Part shown: positions 1-64,000 of the stretch, in pieces
Layout of the letters: each line of letters opens with the position of its first letter
How positions within the stretch are numbered: the first letter of the stretch is position 1
Sequence record: OQ174503.1
Length of the DNA: 64,000 nucleotides
DNA from: Escherichia phage REP4
Reading direction: 5' to 3' (one strand)
Notes under the pieces: generated by a model
The model's database searches: none
What the model was told of the DNA's origin: nothing
What the model saw: the letters and a program-made list of their open reading frames with translations, nothing else
Translations under genes and position numbers: made by a program

Positions 1-428
1 TGTGTTTTAGTGTCAGATTCATTATATTCAAATCCTCTTTGAAGCATCTCAGCCATCATTTCCTCTTTTCCTAAACGAGAAAATTCCTTTGATTTATCTC
101 CAACAAAGTTAGGGTGAATATTATTTTGGGTGTAATCGGATTTTAAATAAGTAAGTAAATTTTCTAACCATTCAAGATAATCAACACCTTGTCCCTTTAA
201 GCCAGAACGATTAAATTTATGCTTCATTTGACCTTCCGCAGCATTGCAAAGATTACAGAGCAATCCACGCACCTTTCCAGCTTTCGGTCCATTTAATTCA
301 TGGTCATGGTCAAGGTGATTAGCTTGAACATCAGGATTTAGTTCTCGTTGGCAAATTAAGCATTTACCGTTTTGTGCATCATAAAATTTTTGTTTTTCTT
401 CTTTGTACAATTTGCCAGTCAATAACAT
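1..428 (-). CDS. 49: Endonuclease VII (Holliday junction resolvase), N-terminal ~142 codons; C-terminus beyond window start
   Basis: Minus-strand ORF with ATG at 428..426 translates MLLTGKLYKEEKQKFYDAQNGKCLICQRELNPDVQANHLDHDHELNGPKAGKVRGLLCNLCNAAEG..., matching T4 gp49 from memory; absent from ORF track because it runs off the window. Confidence 0.9.
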   Translation of the reverse strand, partial: MLLTGKLYKEEKQKFYDAQNGKCLICQRELNPDVQANHLDHDHELNGPKAGKVRGLLCNLCNAAEGQMKHKFNRSGLKGQGVDYLEWLENLLTYLKSDYTQNNIHPNFVGDKSKEFSRLGKEEMMAEMLQRGFEYNESDTKT

Positions 429-477
429 AATAAAACCCTTACCTTGAATAGATAAGGGTATTTATTATTTTCAAGTA

Positions 478-942
478 TTAAAACGCTCGGTCAGAAAAAG
501 AAATTTGAGTTTCAAGCCATTCAATATATTCTGCCGCAGCTTGCATCAAATTTCCTTCATAACCATCGTTATTTTCTTGTGCAGCTAATTTAGCTAATGC
601 ATATGAAATACGTTCACCTTGAAAAGCGGCTTTAGGTTTATGAATAGTTTGATCAACTCGTTCTACAACTTCTTCAATTTCGCCATTTTCTACTGATTCA
701 GTATTCCACAAGCACCAATACGTAATTGGCTTATCGTAGATGTTAATAATCTTTCCATCAGAAAGTTCAATTTCAATAATTCCAGTATCAGGTTCTATAT
801 CATCTTCACATTCTTTTGCAAGTTCACGAACTTTAAAGACAGTACCTGCACTAAGTTCAGGCCAGTAATTACACAGCCCTGTATCAGCACGATTAATTCT
901 AAACCACTTATCTACTGTAATCATGTCCCATCTCCATATCAA
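478..942 (-). CDS. Hypothetical protein in the 49-nrdC interval (position of T4 pin/49.x genes); true start may be internal Met
   Basis: 154-aa ORF in track; position only, no motif recognised. Confidence 0.5.
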   Translation of the reverse strand: MIWRWDMITVDKWFRINRADTGLCNYWPELSAGTVFKVRELAKECEDDIEPDTGIIEIELSDGKIINIYDKPITYWCLWNTESVENGEIEEVVERVDQTIHKPKAAFQGERISYALAKLAAQENNDGYEGNLMQAAAEYIEWLETQISFSDRAF

Positions 943-1047
943 TTAAGTCATTTATTGTTGGTTCATTATATACTGTTTCTTCATCAGTGTAAACCGGTTC
1001 TTCCGGCTCTGGCTCTACTGTTTCCCATCTAGCCGCCCACCAGGGTT

Positions 1048-1356
1048 TTATAGCGTAATCCATTCTCGTACTGTCTGAGTTACTACACGTTCTCGAGGTT
1101 CGACTAGTTCAACAGTCGGAACTGCATAATACCAGTCAGAATGGTAAGAACCTGAGCGAGATTCATTTACAGCCACATGAACATTGTGTTTTGGACTAAA
1201 ATAAACACATTGCCGATATTGGCATTTGCCATCTTGTACCCAGTCTTCTATTTCGATAGGTTTAAGATAATCCGAAAAATCGAAATCATAGTTTTCTGAA
1301 AATGCATCATGGTCTTCGATTATTTCGCTCAGAACTGCATCAACATCGTAAATCAT
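1048..1356 (-). CDS. Hypothetical protein
   Basis: 102-aa ORF, same strand and tight spacing as neighbours. Confidence 0.5.
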   Translation of the reverse strand: MIYDVDAVLSEIIEDHDAFSENYDFDFSDYLKPIEIEDWVQDGKCQYRQCVYFSPKHNVHVAVNESRSGSYHSDWYYAVPTVELVEPRERVVTQTVREWITL

Positions 1357-1358
1357 AT

Positions 1359-1574
1359 TTACCCCAGTTTAACCATGCAATCGCCATATTTCCATTTAGA
1401 AATAGACTTTTCACCATTAGAATAATAAACTTCGAGTTTAGCGCGGCCATTTTTAATTTGAATAACTTTTGCTGTCATCAAAGTTCCATACCCATAATAA
1501 ACTGCAACCTCATCACCCACATATACCGCGCTTCCACGGTAGTCATGGATATAATCAGTTCCTTCAAGCATCAT
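1359..1574 (-). CDS. Hypothetical small protein
   Basis: 71-aa ORF abutting nrdC. Confidence 0.5.
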   Translation of the reverse strand: MMLEGTDYIHDYRGSAVYVGDEVAVYYGYGTLMTAKVIQIKNGRAKLEVYYSNGEKSISKWKYGDCMVKLG

Positions 1575-1834
1575 TTAAAGTATTCACGCAATTGGTCAAA
1601 TCCACCAATATGACTTCCGTCAGGAGCAAATACCTGAGGCATCGTCAATCCGATTTGAGTATCACGACCCAGTTTAGTCAGAAGCTCAGCGATTTTCTCA
1701 TCATCAAAAACACCTTTTTCCGGCATAATGTTGATAAATTCAAACGGCTGTTTCTTCACAGTCAAGAGACGTTTTGCATTATCGCAATACACACATTTGT
1801 GGATGTTGCTATCATAACCATATACTTTAAACAT
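1571..1834 (-). CDS. nrdC: Phage glutaredoxin/thioredoxin (reductant for ribonucleotide reductase)
   Basis: 87-aa protein MFKVYGYDSNIHKCVYCDNAKRLL... with CVYC redox motif, matches T4 NrdC from memory. Confidence 0.93.
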   Translation of the reverse strand: MFKVYGYDSNIHKCVYCDNAKRLLTVKKQPFEFINIMPEKGVFDDEKIAELLTKLGRDTQIGLTMPQVFAPDGSHIGGFDQLREYFK

Positions 1835-1835
1835 A

Positions 1836-2093
1836 TTATTCCTTAATTCCTAGTACTTGTTTAAAAGTCTCGTCATAATCAAGACTTTGGCCCGTTTGTT
1901 CTTTATGTTTGTATATAATATCACTTACTTCTGATAGCATATTTTTATATGAACGAGTTAAAGCAGATTTAAGCACGCTGTATCTATCAGGAAATTTACC
2001 ATGTTCATTATAATAAGCTATTGCTAATTCACGGACTGCTTTTTCAGCAATCTCCATATATTCTTTACGCTTTTTCATTTTCTTCTCGGTCAA
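1836..2093 (-). CDS. Hypothetical protein
   Basis: 85-aa ORF. Confidence 0.5.
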
Positions 2094-2382
2094 ATCGATG
2101 TTTACAATGACGACATTTATAACGAAGATTACTAGTCTGCCAATGAACTAATTGTACCTGTTCAGTACCACATTTTGGGCAGTTCGGAACATTCTTAGAA
2201 GCCCTTTCGCGGCGTTCAACCATAGCCATAATAGCATCCCAGGCTGGAGGTTTAAAATCTAAATCGTCACAACCATGAATCTTTCCACGCATTTCTAAAT
2301 CGTCTTCTTCACCATCCATAATAATTTTAATTAGACTGGAATTACTTGAAGCTGCAATATCTTCTAATAAGCGCTTTTTCAT
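2065..2382 (-). CDS. Small zinc-ribbon protein (CPKC...CRHC)
   Basis: 105-aa ORF with two CxxC pairs near C-terminus. Confidence 0.55.
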
Positions 2383-3311
2383 TTCAATACCTCAATAGCA
2401 TTTCGTAAACCGTCAGCTTTTGCATTCAGAGCTTTTAATGATTTAGTTTGTTCTGCAATCCGGGCTTCGACTTCTTTCAGACGAGATTTGAGATATTCGC
2501 GTTCTTCTCTTAAGTTATCAACTTTTTCTGCTTTAGGCTCTTTAATAGGCTTAGGCTTATACTCATTAGGGTTCTTCAACTTAATTTGAATGTGAGAACT
2601 GTATAACATTGAACCATTATCTTCGGTTTCATCATACGTTTCTACTACGTCCATGATTCTTAACATCATGCGAAGTTTATAAGACAGCGAACGAATGGTT
2701 TTGTTGCGCTTATTAATTTCTTCGGCTTTCATGGTACCGAGATTACGTGAGTAGTAATAAGGAACCTGGATATCAATTGATAATGATGCGTTACCATTAC
2801 CGGTTGGTTTGAATACTGCAGTAACCCAATCTTTAACATGAACTTTATTTGTACGATCATCGCCGCCTGTGAATAATTTACGTGAATGTTTAAAAAGCAT
2901 ATTCACTTGGTTATTGAATTCACAAGCAAATTTATCAGCAAATTTAGTTTCAGGAATGGTAGATAACCAATCAGCTAAATGGGTCTTTTTAACATCGTTA
3001 ACAATAGTAAATTCAACCAAATCAGTTATAGATGTCGCAGATTTAATGAAGCTTGGCTTCATAAAGTTTTTAATGTTATCGCGAGCTACAGTAGAAGATA
3101 ACATACGAGAACGTTTAAACCATTCAAGCAAATTGCCTAACGAATGAGAATAAGCGTTTTGAGTATCTTTACAGATATGATTTTCCTGGCCAACATATTG
3201 AAGGAAATCACGAAGAATATTATTGATTACTGCTCTGTGCCCGATTTGATAATTACGGTGTTTAGTAATAAGACTGTCAAAATAATCAATATAATGTTTA
3301 CGAGTTTTCAT
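2379..3311 (-). CDS. Hypothetical protein, member A of tandem family (globular N-domain, Pro/Lys linker, C-terminal coiled coil)
   Basis: 310-aa ORF; C-terminal heptad-like ...[44 protein letters not shown]. Confidence 0.6.
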   Translation of the reverse strand: MKTRKHYIDYFDSLITKHRNYQIGHRAVINNILRDFLQYVGQENHICKDTQNAYSHSLGNLLEWFKRSRMLSSTVARDNIKNFMKPSFIKSATSITDLVEFTIVNDVKKTHLADWLSTIPETKFADKFACEFNNQVNMLFKHSRKLFTGGDDRTNKVHVKDWVTAVFKPTGNGNASLSIDIQVPYYYSRNLGTMKAEEINKRNKTIRSLSYKLRMMLRIMDVVETYDETEDNGSMLYSSHIQIKLKNPNEYKPKPIKEPKAEKVDNLREEREYLKSRLKEVEARIAEQTKSLKALNAKADGLRNAIEVLK

Positions 3312-3363
3312 GTTCTTCTCACTTGGTTAATGATTTATACTCCGAGCCATCCTTGGCTTTAAA

Positions 3364-4365
3364 TTACTTAATTAACTGTAAAGCTTGTTCAAGACGATCC
3401 AAGCGATTAACAGATTCTTCCCAAATCCTTTTAGCCTTCTCATATTCTTTCTGTGCTTTATTAGAAATTTCTAGAACTTCCTTATAAGCTTTTTCTAATG
3501 CAATAACTTCTGGACGAATTTCTACCGGTTTAGGCGAATCATCAAGATTATCCATTAGTTCCTCAAGGGTAGTTTCTTCTTTAGGAGTATTCACAATTTC
3601 ATCACATTTTTGTTGGTAAATTTCTTTATCAGTCGGTGAGTACGTACGTTTCACTTCACGAAGGCTAATTATAATTTTATATCCTTCCCAACCACACATA
3701 TTTTTGAAAGGATATGTATGAATACTTTTTACGGTTTCCATACAGCCCAAAGCCGCCTCTAATTGATAAGTTATAGTGCTAGCAATTGAGAAAAATTTAT
3801 TAATATTCTTTTGGTTAGCGTTTGGTGTAAAAAATCCATAATTCACAAAAATAGCTACTTTATTTTTATCAAGCTCATATTCTTTTACGATAACCATATC
3901 AGAAGCCAAAGGATGAATTTGACGATAATCGCCATAACATAATTTAGAAGCTGATTTTAGAATCTGTCCTTTGAAAAGCCTGAAATTACTAATCCAACGA
4001 CGAGTAAAAATATTCTCAGGGTCTTCTTTATTATTAAGATGATAAGAATTAACATCACCGAACCAATTATATCCTACTACATCTTTAGTTCGTTTAATTT
4101 CTTTCCCAAATTTACCAAGAATATCTCTGTTGACTAAGTATGAAAGAAGACGAGACCCTTTAAAGGTTTTCTTAATGTCATCTTTATCTGTACGACTAGA
4201 AATTTCACGAACTTCGTGAATAAATCTGCTGGAAGAAACAATGCTTACATCAATATTATTGAGCCATTGATTGATAATAGAAAGAACACTATTCTGACTA
4301 GACTTAGGTTTAACTTTATCATCAATAACGCTATTGAATGATTTGATATATTCGTTACGAGTCAT
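3364..4365 (-). CDS. Hypothetical protein, member B of tandem family; start moved to internal Met (MTRNEY...) because track start overlaps an early promoter
   Basis: ORF track 3364..4416; promoter-like GTTTAC/TGGTATAAT at 4394-4423. Confidence 0.55.
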   Translation of the reverse strand: MTRNEYIKSFNSVIDDKVKPKSSQNSVLSIINQWLNNIDVSIVSSSRFIHEVREISSRTDKDDIKKTFKGSRLLSYLVNRDILGKFGKEIKRTKDVVGYNWFGDVNSYHLNNKEDPENIFTRRWISNFRLFKGQILKSASKLCYGDYRQIHPLASDMVIVKEYELDKNKVAIFVNYGFFTPNANQKNINKFFSIASTITYQLEAALGCMETVKSIHTYPFKNMCGWEGYKIIISLREVKRTYSPTDKEIYQQKCDEIVNTPKEETTLEELMDNLDDSPKPVEIRPEVIALEKAYKEVLEISNKAQKEYEKAKRIWEESVNRLDRLEQALQLIK

Positions 4366-4393
4366 ATTAATCTCCTCAGTAGAAAGTAAGAAC

Positions 4394-4423
4394 ATTATAC
4401 CACATCCTTGTGGCAAAGTAAAC
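4394..4423 (-). promoter_or_regulatory. T4 early-type promoter (-35 GTTTAC, extended -10 TGGTATAAT)
   Basis: Minus-strand GTTTAC at 4423..4418 and TGGTATAAT ending at 4394. Confidence 0.6.
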
Positions 4424-5445
4424 TAGTTCAGTGCATTTAGTGCATTGTTCAGTTTAGAACGTTGCTTCGTGAGATTTTTGACTTTTTCTTGAGCTTTTTC
4501 TAGCATCTTTTCAGCTTCTAACACTTCATTAGTTGCTTTAACGAGTTCATCATCTACTGCCTTGATAGACTTCTCAATCGCATCCGCGTGCCATTTTTCA
4601 ACAGGTTTAAGACTCGGATTTTCAACAGGAAGAAAATTCGCTTTATTGAATTTCCATGCATCCTTATTACCTGAACTATACATCCAAAATTTAGGATCGT
4701 TTGATGAGTAATTGGATAAATTTAAGATATCTTGCACTTCTTGCTTTTTCTCTTGCGTGACTTCGTCCTTTCTCAAAAAATCGTATTTAAATGAAACGAT
4801 CATATCAAGTTCATACGTTGTTGTGTCTAATTTAAATCGTTCAAAACGAGGTAAAATCTTAGACTGAACAGCGGCAACAACATCCATATACTTAAATGCT
4901 TCTGTCAACTGCGATTTAAGGCATTCGCAAATTGAAAGAGAATTTTTTGTATTAGGTTTAAAGCTAATTCGTGCAGTTCTATTATTTTCTTTTAATGGTC
5001 TTACTTCCATCTGAAGAGTATAACCATCAAATTTCAGATTCTTTAAGTTAATATCAGAACCTTTTAATCGACTCGCAGTTGATAAAATTTGCTTTAATTG
5101 TCTACGGAACAGAGCAATAAATCTCCATTCAATACGATAATGATTTGGATTGAAAAATCCAGATGATAAATCGACCTTACTTTGACCAACGCCTTGAACA
5201 AATAGAGGATTTTTATAATCAATAGTTTTACAGAAATCGGTGAGCTGCTCACGGGCCGTCATTTGTGTAATATACCCTGCTTTACTAAAATTACGCACCC
5301 ATTCACTGCTATTCGTATACTTAAAGTGATGAATAACACGATTAACTTTATCAGGGTCTAAATTATTTTCACACAAAAATGTCATAACATCACGAGTATA
5401 GCTGGCATTACGAACCATATCTTCAATTTGAGAACGAGTTTTCAT
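4423..5445 (-). CDS. Hypothetical protein, member C of tandem family
   Basis: 340-aa ORF, ATG with AAGGAA RBS; shares RxxWRF..LF..QLKQIL-type segment with member B and C-terminal coiled coil. Confidence 0.6.
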   Translation of the reverse strand: MKTRSQIEDMVRNASYTRDVMTFLCENNLDPDKVNRVIHHFKYTNSSEWVRNFSKAGYITQMTAREQLTDFCKTIDYKNPLFVQGVGQSKVDLSSGFFNPNHYRIEWRFIALFRRQLKQILSTASRLKGSDINLKNLKFDGYTLQMEVRPLKENNRTARISFKPNTKNSLSICECLKSQLTEAFKYMDVVAAVQSKILPRFERFKLDTTTYELDMIVSFKYDFLRKDEVTQEKKQEVQDILNLSNYSSNDPKFWMYSSGNKDAWKFNKANFLPVENPSLKPVEKWHADAIEKSIKAVDDELVKATNEVLEAEKMLEKAQEKVKNLTKQRSKLNNALNALN

Positions 5446-5453
5446 GGTATTCC

Positions 5454-6344
5454 TTAAGATTTAAGTAAATCAACGATTTTAATTAACTTTTCACGCTCAG
5501 ATTTAGCTTTACTACTCAATCCAGATAGTCTGAAAATTTCATCGTCATATTGTTGAATAGAAATATTCAGCTCTTCAATTTGCTTATTAAAATAATCAAT
5601 TTGTTCAGAATGTTTTTCGTTACTACGAACTGGTACAGGTTTTGTAGGCAATTTAGTTGAACTGGATTCATCCGGGCGATAAATTAAAATACAACTTGAA
5701 CCAATAGGGCATTTTGCACCAGATGAATATTCTAATGTTCCAGCTTCTTTTAAAACTTCAAAAGCCAAACAGAGATGATGCCCCATATTAACATAATCTG
5801 TAGAGTGAGCTCTGATGTAATAATCATCTCCGCGAATACTGAATTTAAAGCATTTAAGGTCTTCTGTATTATTGGTCTTAAAAATCATTTGTTTATCTAG
5901 ACCTTTAGCTAATCGAGCGCCTAATGCTAATAATCGTCGTTGATTTTCCCACAAATCCGTTATCATTTGATCGAATGATAATTTTGGCATTAGTCGACCA
6001 TAAAGGTCATATCCTTTATTATAATTACGAAGGATTTCGCTCGCATTAATACGAGACAACGCTCCAATTTTATTAAGGGCTTTCATAATGCGATTAGATA
6101 AACTCATTCCAGACCCGGTTGTTCGCTGCAAATGTTTTTCTAATCCAAATCCAATATCAACTTTAAACTTATCTAAAATTTCTGCATGAACATCTTTGTC
6201 GATAACATTCAAATCCAAAGTTGGGTTAAATCTATGAAAAAATTTATCTGGCTCTCCACGGCGAAGTACAGTCCATTCATTCATCGTTTTTTTATTAACT
6301 AATGATTTAATTACTGCATTGACATTATTAATTACTACTGACAT
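5454..6344 (-). CDS. Hypothetical protein, member D of tandem family (start at internal Met MSVVINN... after upstream stop)
   Basis: ORF track 5454..6380; C-terminal coiled coil ...KSEREKLIKIVDLLKS. Confidence 0.55.
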   Translation of the reverse strand: MSVVINNVNAVIKSLVNKKTMNEWTVLRRGEPDKFFHRFNPTLDLNVIDKDVHAEILDKFKVDIGFGLEKHLQRTTGSGMSLSNRIMKALNKIGALSRINASEILRNYNKGYDLYGRLMPKLSFDQMITDLWENQRRLLALGARLAKGLDKQMIFKTNNTEDLKCFKFSIRGDDYYIRAHSTDYVNMGHHLCLAFEVLKEAGTLEYSSGAKCPIGSSCILIYRPDESSSTKLPTKPVPVRSNEKHSEQIDYFNKQIEELNISIQQYDDEIFRLSGLSSKAKSEREKLIKIVDLLKS

Positions 6345-6351
6345 ATTTTCC

Positions 6352-6759
6352 TCACTCAATTTCAATTTTACTAAATACACAGAATATGATTGAACAGACT
6401 ACATAAGCGCCACACACGGATTGAACTAATACCATCCCAAAGAACCAAACAATATTATCAAACAGTGTCTGTTTTACGTCGAAAGGACGTAAACTTACAG
6501 TAATATTATCACCCTTTTCTATTGAAGAATACATCTCTGGGGAAATATATTCACTAAATCTATAACCGTCTTTAAGTTCATATACGGCAATAAACGATAA
6601 ACTAGACCCTTTTCCTTGTGTTCCTGTAATGGTATTAACTACAGTAACATCATAATCTTTATAATGCATATAATCATTAATTGCGTAATAACCGTATGCA
6701 ACTACTACACATAAACAACATATCAATAAATTCAATCTTTTAATTATCAACTGTTTCAT
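6352..6759 (-). CDS. Small membrane protein (N- and C-terminal hydrophobic segments)
   Basis: 135-aa ORF with hydrophobic stretches LLICCLCVVVAYGYYAI and IVWFFGMVLVQSVCGAYVVCSIIF. Confidence 0.55.
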   Translation of the reverse strand: MKQLIIKRLNLLICCLCVVVAYGYYAINDYMHYKDYDVTVVNTITGTQGKGSSLSFIAVYELKDGYRFSEYISPEMYSSIEKGDNITVSLRPFDVKQTLFDNIVWFFGMVLVQSVCGAYVVCSIIFCVFSKIEIE

Positions 6760-6817
6760 AATAATAATCTCAATTAAAAGGGCTTAGAACCATTATACCA
6801 TCCTTGGTATAAAGCGG

Positions 6818-7344
6818 TTATGCGAGTACCGTCTTTAACCGTTCTTCAAACTTCCGAAGAGTATTTTGGCGTTCAGCTCTTTGCTTTTTGTAAGTTTCAA
6901 TACGCTCTGAAATGAGAGAGTATCGTTCATTTACTGATTCTTTCATAAAATCAGGAATTTCACGAGAAGCTTTAATCTCATCAAATTTATCAATAACAGC
7001 TTGCTCTTCAGCAATTAAGTTATCATACATTAAAATATCTTTCTTGATGAACTCAATATCTTCTTGAGTTACACGAGATAATTTAGATGCTTTATCCTTT
7101 TTGTACTGTTCGTTAGTATCACGAGACCAGTGTAATGTACGATTTTTATTCGTATTTTTGTAAATTTCGACAATACCAATCTCATCAATAATAACGATCC
7201 AATTCCAACGGGATTTGTAAATTTGTCCTCCATCAACAGTGATTTCACCTCCGATTGAGATGTCGTTAAAGAACTTACTCTGTGCTTCAGATTTAAATTT
7301 ACCATCGTTGTAATTTACCAGGTTGAAAATATCTTTAGCGTTCA
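6818..7344 (-). CDS. Hypothetical protein with C-terminal coiled coil
   Basis: Track ORF 6818..7405 trimmed to internal ATG (MNAKDIF...) preceded by GGAGG RBS; track start overlaps promoter. Confidence 0.55.
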
Positions 7345-7370
7345 TTTTTGTTCCTCCGTAGTTGATAGTT

Positions 7371-7401
7371 GTATAGTACCACAGAGGAACAGTCTTGTAA
7401 A
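7371..7401 (-). promoter_or_regulatory. T4 early-type promoter with conserved leader
   Basis: GTTTAC at 7401..7396, TGGTACTAT about 18 nt downstream, then ACAACTATCAACTAC. Confidence 0.55.
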
Positions 7402-7404
7402 CCA

Positions 7405-7704
7405 CTAAAAGAAACTTCTTTCACAATTTTTTCCACTGAACCATGCGCTCACTGCTTTCTTAGTCTCAGGAGCAGTGTTATCCATAAACCATTCAAAGGC
7501 AGCCTTTTTATGATTCTGGAGGGCTTCTCGGGCTTTAATCTGCTCACGGTCTATTAACACTAACATATGAGCCTTTCTTGTCACCATGGGCTTCTTATGA
7601 TTTTTTGAATACTCCCAATCATTTGTCCATCGCATCGTTGTTGCGAACTGAAATACTGCTTCTTTAATTTTAGTTTCGTAAATTTCACGAGCCTTTGAGT
7701 ATAA
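7405..7704 (-). CDS. Hypothetical protein
   Basis: Track ORF 7405..7719; likely start at internal Met MLYSKAREIY. Confidence 0.45.
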   Translation of the reverse strand, partial: LYSKAREIYETKIKEAVFQFATTMRWTNDWEYSKNHKKPMVTRKAHMLVLIDREQIKAREALQNHKKAAFEWFMDNTAPETKKAVSAWFSGKNCERSFF

Positions 7705-7808
7705 CATCACTACCTCCATTCACCAGTTTAATTCTAGTCATCTTTTTAATGGCAGTCCATATAATCTATTTCTGAACTGCCTTTTTGTCATAGAAGTCCT
7801 CTTATGAA

Positions 7809-8777
7809 TTATTTCAGAAGAGTAACCTCAGCAATTTCTTCCCAACCGTTTTTGTCGGTCATAATAAAGTCAGCAAGATAAAGAGCAGTACGCAGTGAAA
7901 CATTGCGTAAACGGTTAACATTAACTTTCATCCATGATAATGCTTTATAAGTTTCTTCATCAGAAAGACCACGCTTTTGCATCATGTCAGTTGAAAGAAT
8001 AACATCTTCAACCCTGACCATAATTTCTTCATTAGTGTGAACACCCAAATCCAAATAAACCGAGCGGGACACTAATGCTTGTAAATGTGGAGCAAGTTTA
8101 GTACCACGGTCTAATTCGCGGTCAATGTCAACGTTTGTGATAAAAACAATCGTTCCTTTAAATTCAAACTCACGCTCAATGCCTTTTTCTTCTAAGTAAG
8201 AAGACGCAGTGCTCCAGCAGACTTTACGGATCTCTCCAGTGTCCAGAGCAGCTTTTAGAAGATTAAGAATGTCCATATCAGAGAAAACATCCACATCATC
8301 AATCAAAAGGACAGAATTCTCTTCACGATTATTCCAAAGCTGCTCATAAAGACCAATACCAGAGATTTTACCATTAATGCTTTTATATTCAATGTATCCA
8401 TTATCATTTGCTTTATTTAAAGCTTTATCTAAAGAATACGTTTTACCAATACCTGCTGCGCCAGAGATAATTAATGAACGAATATTTCCATTAATAATAC
8501 CATTCGTCATCATTCCCATAACATTAAATCTTTTATTAATGCGGGTTTTCATATCTTCATACGATTCTTTAACTTCTTCAACTTTTACACCATCATATGA
8601 AATATCTGATTTGTAAACCCAAACACCGCGACGTTTACCGTCAATTTCAACAAAAACTTTACCATCTCCTTGTGCATCTACCGGAGCATTATCTGGGAAC
8701 CATTCGCCTAAGAGCTCAAAAGTTCCAGAGATTTCTTTACCGAAGTAGATACCCTTATTGATAGTTACAGTTTTCAT
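7809..8777 (-). CDS. P-loop (AAA-type) ATPase
   Basis: Walker A GAAGIGKT and Walker B VLLIDDVD; start set to internal ATG (MKTVTINKG) with GGAG RBS downstream of promoter at 8811-8841. Confidence 0.65.
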   Translation of the reverse strand: MKTVTINKGIYFGKEISGTFELLGEWFPDNAPVDAQGDGKVFVEIDGKRRGVWVYKSDISYDGVKVEEVKESYEDMKTRINKRFNVMGMMTNGIINGNIRSLIISGAAGIGKTYSLDKALNKANDNGYIEYKSINGKISGIGLYEQLWNNREENSVLLIDDVDVFSDMDILNLLKAALDTGEIRKVCWSTASSYLEEKGIEREFEFKGTIVFITNVDIDRELDRGTKLAPHLQALVSRSVYLDLGVHTNEEIMVRVEDVILSTDMMQKRGLSDEETYKALSWMKVNVNRLRNVSLRTALYLADFIMTDKNGWEEIAEVTLLK

Positions 8778-8810
8778 TTTATTCTCCAAATCCGTATCAG
8801 TTGATAGTTG

Positions 8811-8841
8811 TATAGTACCATAAAGCTTTATGCCTGTAAAC
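8811..8841 (-). promoter_or_regulatory. T4 early-type promoter with conserved leader
   Basis: GTTTAC at 8841..8836, TGGTACTAT, ACAACTATCAACT; sits between NTase terminator and ATPase gene. Confidence 0.55.
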
Positions 8842-8867
8842 CGTTTTGTGAAAAAAAAAAAAATTTG

Positions 8868-8898
8868 AAATAAAAAAAAGGGAGCCCGAAGGCTCCCT
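8868..8898 (-). terminator. Intrinsic terminator after the nucleotidyltransferase gene
   Basis: Hairpin GGGAGCC-CGAA-GGCTCCC followed by a U-tract on the minus strand. Confidence 0.7.
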
Positions 8899-8899
8899 A

Positions 8900-9913
8900 T
8901 CATTTATAATAACTTCGGTGGTTTTCAAGATAAACCCTCTCAAGGAAGTCATCCCAGAAACCCATGTCTACTTTTTGCTGCATACCGTTCTTAGAAGCTT
9001 CAATGGATGCTGCTTCTACTTGATCGACCACATCTTCCAAAAACTCTTGAACAGTTTTAAATGGATGTTTACCCAGCTTCACGTCGAGAATAAATGGAGC
9101 GTCTTGAAGTGGATAAACTAAGTCACCAGTTTTGTAAATTTCCAATAGTTGGAGTCCACCACGGCAAGCATGACTAAGAGCTTTCCAGTCAATGCCCTCA
9201 TTCGCTTCAGCCTTACGAGCACGTTCGCCGTATTCAGCATCTAATTTGTTCAGTGACTGCTTAAGCTCAATAAGAGAAAGTGTTGTCTGATATTTACGAC
9301 CCAACACAGTGTAAAACGTTTGTGGACCTGTTTTCTCATGATTATGGAATACCCATTCGCAGAACTCGTTCTCTGGAAGACGATGCTTAATATCTTCAAC
9401 TTTAGTTCGACGTTGCTTAATAGAACCATCTTCTTGGTAATCAACCCATTGCTCAGGGATTTGATTAACTACTTTCAATACATCACGTAATGCGGCCAAA
9501 CGAGAACCCTTAACACCATATTTAGAAGCTTGCTTGCGAACATATCCTAAATAGGATTTCATGTTAGTTGTATAAAACCGTGAACGATTGTCTTGAATAA
9601 ACTTCCATACATCAGGCAAATCAGATTTAACTACCAGTTCAGGTGGAGTGTGGAGCATATCCAATGCTACAGTTTCACCATCTGCTGCTAATTTAAAGAA
9701 ATATTTAAGACTGTATAGTTCATGGTCAATATCATCTTTGGTGTTTTTAGATGATGTGTTGTTAGTGTTTTTACTCATATGCTCTTTAACATTTCCGATA
9801 AGAATATCACGAGCAGGAGGAACAAAGATTTCTTTAAAATCTACATCAGATTCTGGAGTAGAAGTTCCATAAAGATGACTACCGAAATAGCTTTTCATTA
9901 CTGTTTTCATCAT
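8900..9913 (-). CDS. Pol-beta superfamily nucleotidyltransferase
   Basis: 337-aa protein with canonical GSx3Gx5SDxD motif (GSHLYGTSTPESDVDF) near N-terminus. Confidence 0.65.
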   Translation of the reverse strand: MMKTVMKSYFGSHLYGTSTPESDVDFKEIFVPPARDILIGNVKEHMSKNTNNTSSKNTKDDIDHELYSLKYFFKLAADGETVALDMLHTPPELVVKSDLPDVWKFIQDNRSRFYTTNMKSYLGYVRKQASKYGVKGSRLAALRDVLKVVNQIPEQWVDYQEDGSIKQRRTKVEDIKHRLPENEFCEWVFHNHEKTGPQTFYTVLGRKYQTTLSLIELKQSLNKLDAEYGERARKAEANEGIDWKALSHACRGGLQLLEIYKTGDLVYPLQDAPFILDVKLGKHPFKTVQEFLEDVVDQVEAASIEASKNGMQQKVDMGFWDDFLERVYLENHRSYYK

Positions 9914-10371
9914 TCAGCCTTATATTCAATAACAGGACATACTTTAGCTTTACGCGCTTTTAAAAATTCGACGATAATAGATTTCTTGGGTTGAATAGGA
10001 GGTAAACCTTTATATGCCCTATCAATATTTTCTACATGTAAAGCATAATCCTTTTTCCATTTATAATCTTTATATTTTTCATGCAGTTGTGCAGGAATAA
10101 CAAATGAACCGATAATAAGTAAAACAAGCAAAATAGCAAGTATAAATGCTGATGGAATAAGAGTCCATAAACTACCAAAAATAAGCCATTTCTGCATGAT
10201 TTCTGCGCAGATGATAGTTAGACCTGCGAGTATAGTACATCCGAAAAAAGAAACGAAAAATGTAGGAATAACAATAGACCAAAAATACGCGCACAGTGTC
10301 TTAGGTCGTTTCCATTCATCATTAAACATTTTGAATAATTTATAGTGCCAAGAGCTTTCATTAATAATCAT
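9910..10371 (-). CDS. Multi-pass membrane protein, translationally coupled to the downstream nucleotidyltransferase
   Basis: 153-aa ORF with three or four hydrophobic helices; stop overlaps NTase start. Confidence 0.55.
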   Translation of the reverse strand: MIINESSWHYKLFKMFNDEWKRPKTLCAYFWSIVIPTFFVSFFGCTILAGLTIICAEIMQKWLIFGSLWTLIPSAFILAILLVLLIIGSFVIPAQLHEKYKDYKWKKDYALHVENIDRAYKGLPPIQPKKSIIVEFLKARKAKVCPVIEYKAE

Positions 10372-10373
10372 AA

Positions 10374-10895
10374 CTATCCTTTCATTGAAGGTGTAACAGT
10401 TGTTAAATACTTAATCATAGCTTCAGCTTCTGATTTTGATAATGAAATTTCTCCATTGTTTTGACGAATAGAAATAAAATCCGGATGACGATCACCACCA
10501 GCCTTTAAAACACACATATAAGTATCAGTTTCATCTTCAATATTTGAAATGATTGAAGCAGTTCCACATGAATGTGGTTTTTGATAAATCAATGCAGCTT
10601 TTCTTCCACCGTTTGACTGTTCATAAACTTTTAACACATCAAACAAATCACTTCTTTTATCAATAGCTAAGATGTTGTTTTCATCTTCAATGTTAAATCC
10701 TTCGGATACTTCATAAAGTGTCACCCATAAATCACCTATATCGATAGTAGCATTTCCTTTTCCACGACTTTCAAGAATATGACAAATTTTCTTGATTTCG
10801 TCATAACTCATTTTAATAATATCATCTCCTTGAATAAGGAAGATGTCATTTTTAAATTCAACACGAATTAAACCGCTTTCACTTGAAATAAACAT
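10374..10895 (-). CDS. Hypothetical protein, paralog pair member (ends ...EAEAMIKYLTTVTPSMKG)
   Basis: 173-aa ORF; C-terminal motif shared with upstream 185-aa ORF. Confidence 0.55.
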   Translation of the reverse strand: MFISSESGLIRVEFKNDIFLIQGDDIIKMSYDEIKKICHILESRGKGNATIDIGDLWVTLYEVSEGFNIEDENNILAIDKRSDLFDVLKVYEQSNGGRKAALIYQKPHSCGTASIISNIEDETDTYMCVLKAGGDRHPDFISIRQNNGEISLSKSEAEAMIKYLTTVTPSMKG

Positions 10896-10901
10896 ATTTC
10901 C

Positions 10902-11459
10902 TCACTTTGAAATCATAGTTGGAATGACAGAATCAAGATAAGTCTTTAGCGCAATAGCTTCGTCTTTGGTAAATGTGACAATATGTGATCGAAAATCATC
11001 AATTTGACGAATAGTTAAGACATCTCCCTCTTCATAACATTTTGATACATTTAAAAGAGTTTCATCATTCTGATTGCAATCGTTAGTAATAATAGCATTG
11101 CAATTTTTGAGCCATTTTAAACTATGTTTTCTTTCATTAGAATAATAAAAATATTTAATCTTAGCTATAAAACTATCCCAATGAATAACTGATAAACACA
11201 TTGACTCACTTTTAATATTAAATCCTGGGCATGAAGAATAAAAATGAATTTTGTGCTCATCATTGATGCTTACTATTTTATCAGTATAAGGATATTCAAT
11301 TTGGGTTAAATGAATGATTTCACTAGGCGTAAAATACAGCATATCGTCTTCTTGCGTCAAACGATACATGTTATTTACTTTTTCTATAGCCAATTCACCA
11401 AAAAGCGGACTAACTTCTAATACTAATCGTTTCATATTGATTCTCTTCGACTCACTCAC
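10902..11459 (-). CDS. Hypothetical protein, paralog pair member (ends ...EAIALKTYLDSVIPTMISK)
   Basis: 185-aa ORF. Confidence 0.55.
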   Translation of the reverse strand: MSESKRINMKRLVLEVSPLFGELAIEKVNNMYRLTQEDDMLYFTPSEIIHLTQIEYPYTDKIVSINDEHKIHFYSSCPGFNIKSESMCLSVIHWDSFIAKIKYFYYSNERKHSLKWLKNCNAIITNDCNQNDETLLNVSKCYEEGDVLTIRQIDDFRSHIVTFTKDEAIALKTYLDSVIPTMISK

Positions 11460-11593
11460 AATTACATACTCCTTTGAATAATATCAATAATGTTGTTCAC
11501 CAGATTATAAGTAAACATTGGGTAATTATATTGAATCATCACATACACAACAAACAAAATTTTCATTCTCTTCTCCTTGGCAGTTGACAAGAT

Positions 11594-11624
11594 TACTATA
11601 CCATAACCTTGCCAACTTGTAAAC
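11594..11624 (-). promoter_or_regulatory. T4 early-type promoter
   Basis: GTTTAC at 11624..11619, 18-nt spacer, TGGTATAGT. Confidence 0.5.
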
Positions 11625-11626
11625 CA

Positions 11627-11800
11627 TTAAATGACGTTTTCAATAAAATTCTGGAGTTTTGTGTGAGCATCAACCATAATTTTCATTTCTTCCTTTGCGA
11701 AAGCTGTACCTCTTTCACGAGAAGAATACTCATAGTCAGAAACTGCATTAGCATATTCTTCAATTAGCTTCATTAAAAACATCTGCTTTTCAGTTTTCAT
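11627..11800 (-). CDS. Small hypothetical protein (57 aa) missed by the ORF track
   Basis: ATG at 11800..11798, stop TAA at 11629..11627; translation MKTEKQMFLMKLIEEYANAVSDYEYSSRERGTAFAKEEMKIMVDAHTKLQNFIENVI. Confidence 0.4.
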   Translation of the reverse strand: MKTEKQMFLMKLIEEYANAVSDYEYSSRERGTAFAKEEMKIMVDAHTKLQNFIENVI

Positions 11801-11984
11801 TATTCCACCTAATCATTTCAAGATATTGAACTAACTTAGCTTTGGATTTATCCAAATCCTTTTTAGCTGCTTCTATACCATCGTACGAATATCCTTCACA
11901 ATGCTCAACTGCCAATTGGTATGAATCTATTTCAATATCACGTGCTAATTTAATGATTTTTTCAAACTGTTCACGTGTTAGCAT
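11790..11984 (-). CDS. Small hypothetical protein
   Basis: 64-aa ORF. Confidence 0.45.
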   Translation of the reverse strand: MLTREQFEKIIKLARDIEIDSYQLAVEHCEGYSYDGIEAAKKDLDKSKAKLVQYLEMIRWNNEN

Positions 11985-11986
11985 AC

Positions 11987-12190
11987 TTAAACTCTCGTAT
12001 TATGATCGATAATTTCATCAAGAAACATATCTAAAGCTTCTACAGCATTATCAACTTTAGCTTCAAGTTCTTCAGCGCCTTTATTTGCAATGCCTGCCGA
12101 AAACCAAGCAAAGTCACTAAGTTCCTCGTCTGCTTTGCGAATTAAAGCTACCAATTCTTTAATTTTATCTGCTTGTTCGATACTAATCAT
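11987..12190 (-). CDS. Small acidic hypothetical protein (start at internal Met [11 protein letters not shown])
   Basis: Track ORF 11987..12226 trimmed so that it begins after the upstream gene. Confidence 0.45.
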   Translation of the reverse strand: MISIEQADKIKELVALIRKADEELSDFAWFSAGIANKGAEELEAKVDNAVEALDMFLDEIIDHNTRV

Positions 12191-12378
12191 TATTCCACCA
12201 CATATGAAAGAGAGAATATTGCACACGCCATATGAGTTGCAGCTTCATCACACATATCATAACGTTTCTTAAGAAGTTTTTCAAGTTCTTCACTAGTAAC
12301 TTCATCCATGTCGACGAAAAAATCACCATTAATGATGACGTAGATATTTCCTTCTTGATTAAGTGCTTCAATTTTCAT
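12190..12378 (-). CDS. Small hypothetical protein ([10 protein letters not shown]...)
   Basis: Internal ATG with AAAGAGGAGAA RBS just downstream of early promoter at 12406-12436. Confidence 0.5.
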
Positions 12379-12405
12379 GATGTTCTCCTCTTTATCTGAT
12401 GGTTG

Positions 12406-12436
12406 TATAGTATCACAGCTCAAATGGAAAGTAAAC
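12406..12436 (-). promoter_or_regulatory. T4 early-type promoter
   Basis: GTTTAC at 12436..12431, TGATACTAT. Confidence 0.5.
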
Positions 12437-12443
12437 CGGTAAA

Positions 12444-12469
12444 ATGAAAAAAGTCTCCCGAAGGAGACT
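12444..12469 (-). terminator. Intrinsic terminator
   Basis: Hairpin GTCTCC-TTCG-GGAGAC plus U-tract (minus sense). Confidence 0.65.
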
Positions 12470-12473
12470 AATG

Positions 12474-12860
12474 TTATTCGAGGGAAAGAAGATATTTACT
12501 CTGGTAAAACATTCCAGTAATATCATCTATCGTGCTTTGAATGGCTGGAGGCATTTCTTTGTAAATGCTATTAGATTGGTCTAGTATGCGATCAATCATT
12601 TTAATTGTGTCGGTAGGAAGTTTACTAGCATCTGGAATTGAAGGTGTGTATTTTCTACCAGAATACCCCAAATACTGCTCACCAAATTTATCAATCAAAT
12701 CTGGCAACTCAGAGAAAATAAAATCGTATGCCTTGTGTCTAGCATAACTTTTAGTTTCAAAATGCGCAGAATGAAAATAAGCTTGCGCAGCCATTAATAA
12801 ACCTAAGTATTCATCTGCCTTTGAAGGTTTTCCACTTTGTGAAAAGTCGCTGAATTTCAT
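12474..12860 (-). CDS. Hypothetical protein (position of T4 rI.1)
   Basis: 128-aa ORF; its ATG overlaps the stop of the out-of-frame rI C-terminal segment. Confidence 0.55.
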
Positions 12861-13151
12861 TCAGTCTCCAATTTAATGTTCATAATTCTAGCGTATGATT
12901 GTGCCATCTCCGCGCCTCGTTCTATACATTCAAAATCAGAAGAACACGGGTCATTTTTTATAAGTCGTTCGCATAAAACTATAGAACTGTTCAGATGATT
13001 CTACGCTTTTATTTTCAAAAAGCATATAAACGTGTCTAATACCAGATTCCATAAATTTATCAAAATGAGGATCGACATTCGCTTCAATTGGCGGAGATAA
13101 AGCAAACGCTAATCCTAGCATGGCAAATAGTGCCGTTGCTTTTAAGGCCAT
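12857..13151 (-). pseudogene. rI: Lysis-inhibition regulator rI interrupted by a +1 frameshift in an A6 run (reads ...TYKK-stop; remaining 31 codons [31 protein letters not shown] continue in the next frame)
   Basis: Track ORF 12951..13151 gives a 66-aa signal-anchor protein MALKATALFAMLGL...RTTYKK; out-of-frame continuation read directly from sequence; summed length matches the 97-aa T4 RI. Confidence 0.7.
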
Positions 13152-13163
13152 AAAGGCCTCCTA

Positions 13164-13376
13164 TCATTTTTGTCCTGTATTTACTTTATGCCGATGCACG
13201 GCCTTAACTTTATCAAGGTATTTTTCAAAATTTCGCAATCTAGTATAGTCTGCCGGAGATTGGTTAAGTGATACTTCTCGACGCAAAGCTGAAATGATAT
13301 TTCCAACTTCCCTACGAATTTCATCTAATTGAAGAACAGTAAGATTGCGAAGTTGCTTTTCAGTTAATTGTAGCAT
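13164..13376 (-). CDS. Small hypothetical protein
   Basis: 70-aa ORF. Confidence 0.45.
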
Positions 13377-13418
13377 ATATACCCCTTTAGTTAGATAAAC
13401 CTATTTATAACTTTTGCA

Positions 13419-14000
13419 CTAACCGAGCTTTTTAGTTAATTCATTCCAATGTTTTCTACACAAAGAAACATAAATTTCATCACCAATACAGATTTGATTA
13501 CCTTCTTTAACTGGTGTTCCATCTTCCATTAATCGAGCTGTCATAATCGCTTTTTTACCGCAATGACAAACTGCCTTTAGTTCAATAAGTTTATCTGCAA
13601 TCGCCAAAAGTTCTTTAGAACCTTCAAATAATTTTCCAGCGAAATCAGTCCTTAGACCATAAGCCATAACAGGAACATTATATGTATCGACAATTCGGCT
13701 TAATTGATGTACCTGTTCAGTTTTTAAAAACTGAGCTTCATCTACAAATACACAATGAATATCTTTTTGTGCTTCAGCCCATTTATAGAACTCAAAAATA
13801 TCCATATCATCCGTAATAATATTCGCTTCCTGCTTAATTCCAATGCGAGAAACGACTTCACAGACAGAATCACGAGTATCAATAGCAGGCTTAAGAACTA
13901 ATACACCCATTCCGCGTTCTTTATAATTATGCGCAGCAGTCAAAAGAGAAGCAGATTTTCCAGCATTCATTGCTGCATAAGTAAAAATTAAACTCGCCAT
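13419..14000 (-). CDS. tk: Thymidine kinase
   Basis: 193-aa protein with P-loop NAGKSASL and C-terminal Cys cluster (CHCGKKA...C), typical TK1-family thymidine kinase; matches T4 tk. Confidence 0.9.
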   Translation of the reverse strand: MASLIFTYAAMNAGKSASLLTAAHNYKERGMGVLVLKPAIDTRDSVCEVVSRIGIKQEANIITDDMDIFEFYKWAEAQKDIHCVFVDEAQFLKTEQVHQLSRIVDTYNVPVMAYGLRTDFAGKLFEGSKELLAIADKLIELKAVCHCGKKAIMTARLMEDGTPVKEGNQICIGDEIYVSLCRKHWNELTKKLG

Positions 14001-14009
14001 ATCACCTTC

Positions 14010-14195
14010 TTAAAGCGTATTCACATAAGCTATTAATTCGTTTTCTTTCTTATCAAACCGGTCAGCAAATTCTTCCTGTTGTTCGGGAGATAGCGGGCCG
14101 TATTCATCATAAAAGGTGTTTGCTTCTATATGCTCATCTAGAAGTTCATGGATAAGCTCAAACAATTTATCTTTTTGTTCTTTACTCAGACTCAT
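14010..14195 (-). CDS. Small acidic hypothetical protein
   Basis: 61-aa ORF. Confidence 0.45.
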   Translation of the reverse strand: MSLSKEQKDKLFELIHELLDEHIEANTFYDEYGPLSPEQQEEFADRFDKKENELIAYVNTL

Positions 14196-14361
14196 ATATT
14201 AATTTCCAGAAGTTTTAAAATAATTCGCTTTTGCTTAAATATTTCCATAGTTAAATGATCAGTATCTTTTTGACCAATTCCGATGGCAAAACCTTTATTA
14301 ACAGCGAGTTCAATTAAATTATCAAGCTCACGTAACACTTCATATTGTAACTCAGAACTAT

Positions 14362-14568
14362 TCATTTTGGTTTACCTTCTTTAACAAAATCGGGATAAGG
14401 ATAAAATCCTGAATAAAATCCTTCACCTTTATGATTAATGCATCCTTTATTAGAGCAATAGCACCAATAATCGAAATCACAAGCCATTTCATCATTGCAT
14501 AAAGCAAAAACAACTGGCCATTTACACTTTTCACAATGTGCATTTTTAAGAATGCTAGTTTGGCTCAT
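14362..14568 (-). CDS. Small Cys-rich (zinc-binding-like) protein
   Basis: Track ORF 14362..14589 trimmed to internal Met MSQTSILK; eight Cys (CEKC...C...C..C.C...C). Confidence 0.45.
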   Translation of the reverse strand: MSQTSILKNAHCEKCKWPVVFALCNDEMACDFDYWCYCSNKGCINHKGEGFYSGFYPYPDFVKEGKPK

Positions 14569-14777
14569 AACCGTGTAACCTTTAAGCAATATTCTTCTAC
14601 ATGCTGTTTACGACCTTTCTTATCAATAAAGGTATATTCAACGAATGTTCCAATATAGTCTTTATCTACATCATGTGGACTATTAATTGGGCATTTAGTA
14701 CGGCAAATGCGTTCCCATTGACGAATAATTTCCACTTTGTTTTTAGGATCAAACGGATGCGGGTAATGTGCTTTCAT
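14565..14777 (-). CDS. Small hypothetical protein
   Basis: 70-aa ORF starting ATG. Confidence 0.45.
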   Translation of the reverse strand: MKAHYPHPFDPKNKVEIIRQWERICRTKCPINSPHDVDKDYIGTFVEYTFIDKKGRKQHVEEYCLKVTRL

Positions 14778-15228
14778 AATCCACCACTATTAAATCAATA
14801 TCAGGAGTAAACATGTCGATTAATTTAGAAACCTTATCCCAATCGCCGCCAGCAATACCGCAACCTATGCGTGGAATATAAATTACTGGTTTAAACAAAA
14901 GGGTCTCTGCCTGTAGATTTAATTCTATCATGCAGTTTACTAAAGCACCATAATCAAGATTAGGACCCGGTTCGTATTGCGTATAAAGGTTATAGCATAT
15001 ACCAAATCCTGTAGGACTGTGTTTAAAAACAATAGACATATCGCCTAATTTATCACGAGAACCGTACTCGGTAGTGGTTTTATCTATTTCTAAAATTTTG
15101 GGATAGGCTTTTGCTAATTGACCTGCTACGCCAGAGCCCATTGTGTGGAAGCAATTGCACCCGTGCGCAATAATATTACCTTGAAGAAATAGGGCGACAA
15201 TATCGCCCTTGATATATTTTACAATCAT
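14749..15228 (-). CDS. Macro-domain protein (ADP-ribose binding / ADP-ribosyl hydrolase fold)
   Basis: 159-aa protein with macro-like motifs ...IAHGCNCFHTMGSGVAGQLAKAYP... and ...PRIGCGIAGGDW... Confidence 0.6.
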   Translation of the reverse strand: MIVKYIKGDIVALFLQGNIIAHGCNCFHTMGSGVAGQLAKAYPKILEIDKTTTEYGSRDKLGDMSIVFKHSPTGFGICYNLYTQYEPGPNLDYGALVNCMIELNLQAETLLFKPVIYIPRIGCGIAGGDWDKVSKLIDMFTPDIDLIVVDYESTLPASV

Positions 15229-15566
15229 CTAGTACTCAATCCTCGATTATAAGAATCTACCAAACGGTCAACCATTGAATGACAAGCGGCTTTATCTTTC
15301 TCCTCCGCAACTGAACATTCTAAGGTATTCCACTTTTTAGCATATCGTTTTAATAAAGTATCATTTTTGTATCTGCTTGATTTATCTCTTTCTCCGTCTT
15401 TATATGCATATATTAATTTCTGCGCAAATTCAGCTTGGCATGCTTTATTTTTCCCGCAATAATCCGCGGCAGTACGGTTTACATACTCTCTAATTTCAGT
15501 ATATGATGTATTTGCTAACGCAGAAAATGAAATTAATCCTATACATAAAACCAAAATTTTAGTCAT
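15225..15566 (-). CDS. Secreted/periplasmic Cys-containing protein with N-terminal signal peptide
   Basis: 113-aa ORF, N-terminus MTKILVLCIGLISFSALA. Confidence 0.5.
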   Translation of the reverse strand: MTKILVLCIGLISFSALANTSYTEIREYVNRTAADYCGKNKACQAEFAQKLIYAYKDGERDKSSRYKNDTLLKRYAKKWNTLECSVAEEKDKAACHSMVDRLVDSYNRGLSTR

Positions 15567-16104
15567 TTACTATTTCCAAAAGTTTATTATTTTTAAGGTA
15601 GTTAGCCTTTTCTAGGACTTCAGAAGCATATTTAGAACCTGCTTTAACATTCCATCCCGAATTATAAGAGGATATTGCCTTTCTTATATCACCCTTATGT
15701 ATATTTAACCAATAAGAAAGTTCAATGTACGCCCAGGAAGCTGAATTGGACCGTTTATTCAACATTCTTTTTATTTCGGCATCGGTCATATTATAACCAA
15801 GTTCCTTAATTCTTGCTCGCATGGTCGGCAAATAATTTTGGAACATTCCGTAGGCATGATGCTTTGGTTTAGATTTTAAATTAACTCCGGCAGAGCTTTC
15901 TTGCCATAAAATAGCAGCCATTATATGACCTAATCCACTCTTGTGGATATTTTTGTGTGTTTTATATTTTCCATCCTTAGAAAATTGTTCCCCGAATTGA
16001 TACGCGTAACGCATGTTATCGAGTTGGACATTACTGAAAGTATGCTCGGAGCTATGTGCCATCATAGAAATGGCCAATAGACCAGCGAGTAGTGCTTTTC
16101 TCAT
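15559..16104 (-). CDS. Periplasmic lytic transglycosylase-like protein (SLT-type domain) with signal peptide
   Basis: 181-aa ORF, signal peptide MRKALLAGLLAISMMAHS, catalytic-like ILWQESS and YGMFQ segments. Confidence 0.55.
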   Translation of the reverse strand: MRKALLAGLLAISMMAHSSEHTFSNVQLDNMRYAYQFGEQFSKDGKYKTHKNIHKSGLGHIMAAILWQESSAGVNLKSKPKHHAYGMFQNYLPTMRARIKELGYNMTDAEIKRMLNKRSNSASWAYIELSYWLNIHKGDIRKAISSYNSGWNVKAGSKYASEVLEKANYLKNNKLLEIVND

Positions 16105-16111
16105 GCTTACC

Positions 16112-16573
16112 TCATTGAGTTTTAATTACTGCTTTAGAAGCCTTTCCTGGTAAACGACGACTGTTGATAATTGCCATCCTGCATTGAAGCGACGGGTCTT
16201 TGAACTTCGCATTAGGTTTACAAACTGTAAATCCAAGCCAAAGATTTCCATCGGTGATTTCTAAACGCCCAGGACGATATTCAACCCCATCAATAAAATC
16301 CTCGTCAATGTCAGGACGCGGAGGCATACTTAGGAATTCATTAACTTCTAAAACATGGTCTTTTATTTTATGGAATAATTCAAAAACATATGTCTCATCA
16401 ATCTCCCGTTGAATTGCGCGATCAAGAAGATGCTGAGAATATTTTAGATGAAACGATGAGACCCCTGCTGCTTTTGATGCCTCACGAATCTCATTGTTAA
16501 TTTGACGAAACTCCGACTCAAAGTGACGACGGAGCTTATTTCGACGGATAAAAACTTCTGTGTTGATAGTCAT
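16112..16573 (-). CDS. regB: RegB site-specific endoribonuclease
   Basis: 153-aa protein MTINTEVFIRRNKLRRHFESEFRQ... matches T4 RegB length and sequence from memory. Confidence 0.85.
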   Translation of the reverse strand: MTINTEVFIRRNKLRRHFESEFRQINNEIREASKAAGVSSFHLKYSQHLLDRAIQREIDETYVFELFHKIKDHVLEVNEFLSMPPRPDIDEDFIDGVEYRPGRLEITDGNLWLGFTVCKPNAKFKDPSLQCRMAIINSRRLPGKASKAVIKTQ

Positions 16574-16600
16574 GTTATTCTCCTCTTAACTGATAGAAAA

Positions 16601-16630
16601 ATTATACCACAGTCAAGAGGAAAAGTAAAC
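16601..16630 (-). promoter_or_regulatory. T4 early-type promoter upstream of regB
   Basis: GTTTAC at 16630..16625, extended -10 TGGTATAAT at 16610..16602. Confidence 0.6.
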
Positions 16631-16632
16631 AG

Positions 16633-16911
16633 TTATTCTTTAAATCTAATCAATTTATTCATAGACTTTGAAACTTCTGCACGAACCTCATGTAGGTTTT
16701 TAAGCTGTTCAAGACGCTGCTCATAGTAAGCAATTTCATCTTCTTCGAGACAGTCCTGTGAATCTTCTTTAAGATAACGTGCATAGTCCTGGAAAGCTTT
16801 ACGGACTACTTCCTGGAAGTCATCAAGACTTTGAATTTTCTTAGGAGCAACAGATACACGACGAGGGGCAGTATAATACTCATAACCAAACCCTGCGCTT
16901 AATTGAGCCAT
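16633..16911 (-). CDS. Hypothetical protein (start at internal Met MAQLSAG...)
   Basis: Track ORF 16633..16953 trimmed to begin at stop of upstream gene. Confidence 0.45.
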
Positions 16912-17213
16912 TAATATTTTTCCTCTGGTTGAAACACAGCACGACAAGCCCACATACTAGCTTCTTTGAGTTTCGTTTTAGCAATAGTTAACTGATCGAT
17001 GCTTTCAGCATAATTCTTCGCGAATTCATAGTCTTCACAATTATTTAGCACTTCCCAGAATTCGTCGTATAAAGCATCAAAGATAAGTCCTAAACGAACT
17101 TCAGCGTCTTTGATTGCATTCACTTTACCGATTTTCTCTTCAGTATGGGGCTTATAACCTTTAATGTCTTCAATCATATTTGACTTCCTCACCAGTACAT
17201 AAATCATATTCAA
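16911..17213 (-). CDS. Hypothetical protein
   Basis: 100-aa ORF. Confidence 0.45.
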
Positions 17214-17391
17214 CTAAACGAATAGGTTCATGAATGCCATATCCCTGAACGGAAATTTCTGTCGTAGGATAAATTCCACTAATATCACCCATGTTCCATG
17301 CTTCATTAAATTGCTGTTCGCCTGAATTACTAAACCATTCGGCGAAAGCATTTAGCACATCTTCAGAACCTTCAATAATTATCTTTGCCAT
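17170..17391 (-). CDS. Small acidic hypothetical protein
   Basis: 73-aa ORF. Confidence 0.45.
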   Translation of the reverse strand: MAKIIIEGSEDVLNAFAEWFSNSGEQQFNEAWNMGDISGIYPTTEISVQGYGIHEPIRLVEYDLCTGEEVKYD

Positions 17392-17753
17392 TACAGGCTC
17401 TCAGTAAAGGTACGAGCGATAACGTCGCGCTGCTGTTCCGGAGTCAGAGAGTTAAAGCGAACTGCATAACCGGATACACGGATGGTCAGCTGCGGATATT
17501 TTTCCGGATGCTTAACTGCATCTTCCAGAGTTTCACGACGCAGAACGTTAACGTTCAGGTGTTGACCACCCTCGATTTTAACTGTAGGTTGTGTTTCAAT
17601 TTCAATTTCACGGGCATGCAAACCATAGAAAATTTCTGGGTCTACAAAAGAGTCCTCTTTAAAAGTTTTAGAGACAATAATTCGTGCTTGAATACCATCT
17701 TCAAAATAAATAGTACCTTTATGCGTGCCTTCAAGAATTTGATATGCTTTCAT
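17391..17753 (-). CDS. Autonomous glycyl-radical cofactor (GrcA/YfiD-like; T4 Y06I-type)
   Basis: C-terminal 65 aa ...[60 protein letters not shown] contains the RVSGY glycyl-radical motif and matches E. coli GrcA from memory; DNA of this part is GC-rich. Confidence 0.85.
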
Positions 17754-17760
17754 ATAAACC

Positions 17761-18090
17761 TCAATTAGAAAATAAATTTATCCAAGATTGTTCTTTAATT
17801 AAAAATGGCTCAGAATCATATGCCATTAAACTCTGTGTGATTAGTCCTTTAAAAGGCCCATCAATAAATTCCATAGTAAAATATGGAATTTTATTCATTA
17901 GCCGTGCATTAGGAGCCGTGCACAAAACTCTGCATCCTTTGAATACGCCTTTTTGTAATTTGTATTGCTTAGGATAAAATTCGCTCAAAATGTTATTTTT
18001 TGCTAAAATTTCAAAATGATTCACCAATTTATTTTTAATAGTTTTTGGCGAAAAATAGAGATATTCGAAAAGCTGAGTGTCTGTCATCAT
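17761..18090 (-). CDS. Hypothetical protein
   Basis: Track ORF 17761..18141; start probably at internal Met pair MMTDTQ. Confidence 0.45.
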
Positions 18091-18626
18091 TGCATTCCGA
18101 TTACGAAAAACTGTGGACGAGTAATACCACCAATGCAACATTTAATATTACAGCAGCAGTGTACAGTGTCAATATGGACACTATAAATCTTATCCATATC
18201 AGGAGATTTGACAGGCTCATCAATTATATATAAAATTCGCGAAAGCTTTAAACCTCTGAACTTGCTTCCTTTATTACCGATAAAACTGCGCACAGAATCA
18301 GTAAATAAACGAAAACGTATATCATCATTAGAATAACGCGAAAATTCCTTTTTAATGTTATTTGCAGAAATTTTAGCGTAAGCTGAAGTATTAGAAAGAA
18401 CAATAACTGTTCCGCCATCATACAACCAATTAGCAGCAAAGTTAGTCACAGCAATTGATTTACCGGATTGACGTCCACCGTCTAGTCGAAGTGTGCAATA
18501 CTGTTTAAGTAATTCTTCAAATGGCGGGATATATTCGTTTTTACAAATTTCTTCTACTCTAGCATCAGAATGGTGTGTAAAAGCATTCATCAGGGATAGA
18601 TAAGGACCAGTTAAAAATGTTCTCAT
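18087..18626 (-). CDS. Small P-loop NTPase-like protein
   Basis: 179-aa ORF with Walker-A-like GGRQSGKS and Walker-B-like ILYIIDEP. Confidence 0.5.
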   Translation of the reverse strand: MRTFLTGPYLSLMNAFTHHSDARVEEICKNEYIPPFEELLKQYCTLRLDGGRQSGKSIAVTNFAANWLYDGGTVIVLSNTSAYAKISANNIKKEFSRYSNDDIRFRLFTDSVRSFIGNKGSKFRGLKLSRILYIIDEPVKSPDMDKIYSVHIDTVHCCCNIKCCIGGITRPQFFVIGMQ

Positions 18627-18766
18627 TTCTTCTCTCTAAATTTGGGCCATTCCGTGGCGCATGAATTGTCCATTTCTGTATTTACCCATTACCGCACTTG
18701 GGCTCGACCTTATTACAGGTTGGCGGGAATCCCTCACAGAATCATGAGGTCCAGGTTGTTCCCATA

Positions 18767-19240
18767 TTATTTGAACGATTTAACGTACTGAATAGAACCT
18801 TTACTATTCACGAAAGCGATTTTACCATTTTTATTATACATGGTAGCAGTACGCTGATAGCCATAAGTTTGCTTACCAGATTGATAACCAACTAATGCAA
18901 AATTATCTTCACCCATTTTATTCTGTTTAGCGCGAATGCGTTCATGACCATGTGCCATAAGAACCTTAGCATCACCAGTTGCAATGGATCGACGAGTTTT
19001 TTCATCTTCAACTGTATTAACAAAGTCGTCAAATGAATCAAATTTAGCATGAGATTTATTATACAGTTTTCCATCTACTGCATAATTATATCCCTGTACA
19101 TCCATCTCAACTTCTGTACCATCATCCAATACAGCAGTGATTTTCTGTCCTTTTTTAAATTTCAAAAGATCAGTAAAAGATTCAGCAATAATTTGAGAAT
19201 TAATAGTTGCTTCAGTAATAAATTCTTGATATGTTTTCAT
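18767..19240 (-). CDS. Internal-protein-like head cargo protein with capsid-targeting sequence (MKTYQEFITE|A)
   Basis: N-terminal 10-residue motif matching the T4 IP capsid-targeting sequence and gp21 cleavage context (I-x-E). Confidence 0.7.
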   Translation of the reverse strand: MKTYQEFITEATINSQIIAESFTDLLKFKKGQKITAVLDDGTEVEMDVQGYNYAVDGKLYNKSHAKFDSFDDFVNTVEDEKTRRSIATGDAKVLMAHGHERIRAKQNKMGEDNFALVGYQSGKQTYGYQRTATMYNKNGKIAFVNSKGSIQYVKSFK

Positions 19241-19256
19241 GTGTATCCTTTAATTT

Positions 19257-19574
19257 TTATTCTTTAGGGAAGTTTTTAGAATATGCATCATAAAGCTTAT
19301 TTCCAATACGGCGGAAAACTCTAGCCGCAAAACGATTTTCTGGGTTTTTAATCATGATTTGCATCATATAAGTACCCGCGTCAGAAAGAGCTTCTTCATA
19401 GTACCCGTTAATTTCTTTAAGAGTCCTACGTTTACCACCAGGACCATCAACAGTGATTTTCCATTTACCTGTAGAAGTGCGACTTGGCGGCTCAACTTGT
19501 TCAATCCAGATATAACCGCCTTCTACACGTTGTCCTTGGGCAGATTCTGCAATAAATTCTTTAAACGTTTTCAT
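19257..19574 (-). CDS. Internal-protein-like head cargo protein with capsid-targeting sequence (MKTFKEFIAE|S)
   Basis: 105-aa ORF; capsid-targeting motif; own early-type promoter upstream. Confidence 0.7.
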   Translation of the reverse strand: MKTFKEFIAESAQGQRVEGGYIWIEQVEPPSRTSTGKWKITVDGPGGKRRTLKEINGYYEEALSDAGTYMMQIMIKNPENRFAARVFRRIGNKLYDAYSKNFPKE

Positions 19575-19610
19575 ATGGTTCCTTTAAATATTTTAATTAG
19601 TAACTATGAA

Positions 19611-19641
19611 TATACTATCACAGTTCTAGGAGAAAGTAAAC
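19611..19641 (-). promoter_or_regulatory. Early-type promoter upstream of IP-like gene
   Basis: GTTTAC at 19641..19636 and TGATAGTAT -10 region. Confidence 0.45.
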
Positions 19642-19645
19642 AACT

Positions 19646-20614
<969 letters not shown>

Positions 20615-20633
<19 letters not shown>

Positions 20634-21103
20634 TCAGTGATAAAATTATTTAAATTTTGAGTATATTTCTTTTCATCAAAAATCTTTTGCTGCCTACGTA
20701 ACCGCCATGGCATTTCAATGAACACGCACCATATTCCTGATAGTACTGCTGCTGTAAAAATATTAACAAGTATAATTAAAAGAATCCAATCTTCCGTTCT
20801 GCCTACTGGACTTTCTCCAAAGAAGCAAAATACAAATGATGTCACAGGAAAACTAATAATATACCACAGAATCATAATCTTATCTGTGAACCAATCAGCG
20901 TTCGTTAATTTAGCGCGACCATTATGAATACACACGAATTTATCATCTGTTGCAGTAGATGGCTTAACTGGTTGATATCCCATTCTAAACTCCCTAATCA
21001 GCAAATTTTTCATATCTTCGGAACAGCCATTCCAGTCAACTCTATCAACTGAAATGCCATCATCCCCGTCATCTAAATCATACCAGCGAGTTTTTAAAAT
21101 CAT
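20615..21103 (-). CDS. Membrane protein (array member 3), C-terminal ...FITECRKLK
   Basis: Track ORF 20615..21118; start at internal ATG overlapping upstream stop; hydrophobic helices. Confidence 0.5.
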
Positions 21104-21462
21104 TTGATTTTCCTGCAATCACTCACAAACTCTTTCATTGATTCATTTTCAATATAAGACATGTAGCTATTATATTCTTTTAATTGTATTTTGTAATCCT
21201 TTTTTCTTTGCCAATTTATTTTAAAATTATCATAATGAAAATATAGCATGGTACCAAAGAATGAAAATAATGAAATAATTTTAGTATAGCGAAGTTCACT
21301 CCAAACTTCTATTATATTTACTGTGCCGTCGATGTTTAAAATAAGACAGTCAATTAATAATCCAAAAAGACTACCCGCAAGAGCTGCAGCCAACGCCACA
21401 GCAAAAATTAAAAATGACTCAGGAAGCGAATATTTGACTTTATTTAGTTTTGGCTTTTGCAT
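21100..21462 (-). CDS. Membrane protein (array member 2), C-terminal ...EFVSDCRKIK
   Basis: 120-aa ORF with two hydrophobic helices. Confidence 0.5.
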   Translation of the reverse strand: MQKPKLNKVKYSLPESFLIFAVALAAALAGSLFGLLIDCLILNIDGTVNIIEVWSELRYTKIISLFSFFGTMLYFHYDNFKINWQRKKDYKIQLKEYNSYMSYIENESMKEFVSDCRKIK

Positions 21463-21836
21463 CGTGATTCCTTAACAAATTTCATAATTTCATCAAATTC
21501 ATACGCAGCAAGTTTAAGCTGATGTTCCTTTTTAATCTTTTTACACTGTGCTTTCCAATCACGTACGCGTTTACGATAATGCCTTCCTTGATACCAGTAT
21601 CCTACCCAATTTACAGGTACTAATAAAAGTGGAACTATTAATGGAAGAATTAGCATTAACACAAGTATTTCGCCAGAATCAATATCAGTCATAACATCTA
21701 AAACACCTCCAATAATCAATAGAATTACAAATGATATGAGTATAACAGGACCTATTAATACATCAGTAGGAATTAGCTGGCGCTTTAATTCATACTTCAA
21801 AGGTTTACTTGGAAGGTATAGTGATGGCTTTGACAT
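21444..21836 (-). CDS. Membrane protein (array member 1), C-terminal ...KFVKESRCKSQN
   Basis: Track ORF 21444..21857 begins with a non-ATG codon; first ATG at 21836 (MSKPSLY...). Confidence 0.5.
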   Translation of the reverse strand: MSKPSLYLPSKPLKYELKRQLIPTDVLIGPVILISFVILLIIGGVLDVMTDIDSGEILVLMLILPLIVPLLLVPVNWVGYWYQGRHYRKRVRDWKAQCKKIKKEHQLKLAAYEFDEIMKFVKESRCKSQN

Positions 21837-22413
21837 ATTCTCTACATTCCTTAACAAATTTTTCTAGTAATAAATCACTTTCAAAATTAGGATTTTCCAC
21901 TAATTTATCAAAAAGATCATCAACAATATTCAAGATATTTCTTTTACTAAGAATACGTTTATTTTCATGCTTCGTTTCAGAATCAACTATAAGAGTAAAG
22001 AAATATTTCTTTCCCTGAAATTTTACTGTAGTATCAATATAGAATAAATTTGACTTTTGTAAGTTACGTTTAAACCATGCGTCACTTAAACTATAAACAC
22101 CGAGATAATCAAAATCGTCGTTTAAATAACAAACTGTCCATTCAGGAGAAATGAAATCAGTAAATTCAACATCAAAATCACATGTCAATAAATGAATTGA
22201 TTCAATATTGTTAATAAGTATTCCAGGACGTATTAAAGACTTTTTACCTCTGGAAAATCTTCCAGAAAGACTTTCATCAGTTTCATATGAAGAACCCCAA
22301 TAATAATTACGTCCTTCTGCCATACGTTTAAGAGCATTTAGTAATTGATCTGGAACATCAACCTGTCTTTGGAACTCTTCAAACATTGAATTGAAATCAC
22401 TTTGCATTTTCAT
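21805..22413 (-). CDS. Hypothetical soluble protein, C-terminal ...EKFVKECREYVK
   Basis: 202-aa ORF starting ATG. Confidence 0.5.
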   Translation of the reverse strand: MKMQSDFNSMFEEFQRQVDVPDQLLNALKRMAEGRNYYWGSSYETDESLSGRFSRGKKSLIRPGILINNIESIHLLTCDFDVEFTDFISPEWTVCYLNDDFDYLGVYSLSDAWFKRNLQKSNLFYIDTTVKFQGKKYFFTLIVDSETKHENKRILSKRNILNIVDDLFDKLVENPNFESDLLLEKFVKECREYVKAITIPSK

Positions 22414-22454
22414 TCCTATTTACTCCAAGTAATAGGGGCCGAAGCCCCTTATCA

Positions 22455-23048
22455 TTATTTCAGAGAATTAATGTATTCCTGAACATCGGCAGAAGTAGTT
22501 TCAACCCCAGAAATATTACCGTTAAAGGTTTCAACTCGAGCAAGGGTATCTTCAATATCAACCTTAGTCAGTGCTGCAATTTCAACTACATCATCAGCAG
22601 TACTAATTCCAAGGGCATTTGCCGCACGAGTTTCACGGATATATTCCAATTTAACTGCAAGTTCTTGGCGAGCATCATCTAACTCAACTACTTTCTTAGC
22701 GATTTCAATTCGCATTTCGGCATAACCGTCAGCCTTAGTAGTCAACTGCTCAGCTGTTCGACGATATAGTAAACCAAGTTTAGCATGCATTGTTACATCT
22801 TGACCTTCGGAAAGAAGCTTGCGAATTTCACGCTCTTTTGATTCGGCCTGTCGATTCTTTTCGATAACAAGTTCACGAATACGTTTTTCTTCATTAATAG
22901 ATTTAACGGAAGCAGTTTTTAGATCTTTAATTTTATCAAGTAGTTTTGCTGCTGCAGCAGTATACTGTTCTTCAACAGATAGATTTTTAGCCATAGCAGA
23001 ACCAAGTTTAGTGCGAATAAAATCAACAATTTTCTTCAGTGTGTTCAT
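22455..23048 (-). CDS. Coiled-coil protein with PspA/IM30-like architecture (tentative)
   Basis: 197-aa, predominantly helical, charged heptad-rich sequence with amphipathic N-terminus [15 protein letters not shown]. Confidence 0.35.
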
Positions 23049-23091
23049 AGTATTTCCTTAGGTTAATTAAGATTTAAAATCCATGAGAGTA

Positions 23092-23268
23092 TTATACTCC
23101 GGATAGTTTGTAAACTATTTCAACATCGCCTTTTGCTGCTTTATAACCTTCAGCCCAAGATACAACCGAGTTTTTATCTGAAGATTCAAATTCTGGCATT
23201 GGACTTTCATCAATGTTCACACAGTATGTTTCTTCATTTTCGTCAAACCAAATAGTTAAAGTAGTCAT
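23092..23268 (-). CDS. Small acidic hypothetical protein (58 aa) missed by ORF track
   Basis: ATG at 23268..23266 preceded by GGAGAAATAA; translation MTTLTIWFDENEETYCVNIDESPMPEFESSDKNSVVSWAEGYKAAKGDVEIVYKLSGV. Confidence 0.4.
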   Translation of the reverse strand: MTTLTIWFDENEETYCVNIDESPMPEFESSDKNSVVSWAEGYKAAKGDVEIVYKLSGV

Positions 23269-23336
23269 TTATTTCTCCGCTTCTGTGATTGTTTTGATAA
23301 GTCTATAATAACACCGTCCTTGGTGTTTGTACACAC

Positions 23337-23600
23337 TTATTTCATATTATTGAAATATTCTTCTGCGATTTCATCGTTATCGTGGTAAACTTTAGAAGAC
23401 AGTTTAACATAACCTTCAGCAGTGAACATATTAATCACAACTTTTACAGTATACCACTGACCGTCTTCATTACCCATTACTGCGTAAGTTTCAAACATCG
23501 GATGGTCAGGACCGATGACTTTAATATCATTCACTGTACGACCGAAATCTTCTGAAACGCATTTCATAAAGAAGTTGAACAGTTCGCCGTAATTATCCAT
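23337..23600 (-). CDS. Hypothetical protein (start at internal Met MDNYGELF...)
   Basis: Track ORF 23337..23654 overlaps promoter; internal ATG has GGAG RBS. Confidence 0.5.
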   Translation of the reverse strand: MDNYGELFNFFMKCVSEDFGRTVNDIKVIGPDHPMFETYAVMGNEDGQWYTVKVVINMFTAEGYVKLSSKVYHDNDEIAEEYFNNMK

Positions 23601-23644
23601 TTCATTCTCCAAGTTGTTTTTCTGTATCAGTAGTTGATAGTTGT

Positions 23645-23674
23645 ATAGTACCACGGAAGAACAGGGATGTAAAC
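23645..23674 (-). promoter_or_regulatory. T4 early-type promoter with conserved leader
   Basis: GTTTAC at 23674..23669, TGGTACTAT, ACAACTATCAACTACTG. Confidence 0.55.
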
Positions 23675-23840
23675 AATTTTGTGAAAAAATTTTTAAAAAG
23701 TTTTAGGGAATTCTAGGGAAGGGAGGGGCAATTAAAGGATAGGATAATATATTATAAAGGGTAGAAACTAAATGATGCCTAGAGAGGTCCAGAAAGGCCT
23801 AGATATCAAAAAGCCCTATCATTTAGATAGGGATTTAAAA

Positions 23841-24404
23841 TTATTTACCTAGTTTAGTTATTATAGCTTCTGCGGCAGCTTTTAGTTTAGATGCGGTGTT
23901 AATACGATTTTTAATTTCAGTATACGCATCGCCAAGAACGTCAAGGCTATCAGAATAAACGCTTACACTATTGCGTTCGCTATTTGAAATAGAACCTTTA
24001 GTTTTACGATCAAAATCAATGTACACGTCTTGAAGATCATGGGCTGCCTTCTTTGCATCATCCAATGCATCAAGAGCTTTATTCAAAGCATTAACGTATT
24101 TTTTAGTGTCGAACATATTCTTAGAAATTTTAACAGGCGCACGTTCAGGAGTAGCTAAGGCAGATTTAGGAACCTGAGCGCCAGATGCCAGTTTCTTAGA
24201 AATTTTGAAAAATGCTTTATTGAATTTATTTTCTTGACTCATCGTAAAAGAACTATTATCGATGTTATACATTTCAATAGCTTTAGCTTTCCACTTAAGA
24301 AAATCGCCACGGTCTTTTGGGTCCAATTGGAAGAATACTTTAGTAAGTTCTGCTTCAGATGGTAATTTTGCTGCTTCGGTTAAAAATTCGGCATAAGTTT
24401 TCAT
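23841..24404 (-). CDS. Internal-protein-like head cargo protein with capsid-targeting sequence (MKTYAEFLTE|A)
   Basis: 187-aa ORF with capsid-targeting motif; terminator hairpin of the upstream gene lies just before it. Confidence 0.65.
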   Translation of the reverse strand: MKTYAEFLTEAAKLPSEAELTKVFFQLDPKDRGDFLKWKAKAIEMYNIDNSSFTMSQENKFNKAFFKISKKLASGAQVPKSALATPERAPVKISKNMFDTKKYVNALNKALDALDDAKKAAHDLQDVYIDFDRKTKGSISNSERNSVSVYSDSLDVLGDAYTEIKNRINTASKLKAAAEAIITKLGK

Positions 24405-24494
24405 TTAAAATCCTTGAAATAATCTATCGGTTGGTTATTAATTATTTATTACTTTGTTATTATCCGTAACAGCGTTATCCGAGTGATTCAAACT

Positions 24495-24522
24495 AAAAAG
24501 CCCCAACCTTTCGGTCGGGGCT
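24495..24522 (-). terminator. Intrinsic terminator after IP-like gene 24530..25003
   Basis: 10-bp stem AGCCCCGACC/GGUUGGGGCU, GAAA loop, UUUUU; identical copy at 25054-25081. Confidence 0.75.
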
Positions 24523-24529
24523 AAGAATG

Positions 24530-25003
24530 TTATTTGATTTGTTTAGCAGACCAAATGCGGTCTTTGATGATTTTTTGGAGATCTTCAACATACTCTAGGT
24601 CATGAGCATGTGGATTATCTTTGAAACTATAGGCACGGGCTAATTTTTGGCCTTCGGTTTTAATTACTAAAAGCTCTTTAAGGATAGCTTCATATTTAGC
24701 GATAATTCCTTTAACAATATTTTTTTCTTGTGCAGCTTTAGGATCTGCTTTAGGAGCAGGTTTACCCGAAGCCTTTGCAAAAGCAGCACCAGTAGCAACT
24801 AAACTTTTCCAGGCCATACTAACCGCATTTCCTGTAAATCCTTCTGCTTTCATGTCGCGAGCAAACTGGAATCGTGATTCGTCAGAAGCATCTTTATAGG
24901 AATATTTACCCGCTGCAATGGCTGCTTTTGCGACAGCTTGAATTTCGGTGCTAGATGCTTCATTTAACACCGCTTCATTTAAAAATTGAGCATATGATTT
25001 CAT
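24530..25003 (-). CDS. Internal-protein-like head cargo protein with capsid-targeting sequence (MKSYAQFLNE|A), Ala/Lys-rich
   Basis: 157-aa ORF; late-promoter motif (TATAAATA on minus strand) at 25044-25051; intrinsic terminator downstream. Confidence 0.65.
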   Translation of the reverse strand: MKSYAQFLNEAVLNEASSTEIQAVAKAAIAAGKYSYKDASDESRFQFARDMKAEGFTGNAVSMAWKSLVATGAAFAKASGKPAPKADPKAAQEKNIVKGIIAKYEAILKELLVIKTEGQKLARAYSFKDNPHAHDLEYVEDLQKIIKDRIWSAKQIK

Positions 25004-25043
25004 CTTATTTCCTGTTTTAATTCGTGGATTTAATATACTACTA

Positions 25044-25051
25044 TATTTATA
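25044..25051 (-). promoter_or_regulatory. Late promoter (TATAAATA) upstream of IP-like gene 24530..25003
   Basis: Plus-strand TATTTATA immediately after the upstream terminator. Confidence 0.55.
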
Positions 25052-25053
25052 CT

Positions 25054-25081
25054 AAAAAGCCCCAACCTTTCGGTCGGGGCT
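25054..25081 (-). terminator. Intrinsic terminator ending the tRNA/small-RNA transcription unit
   Basis: Exact copy of the hairpin and U-tract at 24495-24522. Confidence 0.75.
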
Positions 25082-25390
25082 AAGCCTTGCGGCAACCTTG
25101 TCGGGGTTCCACCTGCTAAGGCAAGTGTTTGTACGAAACGCCGGGATTCGAACCCGGTTATTAAGCAGTTGACGCTACTTAATATTTTTAAAAGGCCATA
25201 TCTCGACCATATCCGAACGTTCCGTCAAAAACGCTACTCGGCTTACGGCAAAGATATTTCCTCGAATCGATAATTCGGTGCGCCGTTTCTGCTGTGATGT
25301 AAGAGGGCATCAACAAATCATAAAGATTTATTAACACAATTCCTTACCCAGGGAACATCAGTCCGACGACTTACCGGTAGCGACCCGGTT
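25082..25390 (-). ncRNA. Non-coding stretch between the tRNA-cluster ORF and a terminator; contains a tRNA-like T-arm (CCGGGTTCGAATCCCGG); position of the T4 stable RNAs rnaC/rnaD
   Basis: No ORF of 60 aa or more; T-arm-like element at about 25141-25157 (minus sense); ends at intrinsic terminator 25054-25081. Confidence 0.35.
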
Positions 25391-25392
25391 TC

Positions 25393-25743
25393 TTAATATT
25401 CTTTTAAAGCATCAATCTGTTCACGACGTTTACGCCATAAATCAATTGCTTCATACGCAGATTCAGCATTTCGAATTGGACGGCATTTATATAAAGACTT
25501 GTGATTTTGATATTGCGTAGATAACGGAATTTTATCTAAAAGGTCTTTACGTTCAAAGTATTCGTAACCATCTAAGCCAAATGAACGATTTTTGAGAAAT
25601 TGCCAATGACCAAATTCGTTTTGAATATAAATATAATCCGCGTGTTGATAAAGTAAATTAATTTCACGAAATGAGATATGTTTTTCATATTCATTGAAGT
25701 AAAATGTTAAATCATGAACTACTAAATAAACATTACCTTTCAT
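25393..25743 (-). CDS. Hypothetical protein immediately downstream of the tRNA cluster
   Basis: 116-aa ORF with RBS-like GTGAGGAAA before the ATG. Confidence 0.45.
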   Translation of the reverse strand: MKGNVYLVVHDLTFYFNEYEKHISFREINLLYQHADYIYIQNEFGHWQFLKNRSFGLDGYEYFERKDLLDKIPLSTQYQNHKSLYKCRPIRNAESAYEAIDLWRKRREQIDALKEY

Positions 25744-25761
25744 ATTTTCCTCACTTATAAT

Positions 25762-25837
25762 TGGTCGAGGCAGTAGGGATCGAACCTACGACCTAGGACT
25801 TAGAAGGTCCTTGCTCTTCCTTCTGAGCTATGCCCCG
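25762..25837 (-). tRNA. tRNA-Arg (anticodon UCU), CCA encoded
   Basis: Manual fold: acceptor CGGGGCA/TGCCTCG, anticodon loop CTTCTAA, T-loop GGTTCGATCC. Confidence 0.85.
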
Positions 25838-25841
25838 TAAT

Positions 25842-25917
25842 TGGGGTGACCGATGGGAGTCGAACCCATGACTACGAGAATCACAATCTCGAGTTCTACC
25901 AACTGAACTACGGCCAC
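25842..25917 (-). tRNA. tRNA-His (anticodon GUG), discriminator C73, CCA encoded
   Basis: Manual fold: acceptor GTGGCCG/CGGTCAC, anticodon loop TTGTGAT, 3' end ...CACCCCA as in bacterial tRNA-His. Confidence 0.8.
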
Positions 25918-26030
25918 ATTAATACCTACTCCAACAATCAAGATGTCTTCACACGAAATTAAGAGAAGAGTGATCAGTTCAACCCTATAATCGCGTCAAG
26001 TAGATATTAATGTGACAGTTGTCACAAATT

Positions 26031-26105
26031 TGGCGGACGTGATAGGATTCGAACCTATAACCAATCGCTTAACAGGCGATCGCTCTGCCATTGAGCTACA
26101 CATCC
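26031..26105 (-). tRNA. tRNA-Asn (anticodon GUU), CCA encoded
   Basis: Manual fold: acceptor GGATGTG/CACGTCC, anticodon loop CTGTTAA. Confidence 0.8.
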
Positions 26106-26109
26106 AAAT

Positions 26110-26196
26110 TGGTGGGGAGTGATGGAGTCGAACCACCCGAGTCGCAATGACAATGGATTTACAGTCCACACCGCTACCTCTACGGGATAACTCCCC
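26110..26196 (-). tRNA. tRNA-Tyr (anticodon GUA), long variable arm, CCA encoded
   Basis: Manual fold: acceptor GGGGAGT/ACTCCCC, anticodon loop CTGTAAA, 87 nt. Confidence 0.8.
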
Positions 26197-26209
26197 TTAA
26201 TTCTTAATT

Positions 26210-26284
26210 TGGTGGCCCTGGGTGGAATTGAACCACCATCTGGCGATTATGAGTCGCTTGCTTGAACCTTCCAGCTACAGGGCC
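26210..26284 (-). tRNA. tRNA with CAU anticodon (T4-type tRNA-Ile reading AUA, or Met)
   Basis: Manual fold: acceptor GGCCCTG/CAGGGCC, anticodon loop CTCATAA. Confidence 0.8.
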
Positions 26285-26285
26285 T

Positions 26286-26361
26286 TGGTGCTGATTGACG
26301 GAATCGAACCGCCGACCTTCTCATTACAAGTGAGTTGCTCTACCTACTGAGCTAAATCAGC
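26286..26361 (-). tRNA. tRNA-Thr (anticodon UGU)
   Basis: Manual fold: acceptor GCTGATT/AATCAGC, anticodon loop CTTGTAA. Confidence 0.8.
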
Positions 26362-26366
26362 AAAAC

Positions 26367-26456
26367 TGGCGGAGGCGATAGGATTTGAACCTATGAGTCG
26401 CCGGAGCGACTGCCGGTTTTCAAGACCGGTGCATTAAACCACTCTGCCACGCCTCC
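26367..26456 (-). tRNA. tRNA-Ser (anticodon UGA), long variable arm
   Basis: Manual fold: acceptor GGAGGCG/CGCCTCC, anticodon loop CTTGAAA; directly follows tRNA-Pro (dimeric precursor arrangement as in T4). Confidence 0.8.
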
Positions 26457-26457
26457 A

Positions 26458-26532
26458 GTCTCCATACAAGGATTTGAACCTTGGACCTCCTGATCCCAAA
26501 TCAGGCGCTCTACCAAACTGAGCTACACGGAG
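26458..26532 (-). tRNA. tRNA-Pro (anticodon UGG), 3' CCA not fully encoded
   Basis: Manual fold: acceptor CTCCGTG/TATGGAG, anticodon loop TTTGGGA; 2-nt spacer to tRNA-Ser. Confidence 0.8.
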
Positions 26533-26542
26533 TAAATTAAAT

Positions 26543-26616
<74 letters not shown>

Positions 26617-26621
26617 AAATT

Positions 26622-26708
26622 TGGTGCGAGAAGTGGGACTCGAACCCACAAGGAAATCATTCCGCAGCATTTTAAGTGCTGTGCCTTTACCAATTTGACC
26701 ATTCTCGC
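26622..26708 (-). tRNA. tRNA-Leu (anticodon UAA), long variable arm
   Basis: Manual fold: acceptor GCGAGAA/TTCTCGC, anticodon loop CTTAAAA. Confidence 0.8.
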
Positions 26709-26709
26709 G

Positions 26710-26782
26710 CTGGGAATAAAGGACTCGAACCTTTGCATCCTGGAATCAAAATCCAGTGCCTTACCAACTTGGCTAATTCCCA
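26710..26782 (-). tRNA. tRNA-Gln (anticodon UUG), U1 start, CCA not encoded; forms a dimer with tRNA-Leu
   Basis: Manual fold: acceptor TGGGAAT/ATTCCCA, anticodon loop TTTTGAT. Confidence 0.8.
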
Positions 26783-26879
26783 ATTATTAACAAAGGCTCT
26801 CAAGCAAGAACCCTTGATGATAGAGGGTATTAATCAGTGCGATATGAGTTAATAATAACAAATAATTCTTAAAGCATAT

Positions 26880-27167
26880 TTACCATTTATGATAATACAT
26901 ATTTACGATGCATTCAAGACCCAAAGGATTCTTGAAAATATCATATTCAAGAGGACCTTTTTCCGTTTCAATAAAGAAATCAAAATTTACTGTATTAAAT
27001 TTACGGTCTTCCTTCACTAATTTAACTTGAGAAGATGAACGATCAATGTAAACCTTTTCAACTTCAAAACATGTTAAAATGCCATAATCATCAATCAAGG
27101 CTTTAGCTGCTTCTTGATCATATTTATATCCATTTTCAATGGATGATACTTTCGCATAAAGAATCAT
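26880..27167 (-). CDS. Hypothetical protein
   Basis: 95-aa ORF. Confidence 0.45.
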   Translation of the reverse strand: MILYAKVSSIENGYKYDQEAAKALIDDYGILTCFEVEKVYIDRSSSQVKLVKEDRKFNTVNFDFFIETEKGPLEYDIFKNPLGLECIVNMYYHKW

Positions 27168-27169
27168 TA

Positions 27170-27574
27170 TTAACCTTTATCAACAATAGTATGTGTATGG
27201 GCATTTACGATTTGCCACCAGTCAAAACTATCGCCAAATCGTTTTGATTTATTGTCTTCAATAATTTGGCGTAATTCATCTTCTGTTTCAGCATACGCAA
27301 TCAAATCATCATATCCACCGCAAGGATAGTAATTATCGCCTGCGAACAAAAGAAAATTTACTTTAGATGGGTCTACATAATAATGCTCTTTAGGATATTT
27401 AGTTCCTTTCCAATCAGTTACTTCAACATAACGATAAGAAAATCCATTTTTACTTTCAACCCAACTCCACGCTTCAAAAGGAGTATTAAAAACTCTATCA
27501 GGTATTAAATTACCTTCAAAATGAGAAGGATTTGCATAATCCCCAGCATAAACATAATATTCGTTAATATTCAT
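27170..27574 (-). CDS. Hypothetical protein
   Basis: 134-aa ORF. Confidence 0.5.
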   Translation of the reverse strand: MNINEYYVYAGDYANPSHFEGNLIPDRVFNTPFEAWSWVESKNGFSYRYVEVTDWKGTKYPKEHYYVDPSKVNFLLFAGDNYYPCGGYDDLIAYAETEDELRQIIEDNKSKRFGDSFDWWQIVNAHTHTIVDKG

Positions 27575-27760
27575 TTATTCACCTTTAGAAATTTTATCCA
27601 TAACAATAGCGATTAAACCAATTAAAAATGCTACTACAAGTGAAAAAACATTTTCTGCTGTAGTCAATAATCCACATATAAATCCAACAAACATTGAAAA
27701 ACTAAAAGCAGAAGCAGAAATTGCAATAGCAACATTTCGAATTAATTCACAACGTTTCAT
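27575..27760 (-). CDS. Small two-helix membrane protein
   Basis: 61-aa ORF with ATG preceded by GGAGAATAAA and an early promoter upstream. Confidence 0.5.
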   Translation of the reverse strand: MKRCELIRNVAIAISASAFSFSMFVGFICGLLTTAENVFSLVVAFLIGLIAIVMDKISKGE

Positions 27761-27787
27761 TTTATTCTCCTCAGTAGTTGATAGGGT

Positions 27788-27818
27788 AATAGTATCACAA
27801 CTAAAACCCTATGTAAAC
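27788..27818 (-). promoter_or_regulatory. T4 early-type promoter
   Basis: GTTTAC at 27818..27813, TGATACTAT. Confidence 0.5.
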
Positions 27819-27836
27819 AACTTTGTGAAATATTTA

Positions 27837-28124
27837 TTACAAAAGATTTTTAGCAATAATCTTGAGATGTGCCGCAGAAATGTGTTTAGCTTTAAACAAC
27901 GCAGTTTCTTCAGCAGGAGAGATAATGATTGTAGCACCATCCTTTTTAGCAGACCACCCATCACCTAGGTAAACAGTACCTTTGATTTCTTCGCCATCAA
28001 CCAAACTAATCATTGGTTTACCTTCTCGTCCTTTATTTGCTTTAATAACTTCAGAAGTAAGAGTAGCTTCAGTAATAGTAGAAACCGGGGTAGTTGTAGA
28101 AGTAAATTCTTTGAAAGTTTTCAT
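27837..28124 (-). CDS. ipI: Internal protein I-like head cargo protein (95 aa) with capsid-targeting sequence; by position and sequence the T4 IPI (anti-restriction) homolog
   Basis: MKTFKEF... N-terminus, probable gp21 cleavage after ...ITE; located next to 57B as in T4. Confidence 0.75.
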   Translation of the reverse strand: MKTFKEFTSTTTPVSTITEATLTSEVIKANKGREGKPMISLVDGEEIKGTVYLGDGWSAKKDGATIIISPAEETALFKAKHISAAHLKIIAKNLL

Positions 28125-28154
28125 TTTATTTTCCTAATTAATTTTGATGAGATA

Positions 28155-28184
28155 ATAGTATCACTACCTCATCAACGTGTAAAC
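28155..28184 (-). promoter_or_regulatory. T4 early-type promoter upstream of ipI-like gene
   Basis: GTTTAC at 28184..28179, TGATACTAT; flanking sequence nearly identical to the promoter at 27788-27818. Confidence 0.5.
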
Positions 28185-28196
28185 AACTTTGTGAAA

Positions 28197-28893
<697 letters not shown>

Positions 28894-28894
<1 letters not shown>

Positions 28895-29607
28895 TATAGT
28901 ACCTTTAGTGTATTTTTAATTTTAGAAAAAAGTTCTTCAAGAGAACCATCGTTTGTAATTACTAAATCGCCATCACGAATTGGCAATCCAGCTTCTGTAA
29001 TATGAGTATCATTGGATTTTTGACCAGGACGAACTACATGAATTACTGTAGCACCCATCGCCCTAGCCGCATCCATTTCATGATCTTGACGAGTATCAGG
29101 AACGATATAATAATCATAACCTGAGTTAAATTTATCAAGATAATCTAAAGCAAATAATTTTACCCAATACATGCGGTCGAAGTTATTAACAATCAAATCC
29201 GTACCTAGGGCTTGCATCAGACGACGGACTGACCATTGATCTTCAATATTATTTATAACGTCAGCAATCTTGTTAAATGCTACGAAATTAACTGCGTCAT
29301 CAAAAACAAACACACCTTTAATTGGGCTTTTACTATTAAGATAGCAAAATGCTTGTTCCATAATCGTAATTACTTCTAATTTAGTCAGATTTAAATTAGT
29401 CTCACGATCATAGTCAATTCCTTCAAACTCTTTACGAGTTAAACAAGGATAGTCAGTGTTTGCTGCAAATACACCCCATGCATAAGCCAATGCATCCTTA
29501 ATAGGACCAGCAAGTTGATATTTAACTGCAGAATAATTATTCATAATAAAATCTGCAGTAGTATCTTTTCCACTACGCTTTACACCACTTAAAAAGATTA
29601 GTTTCAT
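28894..29607 (-). CDS. 1: Deoxynucleoside monophosphate kinase
   Basis: MKLIFLSGVKRSGKDTTADFIM... with P-loop; matches T4 gp1. Confidence 0.9.
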
Positions 29608-29656
29608 ATGTTTCTCCTCAAATTTAGTTAAGATTATAACACATGAAACTGAAGCA

Positions 29657-30187
29657 TTAAACTTCTGCTATAATTTTGCCATCTTTTTCTACTTGAAAAT
29701 ACGTATAAGGAATCGTTGCTGTGCATACTAAGGCTGGGTCTGAATCTTCCGTGTAGCTAAATTCTACTTCAGACAGGTCAGAAACCCAAGGCTTATAAAA
29801 ATTTATTGACATCACGATTTCAGTTTTACTATTATCTAAAATGTAAAGCGTAATGTATTCAGGACCTGTTTTTTGGGCAGTATTTTCGCCTGTAAGATAG
29901 TTACTAGTTCCTAGCATCCATTCATACATTCCTATCCACGACTTAAGCTCTTCATCAACTATAAATCTCACGATGAGTGGGTCGTACTCAAATGTAACAC
30001 CTGGACGTTGTGCTCGGCCTAGTCCAAACGGCCCAGTCACGGTATCAGTAACAGGTATCCTAATTCCCGGAATAGGAACTGACTGAGCATTTAAAGTAAA
30101 AGCGGATGTAGTATTACTATGCGGTATTGATACTACAAAGTTAGTTGTATTTGCTTGGTTAAAAATTTGTTGTAGTGCTTGCGACAT
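29657..30187 (-). CDS. 3: gp3 tail-tube terminator / tail completion protein (176 aa, start at internal ATG)
   Basis: Track ORF 29657..30268 begins with a non-ATG codon; internal ATG (MSQALQQIF...) with GAGGAA RBS gives the T4 length. Confidence 0.8.
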   Translation of the reverse strand: MSQALQQIFNQANTTNFVVSIPHSNTTSAFTLNAQSVPIPGIRIPVTDTVTGPFGLGRAQRPGVTFEYDPLIVRFIVDEELKSWIGMYEWMLGTSNYLTGENTAQKTGPEYITLYILDNSKTEIVMSINFYKPWVSDLSEVEFSYTEDSDPALVCTATIPYTYFQVEKDGKIIAEV

Positions 30188-30293
30188 ATATTCCTCATAA
30201 TGCTTCATAAATGTTGGTGGTATAATGGGTCTAAGTCCCTTCCATTCAATTCCAATTAGAACAAACAATAGAAAAGAATGGAAGATAATAGAA

Positions 30294-31118
30294 TTAGATA
30301 TTTGACCAGACTTTGTTTGCAGAGAAACGTTTTCCTTTTGAAACGAACTGCTGAAGTGGCATTAATACAACGTTCGCCCAGTCTTTCGGGGCGATTTCAA
30401 CAAGGCTACCCATGATATTACCAGGTATATATGCCTTAATCATTTGGTCTGCACCTCTAAATCCTTTCACTTGACTCCAATCAATTTTTAATTTCGTTTT
30501 ATTAGTAATAGTAGGTGTATTTGAATATTGCTTTAAAAGCTCTTCTAGAAATTGCTGACGAGCTTTAGGTGGAATATAGTGCAAGTTCAATCCGTACATT
30601 AAATTATGTTTACCTAAACCGAGGTAAATTATCAAAGGAAATTTATCCCAGTAAGGAAGAGTTTCTTTGTGTTTAGCATCGTAAGCAAAAGCATATATTC
30701 GTCCCGGCTGCGGGCGAACAACTTTATGTCCTTTTACCTGCTTAATAGTTTCAGCAAACCACTTTCTGGTTTTATTATTAATTGCTGCGCCTTCATTACG
30801 AATTTTATCACGCAATGTTTGCCTGAATGAATTTATCATAAGCAGTTGTCTTTCTTGCTTATTGAGTTTATTCATTGGTTTTGATTCAAGCTTTTGAATC
30901 TTTTCAGCCGTTTTAATTCCTGAAGCATATTTTGACATTGCCGAAGTAAACGTAGAGTATTTGATTCCTCTTTCTTCAGCAAATTGCTTTCCTGTCATTC
31001 CTTTTGCTTTGGCCTTTTTGTATTCAAGACCTATCTGAATCCATTTCTTTTCGTTTAATGATTGCTTAACCTTTGGAACTTGGGGAGTGCTTTCATTAAT
31101 TATTTGAAAAATAGCCAT
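30294..31118 (-). CDS. 2: gp2 DNA end-protector protein
   Basis: 274 aa, T4 gp2 length; synteny 4-2-3-1. Confidence 0.85.
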
Positions 31119-31570
31119 TATGCCCCCTTAAAGCCAAGAGCTCGTAATCCATCTTCTGTTAGAATTCTAAATTTTATTCCACGCTTTTCAGCTAAAGCTT
31201 GCGCTGCTTTCCATTTATCAGTATTAACGGAATATGTATAAATTTCATTCATAAATCTTTTCTTCGCTGCGGTTGTTAGATGTGCCGGTTTAACTGGTGG
31301 TTGTGTTTCTTTTTTAGGTTTTATTTCAATAAAAAATTCTTGTCCAGAAGAATCTTTCATCCAAATATCCATGAAGTATCTACGTTTTTTCCCTTCTGCA
31401 TTACAAAAATAAGGAATTACTGCTGTTTCACTACCCCATGCAATAATTTCTGGATTTTTATCTAACCATTCAAAAAAGAATTTTTCCCAATTTGATCTAT
31501 ACGTAATTTTTTTAGGGTCACCTCTATATTTTGATATATTTTTAGGAACCCATTTTCCAGAATATGCCAT
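31118..31570 (-). CDS. 4: gp4 head completion protein
   Basis: 150 aa, T4 gp4 length; divergent from gene 53 with late promoters on both strands between them. Confidence 0.85.
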
Positions 31571-31581
31571 TGGATTCTCCT

Positions 31582-31604
31582 TATAAATAGATAATATATT
31601 TATA
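31582..31604. promoter_or_regulatory. Divergent late promoters between genes 4 and 53
   Basis: TATAAATA on plus strand at 31582-31589 (gene 53) and on minus strand at 31597-31604 (gene 4). Confidence 0.7.
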
Positions 31605-31617
31605 AACAGGAGGGCCC

Positions 31618-32208
31618 ATGCTCTTTACATTTTTTGATCCGATTGAATATGCGGCCAAAACGGTGAATAAAAACGCGCCGACTATTCCTATGACAGATAT
31701 TTTTAGAAACTATAAAGACTATTTTAAACGCGCTCTTGCGGGATATCGCTTACGTACTTATTATATTAAAGGTTCACCACGCCCGGAAGAATTAGCAAAT
31801 GCTATATATGGAAATCCACAGTTGTATTGGGTTTTATTGATGTGTAATGATAATTATGATCCGTATTATGGATGGATTACTTCGCAGGAAGCTGCTTATC
31901 AAGCATCTATACAAAAATACAAAAATGTAGGTGGAGACCAAATAGTATATCATGTGAATGAGAACGGTGAAAAATTTTATAATTTAATATCATACGATGA
32001 TAATCCGTATGTTTGGTATGACAAAGGCGATAAAGCCAGAAAATATCCTCAATATGAAGGAGCACTTGCTGCGGTCGATACGTATGAAGCTGCTGTTCTT
32101 GAAAATGAAAAACTTCGTCAAATAAAAATAATAGCAAAATCAGACATTAATTCATTTATGAACGACCTTATACGTATAATGGAGAAATCTTATGGAAATG
32201 ATAAGTAA
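31618..32208 (+). CDS. 53: gp53 baseplate wedge protein
   Basis: 196 aa, T4 gp53 length; ATG with AGGAGGG RBS and late promoter upstream. Confidence 0.9.
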   Translation: MLFTFFDPIEYAAKTVNKNAPTIPMTDIFRNYKDYFKRALAGYRLRTYYIKGSPRPEELANAIYGNPQLYWVLLMCNDNYDPYYGWITSQEAAYQASIQKYKNVGGDQIVYHVNENGEKFYNLISYDDNPYVWYDKGDKARKYPQYEGALAAVDTYEAAVLENEKLRQIKIIAKSDINSFMNDLIRIMEKSYGNDK

Positions 32209-33919
32209 TAACCTTAATTGGTTTGTTGGTGTTGTTGAAGATAGAATGGACCCATTAAAATTAGGTCGTGTTCGTGTTCGTGTGGTTGGTCTGCATCCGC
32301 CTCAAAGAGCACAAGGCGATGTAATGGGTATTCCAACTGATAAATTACCATGGATGTCAGTTATTCAACCTATAACTTCTGCAGCAATGTCTGGAATTGG
32401 AGGCTCCGTTACTGGTCCGGTAGAAGGAACTAGAGTATATGGTCATTTTTTAGACAAATGGAAAACTAACGGAATTGTCCTTGGCACGTATGGTGGGATA
32501 GTTCGCGAAAAACCTAATAGACTTGAAGGATTTTCTGACCCAACTGGACAGTATCCTAGACGTCTAGGAAATGATACTAACGTATTAAACCAAGGCGGAG
32601 AAGTAGGATATGATTCGTCTTCTAATATTATCCAAGACAGTAATTTAGATACTGCAATAAATCCAGATGATAGACCGCTATCAGAAATTCCAACTGATGA
32701 TAATCCAAATATGTCAATGGCTGAAATGCTTCGCCGTGATGAAGGATTAAGACTAAAAGTTTATTGGGATACTGAAGGATATCCGACAATTGGTATTGGT
32801 CATCTTATCATGAAGCAGCCAGTTCGTGATATGGCCCAAATTAATAAAGTTTTATCAAAACAAGTTGGTCGTGAAATTACCGGAAATCCAGGTTCTATTA
32901 CAATGGAAGAAGCGGTAACTTTATTTGAACGCGATTTGGCTGATATGCAACGTGACATTAAATCACATTCTAAAGTTGGCCCAGTTTGGAAAGCAGTTAA
33001 TCGTTCTCGTCAAATGGCGTTAGAAAATATGGCATTTCAGATGGGTGTTGGCGGTGTAGCTAAATTTAACACAATGTTAACTGCTATGTTAGCCGGAGAT
33101 TGGGAAAAAGCATATAAAGCTGGTCGTGATTCATTGTGGTATCAACAAACAAAAGGCCGTGCATCCCGTGTTACCATGATTATTCTTACCGGGAATTTGG
33201 AATCATACGGTATTGAAGTGAAAACGCCAGCTAGGTCTTTGTCTGCAATGGCTGCTACTGTAGCAAAGTCTTCTGACCCGGCTGATCCTCCTATTCCGAA
33301 TGATTCGAGAATTTTATTTAAAGAACCTGTTTCTTCATATAAAGGTGAATATCCGTATGTTCACACAATGGAAACTGAAAGCGGTCATATTCAGGAATTC
33401 GATGATACCCCTGGGCAAGAGCGATACAGATTAGTTCATCCGACTGGAACGTATGAGGAAGTATCACCATCAGGAAGAAGAACAAGAAAAACTGTTGATA
33501 ATTTGTATGATATAACAAATGCTGATGGTAATTTTTTGGTAGCCGGTGATAAAAAGACTAACGTCGGTGGATCAGAAATTTATTACAACATGGATAATCG
33601 TCTTCACCAAATAGATGGAAGCAATACAATATTTGTGCGTGGCGATGAAACTAAGACAGTTGAAGGTAATGGAACTATCCTAGTTAAAGGTAATGTTACT
33701 ATTGTAGTTGAAGGTAATGCTGACATTACAGTTAAAGGAGATGCTACCACTTTAGTTGAAGGAAATCAAACTAATACAGTAAATGGAAATCTTTCTTGGA
33801 AAGTTGCTGGGACAGTTGATTGGGACGTTGGTGGTGATTGGACAGAAAAAATGGCATCTATGAGTTCTATTTCATCTGGTCAATACACAATTGATGGATC
33901 GAGGATTGACATTGGCTAA
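32192..33919 (+). CDS. 5: gp5 baseplate hub / cell-puncturing device with lysozyme domain
   Basis: 575 aa; MEMISNNLNWFVGVVEDR...; internal lysozyme domain MAEMLRRDEGLRLKVYWDTEGYPTIGIGHLI; C-terminal VxGxxxxx beta-helix repeats. Confidence 0.97.
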   Translation: MEMISNNLNWFVGVVEDRMDPLKLGRVRVRVVGLHPPQRAQGDVMGIPTDKLPWMSVIQPITSAAMSGIGGSVTGPVEGTRVYGHFLDKWKTNGIVLGTYGGIVREKPNRLEGFSDPTGQYPRRLGNDTNVLNQGGEVGYDSSSNIIQDSNLDTAINPDDRPLSEIPTDDNPNMSMAEMLRRDEGLRLKVYWDTEGYPTIGIGHLIMKQPVRDMAQINKVLSKQVGREITGNPGSITMEEAVTLFERDLADMQRDIKSHSKVGPVWKAVNRSRQMALENMAFQMGVGGVAKFNTMLTAMLAGDWEKAYKAGRDSLWYQQTKGRASRVTMIILTGNLESYGIEVKTPARSLSAMAATVAKSSDPADPPIPNDSRILFKEPVSSYKGEYPYVHTMETESGHIQEFDDTPGQERYRLVHPTGTYEEVSPSGRRTRKTVDNLYDITNADGNFLVAGDKKTNVGGSEIYYNMDNRLHQIDGSNTIFVRGDETKTVEGNGTILVKGNVTIVVEGNADITVKGDATTLVEGNQTNTVNGNLSWKVAGTVDWDVGGDWTEKMASMSSISSGQYTIDGSRIDIG

Positions 33920-33929
33920 TATACTTCCA

Positions 33930-34448
33930 ATGAGCGCTGATTTAGGAGAATCCATGGAAGGTTCTTCTATCGACGTCACCTTTACCGCTCAATTAGAAAC
34001 AGGTGAAACGTTAGTATCTATAAATATAACTAGTTACGAAGAAACTCCTGGGGTTTTAGTAGAAGAAAATCATTTATATGGAACGTATGAATCTGTGTTT
34101 GGATTTGGAAATGACGCATTGAAATATCGTTTAGATGATGAATTTAAAACTGCTGCTTCATGGGAAGACCTTCCAACTGATTCTAATACTCAGTTATATT
34201 TGTGGAAAGCTCCTCAAAACCTCCAGAAGACATTCACTTATGAAGTAACATTAATATATGACTACCAAGAACAAAGTGAATCTGGAGGTTCTGGCAGTAA
34301 TTCTAGGTCATCTTCTGATACTACTGAACCAACGAATCCTCCAGCTCCAATAAGAAAAACTCTTGTTAAAAATTACACAAAAACTATAGTTGGAAATTGG
34401 AGTCGTTGGGCTAATAAATTGAGAAGCTATGTGTATGAGAGGCCATAA
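33930..34448 (+). CDS. 5.1: gp5.1-like baseplate-associated protein (start at ATG just after gp5 stop)
   Basis: Track ORF 33891..34448 overlaps gp5; internal ATG at 33930. Confidence 0.6.
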
Positions 34449-34742
34449 ATGTCAGGATTAAGTTATGATAAGTGTGTTACTGCTGGCCATGAAGCATGGC
34501 CTCCAACAGTTGTGAATGCCACACAAAGTAAAGTATTCACCGGAGGAATTGCTGTTCTCGTAGCAGGTGATCCAATTACAGAACATACAGAAATTAAAAA
34601 GCCATATGAGACACATGGCGGAGTGACACAACCTAGAACTTCTAAGGTATATGTCACTGGAAAGAAAGCTGTTCAAATGGCTGATCCAATATCATGCGGT
34701 GATACTGTGGCTCAGGCATCATCTAAAGTATTCATTAAATAG
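34449..34742 (+). CDS. 5.4: gp5.4 PAAR-repeat spike tip protein
   Basis: 97 aa, T4 gp5.4 length, Gly/Val/Thr-rich sharp-cone PAAR-type sequence. Confidence 0.85.
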
Positions 34743-34750
34743 GATTTAAA

Positions 34751-36733
34751 ATGGCAAATACCCCTGTAAATTATCAATTAACAAGAACAGCAAATGCTAT
34801 TCCCGAGATATTCGTCGGGGGTACATTTGCTGAAATAAAACAAAACCTCATTGAATGGCTTAATGGTCAAAATGAATTTTTGGATTATGATTTTGAAGGC
34901 TCAAGATTAAACGTTCTGTGCGACCTTTTAGCTTATAATACATTATACATTCAGCAGTTTGGTAATGCTGCTGTGTATGAAAGCTTTATGCGTACTGCTA
35001 ACTTACGTAGTTCAGTAGTTCAAGCTGCACAAGATAATGGATATTTACCTACTTCAAAATCAGCTGCTCAAACTGAAATTATGCTAACTTGTACAGACGC
35101 ATTGAATAGAAATTACATTACTATTCCTCGTGGTACTCGCTTTTTAGCATATGCAAAGGATACTTCTGTTAATCCTTATAACTTTGTCTCTACCGAAGAT
35201 GTTATTGCTATTCGTGATAAAAATAACCAATATTTTCCACGTTTAAAATTGGCCCAGGGACGTATAGTAAGAACTGAAATCATTTATGATAAATTAACAC
35301 CTATTATCATTTATGACAAAAATATAGATAGAAACCAAGTTAAATTATACGTTGATGGAGCAGAATGGATTAACTGGACAAGAAAGTCAATGGTTCATGC
35401 TGGTTCTACATCAACAATTTACTACATGCGTGAAACTATTGATGGAAATACTGAATTTTATTTTGGTGAAGGCGAGATTTCCGTCAACACGGCAGAAGGA
35501 GCATTGACTGCTAATTATATTGGAGGTCTTAAACCTACCCAGAACTCTACGATTGTTATTGAGTACATCAGTACTAACGGTGCAGATGCGAATGGCGCAG
35601 TCGGATTTTCATACGCAGATACATTAACAAATATAACTGTTATCAATATTAATGAAAACCCAAACGATGACCCAGATTTTGTTGGGGCAGACGGTGGCGG
35701 TGATCCAGAAGATATTGAGCGTATTCGCGAATTGGGTACTATTAAACGCGAAACTCAGCAACGATGCGTAACTGCGACTGACTATGATACATTCGTTTCA
35801 GAGAGATTTGGTTCTATTATTCAAGCAGTTCAGACTTTCACTGATTCTACTAAACCTGGTTATGCATTTATTGCTGCTAAACCTAAATCAGGGCTGTATT
35901 TAACTACTGTACAGCGTGAAGATATTAAAAATTATCTCAAAGACTACAATTTAGCTCCTATTACGCCATCAATTATTTCTCCTAATTATCTTTTTATTAA
36001 GACTAATTTAAAAGTCACATATGCTTTAAATAAGCTGCAAGAATCCGAACAGTGGCTCGAAGGTCAAATAATTGATAAAATTGATCGTTATTATACCGAA
36101 GATGTAGAAATTTTTAACTCATCTTTCGCTAAATCTAAGATGTTGACATACGTAGATGATGCAGATCATTCTATCATTGGCTCATCGGCGACAATTCAAA
36201 TAGTACGTGAAGTACAAAACTTCTATAAAACGCCTGAAGCGGGTATTAAATACAATAATCAAATAAAAGATCGTTCTATGGAATCTAATACGTTTTCATT
36301 TAATTCTGGACGAAAGGTTGTAAATCCTGATACTGGTTTAGAAGAAGATGTATTATATGACGTTCGTATAGTATCAACAGACCGAGATTCTAAAGGAATT
36401 GGTAAAGTTATTATTGGTCCATTTGCTTCTGGCGATGTTACAGAAAATGAAAACATTCAGCCGTATACAGGCAACGATTTTAACAAATTAGCAAATTCTG
36501 ATGGACGCGACAAATACTATGTTATCGGTGAAATAAATTATCCGGCTGATGTGATTTACTGGAATATCGCTAAAATTAATTTAACATCTGAAAAATTTGA
36601 AGTTCAGACTATTGAATTATATTCTGACCCAACCGATGATGTTATCTTTACTCGCGATGGTTCACTGATTGTATTTGAAAATGACTTACGTCCACAATAC
36701 TTAACTATCGATTTGGAGCCTATATCACAATGA
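34751..36733 (+). CDS. 6: gp6 baseplate wedge protein
   Basis: 660 aa, synteny and T4 length. Confidence 0.93.
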   Translation: MANTPVNYQLTRTANAIPEIFVGGTFAEIKQNLIEWLNGQNEFLDYDFEGSRLNVLCDLLAYNTLYIQQFGNAAVYESFMRTANLRSSVVQAAQDNGYLPTSKSAAQTEIMLTCTDALNRNYITIPRGTRFLAYAKDTSVNPYNFVSTEDVIAIRDKNNQYFPRLKLAQGRIVRTEIIYDKLTPIIIYDKNIDRNQVKLYVDGAEWINWTRKSMVHAGSTSTIYYMRETIDGNTEFYFGEGEISVNTAEGALTANYIGGLKPTQNSTIVIEYISTNGADANGAVGFSYADTLTNITVININENPNDDPDFVGADGGGDPEDIERIRELGTIKRETQQRCVTATDYDTFVSERFGSIIQAVQTFTDSTKPGYAFIAAKPKSGLYLTTVQREDIKNYLKDYNLAPITPSIISPNYLFIKTNLKVTYALNKLQESEQWLEGQIIDKIDRYYTEDVEIFNSSFAKSKMLTYVDDADHSIIGSSATIQIVREVQNFYKTPEAGIKYNNQIKDRSMESNTFSFNSGRKVVNPDTGLEEDVLYDVRIVSTDRDSKGIGKVIIGPFASGDVTENENIQPYTGNDFNKLANSDGRDKYYVIGEINYPADVIYWNIAKINLTSEKFEVQTIELYSDPTDDVIFTRDGSLIVFENDLRPQYLTIDLEPISQ

Positions 36734-39700
36734 CAGTAAAAGCACCTTCAGTCACTAGTCTCAGAATTTCCAAGTTATCCGCAAATCAGGTGCAAGTACG
36801 CTGGGATGACGTTGGTGCTAATTTCTACTATTTTGTAGAAATCGCTGAGACAAAAACAAACTCGGGGGAAAATCTCCCGAGTAATCAATATAGATGGATT
36901 AACTTAGGATATACTGCAAATAACAGCTTCTTTTTTGACGATGCTGACCCGTTGACATCATACATTATCAGAGTAGCTACTGCTGCGCAAGATTTTGAGC
37001 AGTCTGATTGGATTTATACCGAAGAGTTTGAAACTTTTGCTACAAATGCTTATACATTTCAAAACATGATTGAAATGCAATTAGCTAATAAATTCATTCA
37101 GGAAAAATTTACTCTTAATAATTCTGATTATGTCAATTTTAATAATGACACTATAATGGCTGCATTAATGAATGAATCATTTCAGTTCAGCCCATCATAT
37201 GTTGACGTTTCATCAATAAGTAATTTTATTATTGGTGAAAATGAGTATCATGAAATACAGGGTTCTATTCAGCAAGTATGTAAGGATATTAACCGAGTTT
37301 ATTTGATGGAATCAGAAGGGATTTTATACCTTTTTGAGCGCTATCAACCTGTAGTTAAAGTATCCAATGATAAAGGACAAACTTGGAAAGCTGTAAAGCT
37401 CTTCAATGACCGCGTAGGATATCCTTTATCTAAGACAGTATATTACCAATCTGCGAACACAACATACGTTCTAGGATACGACAAGATTTTCTATGGCCGC
37501 AAATCTACTGATGTTAGATGGTCAGCTGACGATGTCAGATTTAGTTCGCAGGATATAACATTCGCTAAACTTGGCGACCAATTACATCTAGGATTTGATG
37601 TAGAAATTTTTGCCACTTACGCAACTTTGCCAGCGAATGTATATCGCATTGCAGAAGCTATTACTTGCACCGATGATTACATTTACGTTGTCGCCAGAGA
37701 CAAAGTTAGATACATAAAAACGAGTAATGCACCTATAGATTCTGATCCATTATCTCCGACATATTCGGAAAGACTTTTTGAACCTGATACTATGACTATA
37801 ACTGGAAATCCTAAAGCAGTATGCTATAAAATGGATTCTGTCGGTGATAAAGTTTTTGCTCTTATTATTGGTGAAGTTGAAACACTAAATGCTAATCCTA
37901 GAACATCAAAAATAATTGATTCTGCTGATAAAGGAATATATGTTTTAAATCATTACACAAAAACATGGAAAAGAGTTTTTGGCAACACTGAAGAAGAAAG
38001 AAGACGTATTCAACCAGGGTATGCGAATATGTCAACTGATGGTAAATTAGTTTCTCTATCATCGAGTAATTTTAAATTTTTAAGTGATAATGTTGTTAAT
38101 GACCCTGAAACTGCGGCAAAATATCAGTTAATCGGTGCCGTTAAATATGAATTTCCTCGTGAATGGCTAGCTGATAAACATTATCATATGATGGCATTTA
38201 TAGCGGATGAAAAGTCTGATTGGGAAACTTTTACTCCTCAGCCGATGAAATACTACGCAGAACCATTCTTTAACTGGTCTAAAAAATCTAACACACGTTG
38301 TTGGATAAACAACTCTGATAGGGTTGTAGTAGTTTATGCTGATTTAAAATACACTAAAGTTATAGAAAATATTCCGGAAACATCACCAGATAGATTAGTT
38401 CATGAATACTGGGATGATGGCGATTGCACTATAGTAATGCCAAATGTTAAATTCACTGGATTTAAAAAATATGCATCTGGGATGCTTTTCTATAAAGCCT
38501 CTGGTGAAATAATTTCTTACTATGATTTTAACTATCGTGTTAGAGACACTGTCGAAATTATTTGGAAGCCAACTGAAGTATTTTTAAAAGCATTTTTACA
38601 AAACCAAGAGCATGAAACTCCTTGGTCGCCCGAAGAAGAGCGTGGATTAGCTGACCCTGATTTAAGACCATTGATTGGCACAATGATGCCTGATTCTTAT
38701 TTGTTACAGGATTCGAATTTTGAGGCATTTTGCGAAGCATATATTCAGTATCTTTCTGATGGATATGGAACTCAGTATAACAATTTACGAAATTTAATTC
38801 GTAACAAATATCCACGAGAAGAGCATGCATGGGAATATTTGTGGTCAGAGATATATAAAAGAAACATTTATTTAAATGCTGACAAACGTGATGCTGTTGC
38901 AAGATTTTTCGAATCACGCAGCTATGATTTTTATTCTACTAAAGGAATTGAAGCATCATACAAATTTCTTTTTAAAGTTCTTTATAATGAAGAAGTTGAA
39001 ATTGAAATTGAATCTGGAGCTGGTACTGAATATGATATAATCGTTCAATCTGATTCTTTGACTGAAGATTTAGTAGGACAAACGATTTATACAGCTACAG
39101 GAAGATGTAATGTTACTTATATAGAAAGAAGCTATTCTAATGGTAAATTGCAATGGACCGTAACTATTCATAATCTTTTGGGAAGATTAATTGCTGGTCA
39201 AGAAGTTAAAGCAGAAAGACTCCCTAGTTTTGAAGGCGAAATTATTCGCGGGGTTAAAGGAAAGGATTTGCTTCAAAATAATATAGACTATATTAATAGA
39301 AGTCGATCATATTATGTAATGAAAATTAAATCCAATTTACCTTCTTCCCGCTGGAAATCTGACGTTATTCGTTTTGTTCATCCAGTAGGATTTGGATTTA
39401 TAGCAATTACTCTTTTAACAATGTTTATTAATGTTGGTTTAACTCTTAAACATACAGAGACTATAATTAATAAATACAAAAACTATAAATGGGATTCTGG
39501 ATTGCCTATTGAATATGCTGATAGAGTAGCTAAATTGACTCCAACCGGTGAAATTGAGCATGATTCGGTAACAGGCGAAGCAATTTATGAACCTGGCCCA
39601 ATGGCTGGTGTAAAATATCCTCTTCCTGATGACTATAATGCTGAAAATAATAATTCAATATTTCAAGGTCAATTGCCATCTGAACGACGTAAATTAATGA

Positions 39701-39828
39701 GTCCTCTATTTGATGCATCTGGAACAACATTTGCACAATTTAGGGATTTAGTTAATAAACGTCTAAAAGATAATATAGGAAATCCAAGAGACCCTGAAAA
39801 TCCAACACAGGTTAAAATAGATGAATGA
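36730..39828 (+). CDS. 7: gp7 baseplate wedge initiator
   Basis: 1032 aa, synteny and T4 length. Confidence 0.93.
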   Translation: MTVKAPSVTSLRISKLSANQVQVRWDDVGANFYYFVEIAETKTNSGENLPSNQYRWINLGYTANNSFFFDDADPLTSYIIRVATAAQDFEQSDWIYTEEFETFATNAYTFQNMIEMQLANKFIQEKFTLNNSDYVNFNNDTIMAALMNESFQFSPSYVDVSSISNFIIGENEYHEIQGSIQQVCKDINRVYLMESEGILYLFERYQPVVKVSNDKGQTWKAVKLFNDRVGYPLSKTVYYQSANTTYVLGYDKIFYGRKSTDVRWSADDVRFSSQDITFAKLGDQLHLGFDVEIFATYATLPANVYRIAEAITCTDDYIYVVARDKVRYIKTSNAPIDSDPLSPTYSERLFEPDTMTITGNPKAVCYKMDSVGDKVFALIIGEVETLNANPRTSKIIDSADKGIYVLNHYTKTWKRVFGNTEEERRRIQPGYANMSTDGKLVSLSSSNFKFLSDNVVNDPETAAKYQLIGAVKYEFPREWLADKHYHMMAFIADEKSDWETFTPQPMKYYAEPFFNWSKKSNTRCWINNSDRVVVVYADLKYTKVIENIPETSPDRLVHEYWDDGDCTIVMPNVKFTGFKKYASGMLFYKASGEIISYYDFNYRVRDTVEIIWKPTEVFLKAFLQNQEHETPWSPEEERGLADPDLRPLIGTMMPDSYLLQDSNFEAFCEAYIQYLSDGYGTQYNNLRNLIRNKYPREEHAWEYLWSEIYKRNIYLNADKRDAVARFFESRSYDFYSTKGIEASYKFLFKVLYNEEVEIEIESGAGTEYDIIVQSDSLTEDLVGQTIYTATGRCNVTYIERSYSNGKLQWTVTIHNLLGRLIAGQEVKAERLPSFEGEIIRGVKGKDLLQNNIDYINRSRSYYVMKIKSNLPSSRWKSDVIRFVHPVGFGFIAITLLTMFINVGLTLKHTETIINKYKNYKWDSGLPIEYADRVAKLTPTGEIEHDSVTGEAIYEPGPMAGVKYPLPDDYNAENNNSIFQGQLPSERRKLMSPLFDASGTTFAQFRDLVNKRLKDNIGNPRDPENPTQVKIDE

Positions 39829-40825
39829 TTCAAGTGTTATCTATCGTGCGATAGTTACTTCAAAATTTAGAACAGAAAAAATGTTGAATTTTTATAATTC
39901 AATTGGAAGTGGTCCGGATAAAAACACTATCTTTATCACATTTGGAAGATCAGAACCATGGTCATCAAATGAAAATGAGGTGGGATTTGCCCCACCTTAT
40001 CCCACCGATTCTGTATTAGGTGTAACTGACATGTGGACTCATATGATGGGAACCGTGAAGGTTCTTCCATCTATGCTTGATGCAGTTATTCCTCGTCGAG
40101 ATTGGGGAGATACTAGATATCCGGATCCATACACATTTAGAATTAACGATATTGTAGTATGTAACTCAGCTCCTTACAATGCTACCGAATCAGGCGCAGG
40201 CTGGTTAGTATATCGTTGTTTAGATGTTCCTGATACCGGAATGTGTTCAATTGAGTCTTTAACTAATAAGGATGAATGCCTTAAGTTAGGTGGAAAATGG
40301 ACTCCTTCTGCTAGGTCAATGACTCCTCCTGAAGGTCGAGGAGACGCGGAAGGAACAATTGAACCTGGAGACGGATATGTTTGGGAATATCTTTTTGAGA
40401 TTCCGCCTGATGTGTCTATAAATAGATGCACGAATGAATATATCGTGGTTCCTTGGCCTGAGGAATTAAAAGAAGACCCGACTAGATGGGGATATGAAGA
40501 TAATCTCACATGGCAGCAAGATGATTTTGGATTAATTTACCGGGTTAAGGCAAATACTATTCGTTTTAAAGCATATTTAGATTCAGTTTATTTTCCTGAA
40601 GCTGCATTGCCGGGAAATAAAGGATTTAGACAAATATCAATAATCACGAATCCTCTTGAAGCTAAAGCTCATCCAAATGACCCAAACGTTAAAGCTGAAA
40701 AGGATTATTATGATCCGGAAGATTTAATGAGGCATTCGGGCGAAATGATTTATATGGAAAATAGGCCACCTATTATCATGGCAATGGATCAAACAGAAGA
40801 AATCAATATTCTGTTTACATTTTAA
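39821..40825 (+). CDS. 8: gp8 baseplate wedge protein
   Basis: 334 aa; followed by intrinsic terminator. Confidence 0.93.
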   Translation: MNDSSVIYRAIVTSKFRTEKMLNFYNSIGSGPDKNTIFITFGRSEPWSSNENEVGFAPPYPTDSVLGVTDMWTHMMGTVKVLPSMLDAVIPRRDWGDTRYPDPYTFRINDIVVCNSAPYNATESGAGWLVYRCLDVPDTGMCSIESLTNKDECLKLGGKWTPSARSMTPPEGRGDAEGTIEPGDGYVWEYLFEIPPDVSINRCTNEYIVVPWPEELKEDPTRWGYEDNLTWQQDDFGLIYRVKANTIRFKAYLDSVYFPEAALPGNKGFRQISIITNPLEAKAHPNDPNVKAEKDYYDPEDLMRHSGEMIYMENRPPIIMAMDQTEEINILFTF

Positions 40826-40830
40826 CTTAA

Positions 40831-40855
40831 GGGAGCCCATGGGCTCCCTTTTTCT
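40831..40855 (+). terminator. Intrinsic terminator after gene 8
   Basis: GGGAGCC-CATG-GGCTCCC followed by TTTTTCTTT. Confidence 0.7.
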
Positions 40856-40856
40856 T

Positions 40857-40864
40857 TATAAATA
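40857..40864 (+). promoter_or_regulatory. Late promoter for gene 9
   Basis: TATAAATA about 25 nt upstream of the gp9 ATG. Confidence 0.65.
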
Positions 40865-40888
40865 CTATAAACTCATAAGGAAACCGCT

Positions 40889-41755
40889 ATGTTCATTCAA
40901 GAACCAAAGAAATTGATTGATACCGGCGAAATTGGTAACGCTTCTACTGGTGATATCTTATTCGACGGTGGTAATAAAATTAATAGTGATTTTAACGCAA
41001 TTTATAATGCGTTTGGCGATCAACGTAAAATGGCAGTAGCAAATGGCACTGGAGCAGATGGTCAAATTATCCATGCTACTGGATATTATCAAAAACACTC
41101 TATTGCAGAGTACGCAACTCCAGTAAAAGTTGGCACTAGACATGATATTGATACCTCTACTGTAGGTGTTAAAGTTATCATTGAAAGAGGCGAACTTGGC
41201 GACTGCGTTGAATTTATTAACTCAAATGGATCAATATCAGTTACTAATCCTTTAACGATTCAAGCTATTGATTCAATTAAAGGCGTTTCAGGTAATTTGG
41301 TAGTAACTAGCCCATATAGTAAAGTAACTTTACGCTGTATTTCATCTGATAATTCTACATCGGTTTGGAATTATTCTATTGAAAGTATGTTTGGACAAAA
41401 GGAATCACCAGCTGAAGGTACATGGAATATTTCTACATCCGGATCAGTTGATATTCCACTATTTCATCGTACTGAATATAACATGGCTAAATTGTTAGTT
41501 ACATGTCAATCAGTAGATGGAAGAAAAATTAAAACGGCAGAAATAAATATTCTTGTAGATACTGTTAATTCAGCGGTCATTTCTTCTGAATATGCTGTCA
41601 TGCGAGTTGGGAATGAAACCGAAGAAGACGAAATCGCTAATATTGCATTTAGTATTAAAGAAAATTATGTAACGGCGACTATAAGTTCTTCAACTGTCGG
41701 TATGAGAGCAGCAGTTAAAGTTATCGCTACGCAGAAAATCGGGGTGGCTCAATAA
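40889..41755 (+). CDS. 9: gp9 baseplate wedge / long tail fibre socket
   Basis: 288 aa; late promoter TATAAATA at 40857. Confidence 0.93.
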   Translation: MFIQEPKKLIDTGEIGNASTGDILFDGGNKINSDFNAIYNAFGDQRKMAVANGTGADGQIIHATGYYQKHSIAEYATPVKVGTRHDIDTSTVGVKVIIERGELGDCVEFINSNGSISVTNPLTIQAIDSIKGVSGNLVVTSPYSKVTLRCISSDNSTSVWNYSIESMFGQKESPAEGTWNISTSGSVDIPLFHRTEYNMAKLLVTCQSVDGRKIKTAEINILVDTVNSAVISSEYAVMRVGNETEEDEIANIAFSIKENYVTATISSSTVGMRAAVKVIATQKIGVAQ

Positions 41756-43563
41756 TGAAACAAAATATTAATATCGGTAATGTTGTTGATGATGGTACCG
41801 GTGACTACCTGCGTAAAGGTGGTATAAAAATAAATGAAAACTTTGATGAGCTTTATTACGAGCTTGGTGATGGAGATGTTCCATATTCAGCCGGTGCCTG
41901 GAAAACTTATGATGCTTCATCTGGTCAAACACTAAAAGCCGAATGGGGAAAATCATACGCTATTAATACCTCTTCTGGAAGAGTGACTATAAATCTTCCA
42001 AAAGGAACTGTCAATGATTACAACAAGGTAATTAGAGCTAGAGACGTATTTGCTACATGGAACGTCAACCCAGTTACACTAGTAGCTGCTTCCGGCGATA
42101 CGATTAAAGGGTCTGCAGTACCAGTTGAAATTAATGTTCAATTCAGCGATTTAGAATTAGTGTATTGCGCCCCAGGACGTTGGGAATATGTCAAAAATAA
42201 GCAAATTGACAAAATTACCAGTTCAGACATTAGTAATGTAGCTCGTAAAGAATTTTTAGTCGAAGTCCAAGGACAAACAGACTTTTTAGATGTTTTCCGT
42301 GGAACTAGTTATAATGTAAATAACATCAGAGTAAAACATCGTGGTAACGAATTGTATTACGGCGATGTATTTAGTGAAAACAGCGATTTTGGCTCTCCGG
42401 GCGAAAACGAAGGTGAATTAGTTCCTCTTGATGGATTTAATATTCGATTAAGACAGCCTTGTAATATTGGTGATACTGTTCAAATTGAAACATTTATGGA
42501 TGGCGTATCACAGTGGAGAAGTTCATATACAAGACGTCAAATTAGAGTGTTAGATTCAAAATTAACGTCAAAGACTTCTTTAGAAGGAAGCATTTACGTT
42601 ACTGATTTATCAACAATGAAATCAATTCCGTTTTCAGCTTTTGGATTAATTCCAGGTGAACCTATTAATCCTAATTCTCTTGAGGTTCGTTTTAATGGAA
42701 TTTTACAAGAATTGGCTGGAACAGTTGGAATGCCATTATTTCATTGTGTTGGTGCCGATTCAGACGATGAAGTAGAATGCTCTGTTTTAGGTGGAACTTG
42801 GGAACAGTCTCATACAGACTATTCAGTTGAAACTGATGAAAACGGCATACCAGAAATTTTACATTTCGATAGAGTATTTGAGCATGGTGACATTATCAAT
42901 ATCACCTGGTTTAATAATGATTTAGGTACATTATTAACAAAAGATGAGATTATCGATGAAACTGATAATCTCTATGTATCGCAAGGACCAGGAGTAGATA
43001 TTTCCGGTGATGTAAATTTAACAGACTTCGATAAAATTGGTTGGCCAAATGTAGAAGCAGTTCAATCCTATCAACGCGAATTTAATGCTGTTTCAAATAT
43101 CTTTGATACGATTTATCCTATTGGAACTATATATGAAAACGCTGTTAATCCAAATAACCCTGTTACATATATGGGATTCGGCTCATGGAAATTATTTGGG
43201 CAAGGAAAAGTTTTAGTTGGATGGAATGAAGATATTTCGGACCCTAACTTTGCTCTAAATAATAACGATTTAGATTCGGGTGGAAATCCTTCACATACGG
43301 CGGGTGGAACAGGCGGTTCTACTTCTGTTACATTGGAAAATGCTAATCTTCCTGCAACTGAGACAGATGAAGAAGTTCTAATAGTTGATGAAAATGGATC
43401 AGTCATTGTTGGTGGATGTCAATACGACCCAGATGAATCCGGTCCAGTTTACACGAAATACCGTGAAGCTAAAGCATCTACTAACTCTACTCATACTCCG
43501 CCAACATCAATAACTAACATTCAACCATATATTACAGTTTATCGTTGGATAAGGATTGCATAA
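41755..43563 (+). CDS. 10: gp10 baseplate wedge protein
   Basis: 602 aa. Confidence 0.93.
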
Positions 43564-44222
43564 TGAGTTTACTTAATAATAAAGCGGGAGTTATTTCCCG
43601 CTTAGCCGATTTTCTTGGTTTTAGACCTAAAACTGGCGACATCGATGTAATGAATCGTCAATCAGTTGGGTCAGTGACAATTTCTCAATTAGCGAAAGGA
43701 TTTTATGAACCAAACGTAGAATCAGCTATTAATGACGTTCATAATTTTTCTATAAAAGACGTTGGTACAATTATTACTAATAAAACTGGTGTTTCTCCTG
43801 AGGGTGTTTCTCAAACTGATTATTGGGCATTTTCGGGAACTGTAACAGATGATTCGCTTCCTCCTGGTTCTCCTGTTACTGTGTTAGTATTTGGTCTTCC
43901 AGTTTCAGCAACAACTGGAATGACAGCTATTGAGTTTGTCGCCAAAGTTCGTGTTGCTCTACAAGAAGCTATTGCGTCATTTACTGCTATCAATTCATAT
44001 AAAGACCATCCAACAGATGGTAGTAAATTAGAAGTTACTTATTTAGATAATCAAAAACATGTATTAAGCACATATTCTACATATGGAATAACTATTTCTC
44101 AGGAAATTATTTCAGAATCTAAGCCTGGATATGGCACATGGAATTTGCTTGGTGCACAAACTGTAACTTTAGATAATCAGCAAACTCCGATAGTACTTTA
44201 TCATTTTGAGAGAACAGCATGA
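43563..44222 (+). CDS. 11: gp11 baseplate wedge / short tail fibre attachment
   Basis: 219 aa from ATG at 43563 ([20 protein letters not shown]...), overlapping the gp10 stop; track start 43545 is upstream. Confidence 0.93.
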
Positions 44223-45802
44223 GTAATAATACATACCAACACGTTTCTAATGAATCTCGCTATGTAAAATTTGATCCAACTGGTACAAATTTTCCAGCAG
44301 AGATTACTGATGTTCAGGCTGCTATAGCAGCCATTTCTCCTGCTGGTGTAAATGGAGTTCCTGATGCATCATCAACAACAAAGGGAATTTTATTTCTTGC
44401 CACTGAACAGGAAGTTATCGACGGAACTGATAATACCAAAGCAGTTACACCAGCAACGTTGGCAACAAGATTATCTTATCCAAACGCAACTGAAACTGTT
44501 TATGGATTAACAAGATATTCAACCAATGATGAAGCAATTGCCGGAGTTAATAATGAATCTTCTATAACTCCTGCTAAATTTACTGTTGCCCTTAATAATG
44601 CCTTTGAAACTCGTGTTTCAACTGAATCAAAGAATGGAGTTATTAAAATTTCATCTCTACCGCAAGCATTAGCTGGCGCAGATGATACTACTGCGATGAC
44701 TCCGTTAAAAACGCAGCAGTTAGCTATTAAACTAATTGCGCAAATCGCTCCTTCTGAAACCACAGCTACCGAATCGGACCAAGGTGTTGTTCAATTAGCG
44801 ACAGTAGCTCAAGTTCGTCAAGGAACCTTAAGAGAAGGCTATGCAATTTCTCCTTATACGCTAATGAATTCTACTGCTACTGAAGAATATAAAGGCGTAA
44901 TTAAATTAGGAACACAATCAGAAGTTAACTCGAATAATGCTTCTGTTGCGGTTACTGGCGCAACTCTTAATGGTCGTGGTTCTACAACGTCAATGAGAGG
45001 CGTAGTTAAATTAACTACAACCGCCGGCTCACAGAGTGGAGGTGATGCTTCATCAGCATTAGCTTGGAATGCTGATGTTATCCACCAAAGAGGTGGTCAA
45101 ACGATTAATGGAACACTTCGCATTAATAATACGCTCACAATAGCTTCAGGCGGAGCAAATATTACCGGAACAGTTAACATGACCGGTGGTTATATTCAGG
45201 GTAAGCGTGTTGTAACACAGAATGAAATAGATAGAACTATTCCTGTCGGAGCTATTATGATGTGGGCGGCAGATAGTCTTCCTAGTGATGCTTGGCGCTT
45301 CTGTCATGGCGGAACTGTTTCAGCATCAGATTGTCCGTTATATGCTTCTAGAATTGGAACAAGATACGGCGGAAGCTCATCAAATCCTGGATTACCTGAT
45401 ATGCGCGGTCTTTTTGTTCGTGGCTCTGGTCGTGGCTCTCACTTAACAAATCCAAATGTTAACGGTAATGACCAATTTGGCAAGCCTAGATTAGGCGTAG
45501 GTTGTACTGGTGGGTATGTTGGTGAAGTACAGAAACAACAGATGTCTTATCATAAACACGCTGGCGGATTTGGTGAGCATGATGATTCTGGAGCATTCGG
45601 TAATACCCGTAGATCAAATTTTGTTGGTACACGTAAAGGACTTGACTGGGATAACCGTTCATATTTCACCAATGACGGATATGAAATTGACCCAGCATCA
45701 CAACGAAATTCCAAATATACACTAAACCGTCCTGAATTAATTGGAAATGAAACACGTCCATGGAACATTTCTTTAAACTACATAATTAAGGTAAAAGAAT
45801 GA
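44219..45802 (+). CDS. 12: gp12 short tail fibre
   Basis: 527 aa. Confidence 0.93.
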
Positions 45803-47262
45803 CAGATATTGTACTGAATGACTTACCATTCGTTGACGGCCCTCCTGCAGAGGGCCAGAGCCGCATTTCCTGGATTAAAAACGGCGAAGAAATATTAGGA
45901 GCTGACACACAGTATGGAAGTGAAGGTTCAATGAATAGACCTACAGTTTCTGTACTAAGAAATGTTGAAGTTCTTGATAAAAACATTGGAATACTCAAAA
46001 CATCTTTAGAATCCGCGAATAGTGATATTAAAACAATTCAGGGCATCTTAGATGTATCTGGTGATATTGAAGCTTTGGCCCAAATAAGTATCAATAAAAA
46101 GGATATTTCTGACCTTAAAACGCTAACCAGTGAACATACAGAAATATTAAATGGAACTAATAGTACAGTTGACAGCATTCTTGCTGATATTGGTCCATTT
46201 AACTCCGAGGCCAACTCTGTATACAGAACGATCAGAAATGATTTACTGTGGATAAAGCGTGAACTTGGGCAATATACAGGCCAAGATATTAATGGTCTTC
46301 CTGTTGTAGGAAATCCTAGCACAGGAATGAAGCATCGCATTATTAATAATACTGATGTCATCACTTCACAGGGAATACGTTTAAGCGAATTAGAAACAAA
46401 ATTTATTGAATCTGATGTAGGTTCTTTAACTATTGAAGTTGGTAATCTTCGCGAAGAACTTGGACCTAAACCACCATCGTTTTCACAAACCGTTTATAGT
46501 CGCTTAAATGAAATTGACACTAAACAGACAACAGTTGAGTCTGACATTAGTGTTATTAAGACCTCAATAGGATATCCAGGAAATAATTCGATTATTACGA
46601 GTGTTAATACAAACACTGATAATATTGCATCTATTAATTTAGAGCTAAATCAAAGTGGAGGTATTAAACAACGTTTAACCGTTATTGAAACTTCTATTGG
46701 TTCAGATGATATTCCTTCGAGTATTAAAGGCCAAATCAAAGATAATACAACTTCAATCGAAGCTCTAAATGGAATCGTCGGTGAAAACACTTCATCCGGT
46801 TTAAGAGCGAATGTTTCGTGGTTAAACCAAATTGTTGGAACTGATTCTAGCGGTGGACAACCTTCTCCTCCTGGGTCTCTTTTAAACCGAGTTTCTACAA
46901 TTGAAACTTCTGTTTCAAGCTTGAACAACGATGTTCAAAACCTACAAGTAGAGATTGGTAATAACAGCGCAGGAATTAAAGGGCAAGTTGTAGCGTTAAA
47001 TACTTTAGTAAATGGAACTAATCCAAACGGTTCAACTGTCGAAGAACGTGGATTAACCAATTCAATAAAAGCTAACGAAACCAACATTGCATCAGTTACA
47101 CAAGAAGTGAATACAGCCAAAGGCAGTATATCTTCTCTGCAAAGTGATGTTCAAGCTCTACAAGAAGCAGGTTATATTCCTGAAGCTCCGAAAGATGGTC
47201 AAGCTTACGTTCGTAAAGACGGCGAATGGGTATTACTTTCTACCTTTTTATCACCAGCATAA
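45799..47262 (+). CDS. wac: Fibritin (whisker antigen control, neck whiskers)
   Basis: 487 aa with long coiled-coil segment repeats and C-terminal foldon-like [27 protein letters not shown]. Confidence 0.95.
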
Positions 47263-47275
47263 CATGGGGCCGCAA

Positions 47276-47292
47276 GGCCCCAAAGGATTTTT
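47276..47292 (+). terminator. Hairpin after wac (weak terminator)
   Basis: GGGGCC-GCAA-GGCCCC, T-run only after AAAGGA. Confidence 0.4.
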
Positions 47293-47294
47293 AA

Positions 47295-48996
<1,702 letters not shown>

Positions 48997-49037
48997 TAAA
49001 TATTATAAACTAATTAAAGCCCAGATTAGGAGAAATC

Positions 49038-52178
<3,141 letters not shown>

Positions 52179-52206
52179 TATTAAAGCATATTAAAGAGGA
52201 TTAAAA

Positions 52207-54186
52207 ATGACTTTATTATCTCCGGGCATTGAGCTCAAAGAAACTACGGTTCAAAGCACCGTGGTTAATAACTCTACTGGTACAGCAGCTTTGGCCGGTA
52301 AATTCCAGTGGGGTCCTGCTTTTCAGATTAAACAGGTTACAAATGAAGTAGATTTAGTTAATACTTTTGGTCAACCTACAGCTGAAACTGCTGATTATTT
52401 TATGTCTGCAATGAATTTCTTACAATATGGAAATGATTTACGAGTTGTGCGCGCTGTCGATAGAGATACCGCTAAAAACTCATCTCCGATTGCTGGTAAT
52501 ATTGAATACACTATTTCTACCCCAGGTAGTAACTACGCGGTTGGAGATAAAATCACAGTTAAGTATGTTTCAGAAGACATTGAAACGGAAGGTAAAATTA
52601 CCGAAGTAGATGCTGATGGAAAAATTAAGAAAATTAATATTCCTACCGCAAAAATTATCGCTAAAGCGAAAGAAGTCGGTGAATATCCAGCATTAGGTTC
52701 TAACTGGACCGCGGAAATTTCTTCGTCTTCCTCTGGTTTAGCTGCAGTAATAACTCTTGGAAAAATTATTACTGATTCTGGTATTTTATTAGCTGAAATT
52801 GAAAATGCCGAAGCTGCTATGACAGCGGTTGAATTTCAAACAAATCTTGAAAAATATGGAATTCCAGGAGTAGTAGCTCTTTATCCAGGCGAGTTGGGCG
52901 ATAAAATCGAAATTGAAATCGTATCTAAAGCTGACTACGCAAAAGGCGCTTCTGCATTACTCCCAATTTATCCAGGTGGCGGAACACGCGCATCTACTGC
53001 AAAAGCAGTGTTTGGATATGGACCACAAACTGATTCACAATATGCTATTATAGTTCGTCGCAATGATGCTATTGTTCAAAGCGTTGTTCTTTCAACAAAG
53101 CGTGGTGAAAAAGATATTTACGATAGTAACATCTATATTGATGACTTTTTCGCAAAAGGTGGTTCAGAATATATTTTTGCAACTGCACAAAACTGGCCAG
53201 AAGGCTTCTCTGGAATTTTAACTCTGTCTGGCGGATTATCATCAAATGCTGAAGTAACAGCAGGAGATTTGATGGAAGCTTGGGACTTCTTTGCTGACCG
53301 TGAATCCGTTGATGTTCAGTTGTTTATTGCTGGCTCTTGTGCCGGTGAATCTTTAGAAACAGCATCTACTGTCCAAAAACATGTTGTTTCAATCGGGGAT
53401 GCTCGTCAGGATTGCTTAGTATTATGCTCACCACCGCGTGAAACTGTAGTTGGAATTCCTGTAACTCGTGCTGTCGATAACTTAGTCAATTGGAGAACTG
53501 CAACTGGTTCATACACTGATAATAACTTTAATATCAGTTCAACCTATGCAGCAATTGATGGTAACTACAAATATCAGTATGACAAATATAATGATGTAAA
53601 TCGTTGGGTTCCATTAGCAGCTGATATTGCTGGTTTATGCGCAAGAACTGATAACGTTTCTCAGACTTGGATGTCTCCAGCTGGTTATAATCGCGGCCAG
53701 ATTCTTAACGTTATTAAACTTGCTATTGAAACTCGCCAGGCTCAGCGCGACCGTTTATATCAAGAAGCTATCAACCCGGTAACCGGTACAGGTGGTGATG
53801 GTTACGTATTGTATGGTGATAAAACAGCTACTTCTGTTCCTTCTCCATTTGATCGTATTAACGTTCGTCGTCTGTTTAATATGTTGAAAACGAATATCGG
53901 ACGTAGTTCAAAATATCGTTTGTTCGAATTAAACAACGCGTTTACTCGTTCATCATTCCGCACAGAAACTGCCCAATACTTACAGGGAATTAAAGCTCTC
54001 GGTGGAATTTATGAATATCGTGTAGTTTGCGATACAACAAATAACACTCCGTCAGTAATTGATAGAAATGAGTTTGTTGCAACATTCTACATCCAACCGG
54101 CTAGAAGCATTAACTACATTACCTTGAACTTCGTAGCAACTGCTACTGGTGCAGATTTCGATGAGTTAACTGGTCTTGCAGGTTAA
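52207..54186 (+). CDS. 18: Tail sheath protein
   Basis: 659 aa; late promoter TATAAATA at 52171. Confidence 0.95.
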   Translation: MTLLSPGIELKETTVQSTVVNNSTGTAALAGKFQWGPAFQIKQVTNEVDLVNTFGQPTAETADYFMSAMNFLQYGNDLRVVRAVDRDTAKNSSPIAGNIEYTISTPGSNYAVGDKITVKYVSEDIETEGKITEVDADGKIKKINIPTAKIIAKAKEVGEYPALGSNWTAEISSSSSGLAAVITLGKIITDSGILLAEIENAEAAMTAVEFQTNLEKYGIPGVVALYPGELGDKIEIEIVSKADYAKGASALLPIYPGGGTRASTAKAVFGYGPQTDSQYAIIVRRNDAIVQSVVLSTKRGEKDIYDSNIYIDDFFAKGGSEYIFATAQNWPEGFSGILTLSGGLSSNAEVTAGDLMEAWDFFADRESVDVQLFIAGSCAGESLETASTVQKHVVSIGDARQDCLVLCSPPRETVVGIPVTRAVDNLVNWRTATGSYTDNNFNISSTYAAIDGNYKYQYDKYNDVNRWVPLAADIAGLCARTDNVSQTWMSPAGYNRGQILNVIKLAIETRQAQRDRLYQEAINPVTGTGGDGYVLYGDKTATSVPSPFDRINVRRLFNMLKTNIGRSSKYRLFELNNAFTRSSFRTETAQYLQGIKALGGIYEYRVVCDTTNNTPSVIDRNEFVATFYIQPARSINYITLNFVATATGADFDELTGLAG

Positions 54187-54221
54187 TACGGTGCATTCTA
54201 AAGGCCTGTTTCGGCAGGCCA

Positions 54222-54288
54222 TATAAATACACTATATCCTTAATTCTTTAATTCTATATGCCCTAGGTTAAACATAGGGATATAAATA
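54222..54288 (+). promoter_or_regulatory. Late promoter motifs upstream of gene 19 (two TATAAATA copies)
   Basis: TATAAATA at 54222-54229 and 54281-54288. Confidence 0.6.
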
Positions 54289-54302
54289 CTACAGAGGCTA
54301 AT

Positions 54303-54794
54303 ATGTTTGTAGATGATGTAACACGAGCGTTTGAATCTGGTGATTTTGCTCGACCTAACTTATTCCAAGTAGAAATTTCTTATCTTGGACAAAATTTTAC
54401 GTTTCAATGTAAAGCCACTGCTTTACCAGCTGGTATTGTAGAAAAAATTCCAGTCGGATTTATGAACCGTAAAATTAACGTAGCAGGCGATCGTACATTC
54501 GATGACTGGACTATTACAGTAATGAACGATGAAGCACATGATGCTCGCCAGAAGTTTGTTGATTGGCAAAGCATTGCTGCTGGGCAAGGGAACGAAATTA
54601 CTGGTGGAAAACCAGCAGAATATAAAAAGAGCGCTGTTGTTCGCCAATATGCTCGTGACGCTAAAACTGTAACAAAAGAAGTCGAAATTAAAGGCTTGTG
54701 GCCTACTAACGTGGGTGAACTTCAATTAGATTGGGATTCAAACAATGAAATCCAAACCTTTGAAGTAACTCTCGCTCTCGATTATTGGGAATAA
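54303..54794 (+). CDS. 19: Tail tube protein
   Basis: 163 aa; late promoter at 54281. Confidence 0.95.
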   Translation: MFVDDVTRAFESGDFARPNLFQVEISYLGQNFTFQCKATALPAGIVEKIPVGFMNRKINVAGDRTFDDWTITVMNDEAHDARQKFVDWQSIAAGQGNEITGGKPAEYKKSAVVRQYARDAKTVTKEVEIKGLWPTNVGELQLDWDSNNEIQTFEVTLALDYWE

Positions 54795-54826
54795 AATGAA
54801 TGGGGAGAAATCCCCATCCTGCTTAA

Positions 54827-56451
<1,625 letters not shown>

Positions 56452-56452
<1 letters not shown>

Positions 56453-56700
56453 TGGAAGGTTTAATTGAAGCTATTAAATCAAACGACCTCGTAGCCGCTC
56501 GTAAATTATTTGCTGAAGCCATGGCTGCAAGAACGATTGATTTAATTAAAGAAGAAAAAATCGCTATCGCTCGTAATTTCTTAATCGAAGGTGAAGAACC
56601 TGAAGACGAGGATGATGACGAAGACGAAGATAGTGATGATAAAGACGACAAAAAAGACAAAGACTCTGACGAAGATGACGAAGACGAGGATGATGAATAA
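56452..56700 (+). CDS. 67: gp67 prohead core protein with poly-acidic C-terminus
   Basis: 82 aa ending [32 protein letters not shown]. Confidence 0.85.
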
Positions 56701-57125
56701 TGCTTCTGATCCCTGAAACTCATGAATTAGTTCTCGAGAATGTCGAAGCACTTATTCCTGAAGCACAGGGTCGCTTTGACGAATTGTCTTCTGCTTTAAA
56801 TAAAGACGATATAAATACAATTGTCGAGAATATGCTTGATGATGAAACTGATTTAGCAGTTGCATTAGCTTCTATTAATGAAAATATGCCGTTAAATGAA
56901 TTCATTGTTAAGCATGTTTCAGCTCGTGGTGAAATTACACGTACTAAAGACCGCAAAACACGCGAACGTAATGCATTTCAAACCACTGGGCTGTCTAAAG
57001 CAAAACGTAGACAAATTGCTCGCAAAGCTACCAAAACGAAGATTGCCAATCCAGCAGGTCAATCTCGTGCTCAGCGTAAGCGTAAAAAAGCTCTTAAACG
57101 CCGTAAAGCATTAGGATTAAGCTAA
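56700..57125 (+). CDS. 68: gp68 prohead core protein
   Basis: 141 aa with basic C-terminus. Confidence 0.85.
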
Positions 57126-57763
57126 TGAATGAACCCCAATTACTAATTGAAACTTGGGGTCAACCTGGCGAAATTATTGATGGTGTGCCAATGCTTGAAT
57201 CCCACGATGGAAAAGACTTAGGTTTAAAACCTGGTTTATACATCGAAGGAATATTCATGCAAGCGGAAGTCGTCAATAGAAATAAACGTCTTTATCCAAA
57301 ACGCATATTAGAAAAAGCGGTAAAAGACTATATTAATGAGCAAGTTTTAACTAAACAAGCTCTCGGAGAATTAAATCATCCTCCACGCGCTAATGTTGAC
57401 CCGATGCAAGCCGCTATCATTATAGAAGATATGTGGTGGAAAGGAAATGACGTATACGGACGAGCTCGTGTTATTGAAGGTGACCACGGTCCTGGAGATA
57501 AATTAGCAGCTAATATTCGTGCCGGATGGATTCCAGGAGTTTCTTCTCGTGGATTAGGTTCATTGACTGACACAAATAAAGGTTATCGTATCGTAAACGA
57601 AGGATTCAAATTAACTGTAGGTGTTGATGCAGTATGGGGTCCAAGTGCTCCAGATGCATGGGTAACTCCTAAGGAAATTACCGAATCACAGACGGCGGAA
57701 GCCGATACAAGTGCCGATGACGCCTATATGGCTCTCGCAGAGGCCATGAAAAAAGCGTTATAA
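57125..57763 (+). CDS. 21: Prohead core protease
   Basis: 212 aa, synteny 67-68-21-22-23. Confidence 0.93.
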   Translation: MNEPQLLIETWGQPGEIIDGVPMLESHDGKDLGLKPGLYIEGIFMQAEVVNRNKRLYPKRILEKAVKDYINEQVLTKQALGELNHPPRANVDPMQAAIIIEDMWWKGNDVYGRARVIEGDHGPGDKLAANIRAGWIPGVSSRGLGSLTDTNKGYRIVNEGFKLTVGVDAVWGPSAPDAWVTPKEITESQTAEADTSADDAYMALAEAMKKAL

Positions 57764-57793
57764 ATATTATTATCTAAACAACAGGACTACAAA

Positions 57794-58603
57794 ATGCTTA
57801 AAGAACAACTGATTGCTGAAGCGCAAAAAATTGATGCTTCCGTTGCTCTTGATAGTATTTTCGAATCAGTTAATATTTCTCCGGAAGCAAAAGAAACTTT
57901 CGGCACTGTATTCGAAGCTACCGTCAAGCAGCACGCCGTTAAATTAGCTGAATCTCATATCGCTAAAATTGCTGAAAAAGCAGAAGAAGAAGTAGAAAAA
58001 AATAAAGAAGAAGCCGAAGAAAAAGCTGAGAAGAAAATCGCTGAGCAAGCTTCTAAATTCATCGACCATCTTGCGAAAGAATGGCTCGCTGAAAATAAAT
58101 TAGCAGTTGATAAAGGCATCAAAGCCGAACTGTTTGAATCCATGCTTGGTGGATTAAAAGAGCTCTTTGTTGAACACAACGTTGTTGTTCCAGAAGAATC
58201 AGTTGATGTTGTGGCTGAAATGGAAGAAGAGCTGCAAGAACATAAAGAAGAATCAGCTCGTCTGTTCGAAGAACTCAATATGCGCGACGCATATATCAAT
58301 TATGTGCAGCGTGAAGTGGCATTGAGCGAAAGTACTAAAGATCTGACTGAGTCTCAAAAAGAAAAAGTCTCTGCTCTGGTCGAAGGTATGGATTATTCAG
58401 ATGAATTCTCAAATAAATTGAGTGCCATCGTAGAAATGGTGAAGAAGTCTAATAAAGATGAAAGCACTATTACTGAGGGTATAAATACTCCTGATACTGA
58501 AGCAGCCGGACTGAATTTCGTCACTGAAGCTGTAGAAGATAAAGCTGCACCTGGTGCAGAAGATATTGTAAGTGTATATGCGAAAGTCGCATCTCGTTTC
58601 TAA
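57794..58603 (+). CDS. 22: Prohead core scaffold protein
   Basis: 269 aa, acidic helical; contains the gene 23 late promoter near its 3' end. Confidence 0.93.
   Translation: MLKEQLIAEAQKIDASVALDSIFESVNISPEAKETFGTVFEATVKQHAVKLAESHIAKIAEKAEEEVEKNKEEAEEKAEKKIAEQASKFIDHLAKEWLAENKLAVDKGIKAELFESMLGGLKELFVEHNVVVPEESVDVVAEMEEELQEHKEESARLFEELNMRDAYINYVQREVALSESTKDLTESQKEKVSALVEGMDYSDEFSNKLSAIVEMVKKSNKDESTITEGINTPDTEAAGLNFVTEAVEDKAAPGAEDIVSVYAKVASRF
58480..58487 (+). promoter_or_regulatory. Late promoter for gene 23, located inside the 3' end of gene 22
   Basis: GGGTATAAATACTCC. Confidence 0.75.
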
Positions 58604-58621
58604 TTTTAAAGGTTAACACAA

Positions 58622-60187
58622 ATGACTATCAAAACTAAAGCTGAACTTTTGAACAAATGGAAGCCATTACTGGAAGGTGAAGGTTTACCGGAAATTGCTA
58701 ATAGCAAACAAGCGATTATCGCTAAAATCTTTGAAAACCAGGAAAAAGATTTCCAGACAGCTCCAGAGTACAAAGACGAAAAAATCGCTCAGGCGTTCGG
58801 TTCTTTCTTAACAGAAGCTGAAATCGGTGGTGACCACGGTTACAATGCTACTAACATCGCTGCTGGTCAGACTTCTGGCGCAGTAACTCAGATTGGCCCA
58901 GCTGTTATGGGTATGGTACGTCGTGCTATTCCTAACCTGATTGCTTTCGATATTTGCGGTGTTCAGCCGATGAACAGCCCGACTGGCCAGGTATTCGCAC
59001 TGCGCGCAGTATATGGTAAAGACCCAATCGCTTCCGGTGCTAAAGAAGCATTCCACCCAATGTATGGCCCAGATGCAATGTTCTCTGGTCAGGGTGCTGC
59101 TAAGAAATTCCCGGCTCTGGCTGCTAGCACAGAAACCACAGTAGGTGATATCTATACTCACTTCTTCCAGGACACTGGTACTGTGTATCTGCAGGCTTCT
59201 GCTCAAGTAACAATTAGTGCAAGCGCAACTGATGCAGCTAAATTAGATGCTGAAATTAAGAAACAAATGGAAGCTGGTGCATTGGTAGAAATCGCTGAAG
59301 GTATGGCTACTTCTATCGCTGAACTCCAGGAAGGTTTCAACGGTTCTACCGATAACCCATGGAATGAAATGGGCTTCCGTATCGATAAACAAGTTATCGA
59401 AGCTAAATCTCGCCAGCTGAAAGCTGCTTACTCTATCGAATTAGCACAAGACCTCCGCGCTGTTCACGGTATGGATGCTGATGCCGAACTGTCTGGTATT
59501 CTGGCTACCGAAATCATGCTGGAAATCAACCGTGAAGTTGTTGATTGGATTAACTACTCGGCTCAGGTTGGTAAATCTGGTATGACCCTGACTCCAGGTT
59601 CTAAAGCTGGTGTATTTGACTTCCAGGATCCGATTGATATTCGTGGTGCTCGCTGGGCGGGTGAATCCTTTAAAGCTCTGTTGTTCCAGATTGACAAAGA
59701 AGCAGTTGAAATTGCTCGTCAGACCGGTCGTGGTGAAGGTAACTTCATTATCGCTTCCCGTAACGTAGTTAACGTTCTGGCTTCAGTTGATACTGGCATT
59801 TCTTATGCTGCACAGGGTCTGGCTACCGGCTTTAACACTGATACTACCAAGTCAGTATTTGCTGGTGTTCTGGGTGGTAAATACCGTGTATATATCGACC
59901 AGTATGCTAAACAGGATTATTTCACTGTAGGTTATAAAGGTCCGAACGAAATGGATGCTGGTATTTACTACGCTCCATATGTAGCTCTGACTCCGCTGCG
60001 TGGTTCCGATCCGAAGAACTTCCAACCAGTAATGGGATTCAAAACTCGTTACGGTATCGGTATCAACCCATTTGCAGAATCCGCTGCTCAGGCTCCGGCT
60101 TCTCGCATTCAAAGCGGTATGCCTTCTATTCTGAATAGCCTTGGTAAAAACGCTTACTTCCGCCGTGTATATGTTAAAGGTATCTAA
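58622..60187 (+). CDS. 23: Major capsid protein
   Basis: 521 aa; host-like codon usage; strong terminator downstream. Confidence 0.97.
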   Translation: MTIKTKAELLNKWKPLLEGEGLPEIANSKQAIIAKIFENQEKDFQTAPEYKDEKIAQAFGSFLTEAEIGGDHGYNATNIAAGQTSGAVTQIGPAVMGMVRRAIPNLIAFDICGVQPMNSPTGQVFALRAVYGKDPIASGAKEAFHPMYGPDAMFSGQGAAKKFPALAASTETTVGDIYTHFFQDTGTVYLQASAQVTISASATDAAKLDAEIKKQMEAGALVEIAEGMATSIAELQEGFNGSTDNPWNEMGFRIDKQVIEAKSRQLKAAYSIELAQDLRAVHGMDADAELSGILATEIMLEINREVVDWINYSAQVGKSGMTLTPGSKAGVFDFQDPIDIRGARWAGESFKALLFQIDKEAVEIARQTGRGEGNFIIASRNVVNVLASVDTGISYAAQGLATGFNTDTTKSVFAGVLGGKYRVYIDQYAKQDYFTVGYKGPNEMDAGIYYAPYVALTPLRGSDPKNFQPVMGFKTRYGIGINPFAESAAQAPASRIQSGMPSILNSLGKNAYFRRVYVKGI

Positions 60188-60202
60188 TCTTTGACGATTT
60201 AA

Positions 60203-60230
60203 GGGACCTTCGGGTCCCTTTAGTTGTTTT
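60203..60230 (+). terminator. Intrinsic terminator after gene 23
   Basis: GGGACC-TTCG-GGTCCC followed by TTTAGTTGTTTTT. Confidence 0.75.
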
Positions 60231-60235
60231 TATGG

Positions 60236-60243
60236 TATAAATA
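60236..60243 (+). promoter_or_regulatory. Late promoter for gene 24
   Basis: TATAAATA about 28 nt upstream of the gp24 ATG. Confidence 0.65.
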
Positions 60244-60270
60244 AATCATATAAACCAAAAGGAAAGCGCA

Positions 60271-61554
60271 ATGGCTAAAATCAACGAACTTCTGCGCGAA
60301 TCAACCACAACGAATAGCAACTCAATCGGTCGCCCAAATCTCGTTGCTTTGACTCGCGCTACCACTAAATTAATATATTCTGACATTGTAGCAACGCAAA
60401 GAACTAATCAACCTGTTGCTGCTTTTTATGGTATCAAATACCTTAACCCAGATAACGAATTTACATTTAAAACTGGTGCTACTTACGCTGGCGAAGCTGG
60501 GTACGTAGACCGAGAACAAATCACAGAATTAACAGAAGAGTCTAAATTAACTCTCAATAAAGGCGATTTATTCAAATATAATAATATCGTTTATAAAGTA
60601 TTAGAAGATACACCATTTGCTGATATTGAAGAAAGCGATTTAGAATTAGCTCTTCAGATTGCAATTGTTCTTTTAAAGGTTCGTCTATTTTCTGATGCAG
60701 CATCAACAAGCAAATTTGAAAGCTCTGATAGCGAAATTGCGGATGCTAGATTCCAGATTAATAAATGGCAAACCGCAGTTAAATCTCGTAAACTTAAAAC
60801 TGGCATTACAGTTGAATTAGCACAAGATTTAGAAGCAAATGGATTCGATGCTCCTAATTTCTTGGAAGATTTGCTTGCAACTGAAATGGCGGATGAAATC
60901 AATAAAGATATTCTGCAATCTTTGATTACAGTATCAAAACGCTATAAAGTTACAGGAATTACTGATACTGGATTCATTGATTTGAGTTATGCATCTGCAC
61001 CTGAAGCTGGTCGTTCATTATACCGAATGGTGTGTGAAATGGTTTCGCATATCCAAAAAGAATCAACTTATACTGCAACGTTCTGTGTTGCTTCAGCTCG
61101 TGCCGCTGCGATTCTTGCTGCATCAGGTTGGTTAAAACATAAACCAGAAGATGATAAATATCTTTCACAAAATGCCTATGGGTTCTTAGCTAATGGTTTA
61201 CCGCTTTATTGCGATACTAACAGCCCATTAGATTATGTAATCGTTGGCGTAGTAGAAAATATTGGTGAAAAAGAAATTGTCGGATCAATTTTCTATGCTC
61301 CGTATACAGAAGGTCTTGACTTAGATGACCCTGAACATGTAGGTGCATTTAAAGTTGTAGTTGATCCAGAAAGCTTACAACCATCTATCGGTTTATTGGT
61401 TAGATATGCTTTATCTGCAAATCCTTACACTGTAGCAAAAGATGAAAAAGAAGCAAGAATAATTGATGGTGGAGACATGGATAAAATGGCGGGTCGTTCA
61501 GATTTGTCTGTTTTATTAGGTGTTAAGCTACCAAAAATTATCGTCGATGAATAA
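60271..61554 (+). CDS. 24: Capsid vertex protein
   Basis: 427 aa; no intervening homing-endonuclease gene between 23 and 24. Confidence 0.93.
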   Translation: MAKINELLRESTTTNSNSIGRPNLVALTRATTKLIYSDIVATQRTNQPVAAFYGIKYLNPDNEFTFKTGATYAGEAGYVDREQITELTEESKLTLNKGDLFKYNNIVYKVLEDTPFADIEESDLELALQIAIVLLKVRLFSDAASTSKFESSDSEIADARFQINKWQTAVKSRKLKTGITVELAQDLEANGFDAPNFLEDLLATEMADEINKDILQSLITVSKRYKVTGITDTGFIDLSYASAPEAGRSLYRMVCEMVSHIQKESTYTATFCVASARAAAILAASGWLKHKPEDDKYLSQNAYGFLANGLPLYCDTNSPLDYVIVGVVENIGEKEIVGSIFYAPYTEGLDLDDPEHVGAFKVVVDPESLQPSIGLLVRYALSANPYTVAKDEKEARIIDGGDMDKMAGRSDLSVLLGVKLPKIIVDE

Positions 61555-61581
61555 AACAAAGGGACCGAAAGGTCCCTTTTT
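61554..61581. terminator. Bidirectional intrinsic terminator between gene 24 (+) and rnlB (-)
   Basis: GGGACC-GAAA-GGTCCC flanked by an A-run upstream and a T-run downstream. Confidence 0.75.
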
Positions 61582-61583
61582 AT

Positions 61584-62588
61584 TTAACTTACCAATTCAA
61601 TCCAAGCCGGGCGAAGTACATCTTGCACCATTTTAACTAATTCCTTTTTAATCAAAGAAGGATTATCTGCTTGAGTTAGAGTAATACCTTCACGAGAAGT
61701 TTCTTCCAAAATATCTTGAACAGTTAGTCCCATCACCTTTCCAAAATCCTTTGGACCAATTTCGCCAATTTTAGAAATGACGTTATTTACTCGGTTCAGT
61801 GTAACGTAGCAAGCTAAAATTCCCAGCAATTTATTATCAGCTTCTGACAGCTCAACTTTAGCTTTAATAGGCTTATCAGACTTTTTCTTTTCGCTAAATT
61901 TAGAGTTCTTGCATTTAATAGCTACACGATTACCGTTAGGCATCCAAGAAGGATAACAAGGTTTCAATACATAGCCTTCAGCGGTAAATACTTCGCCTTT
62001 TGCTTCGGCATTCCAGACGCATTTATTTGCATCAACTAATCCAGCATGGTCTACCGTAAAATTATAATCTTGAACGACAGAATCTAAATCATTTGGCAAT
62101 TTAATAAGTTCTTCAAATTTACCACGACCCAAAAGTGGAGCCATTTTAAATTTGAATGTATTACAGAATGATTCCATCATATAATCATCGACATAAGTCA
62201 CATCACCACTTTCTGTAGTAACAATAATGTCAAATACATAAAAATCTTTATCACCATAATCGACATTCTTCTGAATGCCAGGTCCAGCGAATTCGCCGAA
62301 GACTTGATAAGATACAACTGCCGAAGTTTCCATAATATCTTGTACTGCTTTAATGGAATCAGCGTAATTCTTTAGAATAATTTCATACCCAAAGAAATCT
62401 TCAGCAGGAAGAATCGGTCCAGTACGTTTAGCACAAGTTGCTTTATCGCGTTCAATAATCAATGAAAAGTTTGTACCGTGAATCTTTTCACGAGCTACCC
62501 ATTCGCCGCCAGTCAATCCTAAGCTGTAAAGTTTTTCAATGAATTTAGAATTATAATGATTTTCAAGACTGCTATACTTTTTAAACAT
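61584..62588 (-). CDS. rnlB: RNA ligase 2
   Basis: 334 aa [43 protein letters not shown]... with ligase KxHG(T)N motif. Confidence 0.93.
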
Positions 62589-62597
62589 AATTAATCC

Positions 62598-62876
62598 TCA
62601 AAATGTAATTTCTAACCAATCACCATCACGCTGATCACTATTGACTTTAAAGCTAAATCCTTCTTTTCTCAGCCAATCACCAATTTCTTCAGTAATCAAT
62701 TTATCGCGAGCAGTACAATAATAACTAAAATATGTTTTACCTTGTTCAGCTGCTTTATTAGCAAGTTCCGAAAAATCTTTAATAAAACACTCTAGTTTAA
62801 ACTGTTTACTTTTAAGGGCTTTTTCGCGTAATTGATTAGCAAAAGATTCATTTTCATAAAGATCATACTGTTCCAT
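62598..62876 (-). CDS. Hypothetical protein
   Basis: 92-aa ORF. Confidence 0.5.
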   Translation of the reverse strand: MEQYDLYENESFANQLREKALKSKQFKLECFIKDFSELANKAAEQGKTYFSYYCTARDKLITEEIGDWLRKEGFSFKVNSDQRDGDWLEITF

Positions 62877-63066
62877 TTTTCACCTTTTTATTGATATGTC
62901 TTTTTCTATAGACAACTTTTTCTCGAGTCTCAAATTTATTCTTAGCAGTCATAGCTCGAGCCCATAATACAGCCACTTCTTTCGCCTGTAAGTTCAATTC
63001 ACGAGCAATTTCAATGAATGACTTTCCAGACTCATGGAGTGTAAACACCACAACCTCAGTTCTCAT
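62863..63066 (-). CDS. Small helix-turn-helix protein
   Basis: Track ORF 62863..63078, start probably internal Met MRTEVVVF; HTH-like KSFIEIARELNLQAKEVAVLWARA. Confidence 0.45.
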   Translation of the reverse strand: MRTEVVVFTLHESGKSFIEIARELNLQAKEVAVLWARAMTAKNKFETREKVVYRKRHINKKVKNGTV

Positions 63067-63130
63067 AATCAATCTCATGTTATCGAGTTGGTGCCATTAT
63101 ATACATCGTTTTCTGATTGTGTTTTGTGTG

Positions 63131-63162
63131 CTTTCAAAATGAAGAAAGGGGCCGAAGCCCCT
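63131..63162 (-). terminator. Terminator hairpin after hoc
   Basis: AGGGGCC-GAA-GCCCCT followed by a U-rich tract in minus sense. Confidence 0.6.
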
Positions 63163-63166
63163 GAGA

Positions 63167-64000
63167 TTATGGATAGGTATAGATGATACCAGTTTCTAAA
63201 GCAGTTTTATGAATGATGTATCCATTGCGCGATTCTTGAACATCAACTTCTGGATAGTCTTTCATCATCTTCTGAAGAGTGTAACGATGCAAGTAGTACT
63301 TACTATCTGGGTCGTCAGTTTTCCAGTCTTTACCTTCTTCAGTCATTTTTTGGATTTCATCCATAACCCACCAACCGCACCAGATATAAGCTGAAGTACG
63401 ATGTGGAAGAGGATGAACATAAGGCAATTCACCTTCCGGTTCCGGAGCAACTTTATCAGTTACCTGAACTTGACCTTCTGCTGTAATAGTTTTGCTATCA
63501 TAATCAGTGGCAGTAACAGTTGCAGTAACTTCAATAGTTTGACTTCCAATAGATGATGTATCAACGGTGTATACATTAGTTGACCCTTCTACAGGAGAAG
63601 AATCTTTCTTCCATGAATAAGTAATTTGCGCTTCTTCCGGAGCATCCGTAACGTTAGCAGTAAATGTAGCCGAAGCATCTTGCTGAACATTAATAGAAGG
63701 AGGAGTCAATGTAACCTGTGGATTCATTGTCTTCTTATTAACTGTCAATGATACTTCATTGGAAGTAACTTCCTTTTCATTATAATTTTCTGCAGTTACT
63801 TGGGCTACGCATTTAATTCTTTTTACTCCACTTGTAGTTGGAGTATAGTTAAATGTAGAGTTAGTTTCTCCACCAACTTGTGAATCATCTACATACCACT
63901 GATACGTGGCAGACGCTCCATCAGGTTGAGAAGCTAAGGCAGCAGTAAATTGAACCGGGGTTCCAATTACTCCAGCAGCAGGACTATCAGGAGTTACTGC
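63167..64000 (-). CDS. hoc: Highly immunogenic outer capsid protein, C-terminal part (N-terminus beyond window end)
   Basis: Reading frame open to the window edge; Ig-like repeats and C-terminal capsid-binding segment ...PYVHPLPHR.SAYIWCGWWVMDEIQ...; track start at 63748 is a non-ATG codon inside the gene. Confidence 0.9.
   Translation of the reverse strand, partial: AVTPDSPAAGVIGTPVQFTAALASQPDGASATYQWYVDDSQVGGETNSTFNYTPTTSGVKRIKCVAQVTAENYNEKEVTSNEVSLTVNKKTMNPQVTLTPPSINVQQDASATFTANVTDAPEEAQITYSWKKDSSPVEGSTNVYTVDTSSIGSQTIEVTATVTATDYDSKTITAEGQVQVTDKVAPEPEGELPYVHPLPHRTSAYIWCGWWVMDEIQKMTEEGKDWKTDDPDSKYYLHRYTLQKMMKDYPEVDVQESRNGYIIHKTALETGIIYTYP

Follow-up and report, generated by a model that had tools for sequence, protein, structure and literature searches.

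Phage T4 is the best-studied lytic phage. The anti-defence genes of T4-like phages form islands, such as the dmd-tifA-adfA anti-toxin-antitoxin island and the group of 49.2, nrdC.1 and nrdC.8 around nrdC, which consist of small to medium-sized, non-essential, variable genes (early ones where the timing is known), each directed against a different defence. In the latter group, nrdC.1 counters Septu and nrdC.8 counters Druantia III (bioRxiv 10.1101/2025.11.20.689424), and gp49.2 inhibits OLD (PMC13096335).

Another gene of this neighborhood, T4 nrdC.5, has been classed as early. Its counter-defence target is Dsr1, a SIR2-domain defence protein, and nrdC.5 supplied alone in trans allows a T4 deletion mutant to plate again on dsr1 cells; the complemented mutant is T4 'evo 3', the own paralogue content of which is left unstated in the accessible part of the report (Srikant et al. 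2022, PMC9391042). A functional analogue, likewise a phage protein that acts against a defence-associated sirtuin, is DSAD1, an inhibitor of the SIR2 defence protein DSR2 that attaches to the sensor domain of the latter and illustrates how direct binding can inhibit (PMC10973363, PMC10981675, PMC11087589).

The window analysed here is a stretch of 64,000 nucleotides from Escherichia phage REP4 (OQ174503.1), a Tequatrovirus, in which four consecutive genes, denoted A to D, are the T4 genes nrdC.3, nrdC.4, nrdC.5 and nrdC.6. This array lies inside an anti-defence cluster of the kind described above, but whereas the genes of such islands are mostly unrelated, nrdC.3-nrdC.6 are paralogues built on one modular plan, with relatives across much of Straboviridae. 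Judged by sequence identity (96%, full-length match) and position, gene C is the orthologue of the published anti-Dsr1 gene. At the sequence level, the NrdC.5 head has recognisable homologues in A and B, D shares the fold of B, and the layout with a linker and a heptad tail is common to all four proteins. In contrast to gene C (DUF7235, PF23882), however, A, B and D fall into sequence families of their own (PF26897 and PF26899; phrog_1435 and phrog_2257), and their heads are about 20% identical to that of NrdC.5 or less, so that the same target cannot be assumed.

Identity and layout of the four genes

All four open reading frames of the original prediction are present, all on the minus strand. 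Gene A, the nrdC.3 orthologue (2379..3311, 310 aa), encodes a head (residues 1-250, nt 2562-3311), a linker with KPKPIKEPK (residues 251-264, nt 2520-2561) and a heptad tail (residues 265-310, nt 2382-2519). Gene B, the nrdC.4 orthologue (3364..4365, 333 aa from the ATG), has a head (residues 1-245, nt 3631-4365), a linker with SPKPVEIRPE (residues 246-284, nt 3514-3630) and a tail helix (residues 285-333, nt 3367-3513); longer alternative starts, up to 4416, are possible for this gene. Gene C, the nrdC.5 orthologue (4423..5445, 340 aa), is divided into a head (residues 1-270, nt 4636-5445), a linker with SLKPVEKWHAD (residues 271-292, nt 4570-4635) and a tail (residues 293-340, nt 4426-4569). 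In gene D, the nrdC.6 orthologue (5454..6344, 296 aa from the ATG, with a GTG-start extension to 6380 also possible), the head (residues 1-225, nt 5670-6344) is followed by a linker with PTKPVPVRSNEK (residues 226-242, nt 5619-5669) and a kinked tail helix (residues 243-296, nt 5457-5618).

The A-D region is 90-96% identical to the corresponding region of 656 Tequatrovirus records annotated nrdC.3-nrdC.6. Gene A, over its full length, and gene B both match phrog_1435 (E = 7.7e-110 and E = 1.3e-164, respectively), covering profile positions 1-334; PF26897 is a precomputed label carried by all gene B homologues, and membership in this family was read from these labels, A and B themselves being scored against phrog_1435. 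Gene C matches the Pfam family DUF7235 with E = 7e-128 (426.8 bits, cut-off 30), the whole protein (residues 1-340) aligning to profile positions 1-307, and is 96.2% identical to nrdC.5 of T4 GT7 over 340 aa, in the same gene order. Gene D matches phrog_2257 (E = 4.7e-152), and 105 of 105 gene D homologues carry the PF26899 label.

Within the 57 nt that separate C from B, a promoter-like site of the sigma-70 / T4-early type (4394..4422, minus strand) consists of TTTACT, a 17-nt spacer and TGnTATAAT, and is followed by GAGGAG and the gene B ATG at 4365. It is the top minus-strand promoter match (10/12, with TG). Promoter-like sites across the region show no excess (38 vs 37.2 by chance), and it is the position and quality of this single site alone that argue for a putative promoter.

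A common head-linker-tail architecture

The original prediction ascribed the same architecture to all four proteins, and this description holds: each consists of a head of about 225-270 aa, a Pro/Lys-containing linker and a C-terminal helix of 45-50 residues. AlphaFold2 models, produced for B and D as monomers, agree with this division: B (pLDDT 82.7) has a globular head, a linker of low confidence at about residues 250-285 and a long C-terminal helix at 285-332, and D (pLDDT 76.9) has the same parts, with the linker at 228-242 and a kinked helix at 243-295. In both models, the head starts with a helical bundle and a short beta-meander, continues with a helix pair, a beta-hairpin and a helix, and ends in a second beta-hairpin. 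All four linkers contain a KP[VI] motif, within KPKPIKEPK in A, SPKPVEIRPE in B, SLKPVEKWH in C and PTKPVPVRSNEK in D.

A heptad pattern runs unbroken across the last 45 residues of all four proteins, with hydrophobic residues in 11 of 13 a/d positions in A, B and D and in 12 of 13 in C, and the register counted from the C-terminus is identical in the four. Shuffled sequences matched the heptad score in 0/2000 cases for A, 6/2000 for B, 0/2000 for C and 1/2000 for D, and the control tails of nrdC.10 and nrdC.11 were negative in this test. Judged by these heptads, the coiled-coil check that had been proposed comes out positive in four of four tails. With at least five heptads and a hydrophobic a/d core, the C-terminal helices have the sequence features of coiled coils, association itself being predicted.

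In three of the four families, conservation is higher in the heptad tail than in the head. Among distant family members, tails and linkers exceed heads in conservation, with 37% in the head vs 65% in the tail for gene D, and 20% in the head vs 42% in the linker for gene C, and the dN/dS of the tail is lower than that of the head in A, B and D. The tail sequences differ family by family, which does not favor one docking partner common to all four. Of the predicted common tail, the conserved heptad helix stands, and a single docking partner for all four is unlikely.

Paralogy of the four heads

A BLASTP comparison among A-D and seven neighbours detects A and B as the sole pair, and hhalign relates these two with 98% probability (E = 4e-14). 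In a first round of hhalign, with shallow family alignments, B-C was marginal and nothing was found for D. In a later round, divergent members from Gaprivervirus, Dhakavirus and Mosigvirus as well as metagenomic members were added, the tails were removed and the scores were calibrated with shuffles. The heads of A/B and C then align with P = 9e-5 over 134 columns and a score of 38 vs 12.9 ± 2.4 for column shuffles, which 0 of 200 shuffles reach (z = 10.6). By this profile comparison, the heads of A, B and C are homologous, independently of the tail.

For gene D, the profiles give hhalign P = 0.014-0.037, and column shuffles reach the score in 8/200 cases for A/B-D and 3/200 for C-D; these marginal alignments are mutually consistent in position. 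The models of B and D contain secondary-structure elements in identical order. In Foldseek searches, the B model finds nrdC.6 of phage JS10 (E = 2.2e-5, probability 1.0), the B and D models have neighbours in common (E5E4A2 of Acj61 and A0A2S1GM98 of Erwinia phage Cronus), and the links are reciprocal, all involving Straboviridae proteins of about 300-375 aa. As far as the models go, gene D shares the head fold of the others.

The claim of a diverging tandem family is confirmed by these comparisons: A-D form one family of diverged paralogues that is confined to T4-like phages (Straboviridae), with D included on the basis of its modeled fold. The profile alignments of A, B and C and the models of B and D, the two kinds of evidence that had been suggested as a check, show related heads, and this finding, together with the heptads in all four tails, is the reverse of the unrelated heads and missing coiled coils that had been named as grounds for rejection. 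Two short resemblances noticed earlier by eye, between FTRRWISNFRLFKGQIL of B and YRIEWRFIALFRRQLKQIL of C and between the MDVV segments of A and C (METV in B), both fall inside the significant profile alignment and on the same structural elements. Across the whole window, the motif [AGS][AS][KR]K?L.{1,3}G.?D is confined to B, C and D, where it lies at equivalent positions; it was derived post hoc, is present in 7/27, 10/18 and 31/32 family members, and is given little weight.

Distribution and variability

Fold searches and synteny reveal one to four copies beside nrdC in about ten Straboviridae genera, and from genus to genus the copy number seems to vary between 0 and 4. The single-copy genes beside nrdC probably belong to the family, as judged by where they lie, how long they are, their heptad tail and their Foldseek matches with proteins from related phages; head family HMMs found no matches among the ORFs of Jiaodavirus, Karamvirus, Moonvirus, Zedzedvirus and Tulanevirus. 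An exhaustive HMMER search with gene C yielded 12 representatives and no bridge to the families of A, B and D. The reading of a BFVD match in Yersinia phage fHe-Yen9-01 as C-type, via P0225, was dropped, P0225 being without a close match among isolated phages. Fold and domain searches found no solved structure or characterised domain similar to the family, and a tyrosine-recombinase N-terminal SAM-like domain was rejected, with no profile match above the curated cut-off. A likeness to a tail-terminator-like alpha/beta sandwich, sought as a structural match over the whole domain, is at most tentative.

No other part of the region varies as much as the nrdC.3-nrdC.6 array, in which copies can be missing or split and alleles mosaic. 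Among Tequatrovirus loci, identity is 98-99% for the flanking genes, 94-98% for D, 91-97% for C, 88-92% for B and 62-89% for A; gene B is split or missing at 3 of 8 loci, gene A is a mosaic allele with at most 89% identity to any isolate, and in phiE142-type phages an A-type gene occurs together with C- and D-type alleles that are very divergent. The comparison across T4-like phages called for by the original prediction thus shows variation in both copy number and sequence. Gene-wide dN/dS values are 0.09-0.23 for A-D, which gives no sign of positive selection acting on whole genes; it is through replaced alleles, mosaicism and the loss of genes that the array varies.

Probable anti-defence function and alternative readings

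The suggestion that these are arms-race genes is supported by the T4 nrdC.5 experiment, gene C being 96% identical to that gene, and by the context of nrdC.1, nrdC.8 and gp49.2. For A, B and D, a role against defences would follow by extension, and on balance we lean towards a scenario in which the paralogues are head-linker-tail inhibitors, each acting against a different host immune protein. Under this scenario, each would be a stoichiometric inhibitor or decoy; the fast-evolving alpha/beta head would recognize the target and would be joined by the flexible Pro/Lys linker with KP[V/I] to the tail, which might self-associate as a coiled coil, yielding a multivalent inhibitor that matches oligomeric defence proteins. 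Gene C would neutralise the SIR2 NADase defence Dsr1, and A, B and D other defences. Direct binding of Dsr1 by nrdC.5 is suggested by analogy with DSAD1 and DSR2, no sequence or fold similarity to DSAD1 having been found in the family, and oligomerisation through the tail is likewise a conjecture.

Alternatively, the four proteins could be accessory modulators of host takeover or physiology (transcription, nucleoid, metabolism), the anti-Dsr1 effect of nrdC.5 being indirect. HIDEN-SEQ gives no significant conditional effect and no defence-dependent phenotype for nrdC.3, nrdC.4 and nrdC.6 among the comparisons listed, selection is purifying overall, and no similarity of the heads to known inhibitors was found. 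However, nrdC.3-nrdC.6 are not needed in laboratory hosts (in transposon screens of T4 and Bas37), the array sits among four experimentally supported anti-defence genes and varies by presence or absence and by allele swaps, as is typical of counter-defence loci, and the nrdC.5 rescue is specific to cloned dsr1 (PMC9391042). We consider this reading unlikely. The gene bas37_0203 (anti-Druantia III) was rejected as an array member, as this neighbour of 175 aa is orthologous to nrdC.8.

Less probable still is a single hetero-oligomeric complex, in which the tails would bundle four heads into one function (e.g., anti-Dsr1 or host takeover). The adjacent, co-oriented genes, the tails of equal length and register, and the conservation within families of tail surface positions beyond the a/d core would all fit such a complex, but the members are lost or replaced independently, as seen in the disrupted gene B and in the phiE142-type combinations, and other genera have one to three copies. 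Furthermore, nrdC.5 sufficed alone in trans (with the reservation on the mutant's paralogues noted above), and the putative promoter within the array suggests that B and A are expressed separately. Convergence or coincidence, with an amphipathic helix at the end of each of several unrelated heads, is highly improbable and for A, B and C largely refuted: the single BLASTP pair and the placement of A-D in three families by Pfam and PHROGs are outweighed by the heads-only A/B-C alignment, the matching B and D models with their reciprocal Foldseek links and shared neighbours, and the positional agreement of the marginal D alignments.

Returning to the inhibitor scenario, nrdC.3, nrdC.4 and nrdC.6, which had no assigned function in T4, become specific anti-defence candidates, and good ones because they are paralogous to nrdC.5 and lie inside a verified anti-defence cluster. 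More tentatively, nrdC.3-nrdC.6 and their Straboviridae relatives might constitute a modular, diversifying inhibitor scaffold, with a constant oligomerisation or docking tail and a head that is duplicated, swapped or re-tuned to immune sensors; nrdC.3, nrdC.4, nrdC.6 and the single-copy nrdC neighbours in Klebsiella, Enterobacter, Citrobacter and Acinetobacter phages would then be new anti-defence proteins, a possibility that we regard as doubtful. The shared design frames a structure-function question, namely whether the tail oligomerises and whether it is needed, and provides a search image, a gene of about 300-390 aa upstream of nrdC with a terminal heptad helix, that could reveal equivalents beyond the reach of sequence searches in T4-like phages used for therapy against Klebsiella, Enterobacter and Acinetobacter. 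In many records, nrdC.3, nrdC.4 and nrdC.6 are labelled 'thioredoxin', a label that apparently derives solely from the adjoining nrdC.

Architecture of the nrdC.3-nrdC.6 array

The first 10 kb of the window represent a region of T4-type phages transcribed from the minus strand. Here, four tandem minus-strand genes lie exactly where the original prediction placed them, namely, A (2379-3311, 310 aa), B (3364-4365, 333 aa), C (4423-5445, 340 aa) and D (5454-6344, 296 aa), which are respectively named nrdC.3, nrdC.4, nrdC.5 and nrdC.6 in the matching Tequatrovirus records. The 4-kb stretch that encompasses this array matches 656 phage records, almost all from Tequatrovirus, at 90-96% nucleotide identity. 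In profile libraries, A and B belong to phrog_1435, C to DUF7235/phrog_2351 and D to phrog_2257, all with function unassigned; the Pfam labels on database homologs of the array proteins are those of recent families (PF26897, PF23882 and PF26899). Many phage GenBank records label nrdC.3-nrdC.6, as well as nrdC.10 and nrdC.11, as 'thioredoxin'. Scans of Pfam and NCBIfam produced no match of A-D to a thioredoxin family, the thioredoxin fold is absent from the AlphaFold2 models of B and D, and the label was apparently carried over from the adjoining nrdC gene.

The common layout envisaged for the four proteins, with an N-terminal globular head, a Pro/Lys-containing linker and an amphipathic tail, is borne out by heptad statistics, a linker motif and structural models, and is confirmed to be far above chance expectation. 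The heptad pattern is unbroken over the last 45 residues of A-D, with hydrophobic residues at 11-12 of the 13 a/d positions and an identical register when counted from the C-terminus. The observed values were reached by 0, 6, 0 and 1 of 2000 composition-preserving shuffles for A, B, C and D, respectively, and the same test gave no signal for the tails of nrdC.10 and nrdC.11. Every linker contains a KP[V/I] motif. The AlphaFold2 models of B (31-sequence alignment, pLDDT 82.7) and D (35 sequences, pLDDT 76.9) present the same elements in identical order: an N-terminal helical bundle, a short beta-meander, a helix pair, a beta-hairpin, a helix, a second beta-hairpin, a low-confidence linker and a long C-terminal helix (residues 285-332 in B and 243-295 in D, the latter with a conserved kink).

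Homology among the four proteins

The four genes had been proposed to form a diverging tandem family, and this holds for A, B and C by profile alignment and for D by predicted-structure matches. A and B are clearly homologous as judged by profile comparison (hhalign probability 98%, E = 4e-14, ~230 head residues). With the C profile widened by divergent relatives from Gaprivervirus, Dhakavirus, Mosigvirus, phiE142-type Tequatrovirus and metagenomes, and with the tails removed, the A/B head profile aligns with the C head over 134 collinear columns (hhalign P = 9e-5), with a score of 38.0 vs 12.9 ± 2.4 (maximum 23.2) in 200 column-shuffled controls. The aligned blocks, a helix pair (FTRRWISNFRLFKGQILKSASKL vs YRIEWRFIALFRRQLKQILSTASRL) and a helix with MDVV or METV at its end, are the very segments that had been spotted by eye as similar between B and C and between A and C. 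The sequence link of D is unconvincing: its scores against A/B and C were reached in 8/200 and 3/200 shuffles, respectively, and these weak alignments are mutually consistent in position. Predicted structure joins D to the other three. In Foldseek searches, the B model matches a BFVD model named nrdC.6 from phage JS10 (E = 2e-5, probability 1.0) as well as an nrdC.3-type protein (E = 5e-8), and the B and D models have common neighbors, Acj61 E5E4A2 and Erwinia phage Cronus A0A2S1GM98.

Distribution among T4-like phages

All significant Foldseek matches of the B and D models are proteins of ~280-375 aa with unassigned function from T4-like phages infecting Escherichia, Yersinia, Acinetobacter, Erwinia, Serratia, Klebsiella, Enterobacter, Pectobacterium and Citrobacter. 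The fetched regions contain genes of similar size just upstream of nrdC, with a heptad-helix end and an ...A-hydrophobic-x-x-L terminus. There are four copies in T4-type Tequatrovirus, three in phiE142-type Tequatrovirus, Mosigvirus, Gaprivervirus and Dhakavirus, one in Jiaodavirus, Karamvirus, Moonvirus and Zedzedvirus, and none in Aeromonas phage Aes012. The single-copy genes went undetected by the head HMMs; we infer that they belong to the same family. Each sequence family is very narrow, and an exhaustive HMMER search with C retrieved 12 representatives among 1.84 billion.

In Aes012 (locus L031, 4774-6246), a nicotinamide phosphoribosyltransferase gene lies between nrdC.11 and gp49, the position held elsewhere by the array family. 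This enzyme is part of the NAD+-reconstitution route with which phages meet NAD-depleting defenses, another solution to the type of threat met by nrdC.5.

Variability and selection

Across eight Tequatrovirus loci, identity to the window is 94-98% for D, 91-97% for C, 88-92% for B and only 62-89% for A; the flanking nrdC.1 and nrdC.8-nrdC.11 are 98-99% identical in the T4-type loci. Two of the eight loci lack B and another has it split by a frameshift; A is mosaic, with the first ~60 residues T4-type-like and the remainder phiE142/Mosigvirus-type-like. In the isolate collection, genes of the A, B, C and D types are present in 653, 554, 587 and 741 records, respectively, and those of each type fall into distinct identity classes.

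The array genes are relaxed or evolve faster than nrdC.8-nrdC.11, with dN/dS of 0.23 (A), 0.22 (B), 0.17 (C) and 0.09 (D) vs 0.03-0.07, and dN/dS gave no sign of gene-wide positive selection on A-D. In A and B, dN is elevated together with dS, suggesting that diverged alleles have been exchanged. By dN/dS, the tail is more constrained than the head in A, B and D, and comparison of distant family members shows the strongest conservation in the linker motif and in the tail, including its solvent-facing positions.

Natural rearrangements within the family are found in proteins P0056 and P0120 and at locus L004 (6916-7948). P0056 is an nrdC.5-nrdC.3 fusion with nrdC.4 deleted and the junction at a short shared FN(K/N)-VN sequence. 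The nrdC.6 protein of Shigella phage Sf25 (378 aa) carries an internal tandem duplication of 82 residues, and nrdC.4 is split into two ORFs in one IMG/VR Tequatrovirus. On an 803-bp metagenomic contig (L033), a 173-aa protein (P0230) consists of an unrelated N-terminal part of 110 residues fused to an nrdC.5 tail; the DNA shared with the window is 97.5% identical, and beyond the ORF lie the promoter gap and the nrdC.4 start. This is either a real head replacement with the tail retained or an assembly chimera. The neighboring nrdC.2 gene (2065-2382, minus strand) encodes a 105-aa protein with zinc-ribbon-like CxxC...CxxC motifs. It equals the array in variability, with identities of 53-94% across Tequatrovirus loci and dS ~0.8.

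Published and proposed anti-defense functions

The single direct result among the searched papers is that of PMC9391042, in which expression of the T4 early gene nrdC.5 allows a T4 deletion mutant to plate again on E. coli with dsr1, a SIR2-domain defense gene from ECOR17. C is 96% identical to T4 nrdC.5, the member with this published anti-Dsr1 activity. Transposon screens found nrdC.3-nrdC.6 and their Bas37 orthologs (0198, 0199 and 0201 for nrdC.3, nrdC.4 and nrdC.6) to be non-essential (bioRxiv 10.1101/2025.11.20.689424).

Other inhibitors of defense systems are encoded nearby. Septu is inhibited by nrdC.1 and Druantia III by bas37_0203 (bioRxiv 10.1101/2025.11.20.689424), the latter being the nrdC.8 ortholog according to the gene table of that paper and to the entry for phage KarlGJung (Bas37) in GenBank; OLD is inhibited by the T6 protein gp49.2 (PMC13096335). 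The window orthologs, all on the minus strand, are those of gp49.2 (1048-1356, 99% identical to T4), nrdC.1 (1836-2078, 97.5% identical to T4) and nrdC.8 (6818-7345, 175 aa, 98.9% identical to bas37_0203). Because the gp49.2 and nrdC.1 orthologs lie on either side of nrdC, the window from ~1 to 7.4 kb looks like an anti-defense island. The nrdC.8 ortholog also has an amphipathic C-terminal helix, whose heptad signal is weaker (24/2000 shuffles), and an unrelated 71-aa ORF (1359-1574) replaces T4 gene 49.3.

We propose that A, B and D are anti-defense proteins as well, each paralog acting as a stoichiometric inhibitor or decoy for a distinct host immune protein. Recognition and direct binding of the target would fall to the head, and self-association of the tails would yield a multivalent inhibitor. 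An obligate hetero-complex of the four proteins is made less likely by the independent loss and replacement of its members and by the apparent sufficiency of nrdC.5 alone in trans (PMC9391042). Nor is a single partner common to A-D favored, given that tail conservation is confined to each family and does not extend from one family to another. The array of paralogs is a well-supported finding, and nrdC.3, nrdC.4 and nrdC.6 are three probable new phage anti-defense genes. The genes themselves, the published function of one, and the grouping of A with B in PHROGs are already known; nothing in the searchable literature describes A-D, together with the single-copy genes from other genera, as one family with the head/linker/coiled-coil layout or nominates nrdC.3, nrdC.4 and nrdC.6 as paralogs of an anti-defense protein.

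Putative expression signals

The best minus-strand promoter-like match of the region (TTTACT, 17 nt, TGnTATAAT) lies in the 57-nt gap between C and B, directly after the C stop codon, with GAGGAG and then the ATG at 4365 downstream, an arrangement that favors the 333-aa form of B. This candidate promoter suggests that B and A could be expressed separately from C and D, a purely positional argument because the total count of promoter-like matches across the region is not above chance. Farther along, at the nrdC.11/nrdC.10 junction, a strong GC-rich hairpin (AGGGAGCC-TTCG-GGCTCCCT, 8879-8898), with a T-run following it on the minus strand, is located at the 3' end of nrdC.11 (stop 8900-8902) and is likely to be an intrinsic terminator or an RNA-stability element.

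What the first reader, a model, noticed from the sequence alone, without database searches (positions are those of the whole stretch)
12857..13151. rI lysis-inhibition gene disrupted by a single-base insertion in a poly-A run
The ORF encodes the RI signal-anchor N-terminus and stops as ...RTTYKK. The next 31 codons ([31 protein letters not shown]) continue in the adjacent frame and end in an ATGA overlap with the next gene. Six A's are present where five would give an intact 97-aa RI. This is either a genuine rapid-lysis r mutant or a homopolymer sequencing error.
Basis: partly seen in the sequence, partly recalled or inferred. Interest (0 to 1): 0.6.

Follow-up and report, generated by a model that had tools for sequence, protein, structure and literature searches.

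The report
Frameshifted rI antiholin gene, T4-like phage
The lysis-inhibition gene rI of this T4-like phage (Escherichia phage REP4) is broken by one extra A in a short A-run, a classic "rapid-lysis" type of mutation at a tract that has also slipped in other sequenced phages; it is probably real but is ordinary biology.

Summary
On the minus strand, rI (12857-13151) is 295 nt instead of 294. A run of six A (+ strand T6, 12954-12959) replaces the A5 of T4, giving a 66-aa product ending YKK*. The remaining 31 codons are intact in the +1 frame and end in the ATGA overlap with rI.-1. The window is Escherichia phage REP4, whose GenBank record annotates this 66-aa protein. Of 502 GenBank relatives, 500 have A5, none has A6, and two (RB55/RB59, otherwise identical to T4 here) have A4 in the same tract. 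A raw-read (Logan) assembly of a different phage, one SNP from vB_EcoM_11B_SA_NWU, also has A6. Other rI-null alleles (A3>A2, T5>T4, a ~376-nt deletion) occur in other assemblies. Across the 64-kb window, this is the only isolated frame-breaking indel inside a conserved gene, among 345 homopolymer runs of 5 or more. That argues against a generally error-prone assembly. The best reading is a genuine polymerase-slippage frameshift giving an rI-null (rapid-lysis) phage, probably selected during plaque purification or propagation. A sequencing error cannot be excluded without reads. Programmed recoding is not supported. The truncation removes helix 3 and the conserved Cys pair but keeps all known holin-contact residues. 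This is a known kind of event and of low interest.

The parts
12951..13151 (-). Truncated rI ORF: 66 codons plus TGA. It encodes the signal peptide (1-24), helix 1 and helix 2 of antiholin RI, and ends ...TTYKK*.
   Evidence: Pfam PF24205 at 51.5 bits on profile positions 1-65 of 96. Exact match to WBY53229.1, 'lysis inhibition [Escherichia phage REP4]'.
12954..12959 (-). The A6 homopolymer (T6 on the + strand). Relatives have A5, and the extra base shifts the frame.
   Evidence: Census of 502 GenBank relatives: A5 in 500, A4 in 2, A6 and A7 in none.
12857..12952 (-). Orphaned 3' part of rI in the +1 frame: 31 intact codons (DPCSS...LETE) plus TGA, encoding the Cys69/Cys75 loop and helix 3.
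   Evidence: Pfam profile positions 67-93. 100% identical to residues 67-97 of the crystallised T4 RI. Helix 72-89 in the AF2 model, which matches 6PSK_R.
12474..12860 (-). rI.-1 homologue (DUF5856, 128 aa), intact. Its ATG overlaps the normal rI stop (ATGA) and it has its own GGAG 5 nt upstream of the ATG.
   Evidence: Its sequence is the representative of a cluster seen on 1000 or more contigs.
12452..12469 (-). Terminator-like hairpin plus T-run just after rI.-1, the likely end of the rI/rI.-1 transcription unit.
   Evidence: G50 annotates a terminator at the same place.
13164..13376 (-). rI.1 homologue (70 aa), intact, immediately upstream of rI.
   Evidence: Same position and length as T4 rI.1.

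Best explanation
This is a genuine +1 frameshift in the rI antiholin gene of Escherichia phage REP4. It most likely arose by DNA-polymerase slippage on the A5 tract (A5 to A6) and was enriched during plaque purification or propagation. Loss of RI abolishes lysis inhibition and gives larger, sharper 'r' plaques. Normally RI is exported, its signal peptide is cut after Ala24, and the three-helix periplasmic domain binds the periplasmic domain of holin T to delay hole formation after superinfection. Here translation stops at codon 67, so the product lacks helix 3 (about 72-89) and the conserved Cys69/Cys75 pair. It is expected to misfold or be degraded, so the phage should lyse on schedule whether or not superinfection occurs. 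Shown: the insertion, its uniqueness among relatives, recurrence of +/-1 alleles in the same tract, and what the truncation removes. Inferred: that the base is really in the phage DNA, that the truncated protein is inactive, and that selection in the laboratory enriched it.
For: (1) There is a single extra A and the gene is otherwise intact. The 31 downstream codons have no stop and encode a sequence identical to T4 RI, so the event is recent. (2) It is the only isolated non-3n indel inside a conserved CDS across 64 kb compared with G50. The other 1-2-nt indels are intergenic, compensated pairs, or lie in divergent patches. The window has 345 runs of 5 or more, so a single random homopolymer miscall would hit this run about 0.3% of the time. 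(3) The same tract slipped independently elsewhere. A6 occurs in the Logan assembly of SRR23924988 on a different haplotype: 8 SNPs within rI, including SNPs 4-5 nt upstream and about 10 nt downstream of the run. That contig is one SNP in 3.7 kb from OR062527, which has A5. A4 occurs in RB55/RB59, which are identical to T4 over 1251 nt otherwise. (4) Other rI-null alleles are present in public assemblies: A3>A2, T5>T4, and a ~376-nt rI/rI.-1 deletion that cannot be a homopolymer artefact. (5) r mutants arise at 10^-3 to 10^-4 and make larger plaques (PMC6832632). A-runs in T-even phages are demonstrated slippage hotspots, and an rIIA A-run insertion reverted about 10,000x more often than a SNP mutant (bioRxiv 10.1101/2025.10.21.683753). 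(6) The full-length model is a three-helix domain matching 6PSK_R (TM 0.83). The truncated model drops from pTM 0.59 to 0.28.
Against: No reads of REP4 could be examined, so a consensus error at this one run is not excluded. The platform used for REP4 is unknown to me. For the 11B-like phage, the deposited genome (A5) and the Logan assembly (A6) disagree. That could reflect stock heterogeneity, but equally an ambiguity at this site in the read data, and I could not confirm that SRR23924988 belongs to that project. RB55/RB59 may come from a homopolymer-error-prone platform. All residues shown by mutagenesis to matter for holin binding (F30, M34, Y42, S53/E54, F56, Y57) are retained, and G79A and Y86A/L in the lost part had no effect (PMC11413866). 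Loss of function is therefore inferred, not shown. AF2 confidence is not a stability measure.
Confidence: 0.68

Rival explanations
1. This is a sequencing or assembly artefact. The phage DNA has A5 and an intact 97-aa RI, and the extra A is a homopolymer miscall in the consensus.
For: The difference is a single base in a homopolymer, the commonest error class for several platforms. 500 of 502 relatives have A5. For a second phage, the deposited genome has A5 while an automated raw-read assembly has A6, so calls at this site can differ between pipelines. Three further 1-nt homopolymer differences from G50 lie in non-coding DNA (23617, 24500, 25983).
Against: No other gene in 64 kb is frameshifted, although there are 345 runs of 5 or more and 52 of 6 or more, including an A13. 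An error-prone consensus should break more genes. The chance that a lone random error lands in this tract is about 1/345. The tract also shows -1 and +1 alleles in unrelated records and lies in a gene whose loss is visibly selected. A5/A6 is short enough to be called reliably by Illumina and by polished long-read consensus. This last point rests on general knowledge.
Confidence: 0.25
2. This is a functional switch. Either the A tract is a contingency (phase-variation) locus that toggles lysis inhibition reversibly in natural populations, or full-length RI is still made from the A6 allele by +1 ribosomal frameshifting at AAA-UGA-C or by transcriptional slippage.
For: +1 and -1 alleles occur in the same tract in three independent lineages among about 505 genomes. 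A-runs of 6 or more in T2/T4, including one in rIIA, behave as reversible hypermutable loci. The A6 allele should revert to A5 more readily than a point mutant. The stop codon directly follows the run, a context formally similar to the prfB shift site.
Against: A6 is absent from 502 GenBank relatives, IMG/VR, the metagenome collection and the GTDB genome collection, so it is not a maintained state. There is no Shine-Dalgarno-like stimulator upstream of the run. tRNA-Lys would have to re-pair on AAU, and A6 is short of the runs known to give efficient transcriptional slippage. These last two points rest on general knowledge. A 77%-identical RI homologue has TAT AAA AGC AAC at the site, so the tract is not conserved. 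A5 is below the run length of 6 or more used to define phage contingency loci.
Confidence: 0.07

Closest known systems
T4 antiholin RI (gene rI; Pfam PF24205; PDB 6PSK, 6PX4, 6PXE, 6PSH)
   Same: Same gene at the same locus (tk - rI.1 - rI - rI.-1). The repaired protein is 100% identical to crystallised T4 RI over residues 25-97. It has the same IEA|N signal-peptidase site and the same ATGA overlap with rI.-1.
   Different: One extra A after codon 64 gives N66K followed by a stop. The product has 66 aa instead of 97 and lacks helix 3 and both cysteines. Four substitutions in the signal peptide relative to T4 (S15A, V17A, S21P and neighbours) are shared with many relatives such as sb3.
Classical T-even r (rapid-lysis) mutants in rI (Hershey 1946; Paddison et al. 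1998; Burch et al. 2011)
   Same: A null allele of rI, expected to abolish lysis inhibition on all hosts and give large sharp plaques. Such mutants arise spontaneously at 10^-3 to 10^-4 (PMC6832632).
   Different: The phenotype of REP4 was not tested here. I could not read Burch et al. 2011 (not held), so I cannot say whether this exact A5 tract is one of their listed hotspots.
Streisinger-type homopolymer frameshifts and phage 'contingency loci' (Gomez, Barrick & Waters 2025 preprint)
   Same: A +/-1 change in a mononucleotide A run inside a non-essential, conditionally useful T-even gene. The rIIA A6 run behaves the same way.
   Different: The wild-type run here is A5, below their threshold of 6 or more. 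Reversibility and an elevated rate were not measured for this tract.
rI of Enterobacteria phages RB55 and RB59 (KM607002, KM607003)
   Same: A frameshift in the identical tract of the identical gene, annotated as a shortened 'lysis inhibition regulator'.
   Different: The direction is opposite (A4, -1). The product is 75 aa with a 10-residue out-of-frame tail (MTRALLILNV), and the background is T4 itself.

Membership tests
T4-like antiholin RI (Pfam PF24205) | Sequence match to the family profile above the curated threshold | tested here: met
   The 66-aa ORF scores 51.5 bits (cut-off 27) on profile positions 1-65. The repaired 97-aa protein scores 82.2 bits on positions 1-93.
T4-like antiholin RI (Pfam PF24205) | Full-length product of about 97 aa covering the whole periplasmic three-helix domain (residues 25-97) | tested here: not met
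   There is a stop at codon 67. Helix 3 and Cys69/Cys75 are encoded only in the +1 frame. The locus is an rI gene, but as written it does not encode a complete RI.
T4-like antiholin RI (Pfam PF24205) | N-terminal Sec signal peptide with an IEA|N cleavage site | tested here: met
   The sequence ...LSPPIEA|NVDPHF... is present. The site was defined experimentally for T4 RI (PMC8385771). Cleavage in REP4 itself was not tested.
T4-like antiholin RI (Pfam PF24205) | Holin-contact 'interface 1' residues F30, M34, Y42, S53, E54, F56, Y57 | tested here: met
   All seven are present in the 66-aa product, compared with the mutagenesis table in PMC11413866.
T4-like antiholin RI (Pfam PF24205) | Conserved genomic context tk - rI.1 - rI - rI.-1 with an ATGA overlap | tested here: met
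r (rapid-lysis) mutant | Loss of lysis inhibition: large sharp plaques and no delay of lysis after superinfection | not testable with these tools
   This needs plaque morphology and lysis curves for REP4.
r (rapid-lysis) mutant | The mutation is present in the phage DNA and not only in the assembly | not testable with these tools
   REP4 reads could not be identified. Logan contigs sharing a REP4 protein come from other phages and do not reach rI.
Phage contingency locus (hypermutable SSR) | Mononucleotide repeat of 6 or more in the wild-type allele | tested here: not met
   The wild-type tract is A5 in 500 of 502 relatives. The threshold is from the preprint.
Phage contingency locus (hypermutable SSR) | Elevated, reversible +/-1 mutation rate at the tract | tested here: inconclusive
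   Three independent lineages carry +/-1 alleles, but no rates or reversion data exist, and selection for the r phenotype could explain the recurrence.
Programmed +1 ribosomal frameshift (prfB-like) | Conserved shift site with an upstream SD-like stimulator, kept across relatives | tested here: not met
   No relative has the A6-UGA configuration, and there is no SD-like sequence upstream of the run.

The most novel reading that the evidence does not exclude
The A5 tract at codons 65-66 of rI may be a natural two-way slippage switch. Tequatrovirus populations would then continually throw off LIN-negative (A4 or A6) variants that revert easily, a bet-hedging device for lysis timing. Alternatively, or in addition, the 66-aa product, which keeps every known holin-contact residue, may retain partial or altered antiholin activity and not be a null.
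Probability: 0.1. Interest if true: 0.55.

Novelty: already known. Interest (0 to 1): 0.2.

Why it matters
There are three practical consequences. First, REP4 as sequenced is probably a rapid-lysis variant. Its burst size, plaque morphology and behaviour at high phage density would then differ from its wild-type relatives, which matters if it is used for therapy or biocontrol. Second, annotation pipelines label the 66-aa (REP4) and 75-aa (RB55/RB59) fragments simply as 'lysis inhibition' proteins, hiding that the gene is broken. Third, finding +1 and -1 alleles in one A5 tract, plus three other rI-null alleles in public assemblies, shows that loss of rI is a common domestication artefact of T4-like phage stocks. 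It also marks this tract as a place to check in any new Tequatrovirus genome. None of this changes the understanding of lysis inhibition.

Tried and rejected
(1) Exact-pattern scans of IMG/VR using the window's own flanks gave 0 hits for both A6 and A5. This was uninformative because the window carries private SNPs near the run. I repeated the scans with degenerate flanks: A6 gave 0 and A5 gave 5. (2) A 61-mer 'distant' BLAST could not separate alleles across all 502 records. I replaced it with a megablast design that seeds only on the chosen run length. (3) Burch et al. 2011, the rI mutation spectrum, is not held by DOI or PMC id, so I make no claim about their hotspots. (4) I tried to find REP4's own reads through a REP4-specific protein. 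The Logan contigs returned (SRR33249075/6) are other mosaic phages and do not reach rI. (5) The paper on vB_EcoM_11B_SA_NWU lists no SRA run, so SRR23924988 could not be tied to that project. It does state Illumina NextSeq 2x150 and SPAdes for those phages. (6) The 90%-identity cluster holding the 66-aa protein has an unrelated 173-aa representative (BLASTP E = 14), so I treated the cluster membership as a database quirk. (7) Programmed frameshifting was considered and rejected for lack of conservation and of a stimulator. (8) search for related loci in IMG/VR returned only the same five intact loci, so it gave no wider census.

Full report
WHAT IS THERE. The region lies on the minus strand of a Tequatrovirus (T4-like) genome. 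The ORF 12951..13151 (-) encodes 66 residues, MALKATALFAMLGLAFALSPPIEANVDPHFDKFMESGIRHVYMLFENKSVESSEQFYSFMRTTYKK, followed by TGA. The next frame continues from 12952 to 12857 as [31 protein letters not shown]. Its stop overlaps the start codon of the downstream gene 12474..12860 (-) as ATGA. The segment is 295 nt, whereas T4, vB_EcoM_G50 and Shigella phage sb3 have 294. The only indel in a four-way alignment is one extra A in TAT-AAAAA(A)-TGA. On the + strand the run is T6 at 12954-12959. Pfam's antiholin family PF24205 matches the 66-aa ORF on profile positions 1-65 and the 31-codon continuation on positions 67-93. The repaired 97-aa protein scores 82 bits and is 100% identical to the crystallised T4 RI domain, residues 25-97 of 6PSK/6PX4/6PXE/6PSH. 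The neighbours are tk, rI.1 (70 aa) and rI.-1 (DUF5856, 128 aa), as in T4. A terminator-like hairpin follows rI.-1.

WHOSE GENOME IT IS. The closest record in the GenBank phage collection is G50, at 97.6% over 20 kb. No record is identical. The 66-aa product is exactly WBY53229.1, 'lysis inhibition [Escherichia phage REP4]', on a 166,772-bp contig. Two variable proteins of the window are exactly WBY53211.1 and WBY53213.1 of REP4, and the latter is known only from REP4. REP4 groups with G50 in a published terminase tree (PMC13072308). The window is therefore REP4, which is not part of the searchable phage collection.

IS A 66-aa RI NORMAL? It is not. I built a megablast query from 20-nt flanks in all 16 common SNP combinations around the run. 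An A5 record can share at most 25 exact bases with the A6 query, below the 28-base word size, so it cannot seed. The A6 query hit 0 of the 502 records that contain rI. The matched A5 control hit 500. An A4+A7 query hit the remaining two, Enterobacteria phages RB55 and RB59, in the A4 block. Scans with degenerate flanks found no A6 in IMG/VR, where the A5 control found 5, nor in the metagenome collection or the GTDB genome collection.

THE TRACT HAS SLIPPED ELSEWHERE. RB55 and RB59 are identical to T4 over 1251 nt around rI except for the loss of one A in this tract. Their records annotate a 228-nt rI encoding ...TTYKMTRALLILNV*. The exact 66-aa protein also occurs on a Logan contig assembled from SRA run SRR23924988. 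That contig is not REP4: it is 97.1% identical to the window and differs at 8 sites within rI. Two of those sites lie 4-5 nt upstream and about 10 nt downstream of the run, AGA..ACC..TGC against CGA..ACT..TGT. The contig equals GenBank OR062527 (vB_EcoM_11B_SA_NWU) except for one SNP and the extra A, and the deposited genome has A5 and an intact rI. Transfer of A6 between the two backgrounds would need a recombination patch of less than about 20 bp. Independent origin, or an independent call, is therefore the simpler reading. This makes three independent +/-1 alleles at one A5 tract among roughly 505 genomes.

OTHER BROKEN rI GENES. The protein search with the 66-aa query returned several short or chimeric RI products. 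At DNA level, ERR11456635 has A3>A2 at nt 94-96. SRR7892450 has T5>T4 at nt 131-135. SRR31364082, together with an NCBI 'Shigella sonnei' contig of 166,862 bp, has a ~376-nt deletion joining RI residue 33 to RI.-1 at a shared DKF motif. The deletion cannot be a homopolymer miscall, so rI-null phages really do get sequenced.

REAL MUTATION OR ERROR? REP4 reads could not be located, so I used indirect evidence. I listed every indel between the window and G50 over all 64 kb. The rI insertion is the only isolated non-3n indel inside a conserved CDS. The others are intergenic (7349, 8858, 8878, 23617, 24500, 25983), compensated pairs a few bases apart (2130/2139, 6360/6373, 8825/8835, 59208/59211), or in-frame. 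The window contains 345 homopolymer runs of 5 or more and 52 of 6 or more, including an A13. An error-prone consensus should have broken more genes, and one random error would hit this run about 0.3% of the time. By contrast, r mutants arise at 10^-3 to 10^-4 and make larger, clearer plaques (PMC6832632). A-runs in T2/T4 are demonstrated slippage hotspots, and an engineered +A in an rIIA A-run reverted about 10,000-fold more often than a SNP mutant (preprint 10.1101/2025.10.21.683753). I put a genuine mutation at about 0.68, an artefact at about 0.25 and a functional switch or recoding at about 0.07. The disagreement between the Logan assembly and the GenBank record for the 11B-like phage cuts both ways, pointing either to stock heterogeneity or to site-specific ambiguity. 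It is the main reason I do not go higher.

WHAT THE TRUNCATION DOES. RI is exported and its signal peptide is cleaved after Ala24. The mature domain binds the periplasmic domain of holin T. Mutagenesis shows that only 'interface 1' matters, with F30, M34, Y42, S53/E54, F56 and Y57 the critical residues (PMC11413866). An AlphaFold2 model of full-length RI has helices at 28-44, 54-66 and 72-89 and matches 6PSK chain R with TM 0.83. The stop at codon 67 therefore removes helix 3, the conserved Cys69/Cys75 pair, G79 and Y86, but keeps every interface-1 residue. A two-helix remnant of a small three-helix domain is expected to be unstable. The truncated model loses confidence, with pTM 0.28 against 0.59 and no residue at pLDDT of 90 or more, but that is weak evidence. 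G79A and Y86A/L did not affect function. Loss of function is thus a well-grounded inference and not a demonstration, and residual activity is the basis of my 'novel case'. rI.-1 has its own GGAG 5 nt upstream of its ATG, so it can probably still be translated even though ribosomes now terminate 93 nt upstream. Any loss of translational coupling was not tested.

RECODING AND CONTINGENCY READINGS. Restoring the frame needs a +1 shift at AAA-UGA-C or loss of one A in the mRNA. Nothing supports a programmed event. The A6 configuration is absent from all relatives, and there is no SD-like element upstream. In a 77%-identical RI homologue the site reads TAT AAA AGC AAC, so the tract itself is not conserved. 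The tract is shorter than the threshold of 6 or more used for phage contingency loci. Recurrent +/-1 alleles are as well explained by ordinary slippage plus visible selection for r plaques.

VERDICT. It is a textbook kind of mutation in a textbook gene, so novelty is 'already known' and interest is low. The useful by-products are the census of the tract (A5 in 500, A4 in 2, A6 in 0 GenBank records, plus two further A6 cases: REP4 itself, which is in GenBank but not in the collection searched, and one raw-read assembly) and the observation that broken rI genes are annotated as if intact.

Noticed in passing
window 8851-8863 and 8872-8879 (+ strand): An A13 run and an A8 run, the two longest homopolymers in the window. 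They lie in an intergenic stretch next to a GGGAGCCCGAAG terminator-like hairpin. G50 has much shorter runs there, with 6-nt and 2-nt differences. This could be a hypervariable non-coding tract or a place where the assembly is least reliable.
   Followed up: no
L017/L018 (KM607002 RB55 and KM607003 RB59), locus 436-663: Both records are identical to T4 over 1251 nt except for A5>A4 in the same rI tract. rI is annotated as a 75-aa 'lysis inhibition regulator membrane protein' with no pseudogene flag.
   Followed up: yes
L004 (Logan SRR23924988_4805) vs L013 (OR062527.1 vB_EcoM_11B_SA_NWU): The raw-read assembly and the deposited genome differ by one SNP (L004 position 1304, G/A) and by A6 against A5 in rI. 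The stock may be mixed, the run may come from a sibling isolate, or the deposited sequence may have been corrected.
   Followed up: partly
L016 (Logan SRR31364082_3) 1501-1809; also an NCBI 'Shigella sonnei' contig of 166,862 bp: A ~376-nt deletion fuses RI residues 1-33 to the C-terminal part of RI.-1 at a shared Asp-Lys-Phe (GATAAATT-) microhomology, giving a 102-aa chimera named 'DUF5856 family protein'. A T4-like phage genome is evidently deposited inside a Shigella assembly.
   Followed up: partly
L014 (ERR11456635_12194) and L015 (SRR7892450_977), locus 1501-1650: Two further rI frameshift alleles in other T4-like phages: A3>A2 at nt 94-96 and T5>T4 at nt 131-135. Each gives a 49-aa product.
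   Followed up: yes
window 23617, 24500, 25983: Three single-base homopolymer length differences from G50 in non-coding DNA: upstream of a small ORF, in a terminator, and between tRNA-His and tRNA-Asn. They may be natural variation or miscalls, and they are the only other candidates for homopolymer error in the window.
   Followed up: no
window 14196-14564: About 370 nt between tk.1-like genes with no BLASTN match to G50, a gap between HSPs. The Logan 11B-like contig also differs in gene content here. This is a small mosaic or indel hotspot downstream of tk.
   Followed up: no
window 25762-26782 (-): A cluster of 11 tRNA genes (Arg, His, Asn, Tyr, Met, Thr, Ser, Pro, Gly, Leu, Gln), the same set as G50 and larger than T4's eight.
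   Followed up: no
protein collection, cluster of P0014: The 66-aa RI is filed in a 560-member 90%-identity cluster whose representative and listed members are an unrelated 173-aa Tequatrovirus protein (BLASTP E = 14). This looks like a clustering or indexing quirk and not biology.
   Followed up: yes

Follow-up and report, generated by a model that had tools for sequence, protein, structure and literature searches.

Stand-alone phage macrodomains that counter DarTG2-type defence have been described for T4 and PhiKZ. In T4, tk.4 was the single significant match when a transposon library of the phage was screened by HIDEN-SEQ on DarTG2 E. coli, a clean tk.4 knockout was sensitised to DarTG2, and the gene was renamed adfM, for anti-DarT factor macrodomain (2025 preprint, bioRxiv 10.1101/2025.11.20.689424). 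T4 can do without the gene on plain E. coli K-12, where it was no hit in the absence of DarTG2, and removal of ADP-ribose from DNA by T4 Tk.4 was deduced from predicted structural similarity to Mtb DarG alone (bioRxiv 10.1101/2025.11.20.689424). Beyond the adfM preprint, we found no other functional work on tk.4 in the literature; in a 2026 preprint, the T2 tk.4 transcript appears only in a list of partners of the host sRNA ArcZ.

The name AdfM was also given to PhiKZ gp104, which removes DarT2-installed ADP-ribose from an oligonucleotide in vitro and which has lowered activity when Asn23 is changed (N23A) (Cell Rep 2026, PMC13309987). Two independent groups have thus applied one name to only remotely related phage macrodomains, a nomenclature collision. 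A bacterial protein, SCO6735 of Streptomyces coelicolor, hydrolyses thymidine-linked ADP-ribose on DNA and in vivo gives Streptomyces protection against DarT (PMC9411070). SCO6735 carries Gln85 at the position of the catalytic Lys, and both Q85A and Q85E are inactive on dT-ADP-ribose; with N27S, which replaces the Asn that holds Gln85 in position, activity is nearly lost, and G128E in the phosphate-binding loop reduces it (PMC9411070). Two other anti-DarT factors were considered and set aside. ICP1 AdfB, a 77-aa direct DarT inhibitor with no macrodomain, was rejected as a homologue, and T4 AdfN was rejected as a different gene, being a NADAR protein from gene 30.3 that acts on DarTG1.

Here we analysed a window of 64,000 nucleotides from Escherichia phage REP4 (sequence record OQ174503.1). 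An original prediction made from the sequence had proposed that a 159-aa ORF in the tk-regB early region encodes a macro-domain protein, which could reverse host ADP-ribosylating defence toxins, degrade NAD-derived immune signals or act on the products of the phage's own ADP-ribosyltransferase; an HMM search, structure prediction and catalytic-residue mapping were suggested as checks.

Identity and genomic context of the ORF

The source genome of the window is a Tequatrovirus, and the DNA around the ORF matches Escherichia phage KFS-EC3 with 99.2% identity and many Tequatrovirus genomes with 97-98%. The ORF was confirmed and lies on the minus strand, a detail missing from the original prediction, and its placement in the tk-regB region is correct as judged by the Tk and RegB proteins of the window (Table 1). 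The prediction had, however, missed that the ORF is the named T4 gene tk.4. The annotated gene order in T4T is tk, tk.1, tk.2, tk.3, tk.4, vs, vs.1, regB, and the window ORF fills the tk.4 slot. Its product can be aligned with T4T Tk.4 over 155 residues without gaps and with 59% identity (E 6e-71). On the basis of this shared gene order and gapless identity, we assign the window ORF as the orthologue, in the form of a divergent allele, of T4 tk.4/adfM.

Homologues were found by tblastn in 2,788 phage records, among them those of coliphages and of phages that infect Klebsiella, Salmonella, Vibrio, Pseudomonas and Acinetobacter. The labels of these homologues vary and include 'macro domain protein', 'phosphatase', 'O-acetyl-ADP-ribose deacetylase' and 'hypothetical'. 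The T4T record notes that tk.4 'contains A1pp phosphatase motif', and the window protein matches PHROG 335 ('phosphatase') with an E value of 5e-72. The ORF is a real gene and no chance reading frame, because it has a Pfam Macro match, the PHROG 335 match, homologues in this large number of records and a dN/dS of 0.2 relative to the T4 allele. It is also a gene that is already known: it is widely annotated, and its T4 orthologue has a published anti-DarTG2 phenotype. As a T-even counter-defence gene that has been annotated and, for T4, genetically characterised, it adds nothing categorically new. For annotation, records now labelled 'phosphatase' or 'hypothetical protein' could become AdfM-type anti-DarTG2 macrodomain.

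The genes around the ORF are tightly packed, as is typical of T-even early regions. The start of the ORF and the stop of vs overlap in an ATGA, which can be read directly from the sequence and suggests translational coupling of the tk.4-type gene to vs, and the start of the tk.3 orthologue overlaps the 3' end of the ORF by 29 nt. The Vs and Tk.3 proteins of the window are 98% and 91% identical, respectively, to those of T4T. The tk.4-type gene probably shares a transcript with regB, vs.1 and vs. A scan of the region found 13 promoter-like sites compared to 15.4 expected from shuffled sequence, and we claim no dedicated tk.4 promoter; the best coding-strand match is located at 16629..16601, upstream of regB.

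Table 1. Coordinates of genes, motifs and other features around the tk.4-type gene in the window.
Feature	Position	Strand	Description
tk	13419..14000		Protein 99% identical to T4T gene of same name
tk.3 orthologue, 70 aa (downstream gene)	14565..14777	minus	PHROG 2008
tk.4/adfM-type gene, 159-aa single-domain macrodomain protein	14749..15228	minus	ATG-to-stop ORF
Divergent allelic segment	14770..15171		42-78% nucleotide identity to T4T in 60-nt windows; flanks 80-100%
Phosphate-binding loop PRIGCGIAGGDW, residues 119-130	14839..14874	minus	P119, G122, G124, W130 invariant or nearly so
NLYTQ motif, residues 80-84	14977..14991	minus	N80, Y82, Q84 invariant in 118/118
Loop-1 motif HGCNCFHTMGSGVAGQ, residues 22-37	15118..15165	minus	H22, G23, N25, C26, G33, A35 invariant in 118/118
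GC-rich hairpin AGGGCGATATTGTCGCCCT and U-rich run, 20-38 nt inside tk.4 ORF	15191..15209	minus	Consensus scan
vs (valyl-tRNA synthetase modifier), upstream gene	15225..15566	minus	PHROG 1256, E 6.5e-40
regB	16112..16573		Protein 99% identical to T4T gene of same name

Macro fold and predicted Gln-type active site

The proposed macro domain was upheld by the HMM search, by a confident structure prediction and by fold comparison. The Pfam Macro profile PF01661 matched with 31.9 bits, above its gathering cut-off of 22 (E 1.4e-7), over profile positions 2-117 of 118. A PDB sequence search with the window protein retrieved Bacteroides BT1257 (E 1.7e-10), yeast Poa1p, SCO6735, M. tuberculosis DarG and human TARG1, and with a family profile the same relatives were strengthened to E values of 3e-20 down to 1.7e-11. 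The AlphaFold2 model, built from 66 homologues, has a mean pLDDT of 94.5 and a pTM of 0.89 and displays the three-layer α/β/α macro fold. Foldseek searches with this model returned TARG1, BT1257, Poa1p and DarG at the top, all with probability 1.0, and MacroD-type structures were clearly below the ALC1-like structures. TARG1, Poa1p and BT1257 are thus the best PDB matches of the window protein by both structure and sequence. Because the PDB sequence matches and the top Foldseek structures are ALC1-like, the predicted fold places the protein in the ALC1-like class, that of TARG1, DarG, Poa1p and SCO6735, and not with MacroD, macroH2A or PARG.

The best matches in the PADLOC and NCBIfam libraries were DarG models (E 4e-7 and 1e-6). 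The NCBIfam DarG equivalog NF048014, however, scored 28.2 bits against a cut-off of 250, and the match covered the macrodomain part of the 338-position profile only. The DarG2 proteins of T. aquaticus and M. tuberculosis (5M31, 5M3I) contain a C-terminal DarT-binding domain and are encoded next to darT. Both features are absent here, and the catalytic Lys80 of DarG2 is replaced by Gln in the window protein. The identification as DarG2 was therefore rejected, given the score below cut-off and the lack of the C-terminal domain, the catalytic Lys and an adjacent darT.

The labels 'phosphatase', 'A1pp' and 'O-acetyl-ADP-ribose deacetylase' imply a different function, in which the protein would process small ADP-ribose metabolites, either as a Poa1p-like ADP-ribose-1''-phosphate phosphatase or as an O-acetyl-ADP-ribose deacetylase. 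Poa1p is an Appr-1''-p phosphatase, and in the PDB sequence search the N-terminal half of the window protein resembles Poa1p at least as strongly as DarG. Two Poa1p positions, H23 and S30, are those mutated in PDB entries 6LFS and 6LFT; H23 is matched by the invariant H22 of the window protein, and the position of S30 is occupied by T29, a residue that differs among family members (T, L, V, Q, S). Yet the labels were transferred by homology, with no tests behind them, and the only known phenotype of the T4 orthologue is sensitivity to DarTG2. The model for MacroD/YmdB-type O-acetyl-ADP-ribose deacetylases, NF001661, scored 14.2 bits against a cut-off of 291, and the lower rank of MacroD-type structures also argues against this function. 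Moreover, we know of no source of Appr-1''-p in T4 infection, as T4 tRNA repair leaves no 2'-phosphate. A role in metabolite processing is hence improbable in our view.

To map the active site, conservation was read from three alignments, with 40, 66 and 118 homologues, in which identity goes down to about 38%. The residues G8, H22, G23, N25, C26, G33, A35, D49, N80, Y82, Q84, P119, G122, G124 and W130 are invariant or nearly so. Both motifs quoted in the original prediction are present, HGCNCFHTMGSGVAGQL from residue 22 and IGCGIAGGDW as residues 121-130. In loop 1, N25 corresponds to the conserved macrodomain Asn and aligns with N23 of PhiKZ AdfM. The H-x-x-N spacing of this loop is the same as in SCO6735, with H22/N25 corresponding to H24/N27 as judged from the motif spacing.

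The mapping of catalytic residues places Q84 of the NLYTQ motif where TARG1 (K84), T. aquaticus DarG (K80) and PhiKZ AdfM (in its PTK motif) have their catalytic Lys. In particular, a profile alignment to TARG1 sets the family sequence 'nlYtqy' over 'YLITKK', with Q84 opposite the catalytic Lys84, and hhalign pairs T83-Q84 with the T-K of PTK in PhiKZ AdfM. In a MAFFT alignment of the 118 homologues and PhiKZ AdfM, PTK was two columns off TQ; this placement was rejected in favour of the hhalign pairing because MAFFT is unreliable at such distance. The second catalytic residue of TARG1, Asp125, corresponds to A126 in the window protein, so that the Lys84/Asp125 dyad of TARG1 is replaced by Q84 and A126. 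Thus, the window protein lacks the residues for a Lys or Lys/Asp chemistry like that of DarG and TARG1.

There is also a Gln at the Q84 position in BT1257, according to a profile alignment. The equivalence of Q84 and SCO6735 Gln85 is transitive, by way of the TARG1 alignment and a statement in PMC9411070, since the direct alignment to SCO6735 covers residues 113-141 only; SCO6735 (5E3B) ranked eighth in the family profile search of the PDB. The phosphate-binding loop PRIGCGIAGGDW closely matches PRIGCGLAGGTW of SCO6735 and PRIGCGLAGGKW of BT1257, and G124 corresponds to SCO6735 G128. Hence all three marks of an SCO6735-type site, a Gln at the catalytic position, the loop-1 Asn and the GxG phosphate-binding loop, were found, and the most fitting description of the window protein is that of a Tk.4/AdfM orthologue with a putative SCO6735-like active site.

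Like the window protein, SCO6735 is a stand-alone single domain without a DarT-binding domain, with Gln at the catalytic position, a PRIGCG(L/I)AGGxW loop and an equally spaced loop-1 His and Asn. Unlike the phage gene, it is a bacterial chromosomal gene with a DNA-damage promoter, and the two proteins show little direct sequence similarity beyond the phosphate-binding loop (phmmer E 2e-7; profile E 2.5e-16). The lysines that help to position DNA in SCO6735, K34 and K89, seem to lack counterparts in the window protein, where counting positions from the motifs, in place of a full alignment, leads to S32 and G88.

PhiKZ AdfM shares its name and proposed role with the T4-type protein. Unlike the window protein, it is DarG-type (E 9e-25 to 5M3I) and carries the PTK lysine. 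BLASTP aligned only 23 and 42 residues of the two proteins (E 0.001 and 0.75) and hhalign gave a probability of 96%; these two methods point to remote homology only, with neither full-length similarity nor a PTK motif found in the window protein. PhiKZ AdfM is imported into the phage nucleus, whereas T-even phages are without a phage nucleus. The two AdfM proteins thus fall into separate subfamilies, and their predicted chemistry differs, being Gln-type for T4 Tk.4 and Lys-type for PhiKZ gp104.

Candidate function against DarTG2-type defence

We propose that the tk.4-type gene of the window encodes an orphan antitoxin-like ADP-ribosyl glycohydrolase that counters DarTG2-type defence by a Gln-type mechanism, a reading to which we give a probability of about 0.7. 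In this model, the defence releases DarT2, a toxin that ADP-ribosylates thymidines in single-stranded DNA. The phage enzyme would then bind the ADP-ribose in the cleft between the HGCNC...GxG loop and the PRIGCGIAGG loop and take it off the base, allowing replication to proceed. The chemistry would be that of SCO6735, with N25 holding Q84 in a water-initiated reaction, and not the Lys-type chemistry of DarG, TARG1 and PhiKZ AdfM. If the mechanism is as in SCO6735, mutants of Q84 and N25 are expected to be inactive.

The literature evidence for this function comes from relatives only, namely the T4 tk.4 knockout, SCO6735 and PhiKZ AdfM, and by analogy to these we infer that the window allele has the same activity and target. 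Among the roles originally suggested, the reversal of a host ADP-ribosylating toxin is borne out for the T4 orthologue, as the tk.4 knockout is sensitive to DarTG2. We found no evidence for the other two, the degradation of NAD-derived immune signals and an action on phage ADP-ribosyltransferase products.

The T4 and window genes share their locus and gene order, and their products (155 and 159 aa, respectively) have the H22/N25/Q84/G122/G124/W130 set in common. However, 41% of the residues differ between the two proteins, and the phosphate-binding loop reads GCGIAGGD in the window protein, which is the family consensus, versus the unusual GAGIGKGN in T4. Given these differences, which include the phosphate-binding loop, the specificity of the window allele could differ from that of T4. 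With a consensus GIAGG loop here and GIGKG in T4, the window allele would seem at least as likely to be catalytically competent. The genetic tests, by the transposon screen and the knockout, concern the T4 allele.

The protein may instead erase ADP-ribose from protein or RNA, acting on products of the phage transferases Alt, ModA or ModB or of other host ADP-ribosylating toxins, with DarTG2 not its main or only target. Its close structural relatives TARG1 and SCO6735 also remove glutamate-linked ADP-ribose from protein, and one homologue, in a Streptomyces phage, adjoins an annotated ADP-ribosyltransferase gene. In the window, by contrast, no transferase gene adjoins the tk.4-type gene, whose neighbours are vs and tk.3, and the dispensability of tk.4 on plain E. 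coli K-12, together with its scoring under DarTG2 only, also speaks against such targets. Furthermore, the T4 transferases modify arginine, and macrodomains are not known to cleave arginine-linked ADP-ribose. We regard protein or RNA as the main substrate as unlikely, and favour the removal of DarT2-installed ADP-ribose from DNA.

Outside the T-even phages, genes of the Tk.4 family were observed next to a ribose-phosphate pyrophosphokinase gene in the Vibrio phages Noelle (OQ095919.1) and Thalassa (MG649967.1), and the Streptomyces phage with the adjoining annotated ADP-ribosyltransferase gene is Francob (PP537961.1). In such phages, the family could thus work with other partners or in other roles. 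The single bacterial homologue examined, Pelagimonas P0092, has no DarT or other toxin neighbour and is uninformative on an origin from a captured darTG.

Divergent allele at the tk.4 locus

Most of the tk.4-type gene lies in a segment that is far less similar to T4T than its flanks (Table 1). The synonymous divergence (dS) between the window and T4T is about 1.8 for tk.4, which is essentially saturated, compared to 0.52 for tk.3 and 0.10-0.16 for tk, vs, vs.1 and regB, the proteins of which are 98-99% identical to those of T4T. The dN/dS value given above for the window and T4 alleles indicates purifying selection on the gene. Identity to T4T is complete in the first ~70 nt of tk.4, which contain a hairpin, and in the sequence upstream. 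The sequence pattern fits an anciently diverged allele that was brought in by recombination and is under purifying selection, rather than rapid divergence in place; an exchanged allele and not a drifted copy is indicated because tk.4 is saturated for synonymous changes while the four flanking genes are not. Further alleles are present in the databases, with 82, 79, 76, 65 and 62% identity to the window protein. Overall, the T-even alleles show about 59-82% identity to it, and identity within the window allele class is 96-100%.

The hairpin AGGGCGATATTGTCGCCCT near the start of the ORF has a predicted stability of about -13 kcal/mol, and T4T has exactly the same stem-loop despite the divergence of the remaining gene. 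MT682709.1 carries a 'terminator' annotation at this site. Such a terminator-like intragenic hairpin could dampen transcription that runs on from vs into tk.4 and tk.3.

The high allelic divergence at the locus would also fit co-evolution with a protein partner, as expected if DarT2 were neutralised mainly by binding of the toxin or its substrate and not by hydrolysis, in the manner of dead SCO6735 and of the direct DarT inhibitors AdfA and AdfB. Inactive SCO6735 Q85A still inhibits DarT in vitro, and does so more than DarG and TARG1 mutants (PMC9411070). On the other hand, the putative catalytic and ADP-ribose-binding residues, among them H22, N25, Q84, G122 and G124, are all invariant across the 118 homologues, which argues that catalysis is under selection, and the 159-aa one-domain protein lacks the C-terminal DarT-binding domain of DarG. 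Neutralisation mainly by binding is thus very unlikely, and a hydrolytic activity of the tk.4 product remains our preferred reading.

A broader and tentative idea, which we consider rather doubtful, is that the T-even Tk.4/AdfM proteins form a Gln-type anti-DarT clade apart from the Lys-type one and that their divergent alleles encode different specificities. If this is true, the specificities could concern DarT2 variants, other nucleic-acid ADP-ribosyltransferases or direct binding of the toxin, and the allele that a phage carries would help decide its host range among bacteria armed with DarT. The anciently diverged alleles of the locus, set between flanks that hardly differ, offer a natural series for tests of DarT specificity.

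Two further segments of the window were noted. At 14000-14590, the tk.1-tk.2 segment of T4 is replaced, with 25-57% nucleotide identity to T4T and many gaps. Where T4 has two genes, this segment harbors three minus-strand ORFs, 14010-14195, 14192-14365 and 14362-14589 (PHROG 653, 3452 and 2306, functions unassigned), of which only the first weakly resembles T4 tk.2 (68% over 181 nt). A 75-aa ORF of the segment is Cys-rich with CxxC-like motifs, and its product may bind zinc. Finally, a 120-aa ORF on the minus strand at 17391-17753 ends in the glycyl-radical-type motif RVSGYAV; its equivalent in phage GADU22 carries the annotation 'autonomous glycyl radical cofactor', and on that basis the product would be a spare-part protein of the GrcA/YfiD kind.

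Follow-up and report, generated by a model that had tools for sequence, protein, structure and literature searches.

Probable homologous replacement of the radical module of vs.6, a T4-type phage grcA homologue, by Escherichia coli grcA sequence

The last 180 nt of the vs.6 gene of Escherichia phage REP4 (sequence record OQ174503.1) were identical to Escherichia coli grcA at 179/180 positions. This host-identical tract very probably arose by homologous replacement within a grcA homologue that the phage lineage already possessed. The window, meaning the whole 64,000-nucleotide stretch of DNA that was analysed, was from a Tequatrovirus, and the gene was the orthologue of T4 vs.6/Y06I. The features referred to below were as follows:

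17391 to 17753, minus strand: vs.6 / Y06I-type gene, GrcA homologue, an ATG-to-TAA open reading frame of 120 aa
17574 to 17753, minus strand: 5' half, codons 1-60, AT-rich, apparently the diverged phage-lineage form of the GrcA N-terminal half
17391 to 17573, minus strand: codons 61-120 plus stop, probable host-derived tract, from identity to E. coli grcA
17466 to 17480, minus strand: RVSGY motif, residues 92-96, read from the sequence and alignments
17469 to 17471, minus strand: codon of Gly95, predicted glycyl-radical site, aligned to the GrcA and PflB chains
17759 to 17762, minus strand: putative Shine-Dalgarno GAGG, 5 nt upstream of the vs.6 ATG
17389 to 17393, minus strand: TAATG, the vs.6 stop overlapping the vs.5 start, a phage-type junction (TAAGG in the host)
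17170 to 17391, minus strand: vs.5, 73 aa, downstream neighbour, from the open reading frame, T4T annotation and synteny
17761 to 18141, minus strand: vs.7, upstream neighbour, from synteny, given as the maximal open reading frame (the T4T-annotated equivalent is shorter)

In the denV-regB block, the vs.6 gene was flanked by vs.7 and vs.5 on the same strand, matching the T4T annotation, and the order vs.8-vs.7-vs.6-vs.5-...-regB was common to the window and T4T. Nucleotide identity was 97.5% to T4T vs.6 (363/363 nt aligned) and 99.4% to vs.6 of Salmonella phage GRNsp7. The window protein shared 119/120 residues with the T4T protein (T54P), and the exact 120-aa protein was present in many Tequatrovirus records under the name GrcA. 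About 1,460 phage records matched vs.6. T4 vs.6 (Y06I) had the same length, neighbours and mosaic structure, with few substitutions, in agreement with the first-pass annotation that T4 carries such a gene (Y06I). The equation of Y06I with vs.6 is suggested by the sole GrcA-like place in the T4T record and by the Gly_radical ORF of PMC1524935.

The assignment to the GrcA-type glycyl-radical proteins with an RVSGY site was confirmed. Cofactors of the GrcA/YfiD type are small stand-alone proteins of about 14 kDa, little more than a C-terminal glycyl-radical domain, and the window protein with its 120 aa conformed to this. The Pfam model PF01228 (Gly_radical) scored 67.2 bits against a cutoff of 22.2 (residues 60-101), and the best match among solved structures was E. 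coli YfiD (6OWR, E 4.6e-42), aligned over residues 22-120. Residues 61-120 were identical to E. coli GrcA 68-127. With the NCBIfam GrcA equivalog model TIGR04365, the window protein scored 154.6 bits, below the 170-bit cutoff, and was aligned over residues 20-120 only, compared to 233.9 bits for E. coli GrcA. The score was below the cutoff because the N-terminal half has diverged, and by this curated criterion the window protein is not a full-length equivalog. E. coli GrcA (YfiD; TIGR04365 / IPR011140; NMR structure 6OWR) thus resembled the phage protein in residues 61-120, including the RVSGY radical loop, but the phage protein was 7 residues shorter and only about 30% identical in the N-terminal half. 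The host gene is located between ung and eamB, and vs.6 in a lytic phage early-gene block. The N-terminal halves of both proteins were homologous and the biochemical activity reported for both is the same (PMC8683613).

PMC8683613 names YfiD and T4 Y06I as the two spare-part proteins that have been validated. For T4 Y06I, radical installation by PFL activase and rescue of oxygen-cleaved PFL in vitro are attributed to Wagner et al. 2001 in PMC8683613 and PMC13450708. With 119/120 residues shared with the T4T protein, the window protein would be expected to accept the radical and to rescue cleaved PFL likewise. The proposal in the first-pass annotation of a spare glycyl-radical domain for oxygen-damaged pyruvate formate-lyase thus agreed with the literature on T4 Y06I (PMC8683613), and the gene and its biochemical role were already known, so that the original finding added little. 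The residue corresponding to Gly95 is G102 in GrcA and G734 in PflB (numbering from PMC8683613). The protein would be made from the block of genes vs.8-vs.3, the activase of the host, PflA, would place the radical on Gly95 in the RVSGY loop, and Vs.6 would dock on host pyruvate formate-lyase cleaved by oxygen at Gly734, restoring the conversion of pyruvate to acetyl-CoA and formate. Fermentative energy and carbon flow would then continue in the infected cell under traces of oxygen, a presumed benefit of vs.6 during infection. A promoter scan of 16900-19400 returned 12 promoter-like sites, not above the expectation from shuffled sequence (10.0 ± 3.5), and a terminator scan of the same interval returned no terminator-like site.

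T4-type phages encode their own nrdD/nrdG, and a function of the protein with a glycyl-radical enzyme other than PFL, for instance in the repair or regulation of the anaerobic ribonucleotide reductase NrdD of phage or host, was considered very improbable. A role in nucleotide metabolism was suggested for the Gly_radical-domain ORF in one comparative paper (PMC1524935), because the Gly_radical domain is also found in NrdD. Against this, the module was identical to that of GrcA, and among full-length enzymes it was closest to PflB: it aligned to PflB residues 697-759 in PDB 1H16 (E 4.8e-26), and the formate C-acetyltransferase model TIGR01255 scored 89 bits with the window protein. No NrdD model was present in the profile and structure match lists of the window protein, and the rescue reported for T4 Y06I is that of cleaved PFL (PMC8683613).

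The extent of host identity was determined by blastn against 5,426 complete E. coli genomes. Only nt 181-363 of the gene matched (98.9%), in every one of the genomes and at the gene annotated as grcA, and the first 180 nt of vs.6 had no blastn match among them. Across the last 183 nt, mismatches to grcA of E. coli SK1144 occurred only at 17400 and 17571, and were dense from 17574 upward. The core 17401-17570 was 100% identical in many E. coli genomes, and 17402-17570 was at least 99% identical in 5,156 of the 5,426. The first-pass annotation had described a C-terminal match to E. coli GrcA encoded by a GC-rich, host-like 3' half, and had named distant similarity at the nucleotide level as the contrary outcome; the alignment returned near identity. 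The host-identical stretch was real but covered 60 residues (61-120) instead of the 65 proposed, and the switch in the DNA was at about 17571-17573 instead of 17588.

Composition changed along with identity. The 5' 183 nt had a GC content of 0.33 and a GC3 of 0.20, and the 3' 180 nt had 0.50 and 0.45, respectively (E. coli grcA GC3 0.43; whole window GC 0.36). The GC content of the tract was within the top 0.8% of 180-nt windows, and the tRNA cluster and several other regions were equally GC-rich. Composition alone was dropped as evidence of host origin since the GC content of the tract was not unique in the window, which leaves nucleotide identity as the decisive evidence. Nowhere else in the 64-kb window did the sequence match the E. 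coli chromosome at near identity. Among hosts, identity of the 3' module was highest with E. coli (179/180), followed by Citrobacter (92%) and all other hosts (73-88%). Both halves of host grcA were about equally diverged among Enterobacteriaceae species and had host-like GC3, and therefore the host gene is not itself mosaic. These identities point to Escherichia as the donor of the tract and to host grcA as the source of the 3' half. The terminal codons were GAG AGC CTG in the window, GAG AGT CTG in GRNsp7 and GAA AGT TTG in T4T. Differences in the last four codons were rejected as proof of separate conversion tracts, as point mutations explain them equally well.

The N-terminal half was AT-rich, as the first-pass annotation had stated, but its description as without resemblance to host GrcA did not hold. 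The phage and host N-terminal halves alone were aligned by hhalign with a probability of 94% (E 1.2e-7; 47 columns, 32% identity), and the BLASTP alignment to host GrcA already reached residue 22. Other phage versions bridged the window-type and host-type N-terminal halves, and the skeleton K..QI...G.I.L.D...AR...SK...ED..V...RE...E..P..VEGG was conserved across phages and hosts. The alignments identify the N-terminal half as a diverged GrcA N-terminus and not as unrelated phage sequence. In YfiD, residues 1-60 are disordered yet needed for binding and activation, and residues 61-127 form the structured radical domain (PMC8683613). The host-identical protein stretch began at YfiD residue 68, and the boundary was thus a few residues inside the structured domain. 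N-terminal positions conserved over large distances (AR..V.K, ED, RE, P.V) are candidate contacts with cleaved PFL or the activase.

Full-length, syntenic vs.6 genes of 120 aa lacking the host-like tract were present in Winkler-/Karam-, Slopek- and Pseudoteven-type phages. With the module of any host, their 3' modules shared 73-88% identity, and GC3 was phage-like in the Winkler-/Karam-type copies. The change in identity in the window gene was abrupt by dot alignment, with phage-type sequence flanking the tract on both sides inside the open reading frame. The phage-type terminal codons GAG AGT CTA TAATGGC were wholly or partly kept in converted copies, TAATGGC was conserved in all T4-like copies aligned, and TAATG marked the 3' limit of the replaced tract. 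Homologous replacement within a pre-existing phage gene is strongly favoured by this pattern. T4-like phages would long have carried a complete, diverged grcA homologue, and in the lineages infecting E. coli the host chromosomal grcA allele would have overwritten the gene from the Gly-Gly-Gln-His codons to about 4 codons before the stop. The sequence pattern suggests that, in the infected cell, the phage gene recombined homologously with host DNA (gene conversion). One crossover, at the 5' end, would lie where phage-host similarity starts, and the other, at the 3' end, just inside the stop codon, so that the vs.5 start codon was kept. The module of phage leE, 84% identical in nucleotides, differed from that of the window in 23 codons, all of them synonymous. 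The encoded residues thus stayed the same as in unconverted versions such as leE, and the replacement may be selectively neutral at the protein level.

The same evidence bears on the origin given in the first-pass annotation, in which a phage frame took up a piece of a host gene; this origin was not upheld. Illegitimate recombination fusing a grcA fragment to an unrelated AT-rich phage ORF would produce a new chimera with the abrupt mid-ORF switch in identity and GC3 that was seen, and with a 5' half lacking nucleotide similarity to E. coli. Such an origin was judged very improbable given the homology of the N-terminal half to the GrcA N-terminus, the syntenic full-length genes of other genera, whose 3' modules are of phage type, and the retention of phage-type 3' codons inside the ORF and of the TAATG overlap. 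Both crossovers were also in frame and within regions of phage-host similarity.

Convergence of phage and host sequence without any transfer, through purifying selection and host-optimal codons, was assigned a negligible probability. The module is under very strong constraint at the protein level, as the comparison of leE with the window indicated, and host grcA is highly expressed. Identity of the DNA is not a consequence of such constraint, however, since phages with an identical protein module had only 81-84% nucleotide identity. The match was moreover allele-specific (E. coli 179/180 vs. Citrobacter 92%; K. pneumoniae allele in Jiaodavirus) and the switch in identity was abrupt and not graded. 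Equally improbable were transfer in the opposite direction, into the host, and an artefact of assembly or contamination with host reads merged into a phage contig. Chimeric assemblies occur in general, and nothing specific to this locus spoke for one; hundreds of phage genomes sequenced independently, T4T among them, had the same in-frame mosaic. Transfer to the host was opposed by the ordinary divergence of host grcA, uniform in both halves, and by its host-like GC3.

The age of the tract was approached by comparing the window with a Mosigvirus (L098). Identity was 71% in vs.7, 68% in vs.5 and 89% in the 5' half of vs.6, and the tract was identical at 169/169 positions (Fisher p 3e-21). By codon, 11 synonymous differences were counted in codons 1-60 and 0 in codons 62-116. 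The tract accordingly dates, on these comparisons, to after the split of Tequatrovirus and Mosigvirus. One Tequatrovirus copy (L093) carried the O157:H7-type G at grcA nt 213, where the window and T4T had A; this single site hints that the tracts came from different E. coli alleles. In a neighbour-joining tree of 153 nt, Escherichia, Tequatrovirus and Mosigvirus clustered with a bootstrap of only 41%, and the case for these groups was for this reason based on pairwise identities. The seven differences of phage EP32a from E. coli were considered as retained ancestral patches and set aside, being inseparable from AT-biased mutation after transfer. Most of the seven coincided with states in other phage genera.

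A single host-to-phage replacement, followed by spread between Tequatrovirus and Mosigvirus through phage-phage recombination in co-infected E. coli and with no recurrent chromosomal exchange, was regarded as possible but unlikely. The 5' junction (...AAAATT GAA/GGT) was common to both genera, although a shared junction is expected anyway, as phage-host similarity begins there. The 5' half of vs.6 was also more similar between the genera than the flanking genes (89% vs. 68-71%), which could reflect exchange between phages. In members of both genera, however, the tract matched the common E. coli allele at every position, next to a 5' half with 11 synonymous differences, and exchange between phages would then have been limited to the tract or very recent. 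The other natural E. coli allele state in L093 and the occurrence of an independent event involving Klebsiella, by which host-to-phage replacement recurs, also argued against a single event. Entry of E. coli sequence into Tequatrovirus and Mosigvirus possibly took place in separate events and from different E. coli alleles.

In Jiaodavirus (KPV15/L181), GC3 changed from 0.23 to 0.60 along the gene, and about 155 nt were identical to a host grcA encoding exactly GRCA_KLEP7. The K. pneumoniae-type allele was matched at 95-99% by 106 phage records, only over grcA nt 202-369, and Jiaodavirus grouped with K. pneumoniae with 100% bootstrap in the neighbour-joining tree. The Jiaodavirus homologues of vs.6 (for example KPV15, Mineola and Nispero) resembled the window in gene, position, 5' junction at the GGQH codons and a host-identical 3' module. 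They differed in the donor allele, which was K. pneumoniae-type (LLDAVEH) and not E. coli-type (LEDAVKH), and in the 3' crossover, located about 25 nt before the stop compared to about 10 nt in the window. The allele match identifies the replacement from Klebsiella into Jiaodavirus as independent of the E. coli event, and host sequence would thus have replaced the phage module at least twice.

No matched phage was found for grcA of Salmonella, Enterobacter and Citrobacter (best 84%, 86% and 92%, respectively, the 92% being to E. coli-type modules). Among 80 IMG/VR copies, none outside Tequatrovirus and Mosigvirus exceeded 91% identity to any of 81 host species. The one copy at 91% (L121) was a full-length host-type gene and not a phage copy. 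A broader reading, in which virulent T4-type phages keep the radical module in step with the grcA of their current host through recurrent and ongoing host-to-phage gene conversion, is advanced tentatively, as somewhat less than an even prospect. Under recurrent conversion, the tract would be a short molecular record of the recent host of a phage lineage, and the locus a natural and measurable case of recombination between a host chromosome and a lytic phage at a defined place.

Host-like patches occur in the psbA/psbD genes of cyanophages, where phage copies of host metabolic genes became mosaic through homologous exchange. The likeness to vs.6 is in the patches of host-like sequence and composition within a phage-borne metabolic gene. 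The vs.6 case differs in that its carriers are strictly virulent T4-type phages of enterobacteria, which break down the DNA of the host. The patch is a single tract, corresponding approximately to the structured domain and 100% identical to a current host allele, and two phage genera received this domain from two different host genera.

The literature searched held no earlier notice of the mosaic between vs.6 and grcA at the nucleotide level; the identity with yfiD may stand in literature on the T4 genome or on YfiD outside that search. The age of the tract relative to the split of the genera, and the K. pneumoniae-identical tract of Jiaodavirus with the same 5' boundary, may be new. Despite a strictly lytic life cycle and the destruction of host DNA, the phage carried a stretch that agreed completely with an allele of living hosts. 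This tract was essentially confined to the structured radical domain, younger than the genus split as estimated above, and mirrored in Klebsiella and Jiaodavirus, which together would make it a short, clean locus, simple to assay, at which to measure the frequency of recombination between virulent phages and the host chromosome. It might further indicate which host a T4-like phage lineage has recently used: the E. coli allele was still present in Tequatroviruses whose isolation hosts were Salmonella, Serratia, Yersinia or Hafnia.

The gene is vs.6 of a T4-like phage, and two features were read from the sequence:

17391-17753, minus strand: vs.6 ORF, 120 aa, ATG to TAA
17759-17762, minus strand: GAGG Shine-Dalgarno sequence, 5 nt upstream of the vs.6 start

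The vs.6 stop codon overlapped the start of the next ORF in TAATG. Gene order was that of T4 (vs.8-vs.7-vs.6-vs.5-vs.4-vs.3-regB), and the ORF was 99.4% identical to that of Salmonella phage GRNsp7 and 97.5% identical to T4T vs.6, in keeping with the first-pass annotation that T4 carries such a gene (Y06I). The phage is a Tequatrovirus; many Tequatrovirus records held the exact protein, named autonomous glycyl radical cofactor. Its description as a GrcA-type glycyl-radical protein with RVSGY (residues 92-96) also held, as it passed Pfam Gly_radical (67.2 bits; cutoff 22.2) and its best solved relative was the E. coli YfiD (GrcA) NMR structure 6OWR (E 4.6e-42, residues 22-120), with the C-terminus of pyruvate formate-lyase (PflB) next. 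The NCBIfam GrcA equivalog model has a cutoff of 170 bits; the protein fell short of it, at 154.6 bits, because of its N-terminal half (E. coli GrcA, 233.9). Several NCBI records under Escherichia coli, Salmonella enterica and Shigella sonnei, on contigs of about 165-169 kb and in the clusters of the window and T4T proteins, name the phage protein; they are probably complete T4-like phage genomes inside bacterial assemblies.

The 3' half was GC-rich and host-like, as had been noticed. GC and GC3 were 0.33 and 0.20 in the first 183 nt, and 0.50 and 0.45 in the last 180 nt, the latter GC3 being near that of E. coli grcA (0.43); GC of the whole window was 0.36. The nucleotide alignment with grcA that had been proposed as a check (blastn, 5,426 complete E. 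coli genomes) gave a 98.9% match to gene nt 181-363 in all of these genomes, where the matching gene is annotated grcA, and none to the first 180 nt. Compared base by base with E. coli SK1144, the last 183 nt showed just two mismatches, at window 17400 and 17571; 17402-17570 agreed fully (100%) with many E. coli genomes, and to at least 99% with 5,156 of the 5,426. Similarity ended at the stop codon, after which the phage continued with TAATGGCAAAG (vs.5 start) and the host with TAAGGCTTAAG. When all 64 kb were searched against E. coli genomes, this tract was the only near-identical stretch to the chromosome; other matches were only phage tRNA genes, about 85% identical to plasmid-borne tRNA clusters. 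The host-like 3' half is real and far beyond chance. The switch lay inside the ORF as described, but mismatches to SK1144 grcA became dense from 17574 upward, which places the earlier boundary (17588) about 15 nt too far upstream; likewise, the host-identical protein stretch was at the C-terminal end but comprised 60 residues instead of 65. Its first residue corresponds to residue 68 of YfiD, which lies a few positions into the structured domain.

The mosaic had been explained as capture of a host grcA fragment into a phage frame, with an N-terminal half bearing no resemblance to GrcA. The latter did not hold. BLASTP against GrcA aligned vs.6 back to residue 22, with a 16-residue phage segment against EARCIVAKAGFAEDEVV. 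With the C-terminal module left out, N-terminal profiles of T4-type phages and of hosts (66 distinct host N-terminal halves) matched with a probability of 94% (E 1.2e-7, 47 columns). When 24 proteins of hosts and phages were aligned together, they shared the skeleton K..QI...G.I.L.D...AR...SK...ED..V...RE...E..P..VEGGQH, and phage versions such as L111-L116 (IMG/VR contigs) bridged the host and T4-type forms. By these alignments, the N-terminal half is not unrelated sequence. The bridging contigs and L123 form a phage clade with a longer N-terminal half (MKAIQIIDDFSNKRDVHYGDLSGSIWLIEDNKARCLVAKE...), intermediate between GrcA and T4 vs.6; most of their modules were nearest to Pasteurellaceae grcA (78-83%) and that of L114 to Pantoea, pointing to phages with a different group of hosts.

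Mosigvirus, Jiaodavirus, Winklervirus, Slopekvirus and Pseudotevenvirus had full-length 120-aa homologues at the corresponding position, and more distant versions occurred in Krischvirus, T5-like phages and jumbo phages. For each phage copy, the 180-nt module was compared with grcA of 81 host species.

Identity of phage vs.6 modules to host grcA
Tequatrovirus (window, T4T, GRNsp7): 178-179/180 to E. coli; next species Citrobacter, 92%
Mosigvirus: 170-177/180 to E. coli
Every other phage lineage: 73-88% to any host

Other phage genera ended the gene in GAG AGT CTA TAATGGC and E. coli in GAA AGC CTG TAAGGC. The full phage-type ending was kept in Mosigvirus, parts of it in the window, GRNsp7 and T4T, and the TAATG overlap with vs.5 in all copies; both crossovers thus fell in frame within the ORF, in stretches of phage-host similarity. 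A tract extending beyond the stop would destroy the vs.5 start codon. Three findings contradict capture and fusion of a host fragment: the N-terminal half is homologous to that of GrcA, unconverted homologues exist, and the 3' end has kept phage-type sequence. The observation of the first-pass annotation was confirmed, and its interpretation only partly supported. The crossover pattern is typical of homologous replacement (gene conversion), with an old phage homologue of grcA as the recipient.

Convergence of phage and host sequences is contradicted, since the identities are allele-specific. Cronobacter phage leE matched E. coli exactly in the protein sequence of the 60-residue module, yet codon differences numbered 23 (synonymous) and 0 (non-synonymous); constraint on the protein is thus not enough to produce nucleotide identity, and the replacement altered no amino acid. 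The halves of host grcA had diverged about equally among host species, so the direction of transfer was host to phage. This uniform divergence contradicts phage-to-host transfer, and the same mosaic in hundreds of independent genomes contradicts an assembly artefact.

The tract is very recent. It was identical between the window and a Mosigvirus-type copy (L098) within diverged surroundings (tract vs rest, Fisher p 3e-21).

Identity of the window to the Mosigvirus-type copy L098
vs.7 flank: 71%
vs.6 5' half: 89%
Tract: 169/169
vs.5-side flank: 68%

Codons 1-60 held 11 synonymous and 6 non-synonymous differences, and codons 62-116 none. The tract therefore entered or was refreshed after Tequatrovirus and Mosigvirus diverged. 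The identity may reflect separate host-to-phage events or, less probably, a single one that then spread from phage to phage. At grcA nt 213, Tequatrovirus L093 had G, as in O157:H7-type E. coli, and the window and T4T had A, a single-site hint of different donor alleles. The E. coli-type module was also present in Tequatroviruses isolated on Salmonella, Serratia, Yersinia or Hafnia. A neighbour-joining tree placed Tequatrovirus and Mosigvirus modules within the Escherichia cluster, whose bootstrap as a whole was only 41% with this short 153-nt core. Across Mosigvirus-type comparisons (L097/L098, L087, L088), the 5' half (17574-17753) was 88-90% identical and the vs.7 and vs.5 flanks 65-71%, which suggests either strong constraint on the "disordered" N-terminal half or whole-gene exchange between phage genera.

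The same module was replaced independently from a second host genus. The copy of Jiaodavirus KPV15 had a GC3 of 0.23 in the 5' part and 0.60 in the module, which encoded the Klebsiella-type variant LLDAVEH. A KPV15-specific 30-mer matched 28 metagenome contigs, most with host-type grcA and several of 100-620 kb. The module of this host-type grcA was identical to KPV15 at 154/155 over the first 155 nt, and to an intact Jiaodavirus-like contig (L181) at 100% over about 155 nt; the remaining differences from L181 all lay within the last ~25 nt, where the phage-type ending was kept. The encoded host protein was exactly GRCA_KLEP7 (K. pneumoniae complex), and Jiaodavirus joined K. pneumoniae at 100% bootstrap in the 153-nt tree. 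The K. pneumoniae-type allele was matched at 95-99% by 106 records of the phage database, most of them Klebsiella and Raoultella phages, and over grcA nt 202-369 only; no phages matched to Salmonella, Enterobacter or Citrobacter alleles were found. Slopekvirus proteins (phiKp_1, 601-963; RpM26a, 1501-1863) carried LLDAVEH with DNA about 81% identical to the K. pneumoniae allele, and the leE module carried the E. coli-type LEDAVKH, so host-specific residues track the host even without a recent tract. The Slopekvirus pattern fits either older conversions or selection for host match.

Some copies were irregular. In KPV15 (NC_055715, 1501-1862) a 1-nt frameshift broke the homologue into two annotated CDS (1501-1650 and 1707-1862), and the near-identical metagenomic L181 (11766-12128) had an intact 120-aa ORF; the split reflects either an error in sequencing or a pseudogene of this isolate. 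Erwinia phage Virsaitis27 (1501-1872, 123 aa) ended in ...TFTKGSNGY instead of ...TFTESL, so the gene 3' end was remodelled in that lineage. Among IMG/VR "viral" contigs, L121 carried a full-length grcA of host type (91% identity with the Yersinia allele) and L162-L172 the 3' end of pflB; they look like host DNA (e.g., prophage flanks, mis-binning) and not phage copies.

In the infected cell, host chromosome fragments or intermediates would pair with vs.6 along the conserved module, and host sequence would then overwrite the phage copy, plausibly through the recombination-dependent replication machinery of T4. Replacement may be neutral, or favoured by host-optimal codons or by matching of host-specific residues.

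The gene and its biochemical activity are already known from T4 vs.6/Y06I. Two spare-part proteins are reported as validated, YfiD and Y06I; the PFL activase installs a glycyl radical on each, and each returns activity to oxygen-cleaved pyruvate formate-lyase (PMC8683613), findings that a citing paper also credits to Wagner et al. (2001). YfiD residues 1-60 are disordered, yet needed for binding of cleaved PFL and efficient activation, and residues 61-127 form the structured domain (PMC8683613). The gene, with its Gly_radical domain, is conserved in 6/6 T4-like genomes (PMC1524935). The proposed spare-part role for damaged PFL agrees with these in vitro results for the T4 protein, to which the present one is identical at 119/120 residues: host PflA would place the radical on Gly95, and the protein would dock onto PflB cleaved by oxygen at Gly734 and restore catalysis. 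Infected cells meeting oxygen traces, as in the gut, might thereby keep up fermentative production of acetyl-CoA, ATP and formate. What may be new is an evolutionary refinement, namely the replacement, its recency and its recurrence from two hosts, of which no description was found in the accessible literature; older key papers may note the nucleotide identity.

Elsewhere in the window, 11 tRNA genes (Arg, His, Asn, Tyr, Met, Thr, Ser, Pro, Gly, Leu and Gln) were clustered at 25762-26782 on the minus strand, a larger set than the 8 of T4 itself. Within the cluster, about 26045-26202 matched tRNA clusters of ~97-110 kb E. coli plasmids at 84-85% identity, and not the chromosome.

Follow-up and report, generated by a model that had tools for sequence, protein, structure and literature searches.

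Overlapping cistrons coupled through an ATGA stop/start, with the Shine-Dalgarno sequence placed inside the upstream gene, are common in phage T4 and in bacterial operons. A short terminal peptide shared between genes is known from the internal proteins (IPs), where it is N-terminal and serves capsid targeting and gp21 cleavage, and where the genes are flanked by promoter/inverted-repeat sequences of roughly 70 bp. The IP loci of T-even phages reportedly form a highly polymorphic array (Repoila et al. 1994, EMBO J).

In T4-type phages, promoter-early stem-loop (PeSL) cassettes have been described (Arbiol et al. 2010, PMC2839356; Comeau et al. 2014, PMC4122927), in which an intergenic element of ~100 bp with a sigma-70-type promoter and a G+C stem-loop leaves each cassette transcriptionally isolated. 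T4 also deletes and amplifies DNA between microhomologies of 6-10 bp (Srikant et al. 2022, PMC9391042, and the older rII and gene 16-18 work therein). Here we describe a run of T4-type early genes whose junctions resemble all of these systems in part, and whose products end in a common peptide.

Layout of the block and its junction repeats

The window, the whole 64,000-nucleotide stretch of Escherichia phage REP4 (OQ174503.1) that was analysed, is Tequatrovirus DNA and is 99.9% identical to phage G50. The interval corresponds to the T4 genes e.5, e.4, e.3 and e.2, followed by nudE (Table 1), and its position between e.6 and nudE agrees with the T4, T2, G50 and PP01 annotations. These five cistrons, hereafter the e-block, are arranged with 0 intergenic bases and successive overlaps of 32, 19, 4 and 4 nt. 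IP genes with MKT(Y/F)xEF(I/L)xE leaders flank the block within the window. Full-length profile matches place e.2, e.3, e.4 and e.5 in PHROG 2203, 2330, 2604 and 2607 (E-values 1e-60 to 1e-109); the Pfam families given in Table 1 are precomputed matches on the e.4 and e.5 orthologues, and a local Pfam copy searched with the window proteins returned no match. The hairpin between e.6 and e.5, a putative terminator in the G50 annotation, forms the upstream edge of the gap-free run from e.5 to nudE. The region has no more promoter-like sites than chance predicts (21 against 21.3 expected), and none of them lies at a junction. Judged from its sequence, the run is probably translationally coupled.

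Table 1. Coordinates of the e-block genes, their junctions and associated elements in the window.
Feature	Coordinates	Strand	Description
Hairpin	22433..22449	-	G+C-rich, GGGGCTTCGGCCCC; in the 41-nt e.6-e.5 spacer
e.5	21805..22413	-	202 aa, soluble; PHROG 2607, Pfam PF26876 (Phage_T4_Y06P); C-terminus ...EKFVKECREYVKAITIPSK / ...LLLEKFVKECREYVKAITIPSK; final 32 nt overlap the start of e.4
Junction e.5/e.4	21805..21861	-	16-mer AAATTTGTTAAGGAAT (21846-21861), then GTAGAGAAT + ATGTCAAAGCCATCACTA...
e.4	21444..21836	-	130 aa from the ATG at 21836; PHROG 2604, Pfam PF26873 (Phage_T4_Y06O); two predicted transmembrane segments and a basic cytoplasmic tail; C-terminus ...MKFVKESRCKSQN; final 19 nt overlap the start of e.3
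Junction e.4/e.3	21444..21482	-	AAATTTGTTAAGGAAT (21467-21482), then CACG + ATGCAAAAGCCAAAACTAA
e.3	21100..21462	-	120 aa; predicted transmembrane hairpin, N-in/C-in; PHROG 2330; C-terminus ...KEFVSDCRKIK; ATGA overlap with e.2
Junction e.3/e.2	21100..21129	-	TTT GTG AGT GAT TGC AGG AAA ATC AAA TGA
e.2	20615..21103	-	162 aa; PHROG 2203; predicted 75-aa cytoplasmic N-domain, two transmembrane segments and a tail with the motif at the C-terminus; ATGA overlap with nudE
Junction e.2/nudE	20615..20644	-	TTT ATC ACT GAA TGC AGG, then AAA TTA AAA TGA
nudE	20178..20618	-	Nudix hydrolase; closing cistron of the overlapping run, outside the motif family
Repeat 1, two copies	20615..20632; 21100..21117		TGCAGGAAATTAAAATGA; TGCAGGAAAATCAAATGA
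Tail motif, four copies	20627..20644; 21112..21129; 21462..21479; 21841..21858	-	F-[VI]-x-[DE]-[CS]-R

A sequence-only reading of this DNA had proposed that the gene junctions are near-identical modules, each holding the ribosome-binding site of the next gene. Both pairs of repeats are real and unique in the window, although some of the written details were wrong. The copies of repeat 1 agree in 16 of 18 bases, are 80% identical over 30 nt and are the only two matches in the window (0.01 expected); the consensus first given for them had one A too many, and its second variable base is A/C, not C/T. Repeat 2 is an exact 16-mer, likewise with only two matches in the window when 2 mismatches are allowed (0.2 expected), of which the first had been placed correctly and the second one position off. 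The ATGA stop/start overlaps at 20615-20618 and 21100-21103 were read correctly. A ribosome-binding site within the module is supported for nudE, e.2 and e.3, where AGGAAA or AAGGAA lies 5 nt before the ATG (AGGAAA for nudE, AAGGAA for the e.3 start at 21462), and is less clear for e.4, where AAGGAA lies 11 nt before the annotated ATG. The e.2/nudE and e.3/e.2 junctions each contain one copy of the 9-bp TGCAGGAAA, 485 bp apart, and the e.5/e.4 and e.4/e.3 junctions are homologous over ~45 nt, the first codons of the next gene (M-S/Q-K-P) included.

Hydropathy and the positive-inside rule support the proposed membrane nature of the three small proteins, and e.5 is soluble. Two strong hydrophobic segments are present in both e.2 and e.4, while e.3 has a strong first segment and a weaker second one; in all three, short acidic loops join the segments and the protein ends are basic. 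We infer that e.2, e.3 and e.4 sit in the inner membrane with their tails in the cytoplasm. The AF2 model of e.3 (pLDDT 73) has a single continuous helix (58-119) running from TM2 through the shared motif. That of e.5 places the motif within a terminal helix (181-196), a tentative position given the low confidence of this model (pLDDT 63.6), and the motif is helical in both.

The shared C-terminal peptide

The similar C-termini of the 202-aa protein and the three small membrane proteins are as first described. Six-frame translation of the 64 kb gives four matches to F-[VI]-x-[DE]-[CS]-R, all of them the ends of e.5, e.4, e.3 and e.2, against ~0.07 expected from composition for an expression that was set after the data had been seen; its Cys form is absent from a further 98 kb of T4. 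The wider tail consensus is (hydrophobic)-x-x-F-[IV]-x-[ED]-C-R-[K/E], which in e.4 takes the form F-V-K-E-S-R-C-K. Related ends are found in Dhakavirus e.2, (S/E)FI(K/E)ECRK, and in Mosigvirus e.3 (NFIKECRK), e.4 (EFVKEIRCK) and e.5 (QFIMECREY), where an extra 101-aa membrane ORF also ends NFIKECRGK.

The motif is retained across these three genera at 30-47% overall protein identity, and in 4 of 5 comparisons its 11 residues are 73-82% identical between genera, against 35-53% for the remaining protein. Its F, D, C, R and K are invariant among 28 e.3 clusters, and an e.3 variant at roughly 60% identity still keeps it. At the nucleotide level the picture is different, with the Arg encoded by AGG, AGA, CGA or CGT and the Cys by TGC or TGT in Tequatrovirus, Mosigvirus and Dhakavirus. 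The Shine-Dalgarno purines fall in the K-E codons of e.5, e.4, Mosigvirus e.3 and Dhakavirus e.2, and in the R-K codons of Tequatrovirus e.3 and e.2. Since the Arg and Cys codons differ among genera and the Shine-Dalgarno occupies varying codons of the motif, we propose that the peptide is selected as protein. The suggestion that the C-termini come from the DNA modules would then have causality reversed.

In some lineages the motif is dispensable, as indicated by 97-aa truncated e.3 variants, the frameshifted T4 e.2 and one Mosigvirus e.3 remnant. For ECREYVKA in e.5 and RCKS in e.4, some of the constancy could reflect the start of the next gene, which overlaps there, and not the peptide.

Our preferred explanation, to which we assign a probability of roughly 0.55 as a whole, is that selection on the protein maintains the tail, whose purine-rich codons double as the putative Shine-Dalgarno of the next gene. 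The tail would cap a basic cytoplasmic helix continuing from TM2 in e.2, e.3 and e.4, and would lie within the last helix of e.5, with its AAG GAA or AGG AAA codons serving the coupled downstream cistron; under this double constraint the junction DNA comes to resemble a repeated module. Genes e.4 and e.3 would have arisen by tandem duplication of a unit comprising tail, Shine-Dalgarno, start and two-transmembrane body, and the same tail would be carried by the otherwise unrelated e.2 and e.5. Because the junction copies share 9-16 bp, the very active T4 recombination system could act on them and delete the DNA in between with reading frames and ribosome-binding sites unbroken; e.2 has been lost in this way, its T2-type deletion being the product of recombination between the two TGCAGGAAA copies. 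Of these elements, the layout of the block, the conservation at protein level, the deletion joint and, with moderate support, the relation of e.3 to e.4 are shown by the sequences.

Searches beyond these families returned little. An alignment of the tails from the three genera, used as a query in a word-indexed protein search that is uninformative on carriage of the tail by other families, recovered only short fragments of the same families. A scan of viral contigs for DNA coding FIKECRK-stop gave 5 matches with no new gene body: 4 were Mosigvirus or Dhakavirus e.3 or e.2 and 1 was a chance match. The tail ([EN]F[IV]xE) resembles the capsid-targeting leader of the IPs (EFI[AT]E), and the idea that it might be a gp21 cleavage site was considered and dropped, as these are early membrane or cytoplasmic proteins with a C-terminal motif.

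We infer a common role for the tail in interaction or assembly. A more specific possibility, advanced tentatively, is that F-[IV]-x-E-C-R-K is a short linear docking or assembly motif at the tip of a cytoplasmic helix, tying soluble e.5 and the membrane hairpins e.4, e.3 and e.2 into an inner-membrane complex or to a shared partner. Such a partner could be of host or phage origin, with contact possibly through the invariant Cys/Arg pair. Since the codons of the motif also hold the ribosome-binding site of the following cistron, the subunits could be lost or duplicated without harm to frame or expression, and the block would, on this view, be a compact and modular membrane system, complete in itself, in the best-studied phage. 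From the membrane character of the products, roles in superinfection exclusion, lysis timing or envelope-directed anti-defence had been suggested, for which the analysis gave support in neither direction; hhalign comparison with T4 Imm, Imm.1, Sp and rIII gave probabilities of at most 1.5%, and Pfam and PADLOC yielded no functional match for the e-block proteins. The e.5 model found nothing below E = 0.03 in the PDB with Foldseek (TM-scores ~0.15), phmmer searches of PDB sequences with e.5 and e.6 gave nothing useful, and we found no literature on e.2-e.5.

Rearrangements and competing explanations

Some 40-55 of the roughly 500 Tequatrovirus genomes, T2, PP01, JE01 and ZCEC14 among them, lack exactly e.2, with the crossover inside the shared TGCAGGAAA; the region is present in ~497 records and e.2 in 441, and at least 39 records have a contiguous deletion joint. 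The T2 state is best read as a loss, because e.2 is found upstream of nudE in Dhakavirus too. In the T2-type allele e.3 ends ...DCRK-LK with nudE directly after, and a single chimeric junction remains, made of e.3 codons through TGCAGGAAA followed by e.2-type TTAAAATGA. T2, PP01, JE01, ZCEC14 and two metagenome contigs all have one and the same joint, ...GAT TGCAGGAAA TTAAAATGA..., on e.3 alleles scattered over the e.3 tree. Given the identical joints and a common nudE 5' haplotype, the deletion may have arisen once and then spread by homologous recombination, in which case it says little about the frequency of recombination at the junctions.

Structural variants other than e.2 loss are ordinary microhomology deletions or frameshifts with breaks away from the junctions. 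UFV phages carry an e.4/e.2 fusion formed via a 6-bp TCCTGT microhomology inside the coding sequences, one Mosigvirus has lost the body of e.3 by an internal deletion that kept tail and junction, and the T4 reference e.2 is frameshifted. Breakpoints at 9 loci provided no evidence for a hotspot at the junctions, and around e.4, where the repeat is an exact 16-mer pair, no e.4 deletion was found in about 500 genomes. In IME339 and JE01, the blocks identical to the window break off within nudE, e.3 and e.4 as well as at the e.2-deletion joint. Neither about 500 genomes nor the Mosigvirus and Dhakavirus loci showed a foreign gene between two junction copies. P0056, an 83-aa protein with an unrelated N-terminus and the e.2 tail, was examined as a cassette replacement and rejected as an apparent assembly chimera, its 524-bp scaffold having ~115 nt of T4-like DNA between unrelated flanks and a nudE cut after 23 codons. 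The neighbouring swap of e.7 for a 58-aa ORF is a cassette exchange bounded by intergenic promoter/hairpin DNA, not by the tail motif.

These variants bear on the reading first put forward for this DNA, that the shared junctions allow cassettes to be duplicated or exchanged. In its strict form, with the junctions conserved as in-frame linkers for the insertion, exchange or excision of cassettes, a coding-sequence analogue of PeSL, we regard it as unlikely. The exact bounding of the e.2 loss by the repeat fits such a role, as do the homology of the e.5/e.4 and e.4/e.3 junctions and the PeSL precedent (PMC2839356). In addition, the Tequatrovirus e.3 and e.2 tails have in common extra x-K codons and AGG that are missing in the Mosigvirus and Dhakavirus orthologues, suggesting copying of one junction onto the other inside this genus. 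However, only a single polymorphism maps to a junction, foreign genes are lacking between the copies, exact identity spans only 9-16 bp, and it is the longer repeat that shows no deletion at all, while the other rearrangements use unrelated microhomologies or, at e.7, intergenic DNA. The cassette proposal is partly borne out, in that one junction pair bounds a natural presence/absence polymorphism, that of e.2, but neither exchange nor replacement of cassettes at the junctions was found.

Duplication, also part of the cassette proposal, has support for e.3 and e.4. Aligned with hhalign, e.3 and e.4 match over 117 columns with scores of 32-37 and probabilities of 61-85%, whereas all 24 decoy or reversed controls scored 24 or less (the best, 24, with a probability of 11%); the Smith-Waterman z is 3.6. 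Together with the upstream junctions, homologous over ~45 nt as a tandem duplication would give, this indicates that e.3 and e.4 are likely full-length tandem paralogues, with support that is moderate rather than strong given shallow profiles and a family confined to Tequatrovirus and Mosigvirus. The Mosigvirus 101-aa ORF aligns with e.3 over 50 columns (probability 72%). By the same method e.2 matches e.3 over 15 columns only, with no paralogy beyond the tail, and e.5 matches the others over 9-10 columns with scores of 15-29, mostly within the decoy range (at most 26 against e.2, e.3 or e.4, and 28.8, just above the best decoy, against the 101-aa ORF). A full HMMER search of 1.84 billion representatives with the e.3 profile returned 7 matches, all Tequatrovirus or Mosigvirus e.3 or noise, with no bridge to e.4 or e.2, and word-indexed protein searches with e.3 and e.5 found close relatives only. 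An absence of relationship outside the last few residues, which would have spoken against a cassette array, applies to part of the block: e.2 and e.5 resemble the other proteins only in their final 10-15 residues, but the relationship of e.3 to e.4 probably spans the whole of both proteins.

It could also be that the tail is a neutral scar of duplication, which travelled with the junction and persists by recent ancestry and gene conversion rather than by selection. The reach of junction homology into the start of the next gene points this way, and the DNA-similar pairs differ by genus (e.5 with e.4 and e.3 with e.2 in Tequatrovirus, e.5 with e.3 in Mosigvirus), which fits concerted evolution. 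Survival of the motif at the protein identities given above, its greater conservation than the remainder and its synonymous codon turnover are not what a scar would predict, and for e.2 and e.5, which have no detectable relation to e.3 and e.4 beyond the tail, simple duplication is insufficient; we consider this explanation quite improbable.

That the tails are alike solely through the need for a Shine-Dalgarno and a stop/start overlap, the peptide itself having no role, is very improbable: AGGAAA or AAGGAA does stand 5 nt before 3 of the 4 downstream ATGs, other coupled genes in the window end in K/E/G-rich, Shine-Dalgarno-like tails (...KVKE, ...EYKAE, ...DFVKEGKPK), and the Mosigvirus lacking the e.3 body keeps tail and junction as if the next gene needs them, yet the Shine-Dalgarno moves between K-E and R-K codons with F, [IV] and C outside it, synonymous changes between genera alter the Arg and Cys codons but not the residues, and 15 of the 17 ATGA overlaps in the window have no motif, the tail being present only at e.3/e.2 and e.2/nudE.

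Comparison with described forms of T4 plasticity

A protein-selected tail with an embedded ribosome-binding site, as we favour for the e-block, would be of interest first for the genes themselves. T4 is the reference lytic phage, and the tail peptide provides a handle on e.2-e.6, which are without assigned function; as a peptide common to four consecutive products in three genera, it points to residues, a bait peptide and probable partners. The practical weight is modest, as the family is narrow (Tequatrovirus, Mosigvirus and Dhakavirus), the genes are decaying in several lineages and one junction polymorphism is involved.

The e-block shares with ordinary coupled cistrons its two ATGA and two longer overlaps and the placement of Shine-Dalgarno sequences within upstream coding sequence. 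Ordinary coupling, however, yields no shared peptide of 6-10 residues. Like the IP loci, whose homologous flanks reportedly allow genes to be shuffled, the block combines unrelated gene bodies with a short conserved terminal peptide; in the e-block, unlike the IP loci, this peptide is C-terminal and the gene set is nearly fixed.

PeSL cassettes and the e-block both occupy a plastic region of small early genes, and in both a gene-boundary repeat ends in the downstream Shine-Dalgarno and start codon, so that recombination of two copies excises the intervening gene and a single chimeric copy remains, as seen in the presence or absence of e.2. In contrast to PeSL, the e-block junctions have no intergenic DNA, promoter or hairpin, the only G+C hairpin being that between e.6 and e.5; the repeat consists of the 3' end of the upstream coding sequence, no more than 9-16 bp are exactly identical, and the genes remain in one putatively coupled unit.

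There is also a likeness to T4 microhomology deletion. In form, the loss of e.2 (9 bp) and the e.4/e.2 fusion of the UFV phages (6 bp) are indistinguishable from such events, the former with TGCAGGAAA at both endpoints, one copy retained and no other scar. Whereas T4 microhomologies arise by chance, the e-block repeat pair would be held in place by selection on peptide and ribosome-binding site, so that the deletion product stays in frame and keeps the downstream translation signals. A sequence under this double selection would become a standing direct repeat from which a gene can be removed cleanly. The e-block would thereby constitute a coding-sequence counterpart of the intergenic PeSL and IP-flank mechanisms proposed for T4-type plasticity, and its junctions a modest variant of a genome plasticity that is itself already known in T4.

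Gene content and topology of the block

The window belongs to Tequatrovirus. Over bases 20100-22500 it shares 99.9% identity with Escherichia phage vB_EcoM_G50, and 513 phage records match this stretch at ≥80% identity. Gene names were assigned from synteny with annotated T4, T2, G50 and PP01 records and from PHROG profiles. From e.5 to nudE there are no intergenic bases, with overlaps of 32, 19, 4 and 4 nt in gene order. Hydropathy and charge distribution uphold the earlier designation of e.2, e.3 and e.4 as membrane proteins, and support two-segment hairpins whose N- and C-termini would both be cytoplasmic. Short acidic loops join the two segments, and basic tails of 31-54 residues form the C-termini. 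In the AF2 model of e.3 (pLDDT 73), a single unbroken helix runs from the second transmembrane segment to the last residue, the tail being the most confident portion. Pfam, PADLOC, PDB-sequence and fold comparisons gave no functional match for the block proteins, and literature searches on e.2-e.5 found no paper.

Upstream, the e.6 product resembles a coiled coil and is apparently helical throughout; it matches nothing in Pfam or among PDB sequences. We suspect a PspA/IM30-like fold. Some records label it 'host specificity protein', a name that nothing found backs. Three ORFs begin MKT(Y/F)xEF(I/L)xE, the leader that directs T-even internal proteins to the capsid. Since these lie on both sides, polymorphic internal-protein loci flank the block.

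Features of the e region in the window and in related phages
Feature	Sequence	Coordinates	Strand	Description
Cys-rich ORF	window	14362-14589	minus	75 aa, tk region
Leader ORF	window	18767-19240	minus	ipIV of PP01 by position
Leader ORF	window	19257-19574	minus	ip10 of PP01 by position
e	window	19646-20140	minus	lysozyme
nudE	window	20178-20618	minus	Nudix hydrolase
e.2	window	20615-21103	minus	162 aa, intact
e.3	window	21100-21462	minus	120 aa
e.4	window	21444-21836	minus	130 aa
e.5	window	21805-22413	minus	202 aa, soluble
G+C hairpin	window	22433-22449		between e.6 and e.5
e.6	window	22455-23048	minus	197 aa, neighbour upstream of block
ORF in e.7 position	window	23092-23268	minus	58 aa; replaced stretch 23064-23335
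Leader ORF	window	23841-24404	minus	
e.2 counterpart	T4 reference (L005, AF158101)	2976-3464		frameshifted; equals window 20615-21103
Tandem soluble ORFs	L004	4787-5581		common C-terminus
Tandem soluble ORFs	L006, L007	31-1070		common C-terminus
Tandem soluble ORFs	L020, L022			common C-terminus

A shared C-terminal peptide and the junction repeats

The similar C-termini noted by a sequence-only reading were verified for all four proteins. In a six-frame translation of the 64 kb, F[VI]x[DE][CS]R matches four times, in every case at the C-terminus of e.2-e.5; about 0.07 matches are expected from composition, for a pattern defined post hoc, after the data were seen. The Cys form has no match in a further 98 kb of T4. 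Both DNA repeat pairs were confirmed, and neither recurs elsewhere in the window: TGCAGGAAA[T/A]T[A/C]AAATGA at 20615 and 21100 (two matches against 0.01 expected) and the exact 16-mer AAATTTGTTAAGGAAT at 21467-21482 and 21846-21861 (two against 0.2). The consensus first given for the former had one A too many and one wrong alternative base, and the second 16-mer copy had been placed one position off. The tail accompanies two of the window's 17 ATGA stop/start overlaps, both in the block. In the tk region, the Cys-rich ORF has an ATGA overlap and the C-terminus ...DFVKEGKPK, whose FVKE, coded by Shine-Dalgarno-like AAAGAAGG, resembles the motif partially and probably by coincidence.

The C-termini had been explained as the product of repeated DNA modules. 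As judged from sequence comparison, related loci settle the question in favour of a protein motif, not a DNA module. The Dhakavirus (Bp7, MX01) e.2 homologue, at 38-48% overall identity, has ...SFIKECRK or ...EFIEECRK as its C-terminus. The Mosigvirus (ATK47) C-termini are ...QFIMECREYVKA... in e.5, ...EFVKEIRCKS... in e.4 and ...NFIKECRK in e.3, and an extra 101-aa membrane ORF at a distance of 2.4 kb ends ...NFIKECRGK. Between genera, identity over the 11-residue motif is 73-82% in four of five comparisons, where the remaining protein has 35-53%. Codon use varies over the motif copies of related loci: AGG, AGA, CGA and CGT all encode the Arg, TGC and TGT the Cys. The Shine-Dalgarno purines fall on the R-K codons (AGG AAA) at some junctions and on the K-E codons (AAG GAA) at others. 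Synonymous codon turnover, a shifting Shine-Dalgarno and conservation across genera therefore indicate that the peptide is selected as protein.

The modules do hold the next gene's ribosome-binding site, as proposed: the Shine-Dalgarno lies within the motif codons, which appear to serve both purposes. Junction DNA is near-identical within one genome because of this double constraint, so that the original causality is reversed: the repeats result from overlap between a conserved peptide and the ribosome-binding site. In a Mosigvirus UViG (L022, ~3324-3426 in gene orientation) the e.3 body is deleted (~250 nt); what remains is a stretch of ~30 C-terminal codons, among them those for ...NFIKECRK, together with the ATGA junction to the gene that follows. 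This would fit a downstream gene that needs the junction for expression.

A second family of tandem genes sharing a C-terminus occurs in Mosigvirus and Dhakavirus: three to four small soluble ORFs, each of which closes with G-(A/G)-W-(V/I)-S-S-S-x-x-C; they adjoin e.3 downstream in Mosigvirus, and none occurs in the window.

Duplication, loss and other variation

Unrelatedness outside the tail, which would have counted against cassette duplication, holds for e.2 and e.5: profile alignment covers only the last 15 residues between e.2 and e.3, and 9-10 residues between e.5 and the others. It does not hold for e.3 and e.4, whose profiles align over 117 columns, from the N-terminal M-x-K-P-x-L to the motif (score 32-37, probability 61-85%); none of 24 controls, made up of reversed profiles and of 16 further small proteins of T4 (Imm, Sp and rIII among them), scored above 24. 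Pairwise Smith-Waterman z-scores agree. Homology between the e.5/e.4 and e.4/e.3 junctions spans ~45 nt and takes in the opening codons of the gene downstream, as tandem duplication of a junction-plus-gene unit would predict. Together these alignments show e.3 and e.4 as apparent duplicates that took the junction along. The e.3 profile also aligns with the Mosigvirus 101-aa ORF over the second transmembrane segment and tail (probability 72%). The e.3 family is narrow: among 1.84 billion representative proteins, a full HMMER search returned members solely in Tequatrovirus and Mosigvirus.

In T2, e.2 is missing exactly: e.3 ends ...DCRKLK with an ATGA overlap onto nudE, the joint passing from e.3 sequence through TGCAGGAAA into e.2/nudE-type TTAAAATGA. 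This joint recurs in PP01, JE01, ZCEC14 and two metagenome contigs, on alleles dispersed across the e.3 tree. At least 39 records have a contiguous e.2-less joint, and the difference between records with the whole region (497) and with the e.2 interior (441) suggests ~50 without e.2. Since e.2 lies upstream of nudE in Dhakavirus too, the T2 state would most simply be a deletion. The e.2-less joints all have the same sequence and carry one nudE 5' haplotype, which would fit recurrent deletion as well as a single deletion spread by homologous recombination. LR597660 ('T4_ev151') and LR597657 ('T4_ev240'), named evolved T4 derivatives, have the T2-type e.3/nudE joint and lack e.2, unlike reference T4, and may be recombinants or laboratory-selected deletions. 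The T4 reference has e.2 frameshifted into ORFs of 102, 30 and 51 aa, and several other isolates give two-piece tblastn matches; it appears that e.2 is decaying in some lineages or that the reference has sequencing errors.

Other changes fall outside the junctions. A 6-bp microhomology is the site of an in-frame e.4(1-31)/e.2(87-162) fusion shared by five UFV isolates that are near-identical, and the e.3 deletion of the Mosigvirus UViG is internal, leaving tail and junction intact. Some e.3 alleles are truncated. As e.4 is found in essentially all Tequatrovirus genomes, the 16-mer pair around it has given no surviving deletion. In the loci compared, no pair of junction copies was seen to enclose a foreign gene; the sole candidate was rejected as an assembly chimera. 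Variation at the junctions across related phages is thus limited: the proposed cassette behaviour stands for one clean loss (e.2) and one duplication, and exchange was not seen. The junction repeats are not a DNA-level cassette system.

Proposed working and comparison with known systems

A conserved helix-end peptide closes each of four overlapping cistrons, and its codons contain the next cistron's Shine-Dalgarno. We propose that translation of the run is coupled, and that the three hairpin proteins would lie in the inner membrane with helical tails extending into the cytoplasm, where the common tip may act as an interaction or assembly motif joining them with soluble e.5. Recombination between two junction copies removes e.2 with frames and ribosome-binding sites unharmed, in line with the microhomology recombination documented for T4 (PMC9391042). 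The shared peptide is previously undescribed; the block otherwise fits known T4 plasticity.

The closest analogue is the promoter-early stem-loop (PeSL) cassette of T4-type phages, in which a repeated boundary element ends in a Shine-Dalgarno and ATG and recombination excises the flanked gene (PMC2839356). However, an intergenic element, a promoter and a stem-loop, which define PeSL, are all absent from the block; it operates in a partly PeSL-like way and is not a member. PeSL-like intergenic borders, promoter and stem-loop are seen at an adjoining true cassette swap, where T4 e.7 (111 aa) is replaced by the 58-aa ORF. There, T4 homology ends just past the e.8 stop and returns ~16 nt before the e.6 ATG, and TGTACA-N17-TATTAT lies upstream of the ORF with a hairpin (ACACC...GGTGT) between the hexamers. 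A comparable idea, reportedly set out by Repoila et al. in 1994, applies to T-even internal-protein loci, whose otherwise unrelated proteins have one terminal peptide in common and whose flanks are homologous. Their peptide is N-terminal and of known role, whereas that of the e-block is C-terminal.
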